From NCBI GenBank assembly GCA_002172675.1, contig NETF01000173.1:65447-97446 (forward strand): a stretch of DNA of 32,000 nt, written 5' to 3'. How positions within the stretch are numbered: position 1 is the first letter of the stretch; each line of letters starts with the position of its first letter. Shown piece after piece: positions 1 to 32,000 of the stretch. The translations under genes were made by a program, and so were the position numbers. Below the pieces are notes generated by a model. That model searched no databases and had not been told where the DNA came from. It saw only the letters and a list, made by a program, of their open reading frames with translations. The stretch comes from an unicellular cyanobacterium SU3 (lineage in GTDB: Bacteria > Cyanobacteriota > Cyanobacteriia > Cyanobacteriales > Microcystaceae).

Positions 1-1
1 T

Positions 2-457
2 AAACAACCTGTTGTTTTGCTGGATGAAGAAGAAAAAAGAAGTCACGATATTATTGTTGAATTTACCGTTATTGACTCAGATTATCCTAAACTAAAAGGG
101 GTGGTGCATAATTTAGGAATCTGTTATCCTCAGACCGATGATACCCTACAAGTGGAGTTTACAGGAGGAAAGTTAAGTCCACAACCGAATCAAGATTTAA
201 GTGAATGGAAACAAGTCTTTAATAAAAAAAAATCAGATAATAAGGGGTTAAAAGAATTATTTACCTCATTTATATTAAAAATAATGTTTGGGTTAGTTCC
301 CCCCAAAGCAATGAATGAACAAACTGGAGAGATTTCTTTTCAGATGAAGCGATCGCCAAAAGGAAAGCTAAAAATACTTTATTTAGATGACGAAATACGC
401 ATTACACTCGGAGAAAAAGGAACTATTTTAGTTTGTGAACGTTCAATGTATTGCTAA
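2..457 (+). CDS. PAP/fibrillin-family protein, 5'-partial (frame open to left window edge)
   Basis: No in-frame stop from base 2, and the track start at 17 is only a TTG. The C-terminus KLKILYLDDEIRITLGEKGTILVCERS fits the conserved fibrillin C-terminal motif (YLDxxLRIxRG..G..FV..R) as I recall it. Confidence 0.6.
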   Translation, partial: KQPVVLLDEEEKRSHDIIVEFTVIDSDYPKLKGVVHNLGICYPQTDDTLQVEFTGGKLSPQPNQDLSEWKQVFNKKKSDNKGLKELFTSFILKIMFGLVPPKAMNEQTGEISFQMKRSPKGKLKILYLDDEIRITLGEKGTILVCERSMYC

Positions 458-522
458 ATCAGAAACAGAAAATTTGTGTTAAGTTAGTCAGTGGATTGAC
501 TAAATCGGTGGTGTAAGGACTC

Positions 523-3500
523 ATGACTAATATCCCCCCCAACCCACCCCCAGAACCTTCTGAGGGGAGTACGCCTGTATTGCAAAAATTATATAATTTC
601 ATCAAGAAACCCTCGAGTTTGATCGCCGGTGGAGTGTTATTATCATTGGGGGTTGCAACCTATGGAGGAGTCAGTTATTTTGTTTATGAAAAGTTATCTC
701 CTTTATTGTCTCAACAGTTAAGCAAAGCATTAGAAAGAGAGGTGAGAGTTGGGGAGGTTGAAAGCTTTTCTCTTAATCATATTCGTATCGGACAAACTTC
801 CATTCCTACCACAGAAAATGATCCCGATCGGGTTGATCTTGATGGGTTAAAAGTTCAATTTAATCCCTTACCTTTATTAATTGGACAGCCTTTAGATATT
901 GATATTACTATCGATAATCCTGATTTATATGTTGAACAAAATCCGTCTGGAAAATGGCTAGGTTTTCAAGAACGTGAACAAATTGAAGATGTAGAATTAG
1001 ATTTACCTATTGATATTGATGCAGATATTGAGTTAAATAATGCTAATGTTGCTTTACTTCCTAATGGATTTCAAGAACTGGTAAAAGTGGACGCAGAGGG
1101 AACAGCTGGTTATACTTATCGCTCTAATGAAGATCAAGAAATTAGTTATAATTTAGATGTTTCAATATTAAACAGTGCCATTGCTATTAAAGGGCAAACT
1201 AATATAAAATCTTTTCAAACTCAGGCAGAATTGATGATTTCTCAATTAGCCTTACCTGAGTTAACAGCTTTAATTCCCAACTTACCTGTCACCTTAAAAA
1301 GTGGTTTAGTTGAGAGTAATTTAAACATTAATGTACCCTCATTGGAAGAAATTGAAGGAACAGAAGGAAACGGAAATTTTCAACTCTCTAATGTTCAAGC
1401 TGGTTTAGAAGCATTAAAAGTTCCCATTAAGCTTGATTTAGGACTAGATTTTAATAATAAAACCGTACAGTTTACCGAAACTAGCTTTAGTTTAGGGGAG
1501 TTTGTTACTGATATTAAAGGGTCACTAAATTGGCAAGACGGCTATAATATTGATGTTGATATTAATCCCTTTTTATTGAAAAATTTATCTAATATTGTCA
1601 AGTTCAAGTTACCTGTTAACTTAGCAGGGGAAATAGAAGGTAAAATAAACTTAGCAGGAGAAATCAAAAATCCCATTGTTACAGGGACGATTAACAATAG
1701 CAAACCTTTATTAATTGAGAAAACAAGAATTGAAGAATTAAAAACAGTTTTTCAGGCAAACTTAAATCAAATTAATCTCAAAGAATTTCAAGTAAAACCC
1801 ACTGCAGGTGGAAACATTGCAGCCACAGGAAAAGTCGAATTAGGTATTTTAAAAGCCTTAGAAGAAAATAAAGAAATTAACTGGCAAAAAATGCCCGTTG
1901 CCTTAGGATTTGAGGCAAATGTACCAGGAGATGAATTAGCTAAACCCTATTATCAATCCCCCCAAGATGTGAGTATAGGAACCTTGACAGCACAAGGTAA
2001 AATAGCAGGAACCCTAGGAGATCCAAAAGGAAAAATAGAATGGGCTGCCCCTGGTGCTATAGCTGTTTCAGGAGAAGACATATCAGGAAGAGGGTCGATT
2101 CTTTTAGGGGGAAAAGATATATTAATTCGGGATACCGTGTTAACCTCAAATGGAGGAAATATAACTATTAAAGGATTAGGAAATATAGAAGAAAAAGAAT
2201 GGCAAACTTTAATTACTGCTGATCGATTTTCCCTTGATCCCTTTGTCGAATTAGCTTGTTCTTTTACTACCTGTCCCTCGGAAGTATTAACCCAAACTAT
2301 TACTCTAAGAGATGGCAATATTAACGTAGCAGGAAAACTTGATGACTTTAGTCTAAATAGTCTTCAAAGCCAAGGTAACTTAAATCTACAAGTAGGACAA
2401 GGTGCGATCGCCCTTGAAACGGCTTTATCCCAAGGAAACATAGCAGCAACGGCCGCCGTCTCTAATTTACCCGTCGATCCCTACATTCCTAGCCTTACCG
2501 TCCCTGTCCAACTCAATAGAAGCAATTTCAATCTGTCTGGTTCTGTGAACAATCTTTTCCAAGAAGGACAATTAAATGTTAACCGTCTCAATGTCAATGG
2601 TAATGCACAGTTATTGGTTGATGGCAGTCCTATCAATGCAAATATAGAAGTCGCTAACGGTATTTTAACCACTGTAGCCGATGTAGGAACCATTAACCTT
2701 AACCCCATCATCCCCAATTTACCGGTACAATCTACATTAGTTAGTAGCGAGGTGCTTCTCACAGGAAACCTGAACTCTCTCCTGGCCTCTCTTGGAAATA
2801 CCCCAGATATTAGTAGTTTTCGAGGCCAAGCTGAAGCACTATTAACCGTAGAAGGGAGTCCCATCCAAGTGGTCGGCAACCTAGGCAGTGGTCAAGTTCG
2901 CGGTGTCGTCGACCTTTCTAGCCTATCTTTGGATAAGATTGTGCCAAACTTACCCGTCGATGTGCAATTAGTAGACGGACGGGCCGTGGTTTCGAGTAAT
3001 GTGCGTCCTCTACTTTCTGCTACACCGGATCTTAGCACGGCACAAGCTAGGGTTAACCTGCAACTAGCAACTGCCAGCGGAACCATTAACACCCTAACCC
3101 GTTTACAAAACAATCAATGGACCAGTCAAATCACTGCATCCAACCTCAATCCTAACCTGATTCTTACCCAAATCGCCCCACAAGTCCCCCAAACCGATAT
3201 TGATGACTTAAATGCTCAAATCTCTCTTTCAGGGAGTCTAGCGAGCCTTTTTGAAGAAAACGCCGTTTTACCCATTAACGCCAATAATATCACCGTTCAG
3301 GCCGACGGACAAAGCCTAAACGCCAGGGGTAATATTTTCGTCACCAACCCCCTCACTAACCCCGATGCTAGGGTCAACCTTGCCGTCCAAGCAACCTCTA
3401 ATCTTGGTGATTTACCCCTAACTCAACTCATTTCTGCCTTGCCGGTACGAGAGGACTTTCTACCTGAAGAATTACAACTTGAAGGGGTAGGCAACTTTGA

Positions 3501-6468
3501 CGGAACCCTAGTTGCAGAAAACTTAATTACTGCCCCCACAGCCCCCGGTAATATTACACTCAGAGGAGATGTAACGGTACGGAACCTTGTCTTTAACGAT
3601 CGCGCCTTTGAACCTCTGTTAACGGGTCAACTGAATGCCACCCTCGGCCAAACCATTGCCATCGACTTACGGGGGAACCAAGATGTCATCGCTGCCTCCT
3701 TACAACCCTGTACCCGTCAAGATTGTCCGGCCCCTTATCTCCCCGTGGCCTTTGAACTGCGACAAGAAGCCGGGGATCTCGATCCCATCGCTGTGATCGG
3801 TCGCTTAGAAGGGGATGAGTTAGTGGCCAGAATTGAACAATTTCCCCTTGATATCTTCAAAATTGCCCCAGGGGGAGACTTTGGTGTTCCTGGGTTTTTG
3901 TCCGGGGAAGTGCAAACCGAAATCGTCATCAACCCTTACACCTTAGAAGGAAGAGGAAGATTGGTCATTGATAGACCGAGTATTGGTTTTGTTGAAGCGA
4001 CCCAACTCACCGCCGATGTCATCTATCAAGATAATATTGCCAGATTACAAAACGCCACCCTCAAGTTAGGTCAAAGTTTATATGCTGTGCAAGGATCACT
4101 CAACTTAGAGTCGGGAGACTTGGATGGCCGTTTAAATATTGATGATGGTCGTTTGCAAGACCTTTTTATTGCCCTGAAACTCTCCAGTGTGGAACGGTTA
4201 CTAGACTTATTGCAGATTCAACCCATCGACTATAAAAACGCTGAGGCTATTCCTTCTCAGTCTGTGGGACAAGATGCGGAAACCATGGCCGAAAAAGTTA
4301 ACTTGTTAGCTGTTATTGAGCAAAGAATCAAAGAATTAGCCGATGAACGAGAAAGAGGAGGAGTCCCGACGGAATTGGATTTCCGAGGAACTTTTGACTT
4401 GAATGTTGCCTTAGGGGGTACCATTTATCGACCGGATCTCAGCATTGCCTTAAGGGGTCAAAACTGGGAATGGCATCCCCAAGAACCCTATCCCGATATC
4501 ATCGAACCCTTTGGGTTAGTGATTCGAGATGAGTCAGTGATTCCCATTAATGAGGTTGCTTTGCAGGCCGATTTAACTGATAATGTTTTAACCGTTGATA
4601 GGGCTGCCATTCAAATTGATAGAACTCGACTAGCATTAGATGGTAAGTTTTCCTTACAAGAAATTGCTGCTAATTGGCAAGTTAACTATTTATCCATCGC
4701 CACCATTAATAATTTTATTGAGGTTCCCGTGGATGCAACCGGGGCGTTAAACGCTTCCGGAACCATTAGTGGTAGTCCCTTTCAACCCCAACTCCAGGGA
4801 CAATTTGCCTTTGTCGATACCACCTTTCAAGGAAGACCTTTAGGGATCACCCTTGCCGGACAATTTAGTTATGAAGGTCAACGCTTTCAACTGGCCACCA
4901 CTGAAGATTCCATTGCGGCTACTTCGATTGATATTCCCTTCCCCACTTATCCCGATAATGATAACTTTGCCGTTAGCCTTAATTTAGATACAGAAGCCTT
5001 ACAATTAGTCAGTGTGTTGACCGGTGAACAGGTTTTCTTAACCGGTGGGGAAGGACAAATTAATGCCCAAGCAACAGGAGAATTAGACTTATCTCAAGGG
5101 TTATTAGTTTCTAACTTAAATGCAGGGGGAACGATTACCTTAAATGAAACCATTTTCCAAACTGCAGCCTTACCTCAACCGTTAACGGTCACTGGAACAG
5201 TTGTCCTCAATGATCAAGGGATTAACGTTGAACAAATACGAGGAAATTTTGCTGATAGTACCCTCAATATTGCTGGCGTTTTACCCTTATTTCAACAACA
5301 AACTAATATAGAAAATCCTCTAACTGTTGCCATAGAAAGAGGAGAAATTAACTTACAAGGGTTATACCAGGGGTTAGTTGATGGCAGAGTTGTTGTAAGA
5401 GGTTCTGCTATTCAACCAGTGGTAAGCGGAGACGTACAATTAGCCAATGGTCAAATATTTATTCCCACTGAATTACAAAGTCGAGAAGAAACCGTAGCAG
5501 AAATTAATCGATGGGTGGTTCCTAGAACACGAAGACAAACCGCTAGTAATCAACCAGTTCCTTTCATGCCAAGATTACAAAATTTTGAGGTTAGCTTAAA
5601 CAACTTATTTGTTGAAGTCTTACCTCTGTTTCGGTTTGATTTTGGCGGTGACGTTACTGTTAACGGTCCTGTTAACGATCTTACAGCCCTTGAACCCGAC
5701 GGAGTTATTAGGGTCAACCGAGGGTTAGTCAATTTCTTAGATACTCGCTTTTTTATCGAACGTCGCACAGAAAATCAAATAGTCTTTAGTCCAGACCAAG
5801 GATTATTAAATCCTACCCTCGACCTAGCCATGAGAACCATTGTTTCAGAGGTTCCTGATACTAGCAAAAACTTTCGTTCAGGAGAGACAACAGAAATTCC
5901 TGATGATAGTTTGAATAAAGTGCAACGAATTGATATTAGTTTGGGCATCGATGGACCTCTTTCTCAATTACTTCCTAACTTGGGACAAGAAGGTTATCAA
6001 GTGTGTCAAATTCAAGATCCCCTTAAACCGATTCAAACTAAAGCAGCTTTATCTCAAGAAGATTTAGACAAGGTAGGAACTTGTTTACAAACCTTAGCTA
6101 ATCAAGGAAGTGTCGATGAGCAACTCTTAGGTAATCCTGTGATTAACTTAAGCAGTAGTCCTCCAAGAAGTCAAGGGGAAATCGTTCGTTTACTCGGTGA
6201 ACAAGTTCTGGTTTTAGCAGAAGCATTGCAAGGAAAAAGTACAGAACAATTGATACAATTTGGGATTGTTCAATTAGCCTTACCGATGGTCTTTCAAACC
6301 CTCATTTATGATATAGAAACCTCTGTTAGTGAGACGATAGATAGTACAGATTTTCGTATTGTTCCTTTCTTAGAAGCTATCTATGAAGTCGAAGATCAAG
6401 GTTATGTTCGTGTTTCTTATGATTACGCTTTTAATGAGTTTCGGGTTAGGTACGAGAAGCGGTTTTGA
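523..6468 (+). CDS. TamB-like translocation/assembly module protein (DUF490 C-terminus; cyanobacterial counterpart of plant TIC236)
   Basis: 1981-aa ORF with a single N-terminal hydrophobic anchor (LIAGGVLLSLGVATYGGVSYFVY). It has a very long N/Q/G/L/V-rich beta-type body. The C-terminal end ...DFRIVPFLEAIYEVEDQGYVRVSYDYAFNEFRVRYEKRF finishes on an aromatic residue, as in DUF490/TamB. Confidence 0.85.
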   Translation: MTNIPPNPPPEPSEGSTPVLQKLYNFIKKPSSLIAGGVLLSLGVATYGGVSYFVYEKLSPLLSQQLSKALEREVRVGEVESFSLNHIRIGQTSIPTTENDPDRVDLDGLKVQFNPLPLLIGQPLDIDITIDNPDLYVEQNPSGKWLGFQEREQIEDVELDLPIDIDADIELNNANVALLPNGFQELVKVDAEGTAGYTYRSNEDQEISYNLDVSILNSAIAIKGQTNIKSFQTQAELMISQLALPELTALIPNLPVTLKSGLVESNLNINVPSLEEIEGTEGNGNFQLSNVQAGLEALKVPIKLDLGLDFNNKTVQFTETSFSLGEFVTDIKGSLNWQDGYNIDVDINPFLLKNLSNIVKFKLPVNLAGEIEGKINLAGEIKNPIVTGTINNSKPLLIEKTRIEELKTVFQANLNQINLKEFQVKPTAGGNIAATGKVELGILKALEENKEINWQKMPVALGFEANVPGDELAKPYYQSPQDVSIGTLTAQGKIAGTLGDPKGKIEWAAPGAIAVSGEDISGRGSILLGGKDILIRDTVLTSNGGNITIKGLGNIEEKEWQTLITADRFSLDPFVELACSFTTCPSEVLTQTITLRDGNINVAGKLDDFSLNSLQSQGNLNLQVGQGAIALETALSQGNIAATAAVSNLPVDPYIPSLTVPVQLNRSNFNLSGSVNNLFQEGQLNVNRLNVNGNAQLLVDGSPINANIEVANGILTTVADVGTINLNPIIPNLPVQSTLVSSEVLLTGNLNSLLASLGNTPDISSFRGQAEALLTVEGSPIQVVGNLGSGQVRGVVDLSSLSLDKIVPNLPVDVQLVDGRAVVSSNVRPLLSATPDLSTAQARVNLQLATASGTINTLTRLQNNQWTSQITASNLNPNLILTQIAPQVPQTDIDDLNAQISLSGSLASLFEENAVLPINANNITVQADGQSLNARGNIFVTNPLTNPDARVNLAVQATSNLGDLPLTQLISALPVREDFLPEELQLEGVGNFDGTLVAENLITAPTAPGNITLRGDVTVRNLVFNDRAFEPLLTGQLNATLGQTIAIDLRGNQDVIAASLQPCTRQDCPAPYLPVAFELRQEAGDLDPIAVIGRLEGDELVARIEQFPLDIFKIAPGGDFGVPGFLSGEVQTEIVINPYTLEGRGRLVIDRPSIGFVEATQLTADVIYQDNIARLQNATLKLGQSLYAVQGSLNLESGDLDGRLNIDDGRLQDLFIALKLSSVERLLDLLQIQPIDYKNAEAIPSQSVGQDAETMAEKVNLLAVIEQRIKELADERERGGVPTELDFRGTFDLNVALGGTIYRPDLSIALRGQNWEWHPQEPYPDIIEPFGLVIRDESVIPINEVALQADLTDNVLTVDRAAIQIDRTRLALDGKFSLQEIAANWQVNYLSIATINNFIEVPVDATGALNASGTISGSPFQPQLQGQFAFVDTTFQGRPLGITLAGQFSYEGQRFQLATTEDSIAATSIDIPFPTYPDNDNFAVSLNLDTEALQLVSVLTGEQVFLTGGEGQINAQATGELDLSQGLLVSNLNAGGTITLNETIFQTAALPQPLTVTGTVVLNDQGINVEQIRGNFADSTLNIAGVLPLFQQQTNIENPLTVAIERGEINLQGLYQGLVDGRVVVRGSAIQPVVSGDVQLANGQIFIPTELQSREETVAEINRWVVPRTRRQTASNQPVPFMPRLQNFEVSLNNLFVEVLPLFRFDFGGDVTVNGPVNDLTALEPDGVIRVNRGLVNFLDTRFFIERRTENQIVFSPDQGLLNPTLDLAMRTIVSEVPDTSKNFRSGETTEIPDDSLNKVQRIDISLGIDGPLSQLLPNLGQEGYQVCQIQDPLKPIQTKAALSQEDLDKVGTCLQTLANQGSVDEQLLGNPVINLSSSPPRSQGEIVRLLGEQVLVLAEALQGKSTEQLIQFGIVQLALPMVFQTLIYDIETSVSETIDSTDFRIVPFLEAIYEVEDQGYVRVSYDYAFNEFRVRYEKRF

Positions 6469-6501
6469 TGAGATATCCATCGCAAAAGACAAAAACAATC
6501 C

Positions 6502-6530
6502 TTGATTTTGCATATACAAAAATGTATATT
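6502..6530 (+). promoter_or_regulatory. Candidate sigma70-type promoter with overlapping operator palindrome for the brnT/brnA module
   Basis: TTGATT (6502-6507), a 17-nt spacer, then TATATT (6525-6530), ending 6 nt before the ATG at 6537. A perfect 7-bp inverted repeat, ATATACA (6512-6518) / TGTATAT (6523-6529), overlaps the spacer and -10. This is the usual layout of an autoregulated TA operator. Confidence 0.45.
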
Positions 6531-6536
6531 AAAAAT

Positions 6537-6707
6537 ATGGAATTCTAGTGGGATGAACAAAAGAATCAAACCAACATTATTAAGCATGGTATTTCGTTTC
6601 AAGAAGCAAAGGAGATATTCAACAACCCAAATCTACTAACTTACATCGATGATCGTTTTAGCTATCAAGAAACAAGAGAATTATTAATCGGTCAATATGT
6701 CAGATGA
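6537..6707 (+). pseudogene. brnT: BrnT-family (DUF497) toxin remnant: in-frame TAG at codon 4 and loss of the C-terminal half
   Basis: Translation is MEF*WDEQKNQTNIIKHGISFQEAKEIFNNPNLLTYIDDRFSYQETRELLIGQYVR*. It matches the BrnT N-terminal signature (FEWDxxKNxxNxxKHGxSFxEA). Codon 4 is TAG (6546-6548), and the frame ends after ~56 codons, inside the brnA start region. Intact BrnT proteins are ~90 aa. Confidence 0.6.
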
Positions 6708-6951
6708 GGACATCGACTATTCAGATATTCCTGAGCTTGATGAGGAATTTTTCAAGGGTGCAAAGTTGGTAAAACGAAAACCAGCAACAGAGTCAATATC
6801 AATACGAGTTGATACCGAGACTCTAGAGTGGTTTCGCAATACTGCTAAAAATAACCCCGAAATAAGAGGTTATCAAACTTTAATTAACGATGTCTTGCGA
6901 ACCTATGTAGCTCACCAAGTAAGTAAGGGTGAAACCTCACACGAATCATGA
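6697..6951 (+). CDS. brnA: BrnA-family antitoxin (DUF4415/BrnA_antitoxin-like)
   Basis: 84 aa. DIDYSDIPELDEEFFKGAKLV...ISIRVDTETLEWFRN...GYQTLINDVLRTYV matches the BrnA pattern (D.D.SDIPE.t.eff..a......k..vtlRlD.dvLeWfk..G.GYQTriN.vLR.Y). It lies immediately 3' of the brnT remnant. Confidence 0.7.
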   Translation: MSDEDIDYSDIPELDEEFFKGAKLVKRKPATESISIRVDTETLEWFRNTAKNNPEIRGYQTLINDVLRTYVAHQVSKGETSHES

Positions 6952-7036
6952 AACAGCGATCGCAGTGGATGATTTTCAAAAGAAACGGGGAATAGGAAAG
7001 AGATTTTCTCATCAACCCTGAACCCCGAACTCACTT

Positions 7037-7597
7037 TTAAGTACGAGAAAAAGAAAGTATCCAAGTTCCTACATAAACCCGTAAAGGAATTTGCCCTGAA
7101 GTTAAAACATCAGCAATAAAGTAATAGGTTCCAGAACTAGGATTTTTGACGTTAGACATGACAATTTCTGCTGAATTCCCGGCTTCTAAAGGTTCTTTTA
7201 AGTCAATTTCTATTACTCGACTTTCTTTATCCCAATAAACTTCTCTAAGAGGGAGGGATTCGCCGTCAACTCGCACTTCTACAGAGTTGGTGTTAAATTT
7301 CCCATCAAATTCGGGATCTTTGAGATAAGAGATAAAAAACTTACTGACTCCTTGGGTTAATTTCTTCTTGGAAATACGCAGTCTGATACGTTCCCCAAAA
7401 AATTTAGGTCGTCCATTAAAGTCCATTTTATAGTCTAGGATGTCGCTGCGTTCTTCAACCCCACTAAAAATAACTAATCCTGAATTACCATTGGCAAGAG
7501 ACAAAGTTTGCACACCAGCTAATAAGCATCCCGATAAGGCTAACGTTGCCATAAAGCGTTTAGATAATCCTGCCGCTAAGGTTTTGACTTTATTCAT
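7037..7597 (-). CDS. DUF2808 domain protein (cyanobacteria-restricted, signal peptide)
   Basis: I start it at the internal ATG (7595-7597): MNKVKTLAAGLSKRFMATLALSGCLLAGVQTLSLA looks like a signal peptide. The body ...FSGVEERSDILDYKMDFNGRP...RLRISKKKL...VEVRVDGESLPLREVYWDKESRVIEIDL...NVKNPSSGTYYF...VGTWILSFS matches DUF2808 proteins as I recall them. The 61 upstream codons in the track ORF run over repeat-type intergenic sequence. Confidence 0.7.
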   Translation of the reverse strand: MNKVKTLAAGLSKRFMATLALSGCLLAGVQTLSLANGNSGLVIFSGVEERSDILDYKMDFNGRPKFFGERIRLRISKKKLTQGVSKFFISYLKDPEFDGKFNTNSVEVRVDGESLPLREVYWDKESRVIEIDLKEPLEAGNSAEIVMSNVKNPSSGTYYFIADVLTSGQIPLRVYVGTWILSFSRT

Positions 7598-7679
7598 AAT
7601 TATCTCTGTTTTAGAATCACTCGTTTTTAAGATAGAGTAATCATAGTTCACTCCTGTTGTTAAGCATAACAAATGATTG

Positions 7680-7719
7680 CAGTGATCAGTTATCAGTAGT
7701 GAACAGTGACCAGTTATCA
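7680..7719. repeat. Two 16-nt direct repeats (CAGTGAYCAGTTATCA) 24 nt apart in the DUF2808 upstream region
   Basis: cagtgatcagttatca (7680-7695) and cagtgaccagttatca (7704-7719) match at 15/16. They are followed by a CT-rich tract, ctccccacacttcccatccttcc. Confidence 0.5.
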
Positions 7720-7796
7720 TATAAAAATCAAAACTCTCCCCACACTTCCCATCCTTCCTATACTCCCCATACTCATTCAACCGAAATATTTACCAC

Positions 7797-8816
7797 CTAT
7801 TGAAAGATAGTCTCATCCGTGGAGTTAACTCGGTGCATTCCAACTTCAGAAAAGCGTTGAAAGGCTGCGTCTGCTTTATCTGTAAAGTCTATAACATTAG
7901 GAACTACCACAGGAGAAGTACAATCTTCTAATAAATAAACTTTTTTGGCTAGGTTTGGATCTTTTTGGTTAATTTCTGTGAGTAAATCTTCAACTGTCCA
8001 AGCCACACAATGACTTTTTGCTTGACCGGCAATAATGATTTTATCAAAAGACAGTATTTTGTTGAGGAATTTAGTATTTTTTTGTGCTATTTTTTCTCCT
8101 CGATTATCTTCTAAGACTTCAGGACTAAAAACCGAGTAATTTTCGGTTAAGGGATTATCTCCTTTTAATTCAAATTGAGTTTGACTACTGCGAACCATAT
8201 TATGAAAGAATAACGCTTCTTCAACAGCAGAAACTAACGTATGACCGATTCCTCCTAATATGGAATGATAAGGCCAAATAGTTAGGGGATATTTACTATC
8301 TTCTGTCACTTTTTTAACGTAATGTAGGGCATAGTTTTCTAGTTTTTCAGCAGAAATGTGTAGATTATCGGCAACATTTTGATTAACTTTCCATCGTCCT
8401 TGTTTAACTTCATCGTAAGAAATCATCGTAATACCCGCTTCAGGATGATTCCCCTTTTCATCTACCCAAAAAATAGGATGAAAAATTTGCATGGCTGTAT
8501 GGGTGTCCATTGTGGTTGCAATAGTCGTTATTTGTCCCAAATTTTTATAAATAAATTCACATAAACGAATGTTATCTTCTACTGCACCATTACCCGATTT
8601 TCCTGCAACAAATAATTCAAAATCAGGCAGACAAAAAGTATTTTGTACATCAATTAATAATAAGATAATTTTAGTTTTATCTTCGGTTGACGATGCTATT
8701 TTATGCTTTTTTTTCCATTCTCTAGCTTCCTTAGTTCTTTGTAAATAGGGAACTCGCCAAAAATTATTAACTTTTTCAGCATCAAAAAAGGAGGGGATAG
8801 GTAATTGATTCATCAT
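7797..8816 (-). CDS. Isochorismatase/nicotinamidase-family cysteine hydrolase (long form, 339 aa)
   Basis: LLLIDVQNTFC supplies the Asp of the D-K-C triad. IIIAGQAKSHCVAWTVEDL supplies the Lys and nucleophile Cys motif typical of the isochorismatase-like fold. Confidence 0.7.
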   Translation of the reverse strand: MMNQLPIPSFFDAEKVNNFWRVPYLQRTKEAREWKKKHKIASSTEDKTKIILLLIDVQNTFCLPDFELFVAGKSGNGAVEDNIRLCEFIYKNLGQITTIATTMDTHTAMQIFHPIFWVDEKGNHPEAGITMISYDEVKQGRWKVNQNVADNLHISAEKLENYALHYVKKVTEDSKYPLTIWPYHSILGGIGHTLVSAVEEALFFHNMVRSSQTQFELKGDNPLTENYSVFSPEVLEDNRGEKIAQKNTKFLNKILSFDKIIIAGQAKSHCVAWTVEDLLTEINQKDPNLAKKVYLLEDCTSPVVVPNVIDFTDKADAAFQRFSEVGMHRVNSTDETIFQ

Positions 8817-9016
8817 TTCAAATGTTTAATTAATCTCTAATAATTTTTATGCTAACAGATTGATAGAGAAGATAAACTTGAATCATACCAATTCTCAATT
8901 CTCAAACTTAATGTGTCATTGTGAGGGGTAATATAAACAGTAAGCTTTGATGGTGGTTAAAAACGCCGCGAAGCAATCTATCATTAGTTTAAAATTATTA
9001 ATTGTAACCAAGTATC

Positions 9017-9571
9017 ATGACACGAAACACTTATCAATGGACAATTGAACACTATCATCAAGCGATCGCTGCTGGATGTTTTGAGGATCAAGAGGTAGAA
9101 TTATTAAAAGGAGAAATTATTGTCATGACACCCGAAAGAGAAAGTCATGCTTACTATAATTCAGAATGTGCTGATTATTTAAAAGATTTACTGAAAAATC
9201 GCGCTAAAATTCGAGATGCTAAACCGATAACTTTACCTAATAATTCTGAACCCTCTCCAGATATTGCTATTGTTAAACCCTTGGGAAAAGAATATTTACA
9301 ACATCATCCTTATCCCGATGATATTTACTGGTTAATTGAGTTTTCTAAAGCAACGTTACGAAAAGATTTAACGGAGAAAAAAGCAATTTATGCAGAAGCA
9401 GAAATCAAAGAATATTGGATAGTTGATTTAAACAATTATCAGTTAAACGTTTTTAAAAACTTAAAAGAGGGTAATTACACGACAGAATTAACCTTAACTG
9501 AGGGTAATATTAGTCCTTTAGCTTTTCCTGATATCGTTATTCCTGTACAAAAAATCATCAGTATTAATTAA
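9017..9571 (+). CDS. Uma2-family (DUF820) PD-(D/E)xK endonuclease-like protein
   Basis: EHYHQAIAAGCFEDQEVELLKGEIIVMTPERESH ... PDIAIV ... LIEFSKATLRKDLTEKKAIYAEAEIKEYWIVDL follows the canonical Uma2 motif order. Confidence 0.8.
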   Translation: MTRNTYQWTIEHYHQAIAAGCFEDQEVELLKGEIIVMTPERESHAYYNSECADYLKDLLKNRAKIRDAKPITLPNNSEPSPDIAIVKPLGKEYLQHHPYPDDIYWLIEFSKATLRKDLTEKKAIYAEAEIKEYWIVDLNNYQLNVFKNLKEGNYTTELTLTEGNISPLAFPDIVIPVQKIISIN

Positions 9572-9882
9572 TCATCTGTTTGAGTTTCTTCTTGTTTCTT
9601 TTGATAGTCTATAATTCCTTGACGAAACCCCAAAGCAACTAAAATATTAGACAAAGTTAAAAAAGATTCTGCACTACCATGTAACCAATCAATATTAGCT
9701 AATACTTCGCCATACTGAACTTTAGCATAAATTCCAGCAGGAATGGTAACAGCTACAAATACTAATAAAACATAAAACCCAATTAATGCTAAACGAGGGG
9801 TTTCTTGGGAACGAGTAAGAAACCATAAAAATCCTAAATAGGGAAATAAAGAAACTGCAAAAAGATTATCTTTAGAAAACAT
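9568..9882 (-). CDS. Small conserved membrane protein (DUF3593-like)
   Basis: 104 aa with three hydrophobic segments. LFPYLGFLWFLTRS...PRLALIGFYVLLVFVAVTIPAGIYAK...DWLHGSAESFLTLSNILV resembles the cyanobacterial/plastid-lineage DUF3593 family, from memory. Its stop overlaps the Uma2 stop (TTAA at 9568-9571). Confidence 0.55.
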   Translation of the reverse strand: MFSKDNLFAVSLFPYLGFLWFLTRSQETPRLALIGFYVLLVFVAVTIPAGIYAKVQYGEVLANIDWLHGSAESFLTLSNILVALGFRQGIIDYQKKQEETQTDD

Positions 9883-9934
9883 CTAAAATGTAACGATAAG
9901 GAACAATTTTTAGTGTATCACATCTCCATTCTAT

Positions 9935-10606
9935 TTAACTGTTGATCCAGCTTTTTATTGCTGCGATCGCAAATGCACCAACTGGATTATCTAATGCTTT
10001 TTCTAATGCGGCAAGTCCCCCGTCTTTTGCAGCAGTAATGAGTTTATATTTTAAAGTAGGATTATTTTCTATGATTTCTATGGTTTTGATGCCTTGGGTT
10101 GTAGTATTGTTGGGATAGTCTTGAGCAACTTGTTGATAAATCGTTTGTATTTCGGTGATAGCTTCAGTTAGGTTTTGAGAATTATAGTTATAGGTTGTAT
10201 TTTTGTTTCCTGCGACGTTATCACCACTACCAGAATGGGTTTGATTAATGTTTCCTTGGGACATTGCTTTTGCCTCTACATGAATGGGTTTACTTGCTAA
10301 TTGTTTGATGATATCTAATAATTCTCTATTTTGTTGATTATTGTTTGTTATTTGAGTTGGGTTAGGGTTTATTTCTTGAATAATTTCTAGTAAAGCATAG
10401 GTGAGTCTATTTCTCTCTCTTCTAATATCTTCAGAGGATAAAATATTTAGGCGATCGCTTTTTTGTAATTGTTTTAAACTGGCAGCATGAAGGATGATTT
10501 CGTTATGATAACGAGTGTTTTCTGTTATTTGTATAAGTTGAATAATTGCAGTTTCTAAATCTCCTTGTTGGATGATGTTTTGAATATTAGTCAGTTGAGG
10601 TTTCAT
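9935..10606 (-). CDS. Two-module hypothetical protein: N-terminal helical adaptor-like domain + G/N/S/T-rich linker + conserved cyanobacterial C-terminal helical tail
   Basis: 223 aa. The start ATG overlaps the upstream stop (ATGA at 10603-10606). The N-terminus (aa 5-79) aligns with the N-terminus of the 453-aa ABC protein. The C-terminal ...NLTEAITEIQTIYQQVAQDYPNNTT...IENNPTLKYKLITAAKDGGLAALEKALDNPVGAFAIAAIKSW is a tail I recall at the ends of many cyanobacterial multidomain (e.g. pentapeptide-repeat) proteins. Confidence 0.6.
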   Translation of the reverse strand: MKPQLTNIQNIIQQGDLETAIIQLIQITENTRYHNEIILHAASLKQLQKSDRLNILSSEDIRRERNRLTYALLEIIQEINPNPTQITNNNQQNRELLDIIKQLASKPIHVEAKAMSQGNINQTHSGSGDNVAGNKNTTYNYNSQNLTEAITEIQTIYQQVAQDYPNNTTTQGIKTIEIIENNPTLKYKLITAAKDGGLAALEKALDNPVGAFAIAAIKSWINS

Positions 10607-12249
10607 TTTTCTTTTGGGAGTGATAAATGTTTAATTAATATATGTTTTATATAAGGGAATGTCAGTATATAGGCTATAGTTAGTATTAGAAAATATGTTG
10701 TGTAAAATAAATAATTTTTTTCAAATATAAATTGACCAGCAGCATTTCCAGAATATAATTCTCTTGTAATGTATATGTTAGGTGGCTGACAAGATAGTGT
10801 TGTACCATAAACCATATTCATATTGCTATTTTTCTGTAACCATAATATAATTGGAATGGGAAAAACTGCAATTATCATTTCAATTAATATTAGATTTACT
10901 ATTAAAATTATTTTGTTAAACACATACTTTTTTTGTTTTCTACTTAAATAAAATAAAAACAAAAGTAACAATAAAATAATCATGAAATAACTGGTTAATA
11001 AAATTTGTTGATTAATTAAATTTTCAACAATCTCATTTAAAATGTTTTTCCCAATAAAGACCAAAATAGGTTTAGTTAAAATTAATAATAAAAAAGCTGG
11101 AATAAATATTAAAAACATCTCTAATGAGAAATATCTAAAATATAAACAAAACCAAAATATGATAATACTAAACACTATACTTAAAAAAATAAATGATGAA
11201 TAAAAGTAGCCTAAAATTATATCATTGAAATTGAATTTGTCTTTATAAATTTGCTCAAAATAATTGTTGCATATTTCAATTGCCATTGTTAACCAGGTAT
11301 CAACTTGTTTTTTTGATTTTATTGTCTTTCCTGTATATTTATTAATCAAAGAAAATAGATTATTATATTGTCTAGAAGCAAGAGACATTAAAATTTTTTG
11401 CTTTTTTATAGAATTATAAATATTATCCATCATTTCTTTTCCTTCATATTGAGAACAAATAGGATATAGAATTTGTGTTAAAAAAGGAGATGTCAAAAAC
11501 GTTAAGAGTTTACAATCTTCAATATTATTTTCACAACTAAAATTTGTAGTGCTTTCTAAAAAATTATTTAGGAAAAAGTAATTTTCATTAAAATTGATCC
11601 AATAACTATTAGCAATAATATTTTTTTTTATTTCTTTCGATCTTATATCAAATTTCAATTGATTGACAAATCGATAATTATAATCTAATATGTTTTCATG
11701 TGCCTTTTTTTCAAATAAAAACTGTTTTTCTTTTCCTGCTTCCCTTAATGAATCCAATTGTAGTTTTTCCATATTTAATAACTTTAAAATAACTAAATCT
11801 GAAGTTACTTCAAATTCATCAATAGGATAAGTTATCATTCTTATTTTAGTAACCGTGGAAAATATTACCGCAGGTGAAGCAAGAATAATCAAACAAAGTA
11901 AATATCCAAAAATATCAAATAACCAACCTTTCTTAAAATCAACTTTACCAAATTGTTTCTCAGGATTGTAAGCAATATTATAATAAAATTGTAGAATTAC
12001 CCAACCTATAATTCCTATACTATTAATAGCAAAGAAAACTTGTCCTAATTGAATTAATGTAGTGGTATGATATAGCTTAAAACGATAAAAACAAAGACCA
12101 ATTAATAATAATAAATTAACGATTCCTACATAATAACAAAGATAGTGAATTTTCAGCGTCCATAACCTCGGATGATTTAGTAAATAGTTTTGATCTATCC
12201 GTTGCAGGAAATTAGGATTAAGAGCTTTTTTAATAGATTTTAGTATCAT
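10603..12249 (-). CDS. Orphan polytopic membrane protein (~8 predicted TM segments split by a ~200-aa soluble insert)
   Basis: 548-aa uninterrupted ORF in ~20% G+C DNA. By-eye hydrophobic segments: 3 in aa ~30-135, 4 in aa ~345-475 and 1 near aa ~515-535. A K/N/E/F-rich soluble region spans aa ~135-345. I recognise no family signature. Confidence 0.65.
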   Translation of the reverse strand: MILKSIKKALNPNFLQRIDQNYLLNHPRLWTLKIHYLCYYVGIVNLLLLIGLCFYRFKLYHTTTLIQLGQVFFAINSIGIIGWVILQFYYNIAYNPEKQFGKVDFKKGWLFDIFGYLLCLIILASPAVIFSTVTKIRMITYPIDEFEVTSDLVILKLLNMEKLQLDSLREAGKEKQFLFEKKAHENILDYNYRFVNQLKFDIRSKEIKKNIIANSYWINFNENYFFLNNFLESTTNFSCENNIEDCKLLTFLTSPFLTQILYPICSQYEGKEMMDNIYNSIKKQKILMSLASRQYNNLFSLINKYTGKTIKSKKQVDTWLTMAIEICNNYFEQIYKDKFNFNDIILGYFYSSFIFLSIVFSIIIFWFCLYFRYFSLEMFLIFIPAFLLLILTKPILVFIGKNILNEIVENLINQQILLTSYFMIILLLLLFLFYLSRKQKKYVFNKIILIVNLILIEMIIAVFPIPIILWLQKNSNMNMVYGTTLSCQPPNIYITRELYSGNAAGQFIFEKNYLFYTTYFLILTIAYILTFPYIKHILIKHLSLPKEK

Positions 12250-12310
12250 AACTTAAGTAAGTAAAATTAATTATAAAATAGCGATCATAAGATAACAATC
12301 AAATTTTTTT

Positions 12311-12330
12311 CTCCTGACTCCTGACTCCTC
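12311..12330. repeat. Tandem heptamer CTCCTGA x2 plus CTCCTC in the ABC-to-membrane-gene spacer
   Basis: ctcctga ctcctga ctcctc read directly. On the coding (minus) strand this is GAGGAGTCAGGAGTCAGGAG followed by A7. Confidence 0.5.
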
Positions 12331-12339
12331 TCTTATTAC

Positions 12340-13701
12340 TTAACTCTCAAATAACTGACGAGTTGATTGACTAATATCTCTAAAATACTTAATAGAAACT
12401 TCATGATTTGCTAAAACTTCCAAAAATTCTGCACTGCTAACAGAAATAGGAACATAAAGAATAAAATTGCTACCAGATTCCTTAATCTTACTACAACCTA
12501 TTGGTTTCAACAGATTCATTAATAATTCTTGACTAACATCACAATTAATCTCATATATATTACAATTTCTATCCTTCTGAAACTCCGACATCAAACCATT
12601 ATATTTTGCTTCTCCATCCTTCAAAAAGATAATTTTATCTGCAATACTTTCTACCTCATATAAATGCTGTGAGCTAATAATTGCAGTTAATGGATCTTTC
12701 TGACTATTAAGAATACCTCTTAAATTTTGTAAAAATTTCCCTTGAGCATTAATATCTAAATTAGCTAATGGTTCATCAAAAACTAATAATTTTGGTTTCC
12801 AAACTAATGCTCTCGCTAAAGAAAAACGAGTTTTATAACCACTGGAAATCTCGTTCCATTTTGCTTGAGCATATTCTTCTAAACCTAACCGACTAATTAT
12901 CCAATCAACGTCATCAATATTATCTTGTCCTTTAATTCCGTTAATGGTTGCAGTAAAATGTAAATTAGTCATTAATGACCCATACCATTTCGGTAACTCT
13001 TGAGGAATATAAGCAATTTTTTGTTTAATCAAATACCAATCTTTTTTCTTATTTTTCATTAAAAGTGGATAAGTCAACTCTCCTTCACTAATAGCTAAAT
13101 CACCAGAAATTATCCGTAAAAGCGTTGTTTTACCGTTACCATTTTCTCCGACAACTGCCGTTATTTCTCCTAAATTTAATTCAATACTAATAGGAGATAA
13201 ACAAAAAATTACTCTTTTACTTTTATAAACTTTACTAATATTAATCCCTTTAACAACGGTTTGCGTTGTTTCTTCTTGTTTCCGTTTTTCCTTCAAAAAG
13301 TTCTCTTTTGCTATTTCATATTTAGTTCTAAAATCTTGAGAAGACTTTTGTTCTTGATTTTCTGAAGTATTATTTATAACTGATGTTTCAGAAATTGAAT
13401 TATTATAATCTAAATTACGTTGATTATATTCATCAATAATAGAATCCTTAAACTCTAAAATTTGTACTATTAACCTTCTAACTTCTAAATTATACTTATC
13501 ATACGCTATCACCCCTAAACGATTTTGATCATTTAAAAGTTTGTATTGATTGTTTATAACAATAACTTCTCTGCGTTTAGCACGATCAATAGAAAATTCT
13601 CTCTGAAAATCCATCAATTGCGTAGTAGCAGCATCTAAGTTATTATTAGTAATAAGTTCTTCAATTTCTTCTGATCTTGATAAAGGATCTTGAGCAGACA
13701 T
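12340..13701 (-). CDS. ABC transporter ATP-binding protein (ABC-2/DrrA-NatA-like NBD with C-terminal DUF4162-like domain) carrying an extra ~95-aa N-terminal helical domain
   Basis: Walker A GENGNGKTT, Q-loop IAYIPQE, divergent signature ISSGYKTRF, Walker B LLVFDEP, D-loop ANLD, H-switch SSQHL. The C-terminal ~80 aa ends ...STRQLFES. The NBD starts only at aa ~150, preceded by a helical domain (aa ~10-92) and an N/S/E/Q/K-rich linker. Confidence 0.85.
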   Translation of the reverse strand: MSAQDPLSRSEEIEELITNNNLDAATTQLMDFQREFSIDRAKRREVIVINNQYKLLNDQNRLGVIAYDKYNLEVRRLIVQILEFKDSIIDEYNQRNLDYNNSISETSVINNTSENQEQKSSQDFRTKYEIAKENFLKEKRKQEETTQTVVKGINISKVYKSKRVIFCLSPISIELNLGEITAVVGENGNGKTTLLRIISGDLAISEGELTYPLLMKNKKKDWYLIKQKIAYIPQELPKWYGSLMTNLHFTATINGIKGQDNIDDVDWIISRLGLEEYAQAKWNEISSGYKTRFSLARALVWKPKLLVFDEPLANLDINAQGKFLQNLRGILNSQKDPLTAIISSQHLYEVESIADKIIFLKDGEAKYNGLMSEFQKDRNCNIYEINCDVSQELLMNLLKPIGCSKIKESGSNFILYVPISVSSAEFLEVLANHEVSIKYFRDISQSTRQLFES

Positions 13702-13893
13702 CGTTAATTGTCAAGTCATAGAATAAGATACCAAGATCAGTATAATAACTTATTATAATTTTTGCTATTAAATTTTTTTACATTCTTTCTAGTTTCCATT
13801 CTCTTAAATAAAATATTGCATCTGGTCGTATTTTTAATTTTACCATTGTAGTTTATAATCAATTAAAACAACCGTAAAAGTAACGTTAAAAAT

Positions 13894-14295
13894 ATGCCTG
13901 ATATTGTTGATATTGCTGTAAATACAGAAGGGTTTGAAACCTTAGTCACTGCAGTAAAAGCTGCTAATTTAGTTGATGCTTTAAAAGGAGAAGGGCCTTT
14001 TACTGTTTTTGCACCCAATGATGATGCTTTTGCTAAACTTCCACCAGGAACTGTTCAAACCTTAGTTCAAAATATACCTCAATTAGCTCGTATTTTAACC
14101 TATCATGTGGTTCCAGGTAAACTAATGAAAGCTGATTTAGCTAAAGTTAATTCTGTTATTTCTTTAGAAGGTTCTCCCATTTCTATCGATTGTTCTGATA
14201 GTTTTGAAGTTAAAAATGCCACTGTACTTGCTGCTGATATTGAAGCAGATAATGGAGTCATTCACGTCATTGATAATGTTATCTTAATGGGATGA
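13894..14295 (+). CDS. Fasciclin (FAS1) domain protein
   Basis: [17 protein letters not shown]...[17 protein letters not shown]...[10 protein letters not shown]...[11 protein letters not shown] are classic FAS1 H1/H2/YH motifs. Confidence 0.9.
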
Positions 14296-14308
14296 TTTAC
14301 AAATATAA

Positions 14309-14632
14309 TTAGCAATAGCACCGAACATCTTGACCACATTCATCCGCTAAATAACATAACGCACGAAATCTTAAGGCAACAACCTCTTCATAGAAGGGGT
14401 TGAGTTTGCATAATGGGGGAATATGACCAATTTTACGACCAAAGAGATAAATATCTTGTTCAAATGGACATTGTACTGGAATCAGACGACACAAGAAATG
14501 TGCAGTGGACTCTTTTTTTATTTCTACGTTATTGAGATATTGACGGAGTGGTTGTAAGTAATCTTTAGCTTTACCTTGGTTAAATCCAATTTTACTGTTA
14601 TTAACTTGCTGATTGCTTGGAAAACAGACCAT
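14309..14632 (-). CDS. Mo-dependent nitrogenase C-terminal domain (Mo-nitro_C) family protein
   Basis: ...CRLIPVQCPFEQDIYLFGRKIGHIPPLCKLNPFYEEVVALRFRALCYLADECGQDV matches the conserved Cys-rich core of this family as I recall it. Confidence 0.7.
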   Translation of the reverse strand: MVCFPSNQQVNNSKIGFNQGKAKDYLQPLRQYLNNVEIKKESTAHFLCRLIPVQCPFEQDIYLFGRKIGHIPPLCKLNPFYEEVVALRFRALCYLADECGQDVRCYC

Positions 14633-14878
14633 AATGACCTCTTGATTAATTTCTATACTTCTAGTTTAGCTATAAGTTTTATGGATGACAATGGTTTTTA
14701 TATATAACTTTTTTTTATAAATGATAAGCTCTACTTACCTCATCAGAGGATTTTGCAGAAACCGACAATTATTAATACCTACAATAAAAACAGTCTTCTT
14801 AAAAGATTGTAAGAGTGCCAAAAAGTAGCACTGTAGCATGATAGGTTGAGCTTACAGAGTATCAGGGAAACCTCAACC

Positions 14879-17788
14879 ATGGCCGATCTCCTCATCTACT
14901 TTAAGCGTCCTTCCTCATGGGAACAAAGCATTAATCTTTATTATTGGGACACCCATCCCTCTTCTAACTCAGTATCTTGGCCAGGGGTTCCCATGACAGC
15001 AGAAGGGGATGACTGGTATAGCTGTTGCCTTTCAGGAGTCGATCAAGCTAGTTTAATCTTTAATGATGGCCAGATAAACCAAACGAGGGACTTACGACGA
15101 CAAGGAGATGGTTGGTACTTCAATAATAAATGGTACGATCGCAACCCTGAAACTCCCATCACTCCTTTGGTGGTTCATTTTAAACGCCCCACATCCTGGC
15201 AAAAAACCGTTAATATTTACTATTGGAATACCAGTCCCACCTCGCCAACCATTGAATGGCCAGGGGTTCCCATAACAGCAGACGGAAATGATTGGTATAG
15301 CTATCGTTTCCCAGAAGTAGACAAAGCCGATCTTATCTTTAATGATGGAAGTGGAAAACAAACCGATAACTTAACAAGGAATAGAGAAGGGTGGTTTTTT
15401 AAGGATAACTGGTACGACCAAAACCCCCAACGGCCTGCCATTCCCGTTATTACGGCCATGCCAAAAGGGGCAACCTATCAAGAGTCTCAGCGTGTTACGC
15501 TCTCTAGTAACAACGAAGACGACGCTATCTACTATACAACCGATGGCACAACACCCAGTATTCAATCTAACCTTTATCAGCAACCTATTCTGATCGAAAC
15601 TAGCACGACTTTGCGTTGTATTGGTCGTAACGCATTGGGAGAAATGGGGGCTATTTTTGAATTTATTTATACCATTGATCCTAACGCAGACTTCAGAAAA
15701 CCCACCATTACAGCGAGTGAAAACTCAGGAAACTATCAAGAAGCGATCTCCCCTCGTTTTACTATTACTGATCCCCGTGAAACCCCCATTATTGCTTACT
15801 ATAGCAGTGATGGAACTGAACCCACCACCAACAGTAATATTTATGTTCAAGGAAAGGCTATCAATGGCTTAACCGGTCCAAAAATGATCCTCGATAAGAC
15901 TACCAATGTAAGATTTTTGATCGTTGATGGTGCCGGCAATGAAACTTATGCAGACTTCTACTACAATGTAGGGGGTAAGGTAGAAGAGGGAGACTTTCGA
16001 GCAGAAACCATCTATTTTCTGATTACCACCCGATTTTATGATGGTGATCCCAGTAATAACTTTTTCTGCCGCGATCGCATTAAGTTTAACGCAGCAGGGA
16101 AAGCAGAAGATCCTCACTGGAGAGGGGATTTTAAAGGGTTAATTCAAAAATTAGACTATATCAAAGACTTAGGGTTTACCGCTATTTGGATTACCCCTCC
16201 CATCGAAAATAGAAGCGGTTTAGACTATCATGGCTATCATGGTTATGACTGGACAAAGATCGATCCTCGTTTAGAGTCTCCCGATGCAACCTATCAAGAT
16301 TTAATCAACGAGGCCCACGCAAGAGGCATAAAAATTATACAAGATGTAGTGGTTAACCATTCTTGTCAATACGGTATCAGGGGCAAAGTTTGGATCGATC
16401 ATCTCCCCATTAAATATTTTGTCCCCCAAGGATCACAACAGGGACAGGTTAATTACGGACCCTATCAAGGTAACTTAGGCAACTATCGAAGCGAGTTTAG
16501 AGAGGATAATGATAACCCTGTAGCCCCTGACTGGTTCAAAGAAAGACAAACCTCTGATGCTGATGGAGTCGTCCCCTTAGTTGATCCCCTGACTGGGGAA
16601 ACCGTTCCCAAAGAAGGGTATAACCCTAACCGCTTTTTTGGTATTGATGCTAATAATCTCGATCCTGAATGGTATCATCAAGACGGGTTTATGGCCGGAG
16701 GAGACTGGGAAAATGTTTCGATCCAGACTAAACATTTAGCCGGGGATACCATCGATCTGGCAACGAGACGAGACAATGTTAAAGATTACCTCATCAATGC
16801 CATTTGTCGCTATTTAGATATGGGAGTAGACGCTTTACGCATTGATACGGTTAAGCACGTTGAACGCAATAATTTACTAGAATATATCAACGCTTGGAAG
16901 GCCCATAAACCCAGTTTATTCGTGTTTGGGGAAAACCTGGTTAAAGGAACAGGATGGGGTGATTTATTTGGCGATGATAATGCACCCTCGTTTTTACGGC
17001 CTTGGTGGTACACTCGTCTAGGAGACGATCCCAAAGATCCCAACTCTGGGGGTGACTCTGGTTTTGCGGTGTTAGATTTTTCTCTATTTTCTACCTTTCG
17101 GGATAATGTCAGTCGGGGCAGTTTTAGCGGTATTGGGGCTATTTTAGCCAATGACTGGGTTTATGGAGATCCAACCACTTTAGTCACTTTTTTGCAAAAC
17201 CATGATGTGGGGCCTGATAATGACTTTCGCTTTCGTTTCCAAGGTAATACAGAATGGGCTGCCGCTGCTTATAATTTATTGTGGACGATCAGAGGTATTC
17301 CTTGTCTCTATTTTGGGGAAGAAATCGAATATATGAAGGGAAAACCCCAGGATATTATCGGCAATGATGATACGTTAGATGAAACAGGAAGGGCTTATTA
17401 CGGTCCTCATCTCGAAGAAGATACGATTCAAACCACCCAAAGTCATCCTCTTTATCAACATATTAAACGGTTAAATCTCATTCGTAGTCGTATTCCGGCC
17501 TTACAAAAAGGGGCTATGAGTCAGGTGAATGAGTGGGGAAATGCCATGAGTTTTGTTAGAGAAGATCAAGGCAGTAATAGTTATGTTGCGGTGGGTTTAA
17601 CCATTGGTAGTGAACAACAAATTACCCTTAATAATGTGAAAAATGGGTCTTATTCTGACGTAGTAACCGGCAATAAGATCGATGTAAATAATAATACCCT
17701 TTCTTTTCTGGTTAAGGCCAATTCAGCCGGCATTTATGTCTTGAATGGAGAGGGAAAAATAGGAGAAAATGGGTCTTATTTAACCTAA
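14879..17788 (+). CDS. GH13 alpha-amylase-family enzyme with 2 N-terminal CBM25/26-type starch-binding modules and 2 Fn3-associated/chitobiase-C-like modules
   Basis: I start it at ATG 14879 (MADLLIYFKRP); the track start at 14846 is a TTG. Two ~90-aa repeats share ~55% identity (LIYFKRPSSW..YYWDT..WPGVPMT..DDWYS..LIFNDG and VVHFKRPTSW..YYWNT..WPGVPIT..NDWYS..LIFNDG). Two modules carry (A)IYYTTDGTTP / AYYSSDGTEPT. The GH13 regions are DVVVNHS (I), GVDALRIDTVKHV (II), FVFGENL (III) and FLQNHD (IV). Confidence 0.9.
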   Translation: MADLLIYFKRPSSWEQSINLYYWDTHPSSNSVSWPGVPMTAEGDDWYSCCLSGVDQASLIFNDGQINQTRDLRRQGDGWYFNNKWYDRNPETPITPLVVHFKRPTSWQKTVNIYYWNTSPTSPTIEWPGVPITADGNDWYSYRFPEVDKADLIFNDGSGKQTDNLTRNREGWFFKDNWYDQNPQRPAIPVITAMPKGATYQESQRVTLSSNNEDDAIYYTTDGTTPSIQSNLYQQPILIETSTTLRCIGRNALGEMGAIFEFIYTIDPNADFRKPTITASENSGNYQEAISPRFTITDPRETPIIAYYSSDGTEPTTNSNIYVQGKAINGLTGPKMILDKTTNVRFLIVDGAGNETYADFYYNVGGKVEEGDFRAETIYFLITTRFYDGDPSNNFFCRDRIKFNAAGKAEDPHWRGDFKGLIQKLDYIKDLGFTAIWITPPIENRSGLDYHGYHGYDWTKIDPRLESPDATYQDLINEAHARGIKIIQDVVVNHSCQYGIRGKVWIDHLPIKYFVPQGSQQGQVNYGPYQGNLGNYRSEFREDNDNPVAPDWFKERQTSDADGVVPLVDPLTGETVPKEGYNPNRFFGIDANNLDPEWYHQDGFMAGGDWENVSIQTKHLAGDTIDLATRRDNVKDYLINAICRYLDMGVDALRIDTVKHVERNNLLEYINAWKAHKPSLFVFGENLVKGTGWGDLFGDDNAPSFLRPWWYTRLGDDPKDPNSGGDSGFAVLDFSLFSTFRDNVSRGSFSGIGAILANDWVYGDPTTLVTFLQNHDVGPDNDFRFRFQGNTEWAAAAYNLLWTIRGIPCLYFGEEIEYMKGKPQDIIGNDDTLDETGRAYYGPHLEEDTIQTTQSHPLYQHIKRLNLIRSRIPALQKGAMSQVNEWGNAMSFVREDQGSNSYVAVGLTIGSEQQITLNNVKNGSYSDVVTGNKIDVNNNTLSFLVKANSAGIYVLNGEGKIGENGSYLT

Positions 17789-17880
17789 GTTCGTTATAAT
17801 AGAAGTAGTGGAGGACTTAGAGAGAGCAAAGTCCTTCTAGGTGTTCCCCCAGTTGCTAATTAATTGATGAGGAAAAGAAA

Positions 17881-18177
17881 ATGTTAGAAACCCTAAGAAA
17901 AGCCTATCATAATAATCCTAATCGAGCGATGGCCATTGGACTGGGGGCTTTAGTTGTTACTCCTGTGGTTCTTCCTTTACTCAAACCGGCGGCCAAAGCG
18001 ACAGTTAAAACCGGTGTTATTCTCTACGAAAAAACAAAAGGAACCCTAGCAGAAGCAGGAGAAATGATGGCTGATCTCGTGGCAGAAGCTAAAGCAGAAG
18101 TGATTGCAGAACAAGCTGAAAAGACATCCCTAATGGCTTCTAGTTCTGAAAGCCAGAACGAAAGTTCAGTAAGCTGA
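17881..18177 (+). CDS. DUF5132-like small protein (one hydrophobic segment, then an amphipathic A/E/K helix)
   Basis: 98 aa. AIGLGALVVTPVVLPLLKPAAKATVKTGVILYEKTKGTLAEAGEMMADLVAEAKAE resembles DUF5132, from memory. Confidence 0.55.
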   Translation: MLETLRKAYHNNPNRAMAIGLGALVVTPVVLPLLKPAAKATVKTGVILYEKTKGTLAEAGEMMADLVAEAKAEVIAEQAEKTSLMASSSESQNESSVS

Positions 18178-18271
18178 GTTACAGTGCTACGCACAAGGCA
18201 AGAGGCAAAAGTAAGTTAATATCTTACCCTTGATGCGTAGTGCTATAGAAGTGAGAAATTGAATGTACACG

Positions 18272-18292
18272 ACAGAGGCCAGCGGCCTCTGT
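18272..18292. terminator. Perfect 9-bp GC-rich stem-loop between convergent genes (possible bidirectional terminator)
   Basis: ACAGAGGCC (18272-18280), loop AGC, GGCCTCTGT (18284-18292). Neither side has a clear U-tract. Confidence 0.4.
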
Positions 18293-18304
18293 TCAATTAT
18301 GTTG

Positions 18305-18571
18305 CTATTGCTTACTTGAAGAATTAGAATAAGTCTTGAGAGGCTTTTTAGAAGGGGTTTCTAGGCTTTGGGGAGAAAGAGATAATCCTGTTTTAATAAT
18401 AGACTTAAGAACCGGTCGTCCGAATTTAACGGCTGCAGGTAGGGCAAGGGTTCCCAGCAAAATTGCACCTAAGCCTAACACGCCAGAAGAATCACCTTTT
18501 TGATGATGATCTTCGATGATCTCTTTAACGTGCAAGGTTAATACAGATTTATCCCAGTGTATCGGTGACAT
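18305..18571 (-). CDS. Small membrane-anchored protein, paralogue-like to the DUF5132-like ORF at 17881
   Basis: 88 aa, starting 17 nt after the ATPase stop (same operon). LGLGAILLGTLALPAAVKFGRPVLKSIIKTGLSL parallels IGLGALVVTPVVLPLLKPAAKATVKTGVILY of the 17881 ORF. Confidence 0.5.
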   Translation of the reverse strand: MSPIHWDKSVLTLHVKEIIEDHHQKGDSSGVLGLGAILLGTLALPAAVKFGRPVLKSIIKTGLSLSPQSLETPSKKPLKTYSNSSSKQ

Positions 18572-18588
18572 GATTTCGATCTCCTATG

Positions 18589-20754
18589 TTAGTTGTTTTC
18601 AAGTTTATGTTGAACGAGAGGACGTAAACTATTCAAACCCGCCACGATCGCAGTTCCGTTATGAACCAGGGTGGCTAACAACGGGTTCAGTCCCACCGTG
18701 GTGGCTAACCCCAAAGCAGCAATATTCGGGGCAACCACCATTAAGGTATTTTGGGTGATTAACTGTTTTGTTTGTTGGGCAATGGCAATGGCCTCTAATA
18801 AGTCTTTTAAGTCATTGTTCATTAACACCACATCGGCGGTTTCTCTGGCAATATCCGAACCGTTTTCAAAGGAAATGGACACATCTGCATAGGCTAAAGC
18901 CACAGAATCGTTGAGTCCATCCCCCACAAAAGCGACGGTTTTACCGCCATGGTGCAAGTTTTGGACAATTTTCGCCTTATCTTCGGGGAATGCCTCGGCA
19001 TGGACTTGAGAAGAGGGGATATTTAACTGTTTGGCTACCTCTGTCGCCCGTTTTTGCTGGTCTCCTGTGAGCAGATGCACTTCCATTCCATAGTCTCGTT
19101 GCAAGGAATGGATCAATTTGGCACTTTGGGGACGCAAGGGATCACTATAGTAAATGATTCCCTGAAACACACCATCGCAGGCGACATACACAGGGGACAA
19201 CCCTGCTGTTTCTTGTTGCTTTACTGTTTCAATAAGGGTTACTCCTTTACTAATCAATAACTTCTCACTCCCCACTAAAACCGTTTGTCCTTCGATGGTG
19301 GCTACCATGCCTAAGCCTACCTCATAGTCCCAAGCTTGACGAGGTAAGATGTCTATGTTTTTCTTGGTAGCATAATGGGTAATGGCTTCGGCGACGGGGT
19401 GAGTAATGCGTTGTTCGGCGGATGCAGCCAGTTGCAGGACTTTATATTCATCAAACCCTTGAGCAACGGTTTCTATCTGGACAACCTGGATGTTTCCTTG
19501 GGTTAAGGTTCCTGTTTTATCGAAGACAATGGTATCAATTTCTGATAATAGTTCTAAGGTGCGCCCACTACGGACTAAAATGCCATGACGGGTGGTATGA
19601 TTTAAGGCTCCTAAAAAGGCAGTGGGCATAGAAACTCGAATACCCGTGACAAAATCTAAGGTAAGAATAGAAGCCACTCGACTGGGATCTCTAGTAACTG
19701 TTAAAATAATGGCTGATAATAATAATGAAGGCATAATTAACTGTTCAGCTAAGTTCGCCGCATAGTTCGCCATTCGGGTGTCATGAACGGGAGCTTTTTT
19801 TAATAATTCAAAGCTGGCAGCCGCACGAGTATTATGTCCAATTCGCTCTGATTTAATGCGTATTTCTCCCGATCTAACTAAGGTTGAAGCATAAACATAA
19901 GTATTTTCTTCGGCCACAATAGGCATTGATTCACCGGTTAATTGTTGTTGATCAATGGTGGCATTTCCTTTAACCACAATGCCATCGACGGGTATTTTTT
20001 CCCCTGGGTAAACAACGACAATTTCTTCTCTTTCAACAGTATGACTTTCAATAGAAATAATGCTTCCATTTCGTTCTACCCAAGCAAAGTTGCCTATAGT
20101 ATCTAATAAATTGCTGGTTTTAGATTCAGTGGAGCGAGCAGTTTTTTCTCTAATAATATCTCCCAGTTCATGAAGGGTAATGACTAAAGAAGGGGTAACT
20201 ATTTTTCCTTGTAACCCACTAAATATCAAAGCTAACGTATCGATACAATCAATATTAAGTTTTTGCTGATTAACAACACTATTATAAGCCCTTTGTACCA
20301 CAGGAAAAGCAGCCCGAAGTAACATTAAAATAGCTATCAATCTTAAACCAGGTAGTTTTATCTTTAGGGAAGTTAAAGAGAAAAGTGTAGCTAACCCTGG
20401 ATAGGTTAGGCTTGACCATTCCTCTAGCTTTTTTTGGTTATTACTATCTTTTTTTTGGCGAAAACTGTTGGCAGTTTCTGCTTGGCTAATACTCAAGAGA
20501 ATCTGATGATTAATATTGAGTTTTTTCGTTGTTTCATAATGAATAATAACAGAAGCAGACCAACAATTTAAACGTACCTTTTTTATTCCCTCTACTGTGA
20601 TCAAATGTTCCTTAAGAAGCATAGCAAAGGATTGATCATAACTTAAACGATGCACGCGAATCCTTACCCTTCCAGGAACTTGATGAATTATAAAAGGTAG
20701 GGATTCGATTTTATTTTTCAACCTTGTATTTCCGAGGGGTTTACTCATTATCAT
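18589..20754 (-). CDS. P1B-like P-type ATPase with N-terminal HMA2-like domain, lacking any CPx/xPC motif
   Basis: Motifs present: LTGESMP (A-domain TGES), DKTGTLTQG (phosphorylation site), ITHPVAEAI (N-domain HP), LLTGD, GDGLNDSVALAYADVSISF (hinge). The M4 stretch before DKTGT reads LTLDFVTGIRVSMPTAF, where CopA-type pumps have CPCALGLATPTA. The N-terminal VPGRVRIRVHRL...VRLNCWSASVIIHYE has no CxxC. Confidence 0.9.
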   Translation of the reverse strand: MIMSKPLGNTRLKNKIESLPFIIHQVPGRVRIRVHRLSYDQSFAMLLKEHLITVEGIKKVRLNCWSASVIIHYETTKKLNINHQILLSISQAETANSFRQKKDSNNQKKLEEWSSLTYPGLATLFSLTSLKIKLPGLRLIAILMLLRAAFPVVQRAYNSVVNQQKLNIDCIDTLALIFSGLQGKIVTPSLVITLHELGDIIREKTARSTESKTSNLLDTIGNFAWVERNGSIISIESHTVEREEIVVVYPGEKIPVDGIVVKGNATIDQQQLTGESMPIVAEENTYVYASTLVRSGEIRIKSERIGHNTRAAASFELLKKAPVHDTRMANYAANLAEQLIMPSLLLSAIILTVTRDPSRVASILTLDFVTGIRVSMPTAFLGALNHTTRHGILVRSGRTLELLSEIDTIVFDKTGTLTQGNIQVVQIETVAQGFDEYKVLQLAASAEQRITHPVAEAITHYATKKNIDILPRQAWDYEVGLGMVATIEGQTVLVGSEKLLISKGVTLIETVKQQETAGLSPVYVACDGVFQGIIYYSDPLRPQSAKLIHSLQRDYGMEVHLLTGDQQKRATEVAKQLNIPSSQVHAEAFPEDKAKIVQNLHHGGKTVAFVGDGLNDSVALAYADVSISFENGSDIARETADVVLMNNDLKDLLEAIAIAQQTKQLITQNTLMVVAPNIAALGLATTVGLNPLLATLVHNGTAIVAGLNSLRPLVQHKLENN

Positions 20755-20782
20755 TTTATTCTTTTAATGATTGATAATCATC

Positions 20783-21379
20783 CTAACTCATGCTAGTAAC
20801 GGTTTCAGTTCCTTTAGCTTGATTCAAGATACTAAGTAGTCGTAACCCAAGCTCCATATCAGATACGCCTTCCCCATCATAATTAATGATCACTGAGGCA
20901 GCAGAGCGGTTTACACGAACTTTAATAACACAATCATCATTGTTTAATAACTGTTGTAATCGTTGAACAAACTCTGGGTCTTCTGCTAATTGAGGAATTT
21001 TAATACGAATCCGCCCAGGGACAGAATGAACAATTTGATATTCACTTTCAGCTTCATCATTGGCGTTTTTTACGCCCTTATTTTGTTGGGTATTTTGTGT
21101 TAATGGGGGTTGATTTTTGATAGTCGCAAAAACTTGTCGACACAGACTAGCTACCGCTAAATTAACCAGTAACGCATTCGCCCCACGGAGTTGAAAGCGG
21201 CTGGTAACAAACACCCCAATTAGAACAGGAACAACCATTTCAATTTCGTTATGCTGTCTTAAATAGTTAACTAATTGTTCCTCGGTTTCCCCAATTTGTT
21301 CGCCGATGGTTTTATTATAGTCTTGCTCTTTAGCTACGGCTCCTAAAACATTATCTATCATGGGAGTTTCTCCTATCAA
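20783..21379 (-). CDS. HMA2-like domain protein (hydrophobic N-terminal half + C-terminal cysteine-free HMA-like domain)
   Basis: The C-terminus VHSVPGRIRIKIPQLAEDPEFVQRLQQLLNNDDCVIKVRVNRSAASVIINYD parallels the ATPase N-terminus (VPGRVRIRVHRL...VRLNCWSASVIIHYE). The stop lies 28 nt before the ATPase start. The alternative start at 21361 (MIDNVLG) cannot be excluded. Confidence 0.65.
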   Translation of the reverse strand: MIGETPMIDNVLGAVAKEQDYNKTIGEQIGETEEQLVNYLRQHNEIEMVVPVLIGVFVTSRFQLRGANALLVNLAVASLCRQVFATIKNQPPLTQNTQQNKGVKNANDEAESEYQIVHSVPGRIRIKIPQLAEDPEFVQRLQQLLNNDDCVIKVRVNRSAASVIINYDGEGVSDMELGLRLLSILNQAKGTETVTSMS

Positions 21380-21497
21380 TTCAGTTATGTTGTGAGATAA
21401 TCTAATCTCCGCTCTATCCTTATTCTTAAAGCAGTTAAAAATAGAGCTTTCTACTTTAATTATAAAGGATAATTCAATACCATTGATTAATAGTTAA

Positions 21498-21512
21498 TCA
21501 TAATTATTCTCA
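21498..21512. promoter_or_regulatory. Fur-box-like 7-1-7 motif (copy A)
   Basis: TCATAATTATTCTCA matches the classical 7-1-7 Fur consensus TGATAATNATTATCA at 12/14 specified positions. It sits between the divergent HMA2/ATPase operon and the rhodanese gene. Confidence 0.3.
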
Positions 21513-21578
21513 ATAATATTTGATGATGACTTTCAAGAGTTGAGAAGCGATCGCCACTATTCTTTACCATCTCTTAAC
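21501..21578. repeat. 78-nt conserved intergenic element, copy A
   Basis: taattattctcaataatatttgatgatgactttcaagagttgagaagcgatcgccactattctttaccatctcttaac. It matches 24653-24730 at 72/78, ungapped and in the same orientation. Confidence 0.85.
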
Positions 21579-21696
21579 TTTACCCTTTTACCTTTTTCCT
21601 AGCAGCATAGTGTTTGTCAATCTTTTATAACAAAATTTTACAAACTGTTAATATTCTGTTACATTAGAAAAGTAGCAACTTCACACAAAAGTTTTT

Positions 21697-22056
21697 ATGA
21701 TTATTATTCCAGAACCCCTTAAAAGCAAATCAGAAGTATCCGATCTCAAAAAACGCCTTGACTGGGGTGAGCCAGCTTTAACCATTATTGATGTTAGAGA
21801 TAGAGAAGCTTTTAATAATAGTCATATCACTGGGGCTGTTTCTCTTCCTATGGATGAGTTAGTCAATAGAGCCTTAAATAATTTTGAACTCATTCGTGAC
21901 ATTTATGTTTATGGCGCAACAGAAAAGGAAACCGCTTTAGCTGTTACCAAACTTCGCCTTGCTGGATATAAAAACGTTGCTGAGTTAGTTGGTGGTTTAA
22001 AAGCTTGGAAATCTGCAGGTTATCCTGTTGAAGGACAATCTCTAACCCTTGCGTAA
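21697..22056 (+). CDS. Rhodanese-homology domain protein without catalytic cysteine
   Basis: LTIIDVRDREAFNNSHITGAVSLP and GGLKAWKSAGYPVE are rhodanese-fold motifs. The active-site loop position reads IYVYGATEKETA, and the 119-aa protein contains no Cys at all. Confidence 0.8.
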   Translation: MIIIPEPLKSKSEVSDLKKRLDWGEPALTIIDVRDREAFNNSHITGAVSLPMDELVNRALNNFELIRDIYVYGATEKETALAVTKLRLAGYKNVAELVGGLKAWKSAGYPVEGQSLTLA

Positions 22057-22083
22057 CCGTCGAAAAGTCTATGCCTTATGACG

Positions 22084-22115
22084 AGGGTAGGGAGTAAGTT
22101 ATCCTTACCCTTTTT
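22084..22115 (+). terminator. Weak rho-independent terminator candidate after the rhodanese gene
   Basis: GTAAG (22094-22098) / CTTAC (22104-22108) with flanking G:C and G:U pairs, followed by T5 (22111-22115). Confidence 0.35.
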
Positions 22116-22120
22116 AGTAG

Positions 22121-24127
22121 TTAAAAATTACTGAGCAAGTTAGCCCCTTGATAAAAAATAAAACTAACCACCCAAGCCAACACCAAACCATAAACCACAG
22201 AGAAAAAGGTAAAACTAACACTTTTAGCTTCACTGCGAATGGTGGCTAAAGTTGCCACACAGGGACTATAAAGCAAACAAAACAACATGAAACTATAGGC
22301 TTGAATAGGTGAAATAGTTTGAGCAATAGTAGCTTGAATGGCACTCGGATCAGATAAGCTGTAAATGGTTGCTAAAGATCCCACCACAATCTCTTTAGCA
22401 ATAAAGCCGAAAATTAAAGCAATAGTCAATTCTTCAGGAATGCCAATGGGATCGAGAACTGGAGCGAAAAACTCCCCTAAACGCACCGCATAACTTTGAT
22501 CTCCAGTACCTGGTAAGTTGGTTAACAATAAAACCGCTAAAACCCCAACAACGATCCAAACCCCGGCTTGTTGGAGAAACGCTTTAACCGCATCGCCTCC
22601 TGTCACCATCCCAAAAATTACGGGAACCCCTACCGCTAAGGTTAACCCTGTGCTACCAATGGGGTTGGCCGTTCCTTGGGGTAAGTTAGACATTAACCAA
22701 ACCCCCACAACTCCGGCTGTAATAAACCCAGTAGCCCGACGTAAAAACACTCTTAACTCTCCCCAACCTCTCAACCAGATTTGTTTTAAGGTAGGAAAGC
22801 GATAAGGAGGTAACTCGATAACAAAGGGTTCTTTGCTGGCAAACTGTCCTTTCATTAAAAAGCCTGTGACGAATGCCACTAAAAAGCTGACGATGTAGAG
22901 AGAGAGTAACACCAACGGCCCCCAGGTGCGATCAAATAAGGCATCGATGATAAAAACAAACACCGTTAACCGTGCTGAACACAGGGCAAAAGGCATGATT
23001 AAAATGGTTAAAAAACGCAAAGATCGCGATCGCATTACCCTTGCACCCATAACAGCAGGAATATTACAACCAAAGCCCATAATTAATAGGACAAAACTGC
23101 GACCATCTAACCCTAAACGGTACATGATCGAGTCCATCATATAAGCCGCACGGGAAAAGTAGCCACTGTCTTCAATAATGGCCATCATAAAGAAAAACAC
23201 CACCACCAAGGGAACGAAAGAAATAACGGTGGCTAACCCTCCATAGAGTCCGTCAACAATAAATCCTCGTAAAAAATCGGGTAATCCTGCGGTCAAGGGG
23301 TCAATCGCTATTGTTTGAAACCACGTGGTCAAAGCATCAGCAACATCTTGAGAGGGTAGCCCCACCTCCCAGACAAACTGAAACATGAGGTAAATGGTTA
23401 GGAAAAATAGGGGTAAACCGATAATAGGATGCAATAATAAGCTATCAAGACGTTGGGTAAAGGTTCGATACATTTGAGAGGGCATTTCAACGGTTTCGTT
23501 TAACACCTCTGCAATCACTGAGGAAGGAATTTGTTCATGGGCTTCTATTTTTAACGTCAAGTCTTCGGGAGACGTAACCCTTTGACTTTGGCGTAAGACA
23601 TGACTAATCTTGTGCTTCGCTTGCACAATGCCTCGGTTATATTTGGCACTGACTAAGGCGACTGGCATCCCTAGCTTTTCTTCAAGTTTCTCAGCATCGA
23701 TTTTGATGTTGAAATGGTCTGCTTCGTCTGCCATATTGAGAACTAACATTCCCGGTATGCCCAACGCTTTCACCTGTAGGGCTAATCGAATCTGGCGATC
23801 GATCTGTCCTGCATTCAACACCACTAAGACCAGGTTAACCGGAAAGCGTTCAAAAAAACCTTGTACCACTCGTTCATCTTCCGAGTAGCCTTCTAAATCA
23901 TAAATTCCCGGTAAGTCCACAAACTCAACGGTTTCCCCGTTAAGCTCAACCTCTGCTTCTAATAAGTCCACTGTTACCCCTGGCCAGTTCCCCACAAACG
24001 CACTGGCTCCGGTAATCTGGTTAAATAGGGTCGATTTCCCCACATTGGGCATCCCCATGACACTAACGCGCTTGGTGGTTAGTTCTGAGGATAGGGTTGT
24101 TCCCCCTGGGCTATGACAATGGGTCAT
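22121..24127 (-). CDS. feoB: Ferrous iron transporter FeoB
   Basis: N-terminal G-domain: G1 GMPNVGKSTLFN, G3 DLPG, G4 NMAD. It is followed by a large polytopic permease domain. The gene lies directly downstream of feoA. Confidence 0.95.
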   Translation of the reverse strand: MTHCHSPGGTTLSSELTTKRVSVMGMPNVGKSTLFNQITGASAFVGNWPGVTVDLLEAEVELNGETVEFVDLPGIYDLEGYSEDERVVQGFFERFPVNLVLVVLNAGQIDRQIRLALQVKALGIPGMLVLNMADEADHFNIKIDAEKLEEKLGMPVALVSAKYNRGIVQAKHKISHVLRQSQRVTSPEDLTLKIEAHEQIPSSVIAEVLNETVEMPSQMYRTFTQRLDSLLLHPIIGLPLFFLTIYLMFQFVWEVGLPSQDVADALTTWFQTIAIDPLTAGLPDFLRGFIVDGLYGGLATVISFVPLVVVFFFMMAIIEDSGYFSRAAYMMDSIMYRLGLDGRSFVLLIMGFGCNIPAVMGARVMRSRSLRFLTILIMPFALCSARLTVFVFIIDALFDRTWGPLVLLSLYIVSFLVAFVTGFLMKGQFASKEPFVIELPPYRFPTLKQIWLRGWGELRVFLRRATGFITAGVVGVWLMSNLPQGTANPIGSTGLTLAVGVPVIFGMVTGGDAVKAFLQQAGVWIVVGVLAVLLLTNLPGTGDQSYAVRLGEFFAPVLDPIGIPEELTIALIFGFIAKEIVVGSLATIYSLSDPSAIQATIAQTISPIQAYSFMLFCLLYSPCVATLATIRSEAKSVSFTFFSVVYGLVLAWVVSFIFYQGANLLSNF

Positions 24128-24148
24128 TGACTTGTTCCTCCTCTAGAA

Positions 24149-24385
24149 TTAGTTAACATTGGGTTCTATTTCTATGCCTTCTGCTTCATGCCGTCGCATG
24201 GCAACTTCTGTGGTCATGCCTACACGCACATGAAGGGGCCCATTCCACCAAGCTTTACGTAACAGTTTGACTTCTTGCCCGGCAGTGAAACCCATTGCTT
24301 CTAGGCGACGGGATAATCCAGGATCATCGGTATTGAGGGTACGAATAATTCCTGAATGTCCTGGTTTGAGGTTTAATAATTTCAT
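24149..24385 (-). CDS. feoA: FeoA-family protein
   Basis: 78 aa. LKPGHSGIIRTL...RRLEAMGFTAGQEVKLLRKA..GPLHVRV is SH3-like FeoA. It ends 21 nt upstream of feoB. Confidence 0.9.
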   Translation of the reverse strand: MKLLNLKPGHSGIIRTLNTDDPGLSRRLEAMGFTAGQEVKLLRKAWWNGPLHVRVGMTTEVAMRRHEAEGIEIEPNVN

Positions 24386-24649
24386 GGTGAATTCTCAAAA
24401 ATTGACACAGTATTAATCAATAATTTCTTTCATTAACTGAGTTTAATGAGGTCGAATCATCAACGTTTTTCTCAATCTTGAGAAAAGCATTATTTAGTAA
24501 TCAATTGTTTGACAGAGAAAACTCGAATTAAACAACGTAAATATTGTTTAATTTATTTCAAATAGCGATGTCCGCAGTCTTAAACTCACTATCTTTGCAG
24601 AGGCTTGAGGATAGTCAGCCCCATAGATTAATTGTTGTCCTGAAGCTAA

Positions 24650-24664
24650 TAATAACTATTCTCA
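24650..24664. promoter_or_regulatory. Fur-box-like 7-1-7 motif (copy B)
   Basis: TAATAACTATTCTCA matches TGATAATNATTATCA at 11/14. It lies ~265 nt upstream of the feoA start, in a 528-bp intergenic region. Confidence 0.3.
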
Positions 24665-24730
24665 ATAATATTTTATAATGACTTTCAAGAGTTGAGAAGC
24701 GATCGCCACGATTCTTTACTATCTCTTAAT
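24653..24730. repeat. 78-nt conserved intergenic element, copy B
   Basis: taactattctcaataatattttataatgactttcaagagttgagaagcgatcgccacgattctttactatctcttaat. It matches 21501-21578 at 72/78. Confidence 0.85.
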
Positions 24731-24913
24731 ATAAAAATTTTTACTTCTCTGCTATGTCTTCATTCTATTGTCTTTAACATTAGTTTACATAAGTGATTAA
24801 AGCAATTATTTCTTAAAATTTTGTTAGCAAATATGGGTCAACTCTGAAAGCTACACTAGAGTTAACAGAACCAAGAAAGATTCGGTAAAAAATAGTAACT
24901 TTTTATACCAAAA

Positions 24914-25414
24914 ATGAAGCGTTTAACTCATATATGCTTAGGGATTTCTTTATTTTTAATTCCCTTCATTCCTCGACCCGTTTTAAGTGCAGAAACCCTC
25001 TATTTTATTTACGGTCCGTTAAAATTACCGTTATCAGTTGATTCTCTAGAAATTTATGCAGAAGAAGGTAGAATTACTAAAGAATTTGCTTTTTTTGCCA
25101 GTCAGTTTGACGAACAAAGCCTATTGGAGTTACGAGAAACTTTACAAAAACGTCACAAAATAGACGGAGTGAGGTTTTCTCGCTTATTACGAACTCCATT
25201 AATGGAAGACTTATTAAAAAGTATGGGAGAAGTGTTTAGCACCCATCCTGGATCTAATGGATTTTATGCCATTCGAGGGGCTTTAATTTCGGCAGCCCTT
25301 CATCAAGAGGAAGACGGATGGACAGCAATCGATATTATGCGACACTTTCCCACGGAAGGCATTTCAATTGATACCAAACTTGCCACAACAATGTTAAAAG
25401 ATAGTAATTTTTAA
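24914..25414 (+). CDS. DUF1400 domain protein with signal peptide
   Basis: Signal-like N-terminus MKRLTHICLGISLFLIPFIPRPVLSA. AETLYFIYGPLKLPLSVDSLEIYAEEGRITKEFAFFA...LRETLQKR... matches the DUF1400 pattern I recall (A.ri.f.YgpLe.sl.v.sLe.fAk.G.i...L). Confidence 0.7.
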   Translation: MKRLTHICLGISLFLIPFIPRPVLSAETLYFIYGPLKLPLSVDSLEIYAEEGRITKEFAFFASQFDEQSLLELRETLQKRHKIDGVRFSRLLRTPLMEDLLKSMGEVFSTHPGSNGFYAIRGALISAALHQEEDGWTAIDIMRHFPTEGISIDTKLATTMLKDSNF

Positions 25415-25425
25415 GAAAGATTATC

Positions 25426-26886
25426 ATGAAAAGAAGACAATTTTTAATTCAATCCTCCCTTGCAGCCATGACTGTGATCGCTTATCATCAGCTACCCAGT
25501 CAATCGAGTCCAATTTATAAACAGCATAAATCCTATAAAAGTTGGAAAAGTGATCATATTTTTTTAAAGGGAATTAATGCACCGGTATTTGAAGAAGTTG
25601 ATATTACCAATTTAAAAATATCAGGAAAAATTCCCAATGAATTACAGGGAATGTATGTTAGAAATGGTCCGAATCCTATGTTTAAACCAGAATCCTATAG
25701 TTATCCTATTGAAGGAGATGGGATGTTACACGGGGTTTATTTTAACAATGGAAAAGTCAATTATAAAAATCGTTGGATTCAAACCCGTGGACTCACTTAT
25801 GAAATGTTTGAAGGAAAACAATTAGATGAATTAAAGTTTAAAAATTATGCCAATACTAACATTATTGCTCATGGAAATAAACTATTAGCCTTATATGAAA
25901 CGGGTTTACCTTATGAAGTTAATAAAAACTTAGAAACCATAGGAGAATGGGATTTTAATCATCAATTAGAACAAGCAATGACAGCCCATCCTAAAATCGA
26001 TTCTGATACGGGAGAGTTGCATTTTTATCGGTATTCTTTTTTCAATACCCCTTATTTACATTATTACGTTGCTGATAGTAATAATAAGATTATTCGAGAA
26101 TTGCCTATAGAAATTCCTCAACCAACCATGATTCATGATATGGCAATGACTGAAAATTACGTTATCTTTTTTAACTGTCCTTTAGTATTTGATATGACAG
26201 AGGCAAAAAATAATAATATTCCTTTTGTTTGGCAAGAAGAACAAGGAAGTACCATTATTTTAGTAGATCGCCATAATCTTGATAAACAACCCATTTATCT
26301 AAAAACAGATGCCTTTTGGACTTGGCATTTTATGAATAGTTTTGAAAAAAATGATCAATTACTAATAGATTTTATAGCTTATCCTAAAATACAATCAGAA
26401 AATGACTGGGAAACGATGTTAACCCATAAGTCGAATTTACGACGAGTCACCATCGATTTAGCAACCCATAAAATGGAGTTTCAAGATATAGATGATCGTT
26501 TTGTAGAATTACCTGTTATTAATCAGAATTATGTCGGAAAAGCATATCAATTTGGGTATACATCTTACTACGATACAAAATTATCATCTCAGAAAAAAAT
26601 ACCTAATTTATCACCGTCCCTTGTCCAGTATGATGTCGTTAATCAAACCCATAAAGTTCATCAATTTAAACCTGGATGTTATGGGGGTGAAGCTGCGTTT
26701 ATTCCCAGTTCTAAGGGTCAATCTGAATTAGATGGCTATGTGGTGACTTTCGTCTATAATGAGAATACAAATACCAGTGATTTTGTGATCCTTGATCCGA
26801 GAAACTTTGAAGCCGAACCAATCGCAACCATTCATTTACCAGTTCGCGTTCCGGGTGGTTTTCATGGTAATTGGATTGCAGGATAA
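25426..26886 (+). CDS. Carotenoid cleavage oxygenase (RPE65/ACO family) with twin-arginine-type signal
   Basis: All four iron-ligand His contexts are present: TAHPKID, IHDMAMTENYVIF, WHFMNSF, GFHGNWI. Also present is NAPVFEEV...YVRNGPNP...GDGMLHGV. The N-terminus MKRRQFLIQSSLAAMTVIA fits the Tat consensus RRxFL plus an h-region. Confidence 0.9.
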   Translation: MKRRQFLIQSSLAAMTVIAYHQLPSQSSPIYKQHKSYKSWKSDHIFLKGINAPVFEEVDITNLKISGKIPNELQGMYVRNGPNPMFKPESYSYPIEGDGMLHGVYFNNGKVNYKNRWIQTRGLTYEMFEGKQLDELKFKNYANTNIIAHGNKLLALYETGLPYEVNKNLETIGEWDFNHQLEQAMTAHPKIDSDTGELHFYRYSFFNTPYLHYYVADSNNKIIRELPIEIPQPTMIHDMAMTENYVIFFNCPLVFDMTEAKNNNIPFVWQEEQGSTIILVDRHNLDKQPIYLKTDAFWTWHFMNSFEKNDQLLIDFIAYPKIQSENDWETMLTHKSNLRRVTIDLATHKMEFQDIDDRFVELPVINQNYVGKAYQFGYTSYYDTKLSSQKKIPNLSPSLVQYDVVNQTHKVHQFKPGCYGGEAAFIPSSKGQSELDGYVVTFVYNENTNTSDFVILDPRNFEAEPIATIHLPVRVPGGFHGNWIAG

Positions 26887-26922
26887 TTAATAATTATTAA
26901 TTGTTAATTGCTAAAAAGATAG

Positions 26923-27996
26923 TTATTCATTATCAATTAATAGTTTCTCTAACATTTTAAAAGTCATGCCATAAGTAACCGTCGGTTTGTCATAACCTTT
27001 GAGATTAACCGTGTACTGAGAAAATAACTTTTCTATATTTTTAAACTCCACTGAATAGAAATAGGTATCTTCTCCAATGGCTACATCTAACCCTAATTCC
27101 TTCGTCGCTGACTCTAAGCGAAAGGCTGCGTTAACGGTGTCTCCAATAGCCGTATAATCAGGATGATCTCCACTGCCGGTATTACCCACCATCGAATAAC
27201 CCGTATTAATGCCGGCACCAATCTTTAATTCAAAGGGAACTGGATACTCTTGACTTAACTGTTTGGTCATTTGGTTAAGATCACGAACCGCTTGAAAAAT
27301 TTGCATCACATCAGCTTTAGTGACTTCATTTTCTCCATGAAACCAAATAGCCATCACCGCATCACCGATATATTTATCCACCCAACTCCCTGCGTTACGA
27401 ATAATGTCCCCTGCTTGACGAAACCAATTACCAATTAAACAGGATAGAATTTCTTCGTCTAATTGTCGTGTTAAGGTGGTAAAGTTCCTCATATCCACTA
27501 CCATCACAGACGTTAAGCGACGTTCATGTAAAACCATGGTATCGTGATCGGCAAACTCTGGAGGAGTAATATCACTGTGGTGACGGGCAGGCCCATAAAA
27601 CCCTACATCAGTCTTGCCAAAGGTCACTTTATCCCCACTTTTCAGGGTAACAGGAATACTCACACGACGCTCATTAACAAAGGTTCCGTTACGACTGCCT
27701 AAATCAATTAACAAAAAATCCCCTGTTTCAGTGGATTGCAAAATAGCATGGTTACGAGAAATACAATGATCTCCGATGACAAAATCGTTGTCTCTCCCTC
27801 GGCCAATCGTCCAATAGTTTTTACCCACCAAAGGAAAATACCGTTGACCTTTAGCAGTATTTAGCAACAGATGAGGAGTCTTGGCGAGATTATCCACAGA
27901 TGTTTGACGGGGTGGCAGTACAAGAATAATTATAGGAACAAAGCCTATTAAATTGTATGTACTCAATCGTACTGAGTTATGCAAAGGAAGCCGCAA
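26923..27996 (-). CDS. FHA-domain class III adenylate/guanylate cyclase
   Basis: FHA: WTIGRGRDNDFVIGDHCISRNHAIL...LIDLGSRNGTFVN. Cyclase homology domain: LTSVMVVDMRNFTTL...KYIGDAVMAIW...GINTGYSMVGNTG...YTAIGDTVNAAFRLES. The start is uncertain; as annotated it overlaps the upstream gene by 20 nt. Confidence 0.85.
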   Translation of the reverse strand: MRLPLHNSVRLSTYNLIGFVPIIILVLPPRQTSVDNLAKTPHLLLNTAKGQRYFPLVGKNYWTIGRGRDNDFVIGDHCISRNHAILQSTETGDFLLIDLGSRNGTFVNERRVSIPVTLKSGDKVTFGKTDVGFYGPARHHSDITPPEFADHDTMVLHERRLTSVMVVDMRNFTTLTRQLDEEILSCLIGNWFRQAGDIIRNAGSWVDKYIGDAVMAIWFHGENEVTKADVMQIFQAVRDLNQMTKQLSQEYPVPFELKIGAGINTGYSMVGNTGSGDHPDYTAIGDTVNAAFRLESATKELGLDVAIGEDTYFYSVEFKNIEKLFSQYTVNLKGYDKPTVTYGMTFKMLEKLLIDNE

Positions 27997-28699
27997 CCCA
28001 AAATAGACTATCTACTAAGATTGTACTCAATACTGCACCGGCTAACGCCCACCAATGACGATCAGATTTTTGCATCGCCCATAAACCGATTCCTAAAAGT
28101 GCATTAGCTAAGACAATGGCCCAACTGGTTCCCCAGGGGGTTTGCACTTGTTCTAATGCGGATTGAAAAATAGGAGTCGCTAAACTAGGGTCAACTTGCA
28201 TTAGTTGTCGCCAATGGGGAATCAATCCCGTCACATAAAAATAAGCATCAGTGATGGCTGTCCCTAACAAAGAACCAATATAAAAGAAATTACCCACTTT
28301 TCCCCATCTTTGCCAGAGACACCACAAGGCAACGGGAACACCGATAGATTCAATCGGAAGGTGGATTAAGGGTTCCCAACGAAACCAACCCCAGTATATT
28401 GCACCGGCTAACCAACTCCAACTAAACCCAAATAATAAATCTCCCCATAAATGGATTTTAGGACGCTTCATGAGGTAAAACGCTAACCATAACCACCCCC
28501 CTGTCATTATCACGCTAATTTCAGGGCAGAAACGCACTAGAGGGGCTTCTATGAACACGGGAACAGACACCAAAAAGCCGGCAGCCAAGAATGTTAGCCA
28601 ATTTTTGACGATTGGGCGACTGAAAAAGGGTTGACCCGCAGAGGCGTGATCTGAGGATGTTAAAGAATGAGTGGTCACGGTAGATGGGGTAGAAATCAA
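27977..28699 (-). CDS. DUF3120 membrane protein (cyanobacteria-restricted)
   Basis: FLVSVPVFIEAPLVR...GDLLFGFSWSWLAGAIYWGWFRWEPLIHLPIESIGVP...GTAITDAYFYVTGLIPHWRQLMQV...QTPWG matches DUF3120, from memory. The track start is a TTG, so the exact start is uncertain. Confidence 0.7.
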   Translation of the reverse strand: MISTPSTVTTHSLTSSDHASAGQPFFSRPIVKNWLTFLAAGFLVSVPVFIEAPLVRFCPEISVIMTGGWLWLAFYLMKRPKIHLWGDLLFGFSWSWLAGAIYWGWFRWEPLIHLPIESIGVPVALWCLWQRWGKVGNFFYIGSLLGTAITDAYFYVTGLIPHWRQLMQVDPSLATPIFQSALEQVQTPWGTSWAIVLANALLGIGLWAMQKSDRHWWALAGAVLSTILVDSLFWVAASFA

Positions 28700-28995
28700 C
28701 GTTTTGTTAACCTTTATGTATATTATGAGTTTTTCTTTACTTTACTTAACTTATCGCAAAACTTCTTCTTAGGGTATATCCCCTGGGGGGGCATACGATT
28801 TTATAGTAACGAAATTCTCTAGATCCGTCAATGTATAGGGGTTGAACAGTGTTCAGCCTTTACTACAGTGTTATGCCCTTACCACACCGTTAAGCACTGA
28901 CAAAAATTTATAAGGTTATAATATTCTTAAATTTCAGAGCATAATTATTTTAAATAGAAAAATTGTGAAATAAAAATAATAATATGACCACATAA

Positions 28996-29242
28996 TTAAA
29001 TTTAGAAACTAACTCGACGGCCGAACAAATTATTGTTTTTCCTGGATATTATAATTGGCCACAATTTAAAACAATACAGTCTATATAATCAGTTATCAAT
29101 TTATTATTTGAATAATGGTGAATATAAACAAGTTAATAATAGTATTTTATTACCTGAATTAGATATTAATTTATTAGTAAAATGTGTTAATTTGCCTTCT
29201 AGACCACAAGCTAAAAAGATGTTTATGAAAGGGTTAGAATAA
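28996..29242 (+). pseudogene. Possible remnant of a Uma2/DUF820-like gene (N- and C-terminal pieces fused, frameshifted)
   Basis: Frame 1 reads ...TAEQIIVFPGYYNWPQFKTIQSI* (stop at 29086-29088). Frame 2 continues LSIYYLNNGEYKQVNNSILLPELDINLLVKCVNLPSRPQAKKMFMKGLE*. Both resemble the termini of a cyanobacterial endonuclease-like family I recall (..LPG.sWeQF..Iq.. and ..geY..i..S.lLPeLDl.LL.rCv..pS..eA...Fr.gL). The ~120 aa that should lie between them are missing. Confidence 0.3.
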
Positions 29243-29596
29243 ATATAATTATTCTTTTGAAACTGGACTTCAATAAAATAGAGTTTTTCAGAAGTATAGC
29301 AATCAGGAATGATATATGAGAACTGCTCAGGACATAATAATATTATGTCCCTACAAATCACTTCTGTAGGGGTTTAACAATGTTAAACCCTGCTTAATAT
29401 TTTCTCACAACTGAAACCTGATTGCTATATTAGACTCTTTGGGAATAAATAACCCATCAATTCTAAATGCAGTTTGTTTGACTTCAAAAGAATCAAATTT
29501 ATAAGCATCGACTAAATTTGTAGATTCTCCAATTAATTCAAAGAAGCTACTAGGATATTCTTGAAATAGTCGATAAAAGATAGGATCAGTTTTCAT
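29104..29596 (-). pseudogene. DUF2887 / Rpn-family (recombination-promoting nuclease/putative transposase-like) gene, interrupted by a MITE and 3'-degenerate
   Basis: The 5' piece MKTDPIFYRLFQEYPSSFFELIGESTNLVDAYKFDSFEVKQTAFRIDGLFIPKES and the 3' piece EKLYFIEVQFQKNNYIYSNPFINIFL are consecutive blocks of the DUF2887 N-terminal signature. An insertion carrying inverted repeats separates them. Confidence 0.6.
29295..29429. mobile_element. ~133-bp MITE-like insertion with 13-bp perfect terminal inverted repeats (or 11-bp TIR plus TA target duplication)
   Basis: TATAGCAATCAGG (29295-29307) is the exact reverse complement of CCTGATTGCTATA (29417-29429). Internal perfect palindromes: ggacataata-a-tattatgtcc and gggtttaaca-a-tgttaaaccc (29370-29390). 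There is no ORF inside. Confidence 0.55.
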
Positions 29597-29616
29597 TTTT
29601 TAAGATAAATTTTACA

Positions 29617-29644
29617 TAAAAAAGGTGGGCATTGCCCACCCTAC
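29617..29644 (-). terminator. Rho-independent terminator of clpB
   Basis: On the minus strand, 4 nt after the clpB stop: GGTGGGC-AAU-GCCCACC (29624-29640) followed by U6 (plus-strand A6 at 29618-29623). Confidence 0.65.
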
Positions 29645-29647
29645 CAG

Positions 29648-32000
29648 TTAAACAGTTAACATCTCAGAGGGTAGCCGTTTAAAGGTCAATCTTTCATCCT
29701 CAACATCAACAAAAATTGTGTCTCCTGCTTTGAATTCTCCCCTTAAAATTGATTTAGCAATAGGAGTTTCTAAGTATCGTTGAACCGCCCGTTTTAAAGG
29801 TCTGGCACCATAAACAGGATCATAACCAATATCAGCCACAAAGTCTAAGGCTATATCAGCTAATTTGAGAGACATTTTTTGGTCTTCTAAACGATTTCTA
29901 AGGAGTTGAACTTGTAGCTTAACAATTTCTCGCAGTTGTTCTTTTTGTAAACTGTGGAAGATAATAATTTCATCGATACGATTGAGAAATTCAGGACGGA
30001 AATTATTACGCATTGCGTCCATAACACGGGAACGCATTTCATCATAACGAGTATCGTCTCCAGCCACATCTAAAATGTATTGAGAACCGATATTACTGGT
30101 CATAATAATGATAGTATTCTTGAAATCAACTACCCGACCTTGAGAGTCTGTCAAGCGTCCATCGTCGAGAATTTGTAACATGATATTGAAGACATCACCA
30201 TGTGCTTTTTCTATCTCGTCAAAAAGAATTACTGAGTAGGGACGACGACGAATTGCTTCGGTTAATTGTCCCCCTTCATCATAGCCTACATACCCTGGAG
30301 GCGCACCGATTAAACGAGATACACTATGCTTCTCCATATACTCGGACATATCGATACGAACGATGGCTTCTTCGGTATCAAAAAGATTCTTAGCTAAGGC
30401 TTTTGCTAATTCAGTTTTACCTACACCAGTCGGACCCAAGAAAATGAAACTAGCAGTAGGACGATTAGGATCAGAAAGTCCAGCACGAGAACGCTGAATT
30501 GCCTCTGATACTGCGGTAACAGCCTCTTCTTGTCCAATTACTCGCTCGTGTAATTCGTCCTCTAAATGTAATAATTTTTCTTTTTCAGATTCCACTAATT
30601 TACTAATAGGAATACCTGTCCATTTAGAGATAATCTCAGCAATATCTGACTCTACAACTTCCTCCCGTAATAAGGTTTTACCTGTGGTTTGTCGTTCTTC
30701 AATTTTGCTTTCTAAGTCCTTAACTTGTCGCTGTAAATCCGTTAGTTTGCCATAGCGTAATTCGGCAGCTTTATTCAGGTCATAATCCCGTTCTGCTTGT
30801 TGAATTTCTAAGTTAATTTGATCAATTGTTTCTTTAAGTTCACGAATCTGGTCAATGACTTCTTTTTCGGCTTGCCATTGGGCATTAAGTTGAGATTGTT
30901 CTTCTTTGAGATCAGCTAATTCTTTTTCTAGTTTTTCTAGACGTTCACGAGAAACTTCATCCTCTTCTTTTTGTAAGGATAAGCGTTCCATTTCTAACTG
31001 AAGAATCTTCCGATCAACTTCGTCTAATTCTTCCGGTTTAGACGTGATTTCCATCTTCAATTTAGCTGCTGATTCGTCTACTAAATCAATAGCCTTATCT
31101 GGTAAGAAGCGATCGCTAATATAACGGTTAGATAACATGGCTGCTGCCACCAGTGCGGTATCAGCAATTTTAACCCCATGATGAACTTCATAACGCTCTT
31201 TGAGTCCCCGTAAAATGGATATAGTATCTACTACATTGGGTTCGTTAACTAATACCTCTTGAAACCGTCTTTCTAAGGCTGCATCTTTCTCGATATATTT
31301 ACGATATTCATCCAGGGTTGTTGCCCCAATACAGCGCAATTCTCCCCGTGCTAACATAGGTTTTAAAAGGTTTCCTGCATCCATCGCCCCTTGAGTTGCA
31401 CCGGCACCCACAACGGTATGAATTTCATCAATAAAGAGGATAATATTGCCTTGAGAATCAGTTACTTCTTTGAGGACAGCTTTCAGTCTTTCTTCAAATT
31501 CTCCTCGATACTTTGCCCCAGCAATTAATGATCCCATATCCAAAGCAATTAACTTTCTATCCCGTAAAGATTCAGGGACATCTCTATTAATAATTCGTTG
31601 CGCTAACCCTTCAACAATAGCTGTTTTACCCACACCAGGTTCCCCAATTAAAACAGGATTATTTTTGGTTCTACGGGATAAAATTTGGATAGTACGACGA
31701 ATTTCATCATCCCTACCAATTACAGGATCCAGTTTACCTTCTCTGGCTAATTGAGTTAAATCTCGTCCATATTTTTCTAAGGCTTCATATTTATTTTCTG
31801 GATTTTGATCGGTCACTTTTTGATTCCCTCTTACTTGTTTAATAATCTCTTTTAAGTTATTTTCACTTAGATCAAATTCCTTGAACAAATTTTTGCCAAA
31901 ACGATCATCTTTACTGTAGGCTAAGAGTAAATGTTCAATGGAAATATAGTCATCTTCAAATTCTTTGCGAAACGTCTCACTTCTGTCAAGCAAACTATCT
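29648..32000 (-). CDS. clpB: ClpB disaggregase chaperone, N-terminally truncated by the window edge
   Basis: Two AAA+ modules: Walker [16 protein letters not shown] and [15 protein letters not shown]; Walker B ILFIDEIH and [12 protein letters not shown] long coiled-coil M-domain lies between them ([14 protein letters not shown]...[10 protein letters not shown]). The frame stays open to base 31999, and the track 'M' at 31993 is a TTG. Confidence 0.95.

Follow-up and report, generated by a model that had tools for sequence, protein, structure and literature searches.

The 32,000-nucleotide stretch of DNA analysed here (the window) carries a three-gene locus that is somewhat better read than not as an EAD11-coupled conflict system, built around an ABC transporter-like membrane complex and acting in defence or programmed cell death. 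It most likely represents an uncharacterised system for membrane-based defence or cell suicide rather than a housekeeping pump. Defence or cell suicide is proposed because related copies of the locus carry cell-killing enzymes. No description of this system was found in the literature searched; Krishnan 2020 (ABC-3C) lay outside that search. The features of the locus are as follows.

12340..13701, minus strand: gene 1, EAD11-linker-ABC ATPase, 453 aa (ORF; Pfam EAD11 and ABC_tran)
13444..13671, minus strand: gene 1 EAD11 adaptor domain, aa 11-86, g1-type subfamily (Pfam PF19964)
13255..13443, minus strand: gene 1 low-complexity N/S/Q/E/K-rich linker, aa 87-149 (read off the sequence; columns vary across the family alignment)
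12580..13254, minus strand: gene 1 nucleotide-binding domain (NBD), aa 150-374 (Pfam/NCBIfam, solved NBDs, family motifs)
12343..12579, minus strand: gene 1 C-terminal domain, aa 375-453, ending YFRDIS.STR.LF (family alignments)
12250..12339, minus strand: gene 1-gene 2 spacer, 90 nt, holding GGAGTCAGGAGTCAGGAG and a promoter-like TTGTTA-17-TATAAT
10603..12249, minus strand: gene 2, 8-TM protein, 548 aa (ORF; member of a TM family without a name)
11845..12249, minus strand: gene 2, aa 1-135: conserved module with TM1-3 and, at the N-terminus, the basic motif LNP.FLQ.ID..YLLN.PRLW..K.HY (orthologue identity; distant-relative matches)
11200..11844, minus strand: gene 2 variable all-helical insert, aa ~136-350, predicted extracytoplasmic (orthologue identity; positive-inside rule)
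10606..11199, minus strand: gene 2, bundle of TM4-8, with a conserved motif at the cytoplasmic C-terminus, PY.K..L...LSLPKEK (orthologue identity; alignments)
9935..10606, minus strand: gene 3, EAD11-disordered linker-helical C-tail, 223 aa (ORF; Pfam EAD11; AF2)
10370..10591, minus strand: gene 3 EAD11 adaptor domain, aa 6-79, g3-type subfamily (Pfam; AF2; hhalign)
10181..10360, minus strand: gene 3 linker, aa 83-142, disordered and N/Q/G-rich, carrying the conserved short motif SGSGDNVAG (AF2 pLDDT <50)
9938..10180, minus strand: gene 3 C-terminal five-helix tail, aa 143-223 (AF2; recurrence on other proteins)

The three co-directional genes, the ATGA overlap and the 90-nt gap reported in the first-pass annotation are all found in the ORFs. 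The stop and start codons of genes 2 and 3 overlap at 10603-10606, where the minus strand reads ...GAAAAATGAAACC... In most other loci the junction of genes 1 and 2 is a 4-nt overlap, or otherwise a gap of ≤8 nt, as against the 90-nt spacer in the window. The operon had also been called AT-rich, and the GC content of the three genes is indeed 22-29%, versus 35-45% in the flanks. The low GC of gene 2 is largely a product of its amino-acid composition, however, and the GC3 of genes 1 and 2 (0.17) is close to the 0.13-0.24 of small genes nearby; in Nostoc and Microcystis the GC3 of the triad is below that of its neighbours. The window locus lies among housekeeping genes (TamB, DUF2808, DUF3593, fasciclin, amylase), as do the Crocosphaera orthologues, and inspection of flanking genes found no defence island at either. 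This setting is a point against a conflict system.

Gene 1 contains a complete NBD of the ABC-2/DrrA type, as had been suggested. It scores 40.8 bits against Pfam EAD11 (gathering score, GA, 26) and 86.5 bits against ABC_tran, and displays Walker A (GENGNGKT, 185-192), Q-loop (Q234), signature (SSGYK, 286-290), Walker B (LLVFDE with E310), D-loop (ANLD) and H-switch (H346). The catalytic motifs are all kept across 120 family members, and in the family alignments columns F440-F451 are nearly invariant, with YFRDIS.STR.LF as the family-invariant end motif. The nearest solved NBDs are those of ABCA1/3/4/7 (type V/ABC-2-like). NCBIfam matches are spread over many transporter NBDs with every score far under the equivalog cut-off, and PADLOC matches span just P-loop segments or a partial C-terminal stretch. 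The extension of ~150 N-terminal residues noted earlier is real, because the ABC domain begins at about aa 150; EAD11 and the low-complexity linker precede it.

The EAD11-ABC ATPase family is large, with >100 full-length relatives in cyanobacteria, an Anaerolineae MAG, Sulfurovum and Bacteroidota. In every family ATPase examined a g1-type HMM finds a match (E 1e-15 to 1e-37). It falls in the N-terminal region, or internally where an additional TIR or trypsin domain is found at the N-terminus (TIR-EAD11-ABC and trypsin-EAD11-ABC fusions). As the ATPase keeps EAD11 even where a TIR or trypsin domain is joined to it, EAD11 may have a role intrinsic to the ATPase, which is a point against the conflict-system reading.

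A shared helical N-domain on genes 1 and 3, of the EAD type of homotypic adaptor, had been proposed from the letters of the sequence. Both N-domains score above the gathering score of 26 for Pfam EAD11 (PF19964), gene 3 at 61.4 bits, and an hhalign profile-profile comparison of the g1 and g3 types gives 97% probability (E 1.2e-10). The EAD assignment is thereby borne out and the two domains belong to one family, but they are just 26% identical. On sequence grounds they are two old subfamilies and not a recent duplication, and EAD11 copies in one locus are not each other's closest relatives. This separate ancestry counts against the conflict-system reading.

The AF2 model of gene 3 displays two confident helical domains with a disordered linker between them; pLDDT is 81-91 for the four helices of EAD11, <50 for the linker and 66-83 for the C-tail. 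A [ST]GDN[VI] motif in the linker is common to the third proteins of Microcystis, Trichodesmium and locus L012. The C-tail is also found on cyanobacterial proteins that lack EAD11, and is present in P0014-P0018. On 30 cyanobacterial plasmids it makes up the final ~85 aa of pentapeptide-repeat proteins ~680 aa long, and it also ends small proteins. In two plasmid loci inspected, the tail-bearing pentapeptide-repeat gene adjoins a NACHT NTPase gene or is ~3 kb from a MoxR ATPase gene. The tail had been ascribed earlier to the ends of cyanobacterial multidomain signalling proteins; it does recur at C-termini, but its carriers are pentapeptide-repeat proteins, which are not demonstrably signalling proteins. 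No enzymatic effector domain was recognised in gene 3, a further observation against a conflict system; PADLOC gave no match and no relatives were found on phages.

Gene 2 is, as judged by sequence comparison, a member of a conserved TM family that is nameless in Pfam. Hydropathy gives 3+5 hydrophobic segments flanking an insert of 221 aa. The first-pass annotation had described this layout correctly but could not place the protein, which belongs to a family of ~99 representatives at 50% identity displaying 3 TM, a variable insert of 31 to 262 aa and 4-5 TM. Nearly all 99 distant relatives match the aa 1-135 module, in which D19, L23, P27 and W30 are invariant or nearly so in the family. Across Crocosphaera orthologues, identity is 61-83% in this module, 26-55% in the insert and 22-40% in TM4-8. 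The insert, in which no cysteine enrichment was seen, is put outside in 6/6 homologues tested, a prediction drawn solely from hydropathy and the positive-inside rule. That gene 2 is not a recognisable permease, as claimed earlier, agrees with the searches: 78 family members gave no credible Pfam match (three unrelated single matches, E ≥ 0.005), a PDB profile search gave TM noise alone, and PADLOC and PHROGs gave no match. An ABC-2-like permease fold may still be present, because the AF2 model, at pLDDT 44, is too low to use. Relatives of gene 2 were not found on phages, viral contigs or plasmids, and this too speaks against a conflict system.

The genes are co-conserved, as the first-pass annotation had supposed. 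The ATPase is followed by the TM gene in 14/14 loci examined (the window, L001, L003, L004, L005, L007, L009, L012, L015, L016, L018, L028, L029 and L030), adjacently except in L001, where a decayed TM copy intervenes. An EAD11 protein is next in 9/14, and also in a tenth, partial locus (L002) from which the ATPase end is absent. The third position holds EAD11+CHAT protease, EAD11+EAD7 (L030), EAD11 with helical tails, or nothing. The EAD11+CHAT proteins of Nostoc and Desmonostoc score 30.8 and 36.3 bits (GA 24) with HG and C catalytic motifs present; the Anaerolineae MAG locus has CHAT without EAD11, and in Microcystis a caspase gene is directly upstream of the locus. L029 is a two-gene version with no separate effector gene, and L016 has just a stand-alone EAD11. 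The inference of a defence or stress effector gains support because related loci carry EAD11+CHAT, EAD11+EAD7, or TIR or trypsin on the ATPase; what does not fit is the housekeeping setting of the window locus itself.

The genes of the triad evolve at unequal rates. Between the window and L001 or L003, identity is 83 or 73% for gene 1 and 86 or 83% for gene 3, versus 47 or 34% for gene 2, and in a blastn comparison with L001 positions 10730-11303 of gene 2 have no match between flanks that are 87-92% identical. TM copies also turn over, as seen in the decayed second copy of L001 and tandem paralogues in L015. One Crocosphaera MAG holds two paralogous triads.

It is proposed that the gene 1 ATPase dimer docks on the 8-TM protein through the conserved cytoplasmic N- and C-terminal motifs of gene 2. 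The fast-evolving part of gene 2, including the predicted extracytoplasmic insert, would sense an envelope or invader cue, and ATP binding and hydrolysis would convert this into a conformational change, representing signalling or mechanotransmission and not substrate export. The change might alter the N-terminal EAD11 domain of gene 1, which would pair with its counterpart on the third protein. What that protein brings would differ by locus: in sister loci, a protease of the CHAT/caspase-like type or EAD7 as second adaptor; in the window, where it is gene 3, the helical tail seen on pentapeptide-repeat proteins. Gene 3 would most likely be an adaptor that bridges to partners whose genes lie elsewhere, as its tail is common to pentapeptide-repeat proteins near NACHT or MoxR genes in the two plasmid loci.

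An alternative, considered unlikely, is a conventional ABC-2-type exporter of lipid, peptide or polysaccharide with a divergent permease, whose EAD11 parts just regulate or localise the pump. The transporter-type NBD, with ABCA NBDs nearest and NCBIfam matches to many transporter NBDs, the classical exporter layout of a multi-TM gene coupled translationally to the NBD gene before it, the housekeeping surroundings and a gene 2 model too poor for fold assignment are all consistent with such a pump. NCBIfam scores far under the equivalog cut-offs are not, nor is a family of which 78 members match no Pfam permease, with a 3+5 TM layout and a 31-262 aa insert. The TM protein also evolves far faster than the ATPase, and TIR, trypsin, CHAT and EAD7 as partners typify conflict systems rather than exporters.

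It is quite unlikely that gene 2 is itself the effector, a protein that permeabilises the membrane and that the ATPase either keeps shut or opens, with EAD11 proteins docking on the ATPase as sensors, regulators or extra effectors. L029, without a separate effector gene, L016, with a stand-alone EAD11 only, and the non-enzymatic third protein of the window would suit this, but many loci add enzymatic effectors, and a conserved N-terminal module attached to quickly diversifying sequence is more in keeping with a sensor or a target-interaction surface than with a pore. A secretion system, in which the ATPase EAD11 is a cargo dock and EAD11-tagged proteins are exported toxins, is improbable. PCAT and type 1 secretion ABC exporters, with their C39 or C39-like domains, offer a comparison for such docking; the non-catalytic N-terminal domain of the ATPase does recur at the N-terminus of varied downstream proteins, and the conserved motif in the disordered linker that follows EAD11 in gene 3 could be a processing site. 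TIR and trypsin, however, are fused straight to the cytoplasmic ATPase and cannot be cargo, EAD7 is an adaptor rather than a toxin, and outer-membrane or periplasmic adaptor genes are not conserved across the loci examined.

The putative conflict system shares features with several known systems. As in soluble ABC-ATPase defence (OLD/Gabija GajA, PARIS AriA, Septu PtuA), an ABC-fold ATPase would be a nucleotide-dependent switch in a multi-gene system; those ATPases, however, are soluble, SMC/RecF/OLD-like, and partnered with nucleases or soluble middle components. ABC-3C, from Krishnan et al. in 2020, is reportedly a soluble ABC-ATPase conflict system of the same class. Type V/ABC-2 exporters (DrrAB, Wzm-Wzt, ABCA/ABCG class) have the same NBD sequence class, intact catalytic motifs and, directly after the NBD gene, a gene for a membrane protein that is coupled to it in translation. 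The locus differs from these in a membrane partner that matches no Pfam permease family and has 8 TM (3+5) with a big variable insert, in the N-terminal EAD11 and invariant C-terminal motif of its NBD protein, and in having no conserved substrate-related genes nearby. In MacB, FtsEX, LolCDE and BceAB, ABC hydrolysis drives signalling or work across the membrane and not TM-domain transport, and such mechanotransmitting or sensory systems have a large extracytoplasmic domain between TM helices, as proposed for gene 2. TM number and layout differ, Pfam detected no FtsX or MacB_PCD homology in the window proteins or gene 2 family, and the output proposed here is inward to cytoplasmic EAD11 partners instead of outward.

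The logic of EADs was described in NTPase-centred conflict systems (Kaur, Burroughs, Iyer & Aravind, eLife 2020, PMC7159879; eLife 2021, PMC8195603), the main texts of which mention neither ABC nor EAD11. Their core NTPases are MoxR-vWA-VMAP/iSTAND, STAND NTPase or GAP1 GTPase, whereas here a transporter-type ABC NBD forms the core and has an 8-TM partner of its own. Adjacent EAD copies are each other's closest relatives in that work, unlike the two EAD11 copies per locus here, which come from distinct old subfamilies. The likenesses are a small non-catalytic helical adaptor, here from a Pfam EAD family (EAD11), carried by both the core NTPase and a variable protein of the same operon, partners that include caspase/CHAT, TIR, trypsin and other EADs, and many members from filamentous or colonial cyanobacteria.

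The operon comprises three minus-strand open reading frames, whose coordinates are exactly those proposed in the first-pass annotation.

Genes of the operon
12340-13701, minus strand: gene 1, open reading frame of 453 amino acids
10603-12249, minus strand: gene 2, open reading frame of 548 amino acids
9935-10606, minus strand: gene 3, open reading frame of 223 amino acids

The ATGA overlap of genes 2 and 3 is present (the minus strand reads GAA AAA TGA overlapping ATG AAA CCT), and the 90-nt spacer from the end of gene 1 to gene 2 is borne out by the sequence. The same N-terminal domain had been suspected on the products of genes 1 and 3, and this domain is EAD11 (Pfam PF19964), one of the effector-associated domains (EADs). 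It spans aa 11-86 of the gene 1 product (40.8 bits) and aa 6-79 of the gene 3 product (61.4 bits), both above the Pfam gathering score of 26. Identity between the two EAD11 copies in the window is 26%, and a profile-profile comparison of the gene 3 type with the gene 1 type gives a probability of 97% (E 1.2e-10). Each type clusters across genomes with E 1e-24 to 1e-44, and matches between types reach only E 1e-6 to 1e-14. The two types are old, separate subfamilies.

In the gene 1 product, EAD11 is joined by a linker to an ABC ATPase (ABC_tran, aa 168-313); NCBIfam alignments start at about aa 150. The nucleotide-binding domain (NBD) is catalytically complete, as first read, with all motifs present and almost invariant in 120 relatives.

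Motifs of the gene 1 NBD
Walker A: GENGNGKT
Q-loop: Q234
Signature: SSGYK, a variant; the family consensus is SGGYK
Walker B: LLVFDE, with E310
D-loop: ANLD
H-switch: H346

The closest solved NBDs are those of ABCA1/3/4/7. A homology search detected well over 100 related proteins of 420-500 aa, with about 98% coverage and 40-50% identity. Their hosts are cyanobacteria (Nostoc, Desmonostoc, Microcystis, Trichodesmium, Xenococcus and Crocosphaera) and, beyond these, an Anaerolineae MAG, Sulfurovum and Bacteroidota. ABC_tran was found in all 108 family members scanned and EAD11, at E <= 1e-3, in 43 of the 108; in every family ATPase examined, an HMM made here from the gene 1-type N-domain recognises the N-terminal region. 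Extra domains among the 108 are trypsin in two and TIR in one. These fusions keep an EAD11-like domain internally, so that the order is TIR or trypsin, EAD11, linker and ABC. No described anti-phage system was recognized in PADLOC-DB v2, where the matches of gene 1 are to models of unrelated ATPases and cover only the P-loop or part of the ABC domain; 'mad3' and the other ATPase matches were rejected as merely generic P-loop/ABC similarity. The family also has a nearly invariant C-terminal end, YFRDIS.STR.LF (alignments A5 and A6), found at aa 440-452 of the gene 1 product (12343-12381). It is foreign to standard ABC NBDs and may be a contact site for the transmembrane (TM) protein or for EAD11.

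In the EAD principle, an adaptor on a core NTPase is also carried by variable effectors of the same operon (Kaur et al., PMC7159879, PMC8195603). Copies of EAD11 on a terminus of the core NTPase and on a separate operon protein are present in the window, in eight further complete loci (L001, L003, L004, L005, L009, L012, L018 and L030) and in the partial locus L002. The domains fused to the second copy vary across loci (CHAT, EAD7, either of two unrelated helical tails, or no domain at all). The partner repertoire, which consists of caspase/CHAT, TIR, trypsin and other EADs, is like that of the systems of Kaur et al. In the published pattern, however, EAD copies of adjacent genes are closest to each other (Kaur et al., 2020, PMC7159879), and adjacent EAD11 copies of the gene 1 and gene 3 types are not mutual closest relatives. 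The published pattern further includes homotypic physical contact between EAD copies and a statistical over-representation in multicellular prokaryotes (Kaur et al., 2020, PMC7159879).

Co-conservation, which had been named as a check, is observed: a gene of the TM family follows the ATPase gene in 14 of 14 inspectable loci, usually with a 4-nt overlap. In L001, one of two Crocosphaera orthologous loci, the two genes are separated by a decayed TM copy. Pattern scans of genomes and metagenomes relied on one peptide pattern and for that reason gave just 6 and 8 loci. The third position is variable.

Third position across the loci
EAD11 with the gene 3 tail (tail type 1): window, L001 and L003, plus the partial locus L002 (outside the 14)
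EAD11 with a different helical tail: Microcystis, Trichodesmium and a second Crocosphaera triad (L012)
EAD11 with CHAT, catalytic HG and C present: Nostoc and Desmonostoc
CHAT alone: Anaerolineae MAG
EAD11 with EAD7: L030
Stand-alone EAD11, upstream of the ATPase: Sulfurovum
No additional gene, with trypsin or TIR on the ATPase itself: L007 and L015
ATPase-TM pair only, without an EAD11 gene or an effector gene: L029 (Bacteroidota)

Gene 2 encodes a protein with 8 TM segments in a 3+5 layout. The first-pass annotation could place it in no family, and it has indeed no Pfam or PDB relative, but it does belong to a TM family with conserved motifs. A word-indexed search gave only five clusters, all from Crocosphaera MAGs; when 1.84 billion representatives were searched exhaustively with an HMM, 99 relatives appeared at E <= 1e-3, most of them matching over the first ~150 residues. 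Middle genes of distant loci have in common an N-terminal motif, LNP.FLQ.ID..YLLN.PRLW..K.HY, and a C-terminal motif, PY.K..L...L.LPKE. No credible Pfam match was found among 78 family members (three unrelated single matches, E >= 0.005), a PDB profile search with the family returned TM noise only, PADLOC and PHROGs gave no match to gene 2, and no relatives were found on viral contigs, on plasmids or in PHROGs. The family, of about 100 clusters and without a Pfam model, is newly defined here. Hydropathy gives three TM segments, an insert and four to five TM segments in 83 of 93 members, the insert ranging from 31 to 262 aa. By the positive-inside rule, both termini are predicted to be cytoplasmic and the insert to lie outside, in 6 of 6 homologues analysed. 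A conserved disulfide was considered as backing for an outside insert and rejected, as 35 of 93 members have no insert Cys and Cys is as dense in the insert as elsewhere in the protein. An AF2 model from a 4-sequence alignment has a pLDDT of 43.9, too low to use.

The closest homologues point to a Crocosphaera-related cyanobacterium as the source of the window. The evolutionary rates of the three genes are very unequal. Between the window and L001 and L003, respectively, gene 1 is 83% and 73% identical and gene 3 is 86% and 83% identical; the figures for gene 2 are 47% and 34%. Within gene 2, the N-terminal module is 61-83% identical among the three Crocosphaera orthologues and the remainder 22-55%. 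Positions 10730-11303 (gene 2 aa ~316-506) have no blastn match in L001, and the flanks are 87-92% identical. This is a mosaic, hypervariable segment set within conserved DNA, and it suggests recombination or cassette replacement. In a search for a diversity-generating retroelement or template repeat for the variable part of gene 2, no related repeat was found in the window. TM genes also occur in more than one copy. Two small open reading frames of 118 and 72 aa in L001 (7377-8004) are the N- and C-terminal remnants of an internally deleted second TM copy, and L001 nt 7368-7495 match window 12258-12131 with 86% identity. Two TM paralogues, intact and in tandem, are present in the TIR-ABC locus L015, and the Crocosphaera MAG MO_167.B6 has two complete paralogous triads (L012 and L010) that differ in TM-insert length (559 vs 364 aa) and in the tails of the third proteins.

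An AF2 model of the gene 3 product displays a confident four-helix EAD11, a disordered linker (aa 83-142) and a five-helix C-terminal domain. No PDB relative was found by structure or sequence (a PDB profile search with the gene 3 family gave coiled-coil/TM noise only), PADLOC-DB v2 gave no match, no relatives were found on phages or in PHROGs, and the gene 3 product in the window has no enzymatic partner domain. Identity with GAPS6 (GapS6a, NF047935) was rejected as noise: the match scores 23.5 bits against a curated cut-off of 90 and covers aa 65-135, where EAD11 ends and the linker of low complexity follows. The C-tail had been likened to the ends of cyanobacterial multidomain signalling proteins. 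It does recur on other cyanobacterial proteins, including ones without EAD11, and tblastn locates it on 30 cyanobacterial plasmids; the two carriers inspected in full are, however, pentapeptide-repeat proteins of ~680 aa with the tail as the last ~85 aa. One, on Nostoc PCC 7120 plasmid pCC7120epsilon (L031), adjoins a NACHT NTPase gene, and the other, on a Tolypothrix plasmid (L032), has MoxR, GUN4 and WD40 genes within a few kb. The tail is a recurrent, helical C-terminal module of cyanobacteria (~80 aa) without a Pfam model. The linker contains a conserved motif, [ST]GDN[VI] (10200-10245, aa ~122-134), that is shared with the disordered linkers of the L005, L012 and L018 third proteins, whose C-tails are unrelated, and also with non-EAD11 proteins of tail type 1 (P0014 and P0015). 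The motif could serve for processing or recognition.

The block is AT-rich, as noted earlier, with a GC content of 22-29% vs 35-45% around it. The GC3 of genes 1 and 2 is 0.17, like that of neighbouring small genes, and much of the low GC is therefore due to amino-acid composition; this resemblance makes low GC a weak argument for recent transfer. The spacer at 12250-12339 contains, on the minus strand, GGAGTCAGGAGTCAGGAG (2.5 copies of GGAGTCA) and a promoter-like TTGTTA-17-TATAAT; most related loci have a 4-nt overlap of genes 1 and 2 in its place. A promoter and terminator scan gave nothing exceeding shuffled expectation. The surroundings are core chromosome (TamB, DUF2808, Uma2, DUF3593, fasciclin, Mo-nitro_C, amylase, P-type ATPase, FeoB, RPE65 and a ClpB-like gene). 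The window locus is not in a defence island. A DUF3593 gene (9568-9882, minus strand) follows gene 3 after 52 nt, and does so in the three Crocosphaera-type loci (window, L001 and L003), whose other flanks differ. As a fourth component it was rejected; the linkage is probably lineage synteny, because the Nostoc, Microcystis and Trichodesmium loci lack the gene. A Uma2-family gene, putatively restriction endonuclease-like (9017-9571, plus strand), is convergent with DUF3593 with a 4-nt overlap, and the gene 3 orthologue of L002 is immediately followed by a Uma2 gene. Elsewhere in the window, a 103-nt direct repeat (85% identical; 21492-21594 and 24644-24746) and a nearby 32-nt inverted pair (21609-21640 and 24814-24845) bracket the rhodanese and FeoB genes.

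The first-pass interpretation, a candidate ABC-powered membrane system with a shared adaptor domain, is supported, and its domain logic matches the EADs of Kaur et al. In the most economical mechanism, the ATPase-TM complex would sense an envelope cue via the variable part of the TM protein, the ATP cycle would serve transduction and not transport, and EAD11-tagged partners would be engaged on the cytoplasmic side. The best guess for gene 3 in the window is a bridging adaptor, because of the EAD11-EAD7 precedent and the tail on pentapeptide-repeat proteins near NACHT and MoxR genes. A more specific proposal, put forward tentatively as a possibility, is an outside-in immune receptor, in which a hypervariable extracytoplasmic loop of the 8-TM protein, altered by cassette swapping, would detect phage contact or envelope attack, the transporter-derived ABC ATPase would carry the signal across the membrane, and EAD11 would be the nucleus on which effectors (caspase-like CHAT, TIR or trypsin) or additional adaptors assemble. 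This would be a formal analogue of the animal path from death receptor through death-domain adaptor to caspase, but on an ABC transporter chassis.

From Walker A to H-switch the gene 1 NBD has the features of type V/ABC-2 exporters, and an ordinary exporter is an unlikely reading of the operon. No NCBIfam equivalog with an assigned substrate was found for gene 1 (the best reaches 137 bits vs a cutoff of 380, and all are far below), and gene 2 is, as first supposed, not a recognised ABC-2 permease (6 TM), since no Pfam permease family appears in 78 members at E <= 0.01. Somewhat more doubtful is that the TM protein, which together with the ATPase makes up the whole of the L029 locus, would itself be a pore effector. 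The EAD11-tagged partners could also be cargo of a secretion-docking system, which is highly improbable; the direct fusion of TIR and trypsin to an ATPase in the cytoplasm speaks against export of the partners.

The operon is probably an EAD-coupled conflict system, built around an ABC transporter chassis, whose TM family is undescribed. It does not amount to a new category, because the existence of a Pfam EAD11 model means that the domain and its ABC ATPase fusion are implicitly catalogued; the literature searched (Krishnan et al., 2020, lies outside it) contained no description of EAD11 in this sense or of an ABC-based EAD system. Such a system would extend both the ABC-ATPase defence and the EAD-coupled classes to the cell envelope and would offer a candidate mechanism for threat sensing at the membrane. 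Among its hosts, Microcystis, Trichodesmium, Nostoc and Crocosphaera are ecologically important bloom-forming and nitrogen-fixing cyanobacteria, and phage defence and caspase-linked cell death in them are little understood. The ABC ATPases of defence systems already known, namely Gabija, PARIS, Septu and Lamassu, are soluble and SMC/OLD-like, whereas here a transporter-type ABC ATPase would be the switch, locked to a membrane protein. Known EAD-coupled systems have a MoxR-vWA, STAND or GTPase core; here the core is a transporter-type ABC NBD that, unlike those cores, is tied to a dedicated, fast-diversifying 8-TM protein.

Follow-up and report, generated by a model that had tools for sequence, protein, structure and literature searches.

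Two EAD11 domains in a three-gene operon of an ABC ATPase and a polytopic membrane protein: a candidate membrane-based conflict system of cyanobacteria

Known EAD systems and the layout of the operon

EADs, proposed bacterial counterparts of the Death-domain adaptors, have hitherto been linked to soluble cores of MoxR, STAND or GTPase type. They are small, non-enzymatic, all-α domains found at a protein terminus (Kaur et al. 2020, PMC7159879), and the EAD-coupled NTP-dependent systems include the vWA–MoxR–VMAP/iSTAND ternary system and the GAP1 GTPase system (Kaur, Burroughs, Iyer & Aravind, eLife 2020, PMC7159879; eLife 2021, PMC8195603). We analysed a 32,000-nucleotide stretch of a unicellular cyanobacterial genome (the window; contig NETF01000173.1), in which a three-gene operon shows the same basic arrangement: a small non-catalytic terminal helical domain is present both on the core NTPase and on an exchangeable effector whose gene lies close by. 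The effectors involved (TIR, caspase/CHAT, trypsin and PNPase) are also those of the published systems, and the partner-side EAD11 is found, too, on a caspase protein that has a MoxR-like ATPase next to it. Unlike in the published systems, the core consists of an ABC ATPase of the transporter class and a polytopic membrane protein. The word 'ABC' is absent from the main text of PMC7159879 and PMC8195603, and in the searchable literature on EAD11, on EADs with ABC ATPases or transporters, and on ABC transporters with CHAT, TIR or phage defence no description was found; an earlier mention in the ABC classification of Krishnan et al. 2020 is possible. The features of the operon are as follows.

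9935..13701, minus: three-gene operon (from ORFs) of an EAD11–ABC ATPase (453 aa), a polytopic membrane protein (548 aa) and an EAD11–linker–helical module protein (223 aa)
12340-13701, minus: first gene, ORF of the 453-aa EAD11–ABC ATPase
13444..13671, minus: EAD11 of the ABC-side subtype, aa 11-86 of the 453-aa protein, within an AF2 four-helix unit at aa 6-106, pLDDT ~90 (Pfam PF19964, HHalign 96.6%, AF2)
13261..13401, minus: low-confidence linker rich in N/S/Q/E, aa 101-147, with one predicted helix at aa 127-141 (AF2 pLDDT <50 at aa 101-125 and 138-144)
12577..13260, minus: ABC nucleotide-binding domain, aa 148-375 (Pfam ABC_tran, E=3e-24)
12343..12564, minus: C-terminal α/β domain of regulatory type, aa 380-453, ending in the family signature YFRDISQSTRQLF (AF2 pLDDT >90)
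10603..12249, minus: second gene, 548-aa polytopic membrane protein (hydropathy)
10603..10606, minus: ATGA overlap of the membrane-protein stop codon and the start codon of the 223-aa gene (sequence read)
9935-10606, minus: third gene, ORF of the 223-aa EAD11 partner
10370..10591, minus: EAD11 of the partner (effector-side) subtype, aa 6-79 of the 223-aa protein, four helices, pLDDT ~80 (Pfam PF19964, AF2)
10211..10369, minus: mostly disordered linker rich in N/Q/T, aa 80-132 (AF2 pLDDT <50 at aa 82-90 and 106-141)
9938..10210, minus: module B, C-terminal non-enzymatic four-helix module, aa 133-223 (AF2 helices 142-163, 168-180, 183-204 and 208-222, pLDDT ~80)

The ATGA overlap suggests that translation of the membrane-protein and 223-aa genes may be coupled. 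The GC content of the operon is 22-29%, compared with 32-44% in its flanks, which consist of housekeeping genes with no defence island; a promoter and terminator scan gave matches no better than those of shuffles in this AT-rich sequence. The order of the three genes is kept in six other loci (L001 of a Crocosphaera MAG, L007, L009, L011, L014 and L015), and loci of Nostoc, Pegethrix and Xenococcus are among the carriers. EAD11 copies are found on the first and third genes, as they are in six other cyanobacterial loci.

The ABC ATPase and its membrane partner

The motif set of ABC ATPases (Walker A, Q-loop, signature, Walker B, D-loop and H-loop) is complete in the 453-aa protein, and includes Walker A GENGNGKT, signature ISSGYK, Walker B LLVFDEPL, D-loop ANLD and H-loop SSQH. 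In 22 members of the ABC family G185, K191, D309, E310 (the Walker B glutamate) and Q345 are invariant; the length of the linker at aa 101-147 varies across the family alignment. The solved sequences closest to the nucleotide-binding domain are the nucleotide-binding domains of ABCA1/3/4/7. The best full-length Foldseek matches are ATPases composed of a nucleotide-binding and a C-terminal domain (TM_1403, PmtC, NosF and ABCA), and BceA was also matched. The window protein has a 100% identical match (P0001), and the family signature YFRDISQSTRQLF retrieves at least 584 loci. The family of ABC and membrane proteins is marked by YFRDISKSTR. Concerning PADLOC-DB v2, the ATPase shows generic ABC and P-loop similarity alone (P-loop region, E 1e-3 to 1e-8), and its match to mad3 was set aside as such; neither the 548-aa nor the 223-aa protein is matched in that database, and none of its defence models fits the operon.

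The hydropathy profile of the membrane protein shows three TM helices behind a cytoplasmic N-terminal motif, FLQRIDQNYLLNHPRLWTLKIHY, then a loop of ~220 aa, four to five more TM helices and the C-tail LSLPKEK; the N-motif and the C-tail are common to the partners in other loci. It has no family match in Pfam, NCBIfam or PADLOC, and none of the 11 membrane partners tested matches any Pfam family; the adjacent membrane subunit belongs to no recognised permease family. In 64 of 82 loci a polytopic membrane gene lies immediately downstream of the ABC gene, and in some loci it occurs as three to five tandem paralogues. The Crocosphaera MAG locus L001, in which the ABC ATPase and the 223-aa protein are 83-86% identical to those of the window, served for comparison: the membrane protein is 47% identical in the relative, as opposed to 83% for the ATPase and 86% for the 223-aa protein, and its divergence is concentrated in aa 121-520. 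The 548-aa protein is the cognate partner of the ABC ATPase, and it is fast-evolving and hypervariable.

In BceAB–BceS, FtsEX and MacB, an ABC ATPase is paired with a membrane protein, and its catalytic cycle acts on a partner protein and not on substrate transport alone. The pair described here, with its partner protein and with BceA among its structural matches, may be analogous to them. It differs from them in that its membrane partner belongs to no known permease family, its nucleotide-binding domain is closest to ABCA and ABC-2, and the coupling would be cytoplasmic, through an N-terminal adaptor of the ATPase. Type V (ABC-2 / ABCA-like) exporters such as PmtCD, NosDFY and ABCA1 share with it an ATPase made of a nucleotide-binding and a C-terminal regulatory domain, and a membrane partner in which a large loop separates one or more N-terminal TM helices from a C-terminal TM cluster; unlike theirs, this membrane protein cannot be related to ABC-2 permeases by sequence and this ATPase carries an additional N-terminal EAD11. 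An ABC-fold ATPase coupled to a separate effector is also found in PARIS (AriA/AriB), Septu (PtuA) and Gabija (GajA), but those ATPases are soluble and SMC-, Rad50- or OLD-like, and the PADLOC matches seen here are confined to the P-loop region.

The EAD11 domains and their two subtypes

Concerning the N-terminal regions, the first-pass annotation had proposed from a hand alignment that the ATPase and the 223-aa protein share a helical module, which it guessed to be one of the EAD families. The segments lie where it had placed them: positions 13426-13674 of the minus strand encode SEEIEELITNNN...DSIIDEY (aa 10-92 of the 453-aa ORF) and positions 10370-10594 of the same strand encode LTNIQNII...IIQEI (aa 5-79 of the 223-aa ORF). 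On global alignment 18 of 75 positions are identical, as in the hand alignment, with a single gap of four residues. The guess proved right, the family being EAD11 (PF19964), which Pfam places at aa 6-79 of the 223-aa protein (61.4 bits, E=8.4e-17) and at aa 11-86 of the 453-aa protein (40.8 bits, E=2.2e-10); its gathering score of 26 bits is exceeded by both. Profile–profile comparison of the two families with HHalign (21 ABC-side against 7 partner-side domains) gave a probability of 96.6% and E=6.2e-10 over 76 columns, in the register of the hand alignment and with the same 4-residue gap. HMMs built from the orthologues of each side match the other protein (E=8e-8 and E=9e-7, in the small database of the window's own ORFs), and neither finds a further ORF of the window at E<=1. 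In the AF2 models the helices are located at residues 2-13, 17-27, 33-52 and 58-79 of the 223-aa protein and at 6-18, 22-36, 40-62 and 67-106 of the 453-aa protein; under the alignment their boundaries agree within 1-2 residues. Both copies are N-terminal units of ~80 aa with four predicted helices and without a match to a catalytic family.

A purely compositional resemblance between helical, coiled-coil-like segments encoded by AT-rich DNA, without common ancestry, would fit the marginal pairwise BLASTP result (E=0.044, 25% identity) and the fact that both segments are helical and lie in low-GC DNA. We consider this reading extremely improbable: the Smith–Waterman score of 56 stands against 29.4 ± 5.6 in 5000 composition-preserving shuffles (z=4.8), only four of which reach it, the helix boundaries coincide, and the position-specific pattern of each copy is conserved among its orthologues. 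The HHalign result (E=6e-10) and the shuffles rule out the coiled-coil or low-complexity explanation that the first-pass annotation had allowed for, and together with the Pfam scores of both proteins above the gathering score they refute a similarity of composition alone. On sequence comparison, the modules at the two N-termini are homologous; they are EAD11 adaptor domains whose two subtypes separated long ago.

The mean identity is 38% among ABC-side copies, 49% among partner-side copies and 21% across the subtypes. Within an operon the two copies share 17-25% identity, which is no higher than the identity between copies of separate genomes; the two copies of the window are 22% identical and are not each other's closest relatives, and the partner copy is far closer to the EAD11 of a Nostoc EAD11–CHAT protein than to the ABC copy of its own operon. 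According to the published rule, an EAD copy has its closest relative on the adjacent gene and not elsewhere, which does not hold for these same-operon EAD11 copies. A further difference from the published systems is that the copies are old, distinct subtypes.

Looking at each subtype separately, the ABC-side one is the constant N-terminal part of ABCA- and ABC-2-like ATPases, each paired with a family-specific membrane protein. This EAD11-like N-domain is constant across the ABC ATPase family, even where no partner is seen, which again sets it apart from the published systems; HHalign with the N-domain of 47 family members of Bacteroidota type gave 97.0% (E=1e-10). The partner-side subtype sits on interchangeable partner proteins. 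Its profile matches 885 cluster representatives at E<=1e-3, and Pfam EAD11 is present in all 103 of the top matches of at least 160 aa. The co-domains of those 103 include TIR_2 (18), TIR (13), CHAT (10), PNP_UDP_1 (4), Trypsin_2 (3), Peptidase_C14 (2), NB-ARC (2), nSTAND1, KAP_NTPase and bDLD3, which bears out the first-pass annotation, according to which the pattern recurs on TIR, caspase-like and STAND proteins.

The Death-fold adaptors of animal apoptosis and immunity, such as FADD (DD + DED), offer a further parallel: in both cases, small helical modules at protein ends are proposed to recruit effectors, e.g. caspases, to a sensor, and the 223-aa protein resembles FADD in having two small helical modules, with a linker. 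The Death fold has six helices, unlike the four predicted for EAD11, and a Foldseek search of EAD11 against the PDB gave no match with E<0.3.

The partner position and the proposed function

The pair of ABC ATPase and membrane protein belongs to a large family that spans Cyanobacteria and Bacteroidota. The third gene of the cyanobacterial relatives joins EAD11 to CHAT, to trypsin, to a nucleoside phosphorylase or to helical modules: EAD11–CHAT is the partner in a Nostoc operon, EAD11–trypsin lies ~1 kb from EAD11–ABC and its membrane gene on a Tolypothrix plasmid, and EAD11–PNP_UDP_1 is found downstream of a family member (P0105) on a metagenome contig. The fusions in cis, TIR–EAD11–ABC and trypsin–EAD11–ABC, keep EAD11 (E ~1e-29). 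In one further locus (L045) the ABC gene directly adjoins a caspase ORF whose C-terminus is EAD11-like, so that caspase, too, apparently stands in front of EAD11–ABC. Most Bacteroidota members contain the N-domain, with no partner-side EAD11 gene detected nearby in the 82 loci scanned, and in three Bacteroidia loci (L012, L013 and L016) Omp85/POTRA genes follow the pair. Because the Bacteroidota members are mostly partnerless and some have Omp85/POTRA genes, the ancestral role of the pair and of the N-domain may be envelope transport. We do not consider the family to be phage-borne, as a scan of viral contigs gave only six loci, mostly weak or at contig ends.

The partner protein of the window contains no enzymatic domain, which differs from the published systems, in which the further EAD copy is joined to an effector or signalling domain, most often an enzyme. 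Module B has no Pfam match; an NCBIfam GapS6a match on the linker in front of it (23.5 bits against a cut-off of 90) was set aside as probably compositional. Module B recurs behind other N-termini (P0009-P0013), and on 33 cyanobacterial plasmid records it forms the C-terminus of proteins whose annotation is mostly that of pentapeptide-repeat proteins. Module B would act either as an effector without enzymatic activity or as a second adaptor.

Since the position of module B is filled in related operons by effector enzymes, we infer that the operon is, with fair probability, a version of an EAD11-coupled conflict system (antiviral or of regulated cell death) built on a transporter-class ABC and membrane core. 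The EAD11 pair most likely tethers the 223-aa protein to the membrane ABC ATPase complex. The ABC-side and partner-side copies would bind each other, and this contact would hold the 223-aa protein at the cytoplasmic face of the complex. The complex itself would act as an NTP-dependent sensor and switch, in the role of the MoxR, STAND or GTPase modules of the published EAD systems; the variable membrane protein may sense an envelope event, and the ATP-driven closure of the ATPase dimer could then bring tethered effectors together.

An ordinary ABC-2-type exporter without conflict function, in which the N-domain regulates the ATPase or docks on the membrane subunit and the 223-aa protein serves as an accessory regulator by mimicking the N-domain, seems to us rather improbable. 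It would accord with the constancy of the N-domain throughout the family, including the 47 Bacteroidota-type members that mostly lack a nearby effector partner, with the Omp85/POTRA genes after the pair, and with the housekeeping flanks and non-enzymatic partner of the window. However, it leaves unexplained why one and the same place in the architecture is taken by TIR, trypsin, caspase, CHAT and nucleoside phosphorylase domains, why the partner-side subtype elsewhere sits on conflict-system effectors, and why the membrane protein diverges so much faster than its neighbours.

Alternatively, the 223-aa protein might be a double adaptor like FADD, its EAD11 binding the ABC complex and its module B binding further module-B proteins encoded elsewhere in the genome, namely pentapeptide-repeat membrane proteins that are paired with NACHT NTPases, so that two systems are bridged. 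The EAD-like properties of module B, which is small, terminal, helical and joined to EAD11 by a long disordered linker, point in this direction, as does its place at the end of unrelated proteins, including those of the 33 plasmid records; in two of the four records inspected, the module-B gene is directly upstream of a NACHT gene. Against this, no second copy of module B is present in the adjacent NACHT proteins or elsewhere in the window, and other cyanobacterial operons carry a different helical C-module on the partner. We regard the double adaptor as unlikely. A broader proposal, which we put forward tentatively and with some doubt, is that the YFRDISKSTR family of ABC and membrane proteins might be an unrecognised membrane-embedded NTPase core that recruits or carries TIR, caspase/CHAT, trypsin and PNPase through the EAD11 pair, the window partner being a double adaptor in the manner of FADD, with module B as the link between the ABC sensor and pentapeptide-repeat/NACHT proteins.

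Relatives carry cell-killing enzymes in the partner position, and the operon therefore looks like an undescribed membrane-based defence or cell-suicide system. If so, the core of ABC ATPase and hypervariable membrane protein would put an EAD sensor and switch in the cell membrane, the first site that a phage or toxin meets, and the three genes would be a compact test case for the 'EAD principle', in which nature supplies the same effectors both fused in cis and tethered in trans. For binding studies, the two EAD11 subtypes, which are stable, provide a defined heterotypic pair. The ABC-side subtype is also under-annotated: a precomputed EAD11 match is present in about one quarter of the 120 family members listed, and the N-domain currently goes un-annotated in hundreds of proteins named 'ABC transporter ATP-binding protein'.

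The N-terminal domains of the ATPase and the 223-aa protein

The operon comprises the following three genes (window coordinates):

12340-13701, minus strand: 453-aa ABC ATPase with an N-terminal EAD11 domain, first gene
10603-12249, minus strand: 548-aa polytopic membrane protein, second gene
9935-10606, minus strand: 223-aa EAD11-helical partner protein, third gene

The stop of the second gene and the start of the third overlap in an ATGA. The GC content of the operon (9935-13701) is 22-29%, versus 32-44% in the flanks, and the nearest relatives of all three proteins are found in Crocosphaera MAGs.

The first-pass annotation had proposed, from a hand alignment, that a helical module of about 75 aa is shared by the ATPase (13426-13674) and the 223-aa protein (10370-10594). 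Translation of these ranges gives exactly the peptides quoted there, and optimal alignment reproduces the 18 identities and the single 4-residue gap. Its guess of an EAD family is borne out: Pfam EAD11 (PF19964; curated cut-off 26 bits) matches aa 6-79 of the 223-aa protein (61.4 bits) and aa 11-86 of the 453-aa protein (40.8 bits). Pairwise BLASTP between the two proteins is marginal (25% identity, E=0.044); the local alignment score (z=4.8) is reached by 4 of 5000 shuffles in a composition-preserving test. Separate HMMs for the two sides, each derived from its own set of orthologues, match reciprocally (E=8e-8 and E=9e-7, the database being the small set of the window's own ORFs), and no other window ORF matches either HMM at E<=1. 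The suggested profile-profile check, an HHalign comparison of 21 ATPase-borne (ABC-side) with 7 partner-side domains, recovers the same register with 96.6% probability (E=6.2e-10, 76 columns). Four helices per domain are predicted by AlphaFold2 in two independent runs: 2-13, 17-27, 33-52 and 58-79 in the 223-aa protein (pLDDT about 80), and 6-18, 22-36, 40-62 and 67-106 in the 453-aa protein (pLDDT about 90). Helix boundaries agree within 1-2 residues under the sequence alignment, the 4-residue insertion mapping to the end of helix 2. We regard the homology of the two domains as practically certain.

The two sides nevertheless form separate subtypes. Mean identity is 38% among ABC-side and 49% among partner-side domains, versus 21% (maximum 31%) between the sides. 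Copies of the same operon are 17-25% identical, and the partner-side domain of the window is much nearer to the copy in a Nostoc EAD11-CHAT protein than to the ABC copy of its own operon. The pattern is the reverse of the generalisation of Kaur et al. (PMC7159879) that EAD copies encoded side by side are nearest to one another, and implies a heterotypic pair that would have been maintained for long.

The ATPase family and its membrane partner

In the 453-aa protein a low-confidence linker (aa 101-147) separates EAD11 from a complete nucleotide-binding domain (Walker A GENGNGKT, signature ISSGYK, Walker B LLVFDEPL, H-loop SSQH), and the C-terminal alpha/beta domain terminates in YFRDISQSTRQLF. 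Among solved proteins, ABCA1, ABCA3, ABCA4 and ABCA7 have the nucleotide-binding domains nearest to it in sequence, and its best full-length fold matches are ATPases, such as TM_1403, PmtC, NosF and ABCA, that combine a nucleotide-binding domain with a C-terminal one. These matches identify the protein as a transporter-class ATPase rather than an SMC/OLD-type ABC. PADLOC returned only generic ABC and P-loop similarity for the ATPase.

Full-length homologues of 40-50% identity are numerous (Nostoc, Microcystis, Trichodesmium, Xenococcus, Anaerolineae, Sulfurovum, Bacteroidota). At least 584 loci with the family signature were retrieved from species-representative genomes; of the 80 kept, the majority belong to Bacteroidota and the remainder mainly to Cyanobacteria. 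The EAD11-like N-domain is alignable in all 22 members aligned. Another 47 N-termini, of Bacteroidota type, were too divergent for the HMM used here; compared as a profile, they still match the cyanobacterial domain, with a probability of 97.0% (E=1e-10) across 55 columns corresponding to helices 1-3. The ABC-side domain is thus constant and ancestral in the family, and largely un-annotated: precomputed EAD11 annotation is present in only about one in four of the 120 members listed.

A polytopic membrane gene directly follows the ATPase gene in 64 of 82 non-redundant loci. None of the 11 membrane partners tested matched a Pfam family, and the partners share a cytoplasmic motif at the N-terminus (F/L-x-R-L/I-D-x-x-L-L-L-N-x-P-x-L-W-x-x-K-x-H-Y), an ...LSLPK tail at the C-terminus and a topology in which a large loop separates one or more N-terminal TM helices from a C-terminal TM cluster. 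Identity to the Crocosphaera relative is 83% for the ATPase, 86% for the 223-aa protein and only 47% for the membrane protein. The latter is a mosaic (aa 1-120, 72-90%; aa 121-520, 25-48%; aa 521-548, 75%) and evolves fast.

The Crocosphaera MAG locus L001 (7701-10004) retains, between its ATPase gene and its intact membrane gene, remnants of another membrane gene, namely an N-terminal fragment of 118 aa and a C-terminal tail of 72 aa; at this site the window has a gap of just 90 bp. Three Saprospiraceae MAG loci (L035, L037, L039) contain three to five tandem membrane-partner paralogues behind one ATPase gene, and encode the EAD11-like domain as a small ORF of its own (89-95 aa) just upstream of the ATPase. 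In three Bacteroidia MAG loci (L012, L013, L016; about 10.2-13.5 kb) an Omp85/POTRA outer-membrane protein is encoded after the ABC and membrane pair, accompanied at least in L012 by a zinc-ribbon protein. The Omp85/POTRA neighbours hint at an ancestral pair with an envelope-spanning role.

Proteins carrying the partner-side EAD11

A partner-side EAD11 gene is found near the ABC gene in every cyanobacterial locus retrieved, immediately after the membrane gene in the chromosomal ones. Enzymatic effectors are interchanged at this EAD11-defined slot.

Architectures of partner-side EAD11 proteins
Window: EAD11-module B
Nostoc: EAD11-CHAT protease
Second Crocosphaera, Pegethrix, Xenococcus: EAD11-helical module with a hydrophobic C-terminal helix
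Mobilizable Tolypothrix plasmid (37 kb): EAD11-trypsin, convergent, about 1 kb away
Metagenome contig: EAD11-nucleoside phosphorylase

Fusions in cis also exist (TIR-EAD11-ABC and trypsin-EAD11-ABC), with the enzyme in front and EAD11 retained at E about 1e-29, and in Chryseolinea a caspase ORF with an EAD11-like C-terminus abuts the ABC gene. A search of the protein universe with the partner-side profile gave 885 cluster representatives. Each of the 103 best hits that are 160 aa or longer carries Pfam EAD11; further domains among them include TIR, CHAT, PNPase, trypsin, caspase, NB-ARC, nSTAND1, KAP NTPase, bDLD3 and EAD7, and a MoxR-like ATPase adjoins one of the caspase proteins. The recurrence on STAND, TIR and caspase-like proteins, named in the first-pass annotation, is thus recovered, and Kaur et al. 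(PMC7159879, PMC8195603) describe EADs in this same company of domains.

On the Tolypothrix sp. PCC 7601 plasmid (NZ_CP064890.1; locus L090, 4760-9895) the cassette of EAD11-ABC, membrane partner and convergent EAD11-trypsin neighbours genes for a tyrosine recombinase and a relaxase; Tolypothrix PCC 7712 and Microchaete diplosiphon have plasmids with near-identical copies. In the second Crocosphaera (L011) the gene after the EAD11 partner, on the same strand (11323-12903), encodes a 526-aa M23 peptidase/SH3/glucosaminidase protein, a peptidoglycan hydrolase.

Module B (aa 133-223; 9938-10210, minus strand) is a confident four-helix unit in the AlphaFold2 model, located after a disordered linker, and matches no family in Pfam, NCBIfam or PADLOC. 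It is found again behind unrelated N-termini. On 33 cyanobacterial plasmid records it also ends proteins whose annotation is mostly pentapeptide-repeat (about 680-706 aa in three inspected; for example L091, 2333-4372, and L094, 3153-5273). In two of four plasmid records inspected (pCC7120epsilon and Nostoc ATCC 53789 pNsp_f) its gene is directly upstream of a NACHT NTPase gene; no second copy was found in those NACHT proteins or in the window. Module B is a candidate non-enzymatic effector or second adaptor. A weak NCBIfam match of the linker (10211-10369, minus strand) to the antiphage family GapS6a (E=5e-5; 23.5 bits, the cut-off being 90) is probably compositional.

Proposed mechanism and genomic surroundings

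The genes keep a conserved operon organisation, with intact ATPase motifs and a cognate membrane partner that is hypervariable. We propose that the two EAD11 subtypes bind each other and that the partner protein would thereby be tethered to the ATPase. The membrane ABC complex may act as an NTP-dependent sensor or switch, and when the ATPase dimer closes, tethered TIR, caspase or protease domains would come into proximity. The chief competing reading is an ordinary exporter in which the N-domain serves housekeeping regulation. It fits the Bacteroidota members without partners as well as the Omp85/POTRA neighbours, but gives no account of the effector fusions. An EAD-coupled conflict-type system on a transporter-class ABC and membrane core is, in our judgement, the somewhat likelier description of the system as a whole.

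The EAD11 family (Pfam) and the EAD concept (Kaur et al.) are already known. 'ABC' is absent from the main text of both eLife papers (PMC7159879, PMC8195603), and our literature search on EADs or effector-associated domains with ABC ATPases or transporters returned nothing relevant, an earlier mention in the ABC classification of Krishnan et al. (2020) being possible. The operon would therefore represent an unusual form of EAD-coupled conflict-type system: the core is a transporter-class ABC ATPase with a novel membrane protein, the two EAD11 subtypes form an apparently stable pair, and the putatively tethered module in the window is non-enzymatic.

The flanks consist of ordinary cyanobacterial housekeeping genes, including TamB-like, DUF2808, Uma2, DUF3593, fasciclin, Mo-nitro_C, amylase, P-type ATPase, FeoB, RPE65, FHA-cyclase and Clp ATPase. 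Downstream synteny (DUF3593, a 339-aa ORF and DUF2808) is common to the window and the Crocosphaera relative, whereas upstream synteny differs. Immediately downstream of the operon, genes for a Uma2-family putative restriction endonuclease (9017-9571, plus strand) and DUF3593 (9568-9882, minus strand) converge with a 4-bp overlap. The FHA and adenylate/guanylate cyclase fusion protein, with no evident tie to the operon, is encoded at 26923-27996 (minus strand).

Follow-up and report, generated by a model that had tools for sequence, protein, structure and literature searches.

The window analysed here, a stretch of 32,000 nucleotides from contig NETF01000173.1 of the unicellular cyanobacterium SU3, carries a gene for a CoBaHMA-P1B ATPase, hereafter the pump, at the centre of a conserved four-gene module whose other members are a CoBaHMA membrane protein and two small DUF5132 membrane proteins. 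The features of the locus, with coordinates in the window, are as follows:

17881..18177, + strand: partner 3, a 98-aa DUF5132 protein ('a' type), convergent with partner 2 (Pfam DUF5132, 63.9 bits)
18271..18293, no strand: GC-rich terminator-like hairpin between the convergent DUF5132 genes, with a 10-pair stem (6 GC pairs) and then a T-rich tail
18305..18571, - strand: partner 2, an 88-aa DUF5132-like small membrane protein ('b' type; shared pattern with DUF5132)
18589..20754, - strand: the pump, a P1B-type ATPase of 721 aa in the CoBaHMA/R-rich clade 'group A', M4 D-F-V-T-G-I-R (ORF, Pfam, TIGR01525, motifs)
18622..18750, - strand: M5-M6 segment of the pump, aa 669-711, with N677 (M5) and H698-N699-G700-T701 plus N708 (M6) (conservation table)
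19618..19665, - strand: predicted ion-site segment in M4 of the pump, aa 364-379, LTLDFVTGIRVSMPTA, with D367, T370, G371, R373 and P377 (CopA/ZntA alignment, conservation)
20422..20688, - strand: aa 23-111 of the pump, its N-terminal CoBaHMA (HMA_2) domain; contains the R-rich strand HQVPGRVRIRV, lacks CxxC (Pfam PF19991)
20783..21379, - strand: partner 1, a membrane-associated CoBaHMA protein of about 192-198 aa (Pfam HMA_2, 43.6 bits, cutoff 30)
21492..21594, - strand: 103-nt repeat copy 1, upstream of the partner-1/pump operon (direct repeat family D1)
22121..24127, - strand: feoB, ferrous iron importer, 0.74 kb upstream of partner 1 (Pfam FeoB_N, Gate, FeoB_C)
24149..24385, - strand: feoA, 78 aa (ORF; resembles FeoA genes of related loci)
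24644..24746, - strand: 103-nt repeat copy 2, upstream of feoA and overlapping a -35/-10-like pair (direct repeat family D1)

The Pfam domains of the pump are E1-E2_ATPase, Hydrolase and HMA_2, and it scores 488.6 bits against TIGR01525 (NCBIfam, P1B heavy-metal ATPase; cutoff 346.25). The catalytic motifs were located by regular expression at 273 (TGES), 412 (DKTGT), 452 (HP), 563 (TGD) and 611 (GDGLND), and TGES, DKTGT and GDGxND are invariant across the orthologs. The pump is thus a catalytically intact P1B-type ATPase, as a preliminary description of this DNA had proposed, and since the full P-type machinery is present it should hydrolyse ATP via the usual aspartyl-phosphate cycle. Foldseek returned CopA and ZntA as its closest structural matches, and these are also the best PDB matches. 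The AF2 model, a check suggested in the preliminary description, predicts eight membrane helices at moderate confidence (MA, MB and M1-M6; residues 117-131, 137-161, 168-180, 186-219, 327-354, 357-388, 649-686 and 691-720) and a break of the M4 helix at L366-D367, the latter at low-to-moderate confidence. As the model is only of moderate quality (pLDDT 68, low in M4), we make no claim on the geometry of the site.

The N-terminal HMA-like domain without CxxC, noted earlier from the letters alone, is recovered by Pfam as HMA_2 (PF19991; 37.1 bits, cutoff 30), a domain type that has been described as CoBaHMA (PMC8890360; bioRxiv 10.1101/2024.07.07.602159). The pump has the marks of this type: a score above the cutoff, the beta0 His, conserved basic residues and no CxxC. 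H24, G28, R29, R31 and R61 are nearly invariant in the orthologs, the net charge of aa 18-112 is +7, and a beta-alpha-beta fold is predicted by AF2 (pLDDT about 83). The R-rich motif HQVPGRVRIRV spans aa 24-34, so that the N-terminal R-rich feature of FezB is found in the pump as well.

The substrate of a P1B pump is usually assigned from the Cys-Pro motif of M4. In the pump this hallmark tripeptide (CPx/xPC) is absent; M4 reads DFVTGIRVSMPTA at the position of CopA's CPC. The HMMER alignment pairs 'siltlDFVTGirvsmPTAf' gap-free with 'avlvvACPCAfglatPTAl' of A. fulgidus CopA, and a MAFFT alignment that includes E. coli CopA and ZntA agrees on the register, placing F368/V369/T370 opposite C/P/C. 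The replacement of Cys-Pro-Cys by Phe-Val-Thr with loss of the proline, as first read, therefore stands; an indel hiding a CPx motif was considered and is ruled out, the alignments being gap-free through M4. A regular expression search of the 721-aa protein found three cysteines in all, C64 (LNCWS), C170 (IDCID) and C526 (VACDG), none of them beside a proline, and no CPx, xPC or CxxC anywhere. As M4 'ILTLDFVTGIRVSxPTAFLG' and M6 'HNG(T/S)A..AGLNSLRPL' do not vary among 24 orthologs with identities as low as 60%, the M4 without Cys and Pro is due neither to chance nor to decay.

Over a wider range, the best 150 representatives at 50% clustering were compared. About 74 of them carry D[FYL]x[TS]GxR together with xNG[ST] and are 30-74% identical to the query (mean 40%), and 40 are of the FezB type, with D[YF]SCAxK and HNxxT (mean 33%). 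In the 74 clade representatives the M4 residues are conserved at 100% (D), 85% (T), 100% (G) and 82% (R), and D367 is kept in every one of the 74 group A and 40 FezB representatives. N677 exceeds 90% in both sets, and N699 is present in 84% of group A and 95% of FezB. H698, which aligns with ZntA D714, is retained in the orthogroup of the pump and in 95% of FezB, with N or S in most of group A. Judged from these alignments, the positions that bind metal in M4, M5 and M6 of CopA and ZntA hold only oxygen and nitrogen donors here, namely D367, T370, N677, H698, N699 and T701, in place of the thiolates. A site of this all-O/N kind could accommodate Mn(II), Co(II), Zn(II), Mg(II) or Ca(II) too. 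R373, a Lys in FezB, lies six residues past D367 and may serve the site as a built-in counter-charge.

In an NJ tree the D[FYL]x[TS]GxR group is resolved as a clade at 73/100 bootstrap, with every FezB and CPC sequence falling outside it and a FezB clade of 33 members as its sister; the cyanobacterial orthogroup of the pump is recovered at 100/100. The phylogenetic placement proposed earlier as a check thus gives the pump a clade of its own, at that bootstrap value, with FezB next to it. Relatives with the M4 and M6 patterns of the orthologs occur in 414 species genomes. The clade is present in about 400 species genomes of cyanobacteria, and also in Nitrospira, myxobacteria and methanotrophs. 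The pump is not an orphan, as Grant and colleagues (bioRxiv 10.1101/2020.01.10.902569) had already tabulated the motifs of this clade: in their Suppl. Table 1 the Cyanothece protein cce_1010 is listed as DFVTGIR / HNGTA / HHIPGRVRFRIH, and the motifs of cce_1010, C789_1114 and Ava_0992 are identical to those of the pump. Their motif group for these proteins, which bears a colour code (#FDFEE9) and no formal name, stands apart from FezB/P1B-6, FezH and the CtpC-like group, and the pump shares all of its traits, that is M4 D-[FYL]-x-[TS]-G-x-R, M6 [NHS]-N-G-[ST], an R-rich N-terminus and the placement in the clade. The FezH motifs (M4 ACPCATV and M6 HIxHT; Suppl. Tables 1 and 3 of Grant et al.) are missing from the pump, and an identity as FezH, the second ATPase of large fez clusters, is rejected. 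The literature searched yielded neither an experiment nor an assigned substrate for any clade member, including the prior assignment that the preliminary description had asked about, and the locus tags cce_1010, Ava_0992, tll0657 and others appeared in no searchable main text. What is new here is the genomic context of the pump.

By its M4 motif the pump fits none of P1B-1 to P1B-7, and its sequence places it closest to P1B-6 (FezB), not P1B-4. Like FezB, it carries an N-terminal R-rich/CoBaHMA-type domain in place of a CxxC HMA, lacks the proline at the CPx position, has an invariant Asp immediately ahead of the motif, with a basic residue at +6 (K in FezB, R373 in the pump), and shows Asn in M5 and His-Asn in M6. 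Unlike FezB, in which M4 reads D-[YF]-S-C-A, the pump has D-F-V-T-G, with D and F kept, S replaced by V, C by T and A by G, and hence no Cys at a position where all 40 FezB sequences have one. Its HNGTA fits H-N-x-(S/T), whereas the +4 residue is Ala as against Thr in 95% of FezB and the spacing from the M5 Asn is 20, not the 18 of the form N-X18-H-N-X-(S/T). The identity to FezB is only about 33%, and both the NJ tree (73/100) and the colour groups of Grant et al. place the pump outside the FezB clade. The hosts differ as well, being oxygenic phototrophs for the pump and mainly anaerobes for FezB. With CopA and ZntA the pump has in common the fold, the 8-helix membrane domain, the catalytic motifs, (A/S)xPTA in M4, the Asn/Lys position of M5 and the NxLR tail of M6; it differs from them, at 27-29% identity, by FVT in place of CPC, by a basic, cysteine-free N-terminal domain and by the extra conserved Asp and Arg in M4.

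The preliminary description had seen in M6 a resemblance to the HEGxT...N motif of P1B-4 Co/Fe(II) pumps. H698 does take the first position of HEGxT (that of ZntA D714), P1B-4 pumps export Fe(II), and true P1B-4 genes (IGHEGST) adjoin the module at two loci, L043 and L053. The likeness, however, proved to be positional, and FezB is closer: the M4 of the pump has no SPC (DFVTG), its M6 reads HNGTA rather than HEGxT, and 7qbz, a crystal structure of a P1B-4 pump, is a poorer match (E 4.5e-50) than CopA (1e-65). The best 150 cluster representatives, bar a few degenerate variants, carry group A, FezB or CPC motifs, and SPC in M4 or HEGxT in M6 is found in none of them. The P1B-4 genes beside the module are distinct from the pump gene, and the exporters PfeT, FrvA and CoaT, which resemble the pump in a possible Fe2+ substrate and in the His that opens the M6 motif, have SPC and HEGxT and belong to a different clade. 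Membership of the pump in P1B-4 is refuted by the M4 and M6 motifs and by the 150 representatives, and a P1B-4-like Co/Fe(II) pump is very unlikely. It is also conceivable that the loss of both the CPx cysteines and the M4 proline marks a protein that no longer transports ions, such as a regulatory or scaffold ATPase, and a few deep members of the clade do have a degenerate M4 in which even the Asp is missing. We regard this as extremely unlikely, as the polar residues of M4-M6 are invariant over orthologs at 60% identity, the catalytic motifs are intact, D367 is fully conserved in the 74 and 40 representatives, and FezB, which also lacks the proline, is functional in vivo (Grant et al., bioRxiv 10.1101/2020.01.10.902569).

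The genes around the pump recur with it. Partner 1, whose true start is likely the ATG at 21361, consists of an acidic N-terminus, a conserved hydrophobic hairpin ('ILPVxxGxFVTSRFQLRGANALLVNL') and a C-terminal CoBaHMA domain containing HSVPGRIRIKIP; it ends 28 nt before the start codon of the pump, and 17 nt separate the stop codon of the pump from the start of partner 2. Partner 2 alone has no match in Pfam; its conserved N-terminus is MSxIHWDKSVLTxH, and it has in common with DUF5132 the pattern GLGAxxxxxxxP..K..P..K..IKTG. Partner 3 combines a TM segment at its N-terminus with a basic stretch (KPAAKATVKTG) and with an E/A-rich acidic helix, AEAGEMMADLVAEAKAEVIAEQAE, of net charge -5, which is conserved in the family. 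A gene for a CoBaHMA protein lies directly upstream of the pump in 68 of 74 loci and DUF5132 genes lie downstream in 68 of 76; 55 of these 68 have two, and a gene of the partner 2 type follows the pump in most loci. The module is also found in Nitrospira and with cyanobacterial paralogs of the pump.

A comparable arrangement has been described for the CtpC-PacL1 'effluxosome' of Mycobacterium tuberculosis (PMC13460109), in which the PacL E/A repeats bind the metal-binding domains of CtpC and CtpG, stabilising or clustering the pump. CtpC, a P1B pump of the same R-rich superclade, has the R-rich motif (Grant et al., bioRxiv 10.1101/2020.01.10.902569). It resembles the pump in its non-CxxC N-terminal domain and H-N-x-(S/T) in M6, and, as in the module, the gene next to it encodes a small membrane protein that spans the membrane once and has an acidic, Glu/Ala-rich helix on the cytoplasmic side. 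Unlike the pump, CtpC keeps CPC in M4, and it handles Zn, with Mn also proposed. PacL proteins are described by a TM domain with GxxG, E/A repeats and a disordered region (PMC13460109). A DUF5132 profile of 19 sequences gave 353 matches; the 120 of these that were listed have DUF5132 as their sole Pfam domain, the named ones are all cyanobacterial, and no PacL-type protein is among them. As the profile did not reach PacL, we keep the link as an analogy.

The position of the module next to the Feo genes is widespread. Of 39 loci with full flanks, 24 (62%), from many cyanobacterial orders, have FeoB no more than 10 kb from the pump, and in 23 of 55 loci (42%) a Feo gene on the same strand ends less than 1.5 kb upstream; the gene at the position of feoA in locus L003 carries Pfam FeoA. 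A ferritin/rubrerythrin-like DUF2202 gene is present in 7 of the 39 loci. In 15 of the 39, the closest relative (L004) among them, Feo genes are absent within 10 kb. Across the loci compared, the pump orthogroup has no conserved Mn or Ca gene beside it. Paralogous subclades adjoin MntP-like, cax or Pst/PhoX/CHAD genes, and the clade is therefore not uniformly linked to iron. The rhodanese gene between feoB and the module, kept in 1 of 39 loci, was dropped as a member of the system.

The two copies of the 103-nt element upstream of the partner-1/pump operon and of feoA are 85% identical. Copy 1 includes HIP1 GGCGATCGC and AATATTATTGAGAATAATTAT and has partly conserved counterparts at the corresponding position in Crocosphaera chwakensis and Cyanothece BG0011, copy 2 contains a promoter-like site (24698..24670), and a related copy lies upstream of feoA in locus L006. 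The element matches the Anabaena FurA consensus at 13 of 19 positions with an identical 10-nt core, a weak Fur-box reading. A scan with this consensus over the upstream regions of 70 related loci likewise gave a weak signal, 19% at no more than 5 mismatches as against 9% in controls; the E. coli Fur box (up to 3 mismatches) has no match in the window, and k-mer enrichment in 65 upstream regions revealed no conserved operator.

The preliminary description had held that the substrate could not be predicted from the known P1B subgroups; the M4 does fit none of them, but the substrate is less unpredictable than that description supposed, as the gene context provides a concrete lead to iron. Based on the synteny and on the sister clade, we think it somewhat probable that the protein is a thiol-free pump for Fe(II) export or sequestration within the conserved CoBaHMA/DUF5132 module. 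In favour of iron are the Feo neighbours, the DUF2202 genes, the 103-nt element before both feoA and the pump operon in the window, and the FezB-like His of M6, retained only in this Feo-linked orthogroup. Fe(II), the most likely ion, would leave the cytoplasm for the periplasm, the thylakoid lumen or a dedicated vesicle, and the pump may work downstream of Feo import in storage, in trafficking or as a safety valve. With their basic face, the CoBaHMA domains might dock on anionic lipid or on the acidic E/A helix of DUF5132, and DUF5132 could stabilise or cluster the pump, as PacL does for CtpC.

The same pump and module may instead serve another hard divalent cation (Mn2+, Ca2+, Mg2+, Co2+ or Zn2+), the proximity to Feo reflecting general clustering of metal homeostasis genes. 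The predicted site without thiolate would fit the chemistry of Mn2+ or Ca2+, paralogs on Nostoc plasmids neighbour cax and an MntP-like gene for manganese efflux, the Ca-carbonate marker ccyA of Microcystis has CoBaHMA and DUF5132 genes on its flanks (PMC8890360; bioRxiv 10.1101/2024.07.07.602159), and CtpC, of the same R-rich superclade, has been assigned to Zn and earlier to Mn (PMC13460109; bioRxiv 10.1101/2020.01.10.902569). This reading is possible but rather doubtful in view of the frequency of FeoB within 10 kb of the orthogroup (62%) and co-directionally just upstream (42%), the recurrence of ferritin-like DUF2202 genes in the pump loci, the FezB-type M6 His that the orthogroup retains and other subclades lack, and the missing conserved Mn or Ca neighbour.

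The module could also be the cyanobacterial counterpart of fez, loading Fe(II) into a lipid-bounded iron(-phosphate) store resembling a ferrosome rather than simply exporting it. FezB of the sister clade is required for ferrosomes (Grant et al., bioRxiv 10.1101/2020.01.10.902569), and fez clusters also include DUF2202, FeoA, R-rich and small membrane proteins (same reference). Both systems combine a pump of the R-rich/CoBaHMA type with another R-rich membrane protein and with small single-pass membrane proteins, at times with DUF2202 and frequently with Feo genes nearby. In addition, a simple exporter of the plasma membrane would work to no purpose if it had a promoter element in common with the importer, and the Nitrospira module adjoins the polyphosphate/phosphate genes CHAD, PhoX and Pst. 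The locus itself, however, is not a fez cluster: the pump is not FezB, its DUF5132 proteins have GxG and not GxxxG, and the only traits in common with fez clusters are DUF2202 and Feo adjacency. The fez partners are small GxxxG proteins and FezC/DUF4405, whereas those of the pump are DUF5132 and the hairpin/C-terminal CoBaHMA protein, the domain order of FezC is the reverse of that of partner 1, and within the tests made the partner families show no homology to FezA/C/E/G. Near two FezB-like plasmid matches the neighbouring gene is annotated YtxH. Ferrosomes have been described mainly from anaerobes (Grant et al., bioRxiv 10.1101/2020.01.10.902569), and the literature searched reports no such granules for these cyanobacteria. 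Fur-regulated Fe(II) efflux pumps such as FrvA also exist, and co-regulation with uptake therefore needs no compartment. We consider a fez counterpart unlikely, if worth entertaining.

More speculatively still, the R-rich/CoBaHMA P1B superclade with its CoBaHMA/DUF5132 partners might load hard cations into intracellular membrane-bounded compartments for minerals or storage. The Feo-linked orthogroup would then build a store of Fe(II)(-phosphate) akin to a ferrosome in oxygenic cyanobacteria, marine diazotrophs such as Crocosphaera and Trichodesmium included, Ca, Mn or polyphosphate-associated inclusions would fall to the paralogous subclades, and the change from Cys to Thr would make the site oxygen-tolerant and selective for hard metals. 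We offer this wider scheme as a conjecture that is rather unlikely.

The clade presents an Asp/Thr/Asn/His site, without thiol or proline, that is maintained under strong selection. If the Fe(II) assignment is true, the pump would supply a missing step in cyanobacterial iron handling, an ATP-driven exit or sequestration of Fe(II) coupled to Feo, in Crocosphaera, Trichodesmium and Okeania, where iron economy limits marine nitrogen fixation, and in bloom-forming Microcystis, and ferrosome-type biology would reach beyond anaerobes into oxygenic phototrophs. The conserved pairing of a basic CoBaHMA domain with an acidic-helix DUF5132 gives two families a testable function, and it may link to intracellular carbonate biomineralisation loci. 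The calcyanin/ccyA loci (PMC8890360; bioRxiv 10.1101/2024.07.07.602159) share with the pump module the HMA_2/CoBaHMA domain, the beta0 His, conserved basic residues and the co-occurrence of CoBaHMA with DUF5132 proteins, and differ in serving intracellular Ca-carbonate with calcyanin and cax, without the pump orthogroup or Feo.

The minus-strand ORF 18589-20754 is genuine; its product is a P1B-type ATPase of 721 residues. We conclude with high confidence that it is a functional cation pump of a CoBaHMA-bearing, R-rich P1B clade, here called group A. Pfam divides it into HMA_2 (aa 23-111), E1-E2_ATPase and HAD hydrolase domains, and it reaches 488.6 bits with the NCBIfam P1B model TIGR01525, whose cutoff is 346. 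The preliminary description held that all the P-type catalytic motifs are intact, that the only three cysteines lie outside any CPx or xPC motif and that the HMA-like N-terminal domain has no CxxC, and a direct check of the sequence bears this out: TGES is found at 273, DKTGT at 412, HP at 452, TGD at 563 and GDGLND at 611, the cysteines are exactly C64 (NCW), C170 (DCI) and C526 (ACD), and CPx, xPC and CxxC occur nowhere in the 721 residues. HMMER aligns M4 of the pump, 'LDFVTGIRVSMPTA', gap-free with 'VACPCAFGLATPTA' of A. fulgidus CopA, and MAFFT gives the identical register with E. coli CopA and ZntA. As the two methods agree, the earlier alignment with the CopA type was correct, and neither alignment holds a missed indel that restores CPx in M4. 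The AlphaFold2 model (mean pLDDT 68) has eight membrane helices, and its M4 breaks at L366-D367 despite the missing proline, at a place where model confidence is low; CopA and ZntA are its best PDB matches in Foldseek.

To place the pump we searched cluster representatives exhaustively with HMMER and sorted the sequences by motif. Two large neighbouring groups emerged. Group A, with the pump, carries M4 D-[FYL]-x-[TS]-G-x-R and M6 x-N-G-[ST] at 30-74% identity to the pump (mean 40%), and the group of FezB, the P1B-6 ferrosome pump, carries M4 D-[YF]-S-C-A-x-K and M6 H-N-x-x-T at ~33% identity; the few CPC sequences are CtpC-like. A neighbour-joining tree with E. coli CopA and ZntA as its root joins group A and eight degenerate variants into a clade (73/100 bootstrap) from which all FezB and CPC sequences are absent and whose sister is a FezB clade; the cyanobacterial DFVTGIR/HNG orthogroup is supported at 100/100. 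FezB is the system that the pump would work most like, but it fails the defining motif and clade tests for a FezB, and it likewise fails the tests for FezH (the second fez ATPase), P1B-4 and the classical CPx groups. The CtpC-PacL pair possibly works alike.

The clade that holds the pump has been catalogued, though neither named nor characterised. In Supplementary Table 1, Grant et al. (bioRxiv 10.1101/2020.01.10.902569) use colours to sort P1B-ATPases "by signature motif and phylogenetic placement" into FezB (DYSCAxK / HNxxT), CtpC-like (ACPCAxG / HNxS), FezH (ACPCATV / HIxHT) and, fourth, a set with Cyanothece ATCC 51142 cce_1010 (DFVTGIR / HNGTA / HHIPGRVRFRIH), Microcystis C789_1114 and A. 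variabilis Ava_0992, while the main text says only that "related P1B-ATPases also have the R-rich motif". These three genes are orthologs of the pump gene, so its sequence peculiarity was already on record. In the literature searched we found no experimental work on any group A member, and among the PDB matches from HMMER and Foldseek neither group A nor FezB had a solved structure. By its sequence the N-terminal domain is a CoBaHMA domain, named by Benzerara, Gaschignard and colleagues and equivalent to Pfam HMA_2, which two reports (PMC8890360, bioRxiv 10.1101/2024.07.07.602159) describe as an HMA fold with a beta0 histidine and a conserved basic patch, lacking the metal-binding CxxC.

The closest homologues are hundreds of cyanobacterial proteins, with 73-91% identity in Crocosphaera and ~60% in Microcystis, Limnoraphis, Trichodesmium, Okeania and Picosynechococcus. 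With each species represented by one genome, relatives turned up in 414 genomes; Crocosphaera chwakensis CCY0110 matches best (92%), which places the source of the window among Crocosphaera-type unicellular cyanobacteria. The stretches ILTLDFVTGIRVSxPTAFLG and PN...GLNPLxATxxHNG(T/S)A..AGLNSLRPL are invariant in 24 orthologs, and judged from such conservation the site is neither decayed nor a singleton.

Conservation at the predicted ion site in 74 group A and 40 FezB representatives, with the corresponding CopA and ZntA residues
D367: group A 100%; FezB 100%; CopA Ala, ZntA Gly
Position 370: group A Thr 85%; FezB Cys 100%; CopA Cys, ZntA Cys
Position 371: group A Gly 100%; FezB Ala 78%; CopA Ala, ZntA Ala
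Position 373: group A Arg 82%; FezB Lys 85%; CopA Gly, ZntA Val
N677 (M5): group A 91%; FezB 95%; CopA Asn, ZntA Lys (K693, the built-in counter-ion position)
Position 698: group A Asn 61%, Ser 27%, His 8%; FezB His 95%; aligns with ZntA D714
N699: group A 84%; FezB 95%; not conserved in CopA and ZntA

Position 698 is His in the pump's own orthogroup, and with these residue identities the predicted donors are all O or N: Asp, Thr, Asn, His, Asn and possibly Thr701. By homology, these polar residues are putative metal ligands, and the conserved cationic side chain in M4, R373, may provide a counter-charge. The likeness of the last membrane helix to the HEGxT motif of P1B-4 pumps, suggested earlier, was apt by position, but the true relative is probably the P1B-6 M6 motif H-N-x-(S/T) (PMC13460109).

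The pump is encoded among the following genes:
24149-24385, minus strand: feoA
22121-24127, minus strand: feoB
between feoB and the next gene, other strand: a non-conserved rhodanese gene
20783-21379, minus strand: partner 1, 198 aa, a hydrophobic hairpin and a C-terminal CoBaHMA domain, ending 28 nt before the pump
18305-18571, minus strand: 'b' type DUF5132-like small membrane protein, 88 aa, starting 17 nt after the pump
17881-18177, plus strand: 'a' type DUF5132 small membrane protein, 98 aa, convergent with the 'b' type, with a shared hairpin alongside

The N-terminus MSLIHWDKSVLTFHLKEIxED is strongly conserved in the 'b' family and absent from the 'a' type. Across 80 related loci, with denominators that vary by feature, a CoBaHMA protein lies immediately upstream of the pump in 68/74, a DUF5132 gene downstream in 68/76 and paired DUF5132 genes in 55/68. 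FeoB lies within 10 kb in 24 of 39 loci, where chance would place feoB in ~1% of random 20-kb windows of a ~5 Mb genome; a Feo gene ends less than 1.5 kb upstream on the same strand in 23 of 55, and a ferritin/rubrerythrin-like DUF2202 gene is present in 7 of 39. Feo-linked loci span many orders and several arrangements, among them feoA-feoB-feoC-CoBaHMA-pump-DUF5132 in Microcystis and feoAB ... DUF5132-CoBaHMA-pump-DUF2202 in Picosynechococcus (L003). A record titled "MAG: Sphingobacterium thalpophilum" (L038; 60% identity to the pump) has feoAB-DUF5132-CoBaHMA-pump-DUF2202, identical in order to Picosynechococcus, and is probably cyanobacterial sequence mis-binned into a Bacteroidota MAG. 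In two Pleurocapsales-type loci (L043, 917-2884; L053, 230-2125) a genuine P1B-4 type ATPase with M6 IGHEGSTLLVTLNGLR adjoins FeoC and the module, so that two different candidate Fe(II) pumps stand side by side. Several Oscillatoriales loci carry, a few kb from the module, a second pair made of a longer CoBaHMA protein (~330-350 aa) followed by another DUF5132 gene (L015, 17592-18902; L016, 7116-8490; L017, 15521-16894; L023, 3239-4728).

Two direct copies of a 103-nt element (85% identity) precede feoA (24644-24746) and the pump operon (21492-21594); the feoA copy overlaps a -35/-10-like pair, and close relatives retain parts of the element in the same positions. This gives good support for Feo and the pump being co-regulated in the SU3 genome. 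The element contains AATATTATTGAGAATA(A/G)TTAT, which elsewhere in the window has only one site, with 2 mismatches. Its reverse complement has the 10-nt core TTCTCAATAA in common with the Anabaena FurA consensus AAATAAATTCTCAATAAAT and matches it overall at only 13/19 positions; we raise control by Fur only as a hypothesis. The E. coli Fur box, allowing up to 3 mismatches, had 0 matches in the window; the FurA consensus with at most 5 mismatches matched 19% in the upstream regions of 70 related loci and 9% in controls; and k-mer enrichment over 65 upstream regions revealed no conserved operator.

We propose that, once Feo has brought iron in, the pump would use ATP to move Fe(II) out of the cytoplasm, with the periplasm, thylakoid lumen or a vesicle like a ferrosome as candidate destinations. 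Iron is, by a modest margin, the ion we favour, and the involvement of a storage compartment seems rather unlikely. A basic CoBaHMA domain occupies aa 18-112 of the pump and aa 113-190 of partner 1, and DUF5132 carries a conserved acidic E/A helix at aa 55-82 (net -5). The CoBaHMA domains could dock to anionic lipid, as has been suggested (PMC8890360), or to the DUF5132 helix, by analogy with the E/A repeats of PacL, which bind the N-terminal domains of CtpC and CtpG (PMC13460109). The conserved four-gene module, its link to Feo and DUF2202 in the pump's orthogroup, the M6 His kept there and the shared promoter element appear to be new, and they offer a clear and tractable hypothesis of how ecologically important cyanobacteria handle iron.

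The core module predates the Feo link. Nitrospira moscoviensis (L090, 6468-10417) has two DUF5132 genes, HMA_2 protein(s) and a group A pump next to PhoX, a CYTH-CHAD (polyphosphate-granule type) protein, a PhoB-like regulator and PstSCAB-PhoU; another non-cyanobacterial module (L091, 5216-12879) contains a tandem pair of pumps plus three HMA_2 proteins. Cyanobacterial plasmid paralogs (41-44% identity) have DUF5132/HMA2 partners and no Feo: in Nostoc flagelliforme pNFSY07 (L088, 1408-18124) DUF5132, DUF1345, an MntP-like manganese efflux gene, a second P-type ATPase and cax lie near the pump, and in Gloeothece PCC 7822 (L086) a 522-aa HMA2 protein and a lipid kinase accompany it. From these loci, DUF5132 and CoBaHMA proteins look like general partners of group A pumps, and the ion may well differ between subclades.

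Other genes of the window are:
523-6468, plus strand: TamB-like protein, 1981 aa
6697-6951, plus strand: BrnA-type antitoxin
9017-9571, plus strand: Uma2-family nuclease
14309-14632, minus strand: protein with a Mo-nitrogenase C-terminal domain

The last of these would fit a Crocosphaera host that fixes nitrogen. Between 9935 and 13701 (minus strand) lie two Effector-associated domain 11 (EAD11) proteins, one fused to an ABC-type ATPase, and a 548-aa orphan with no Pfam match. All three sit within a markedly AT-rich island (22-29% GC, ~10-14 kb), which looks like an acquired defence or NTPase island.
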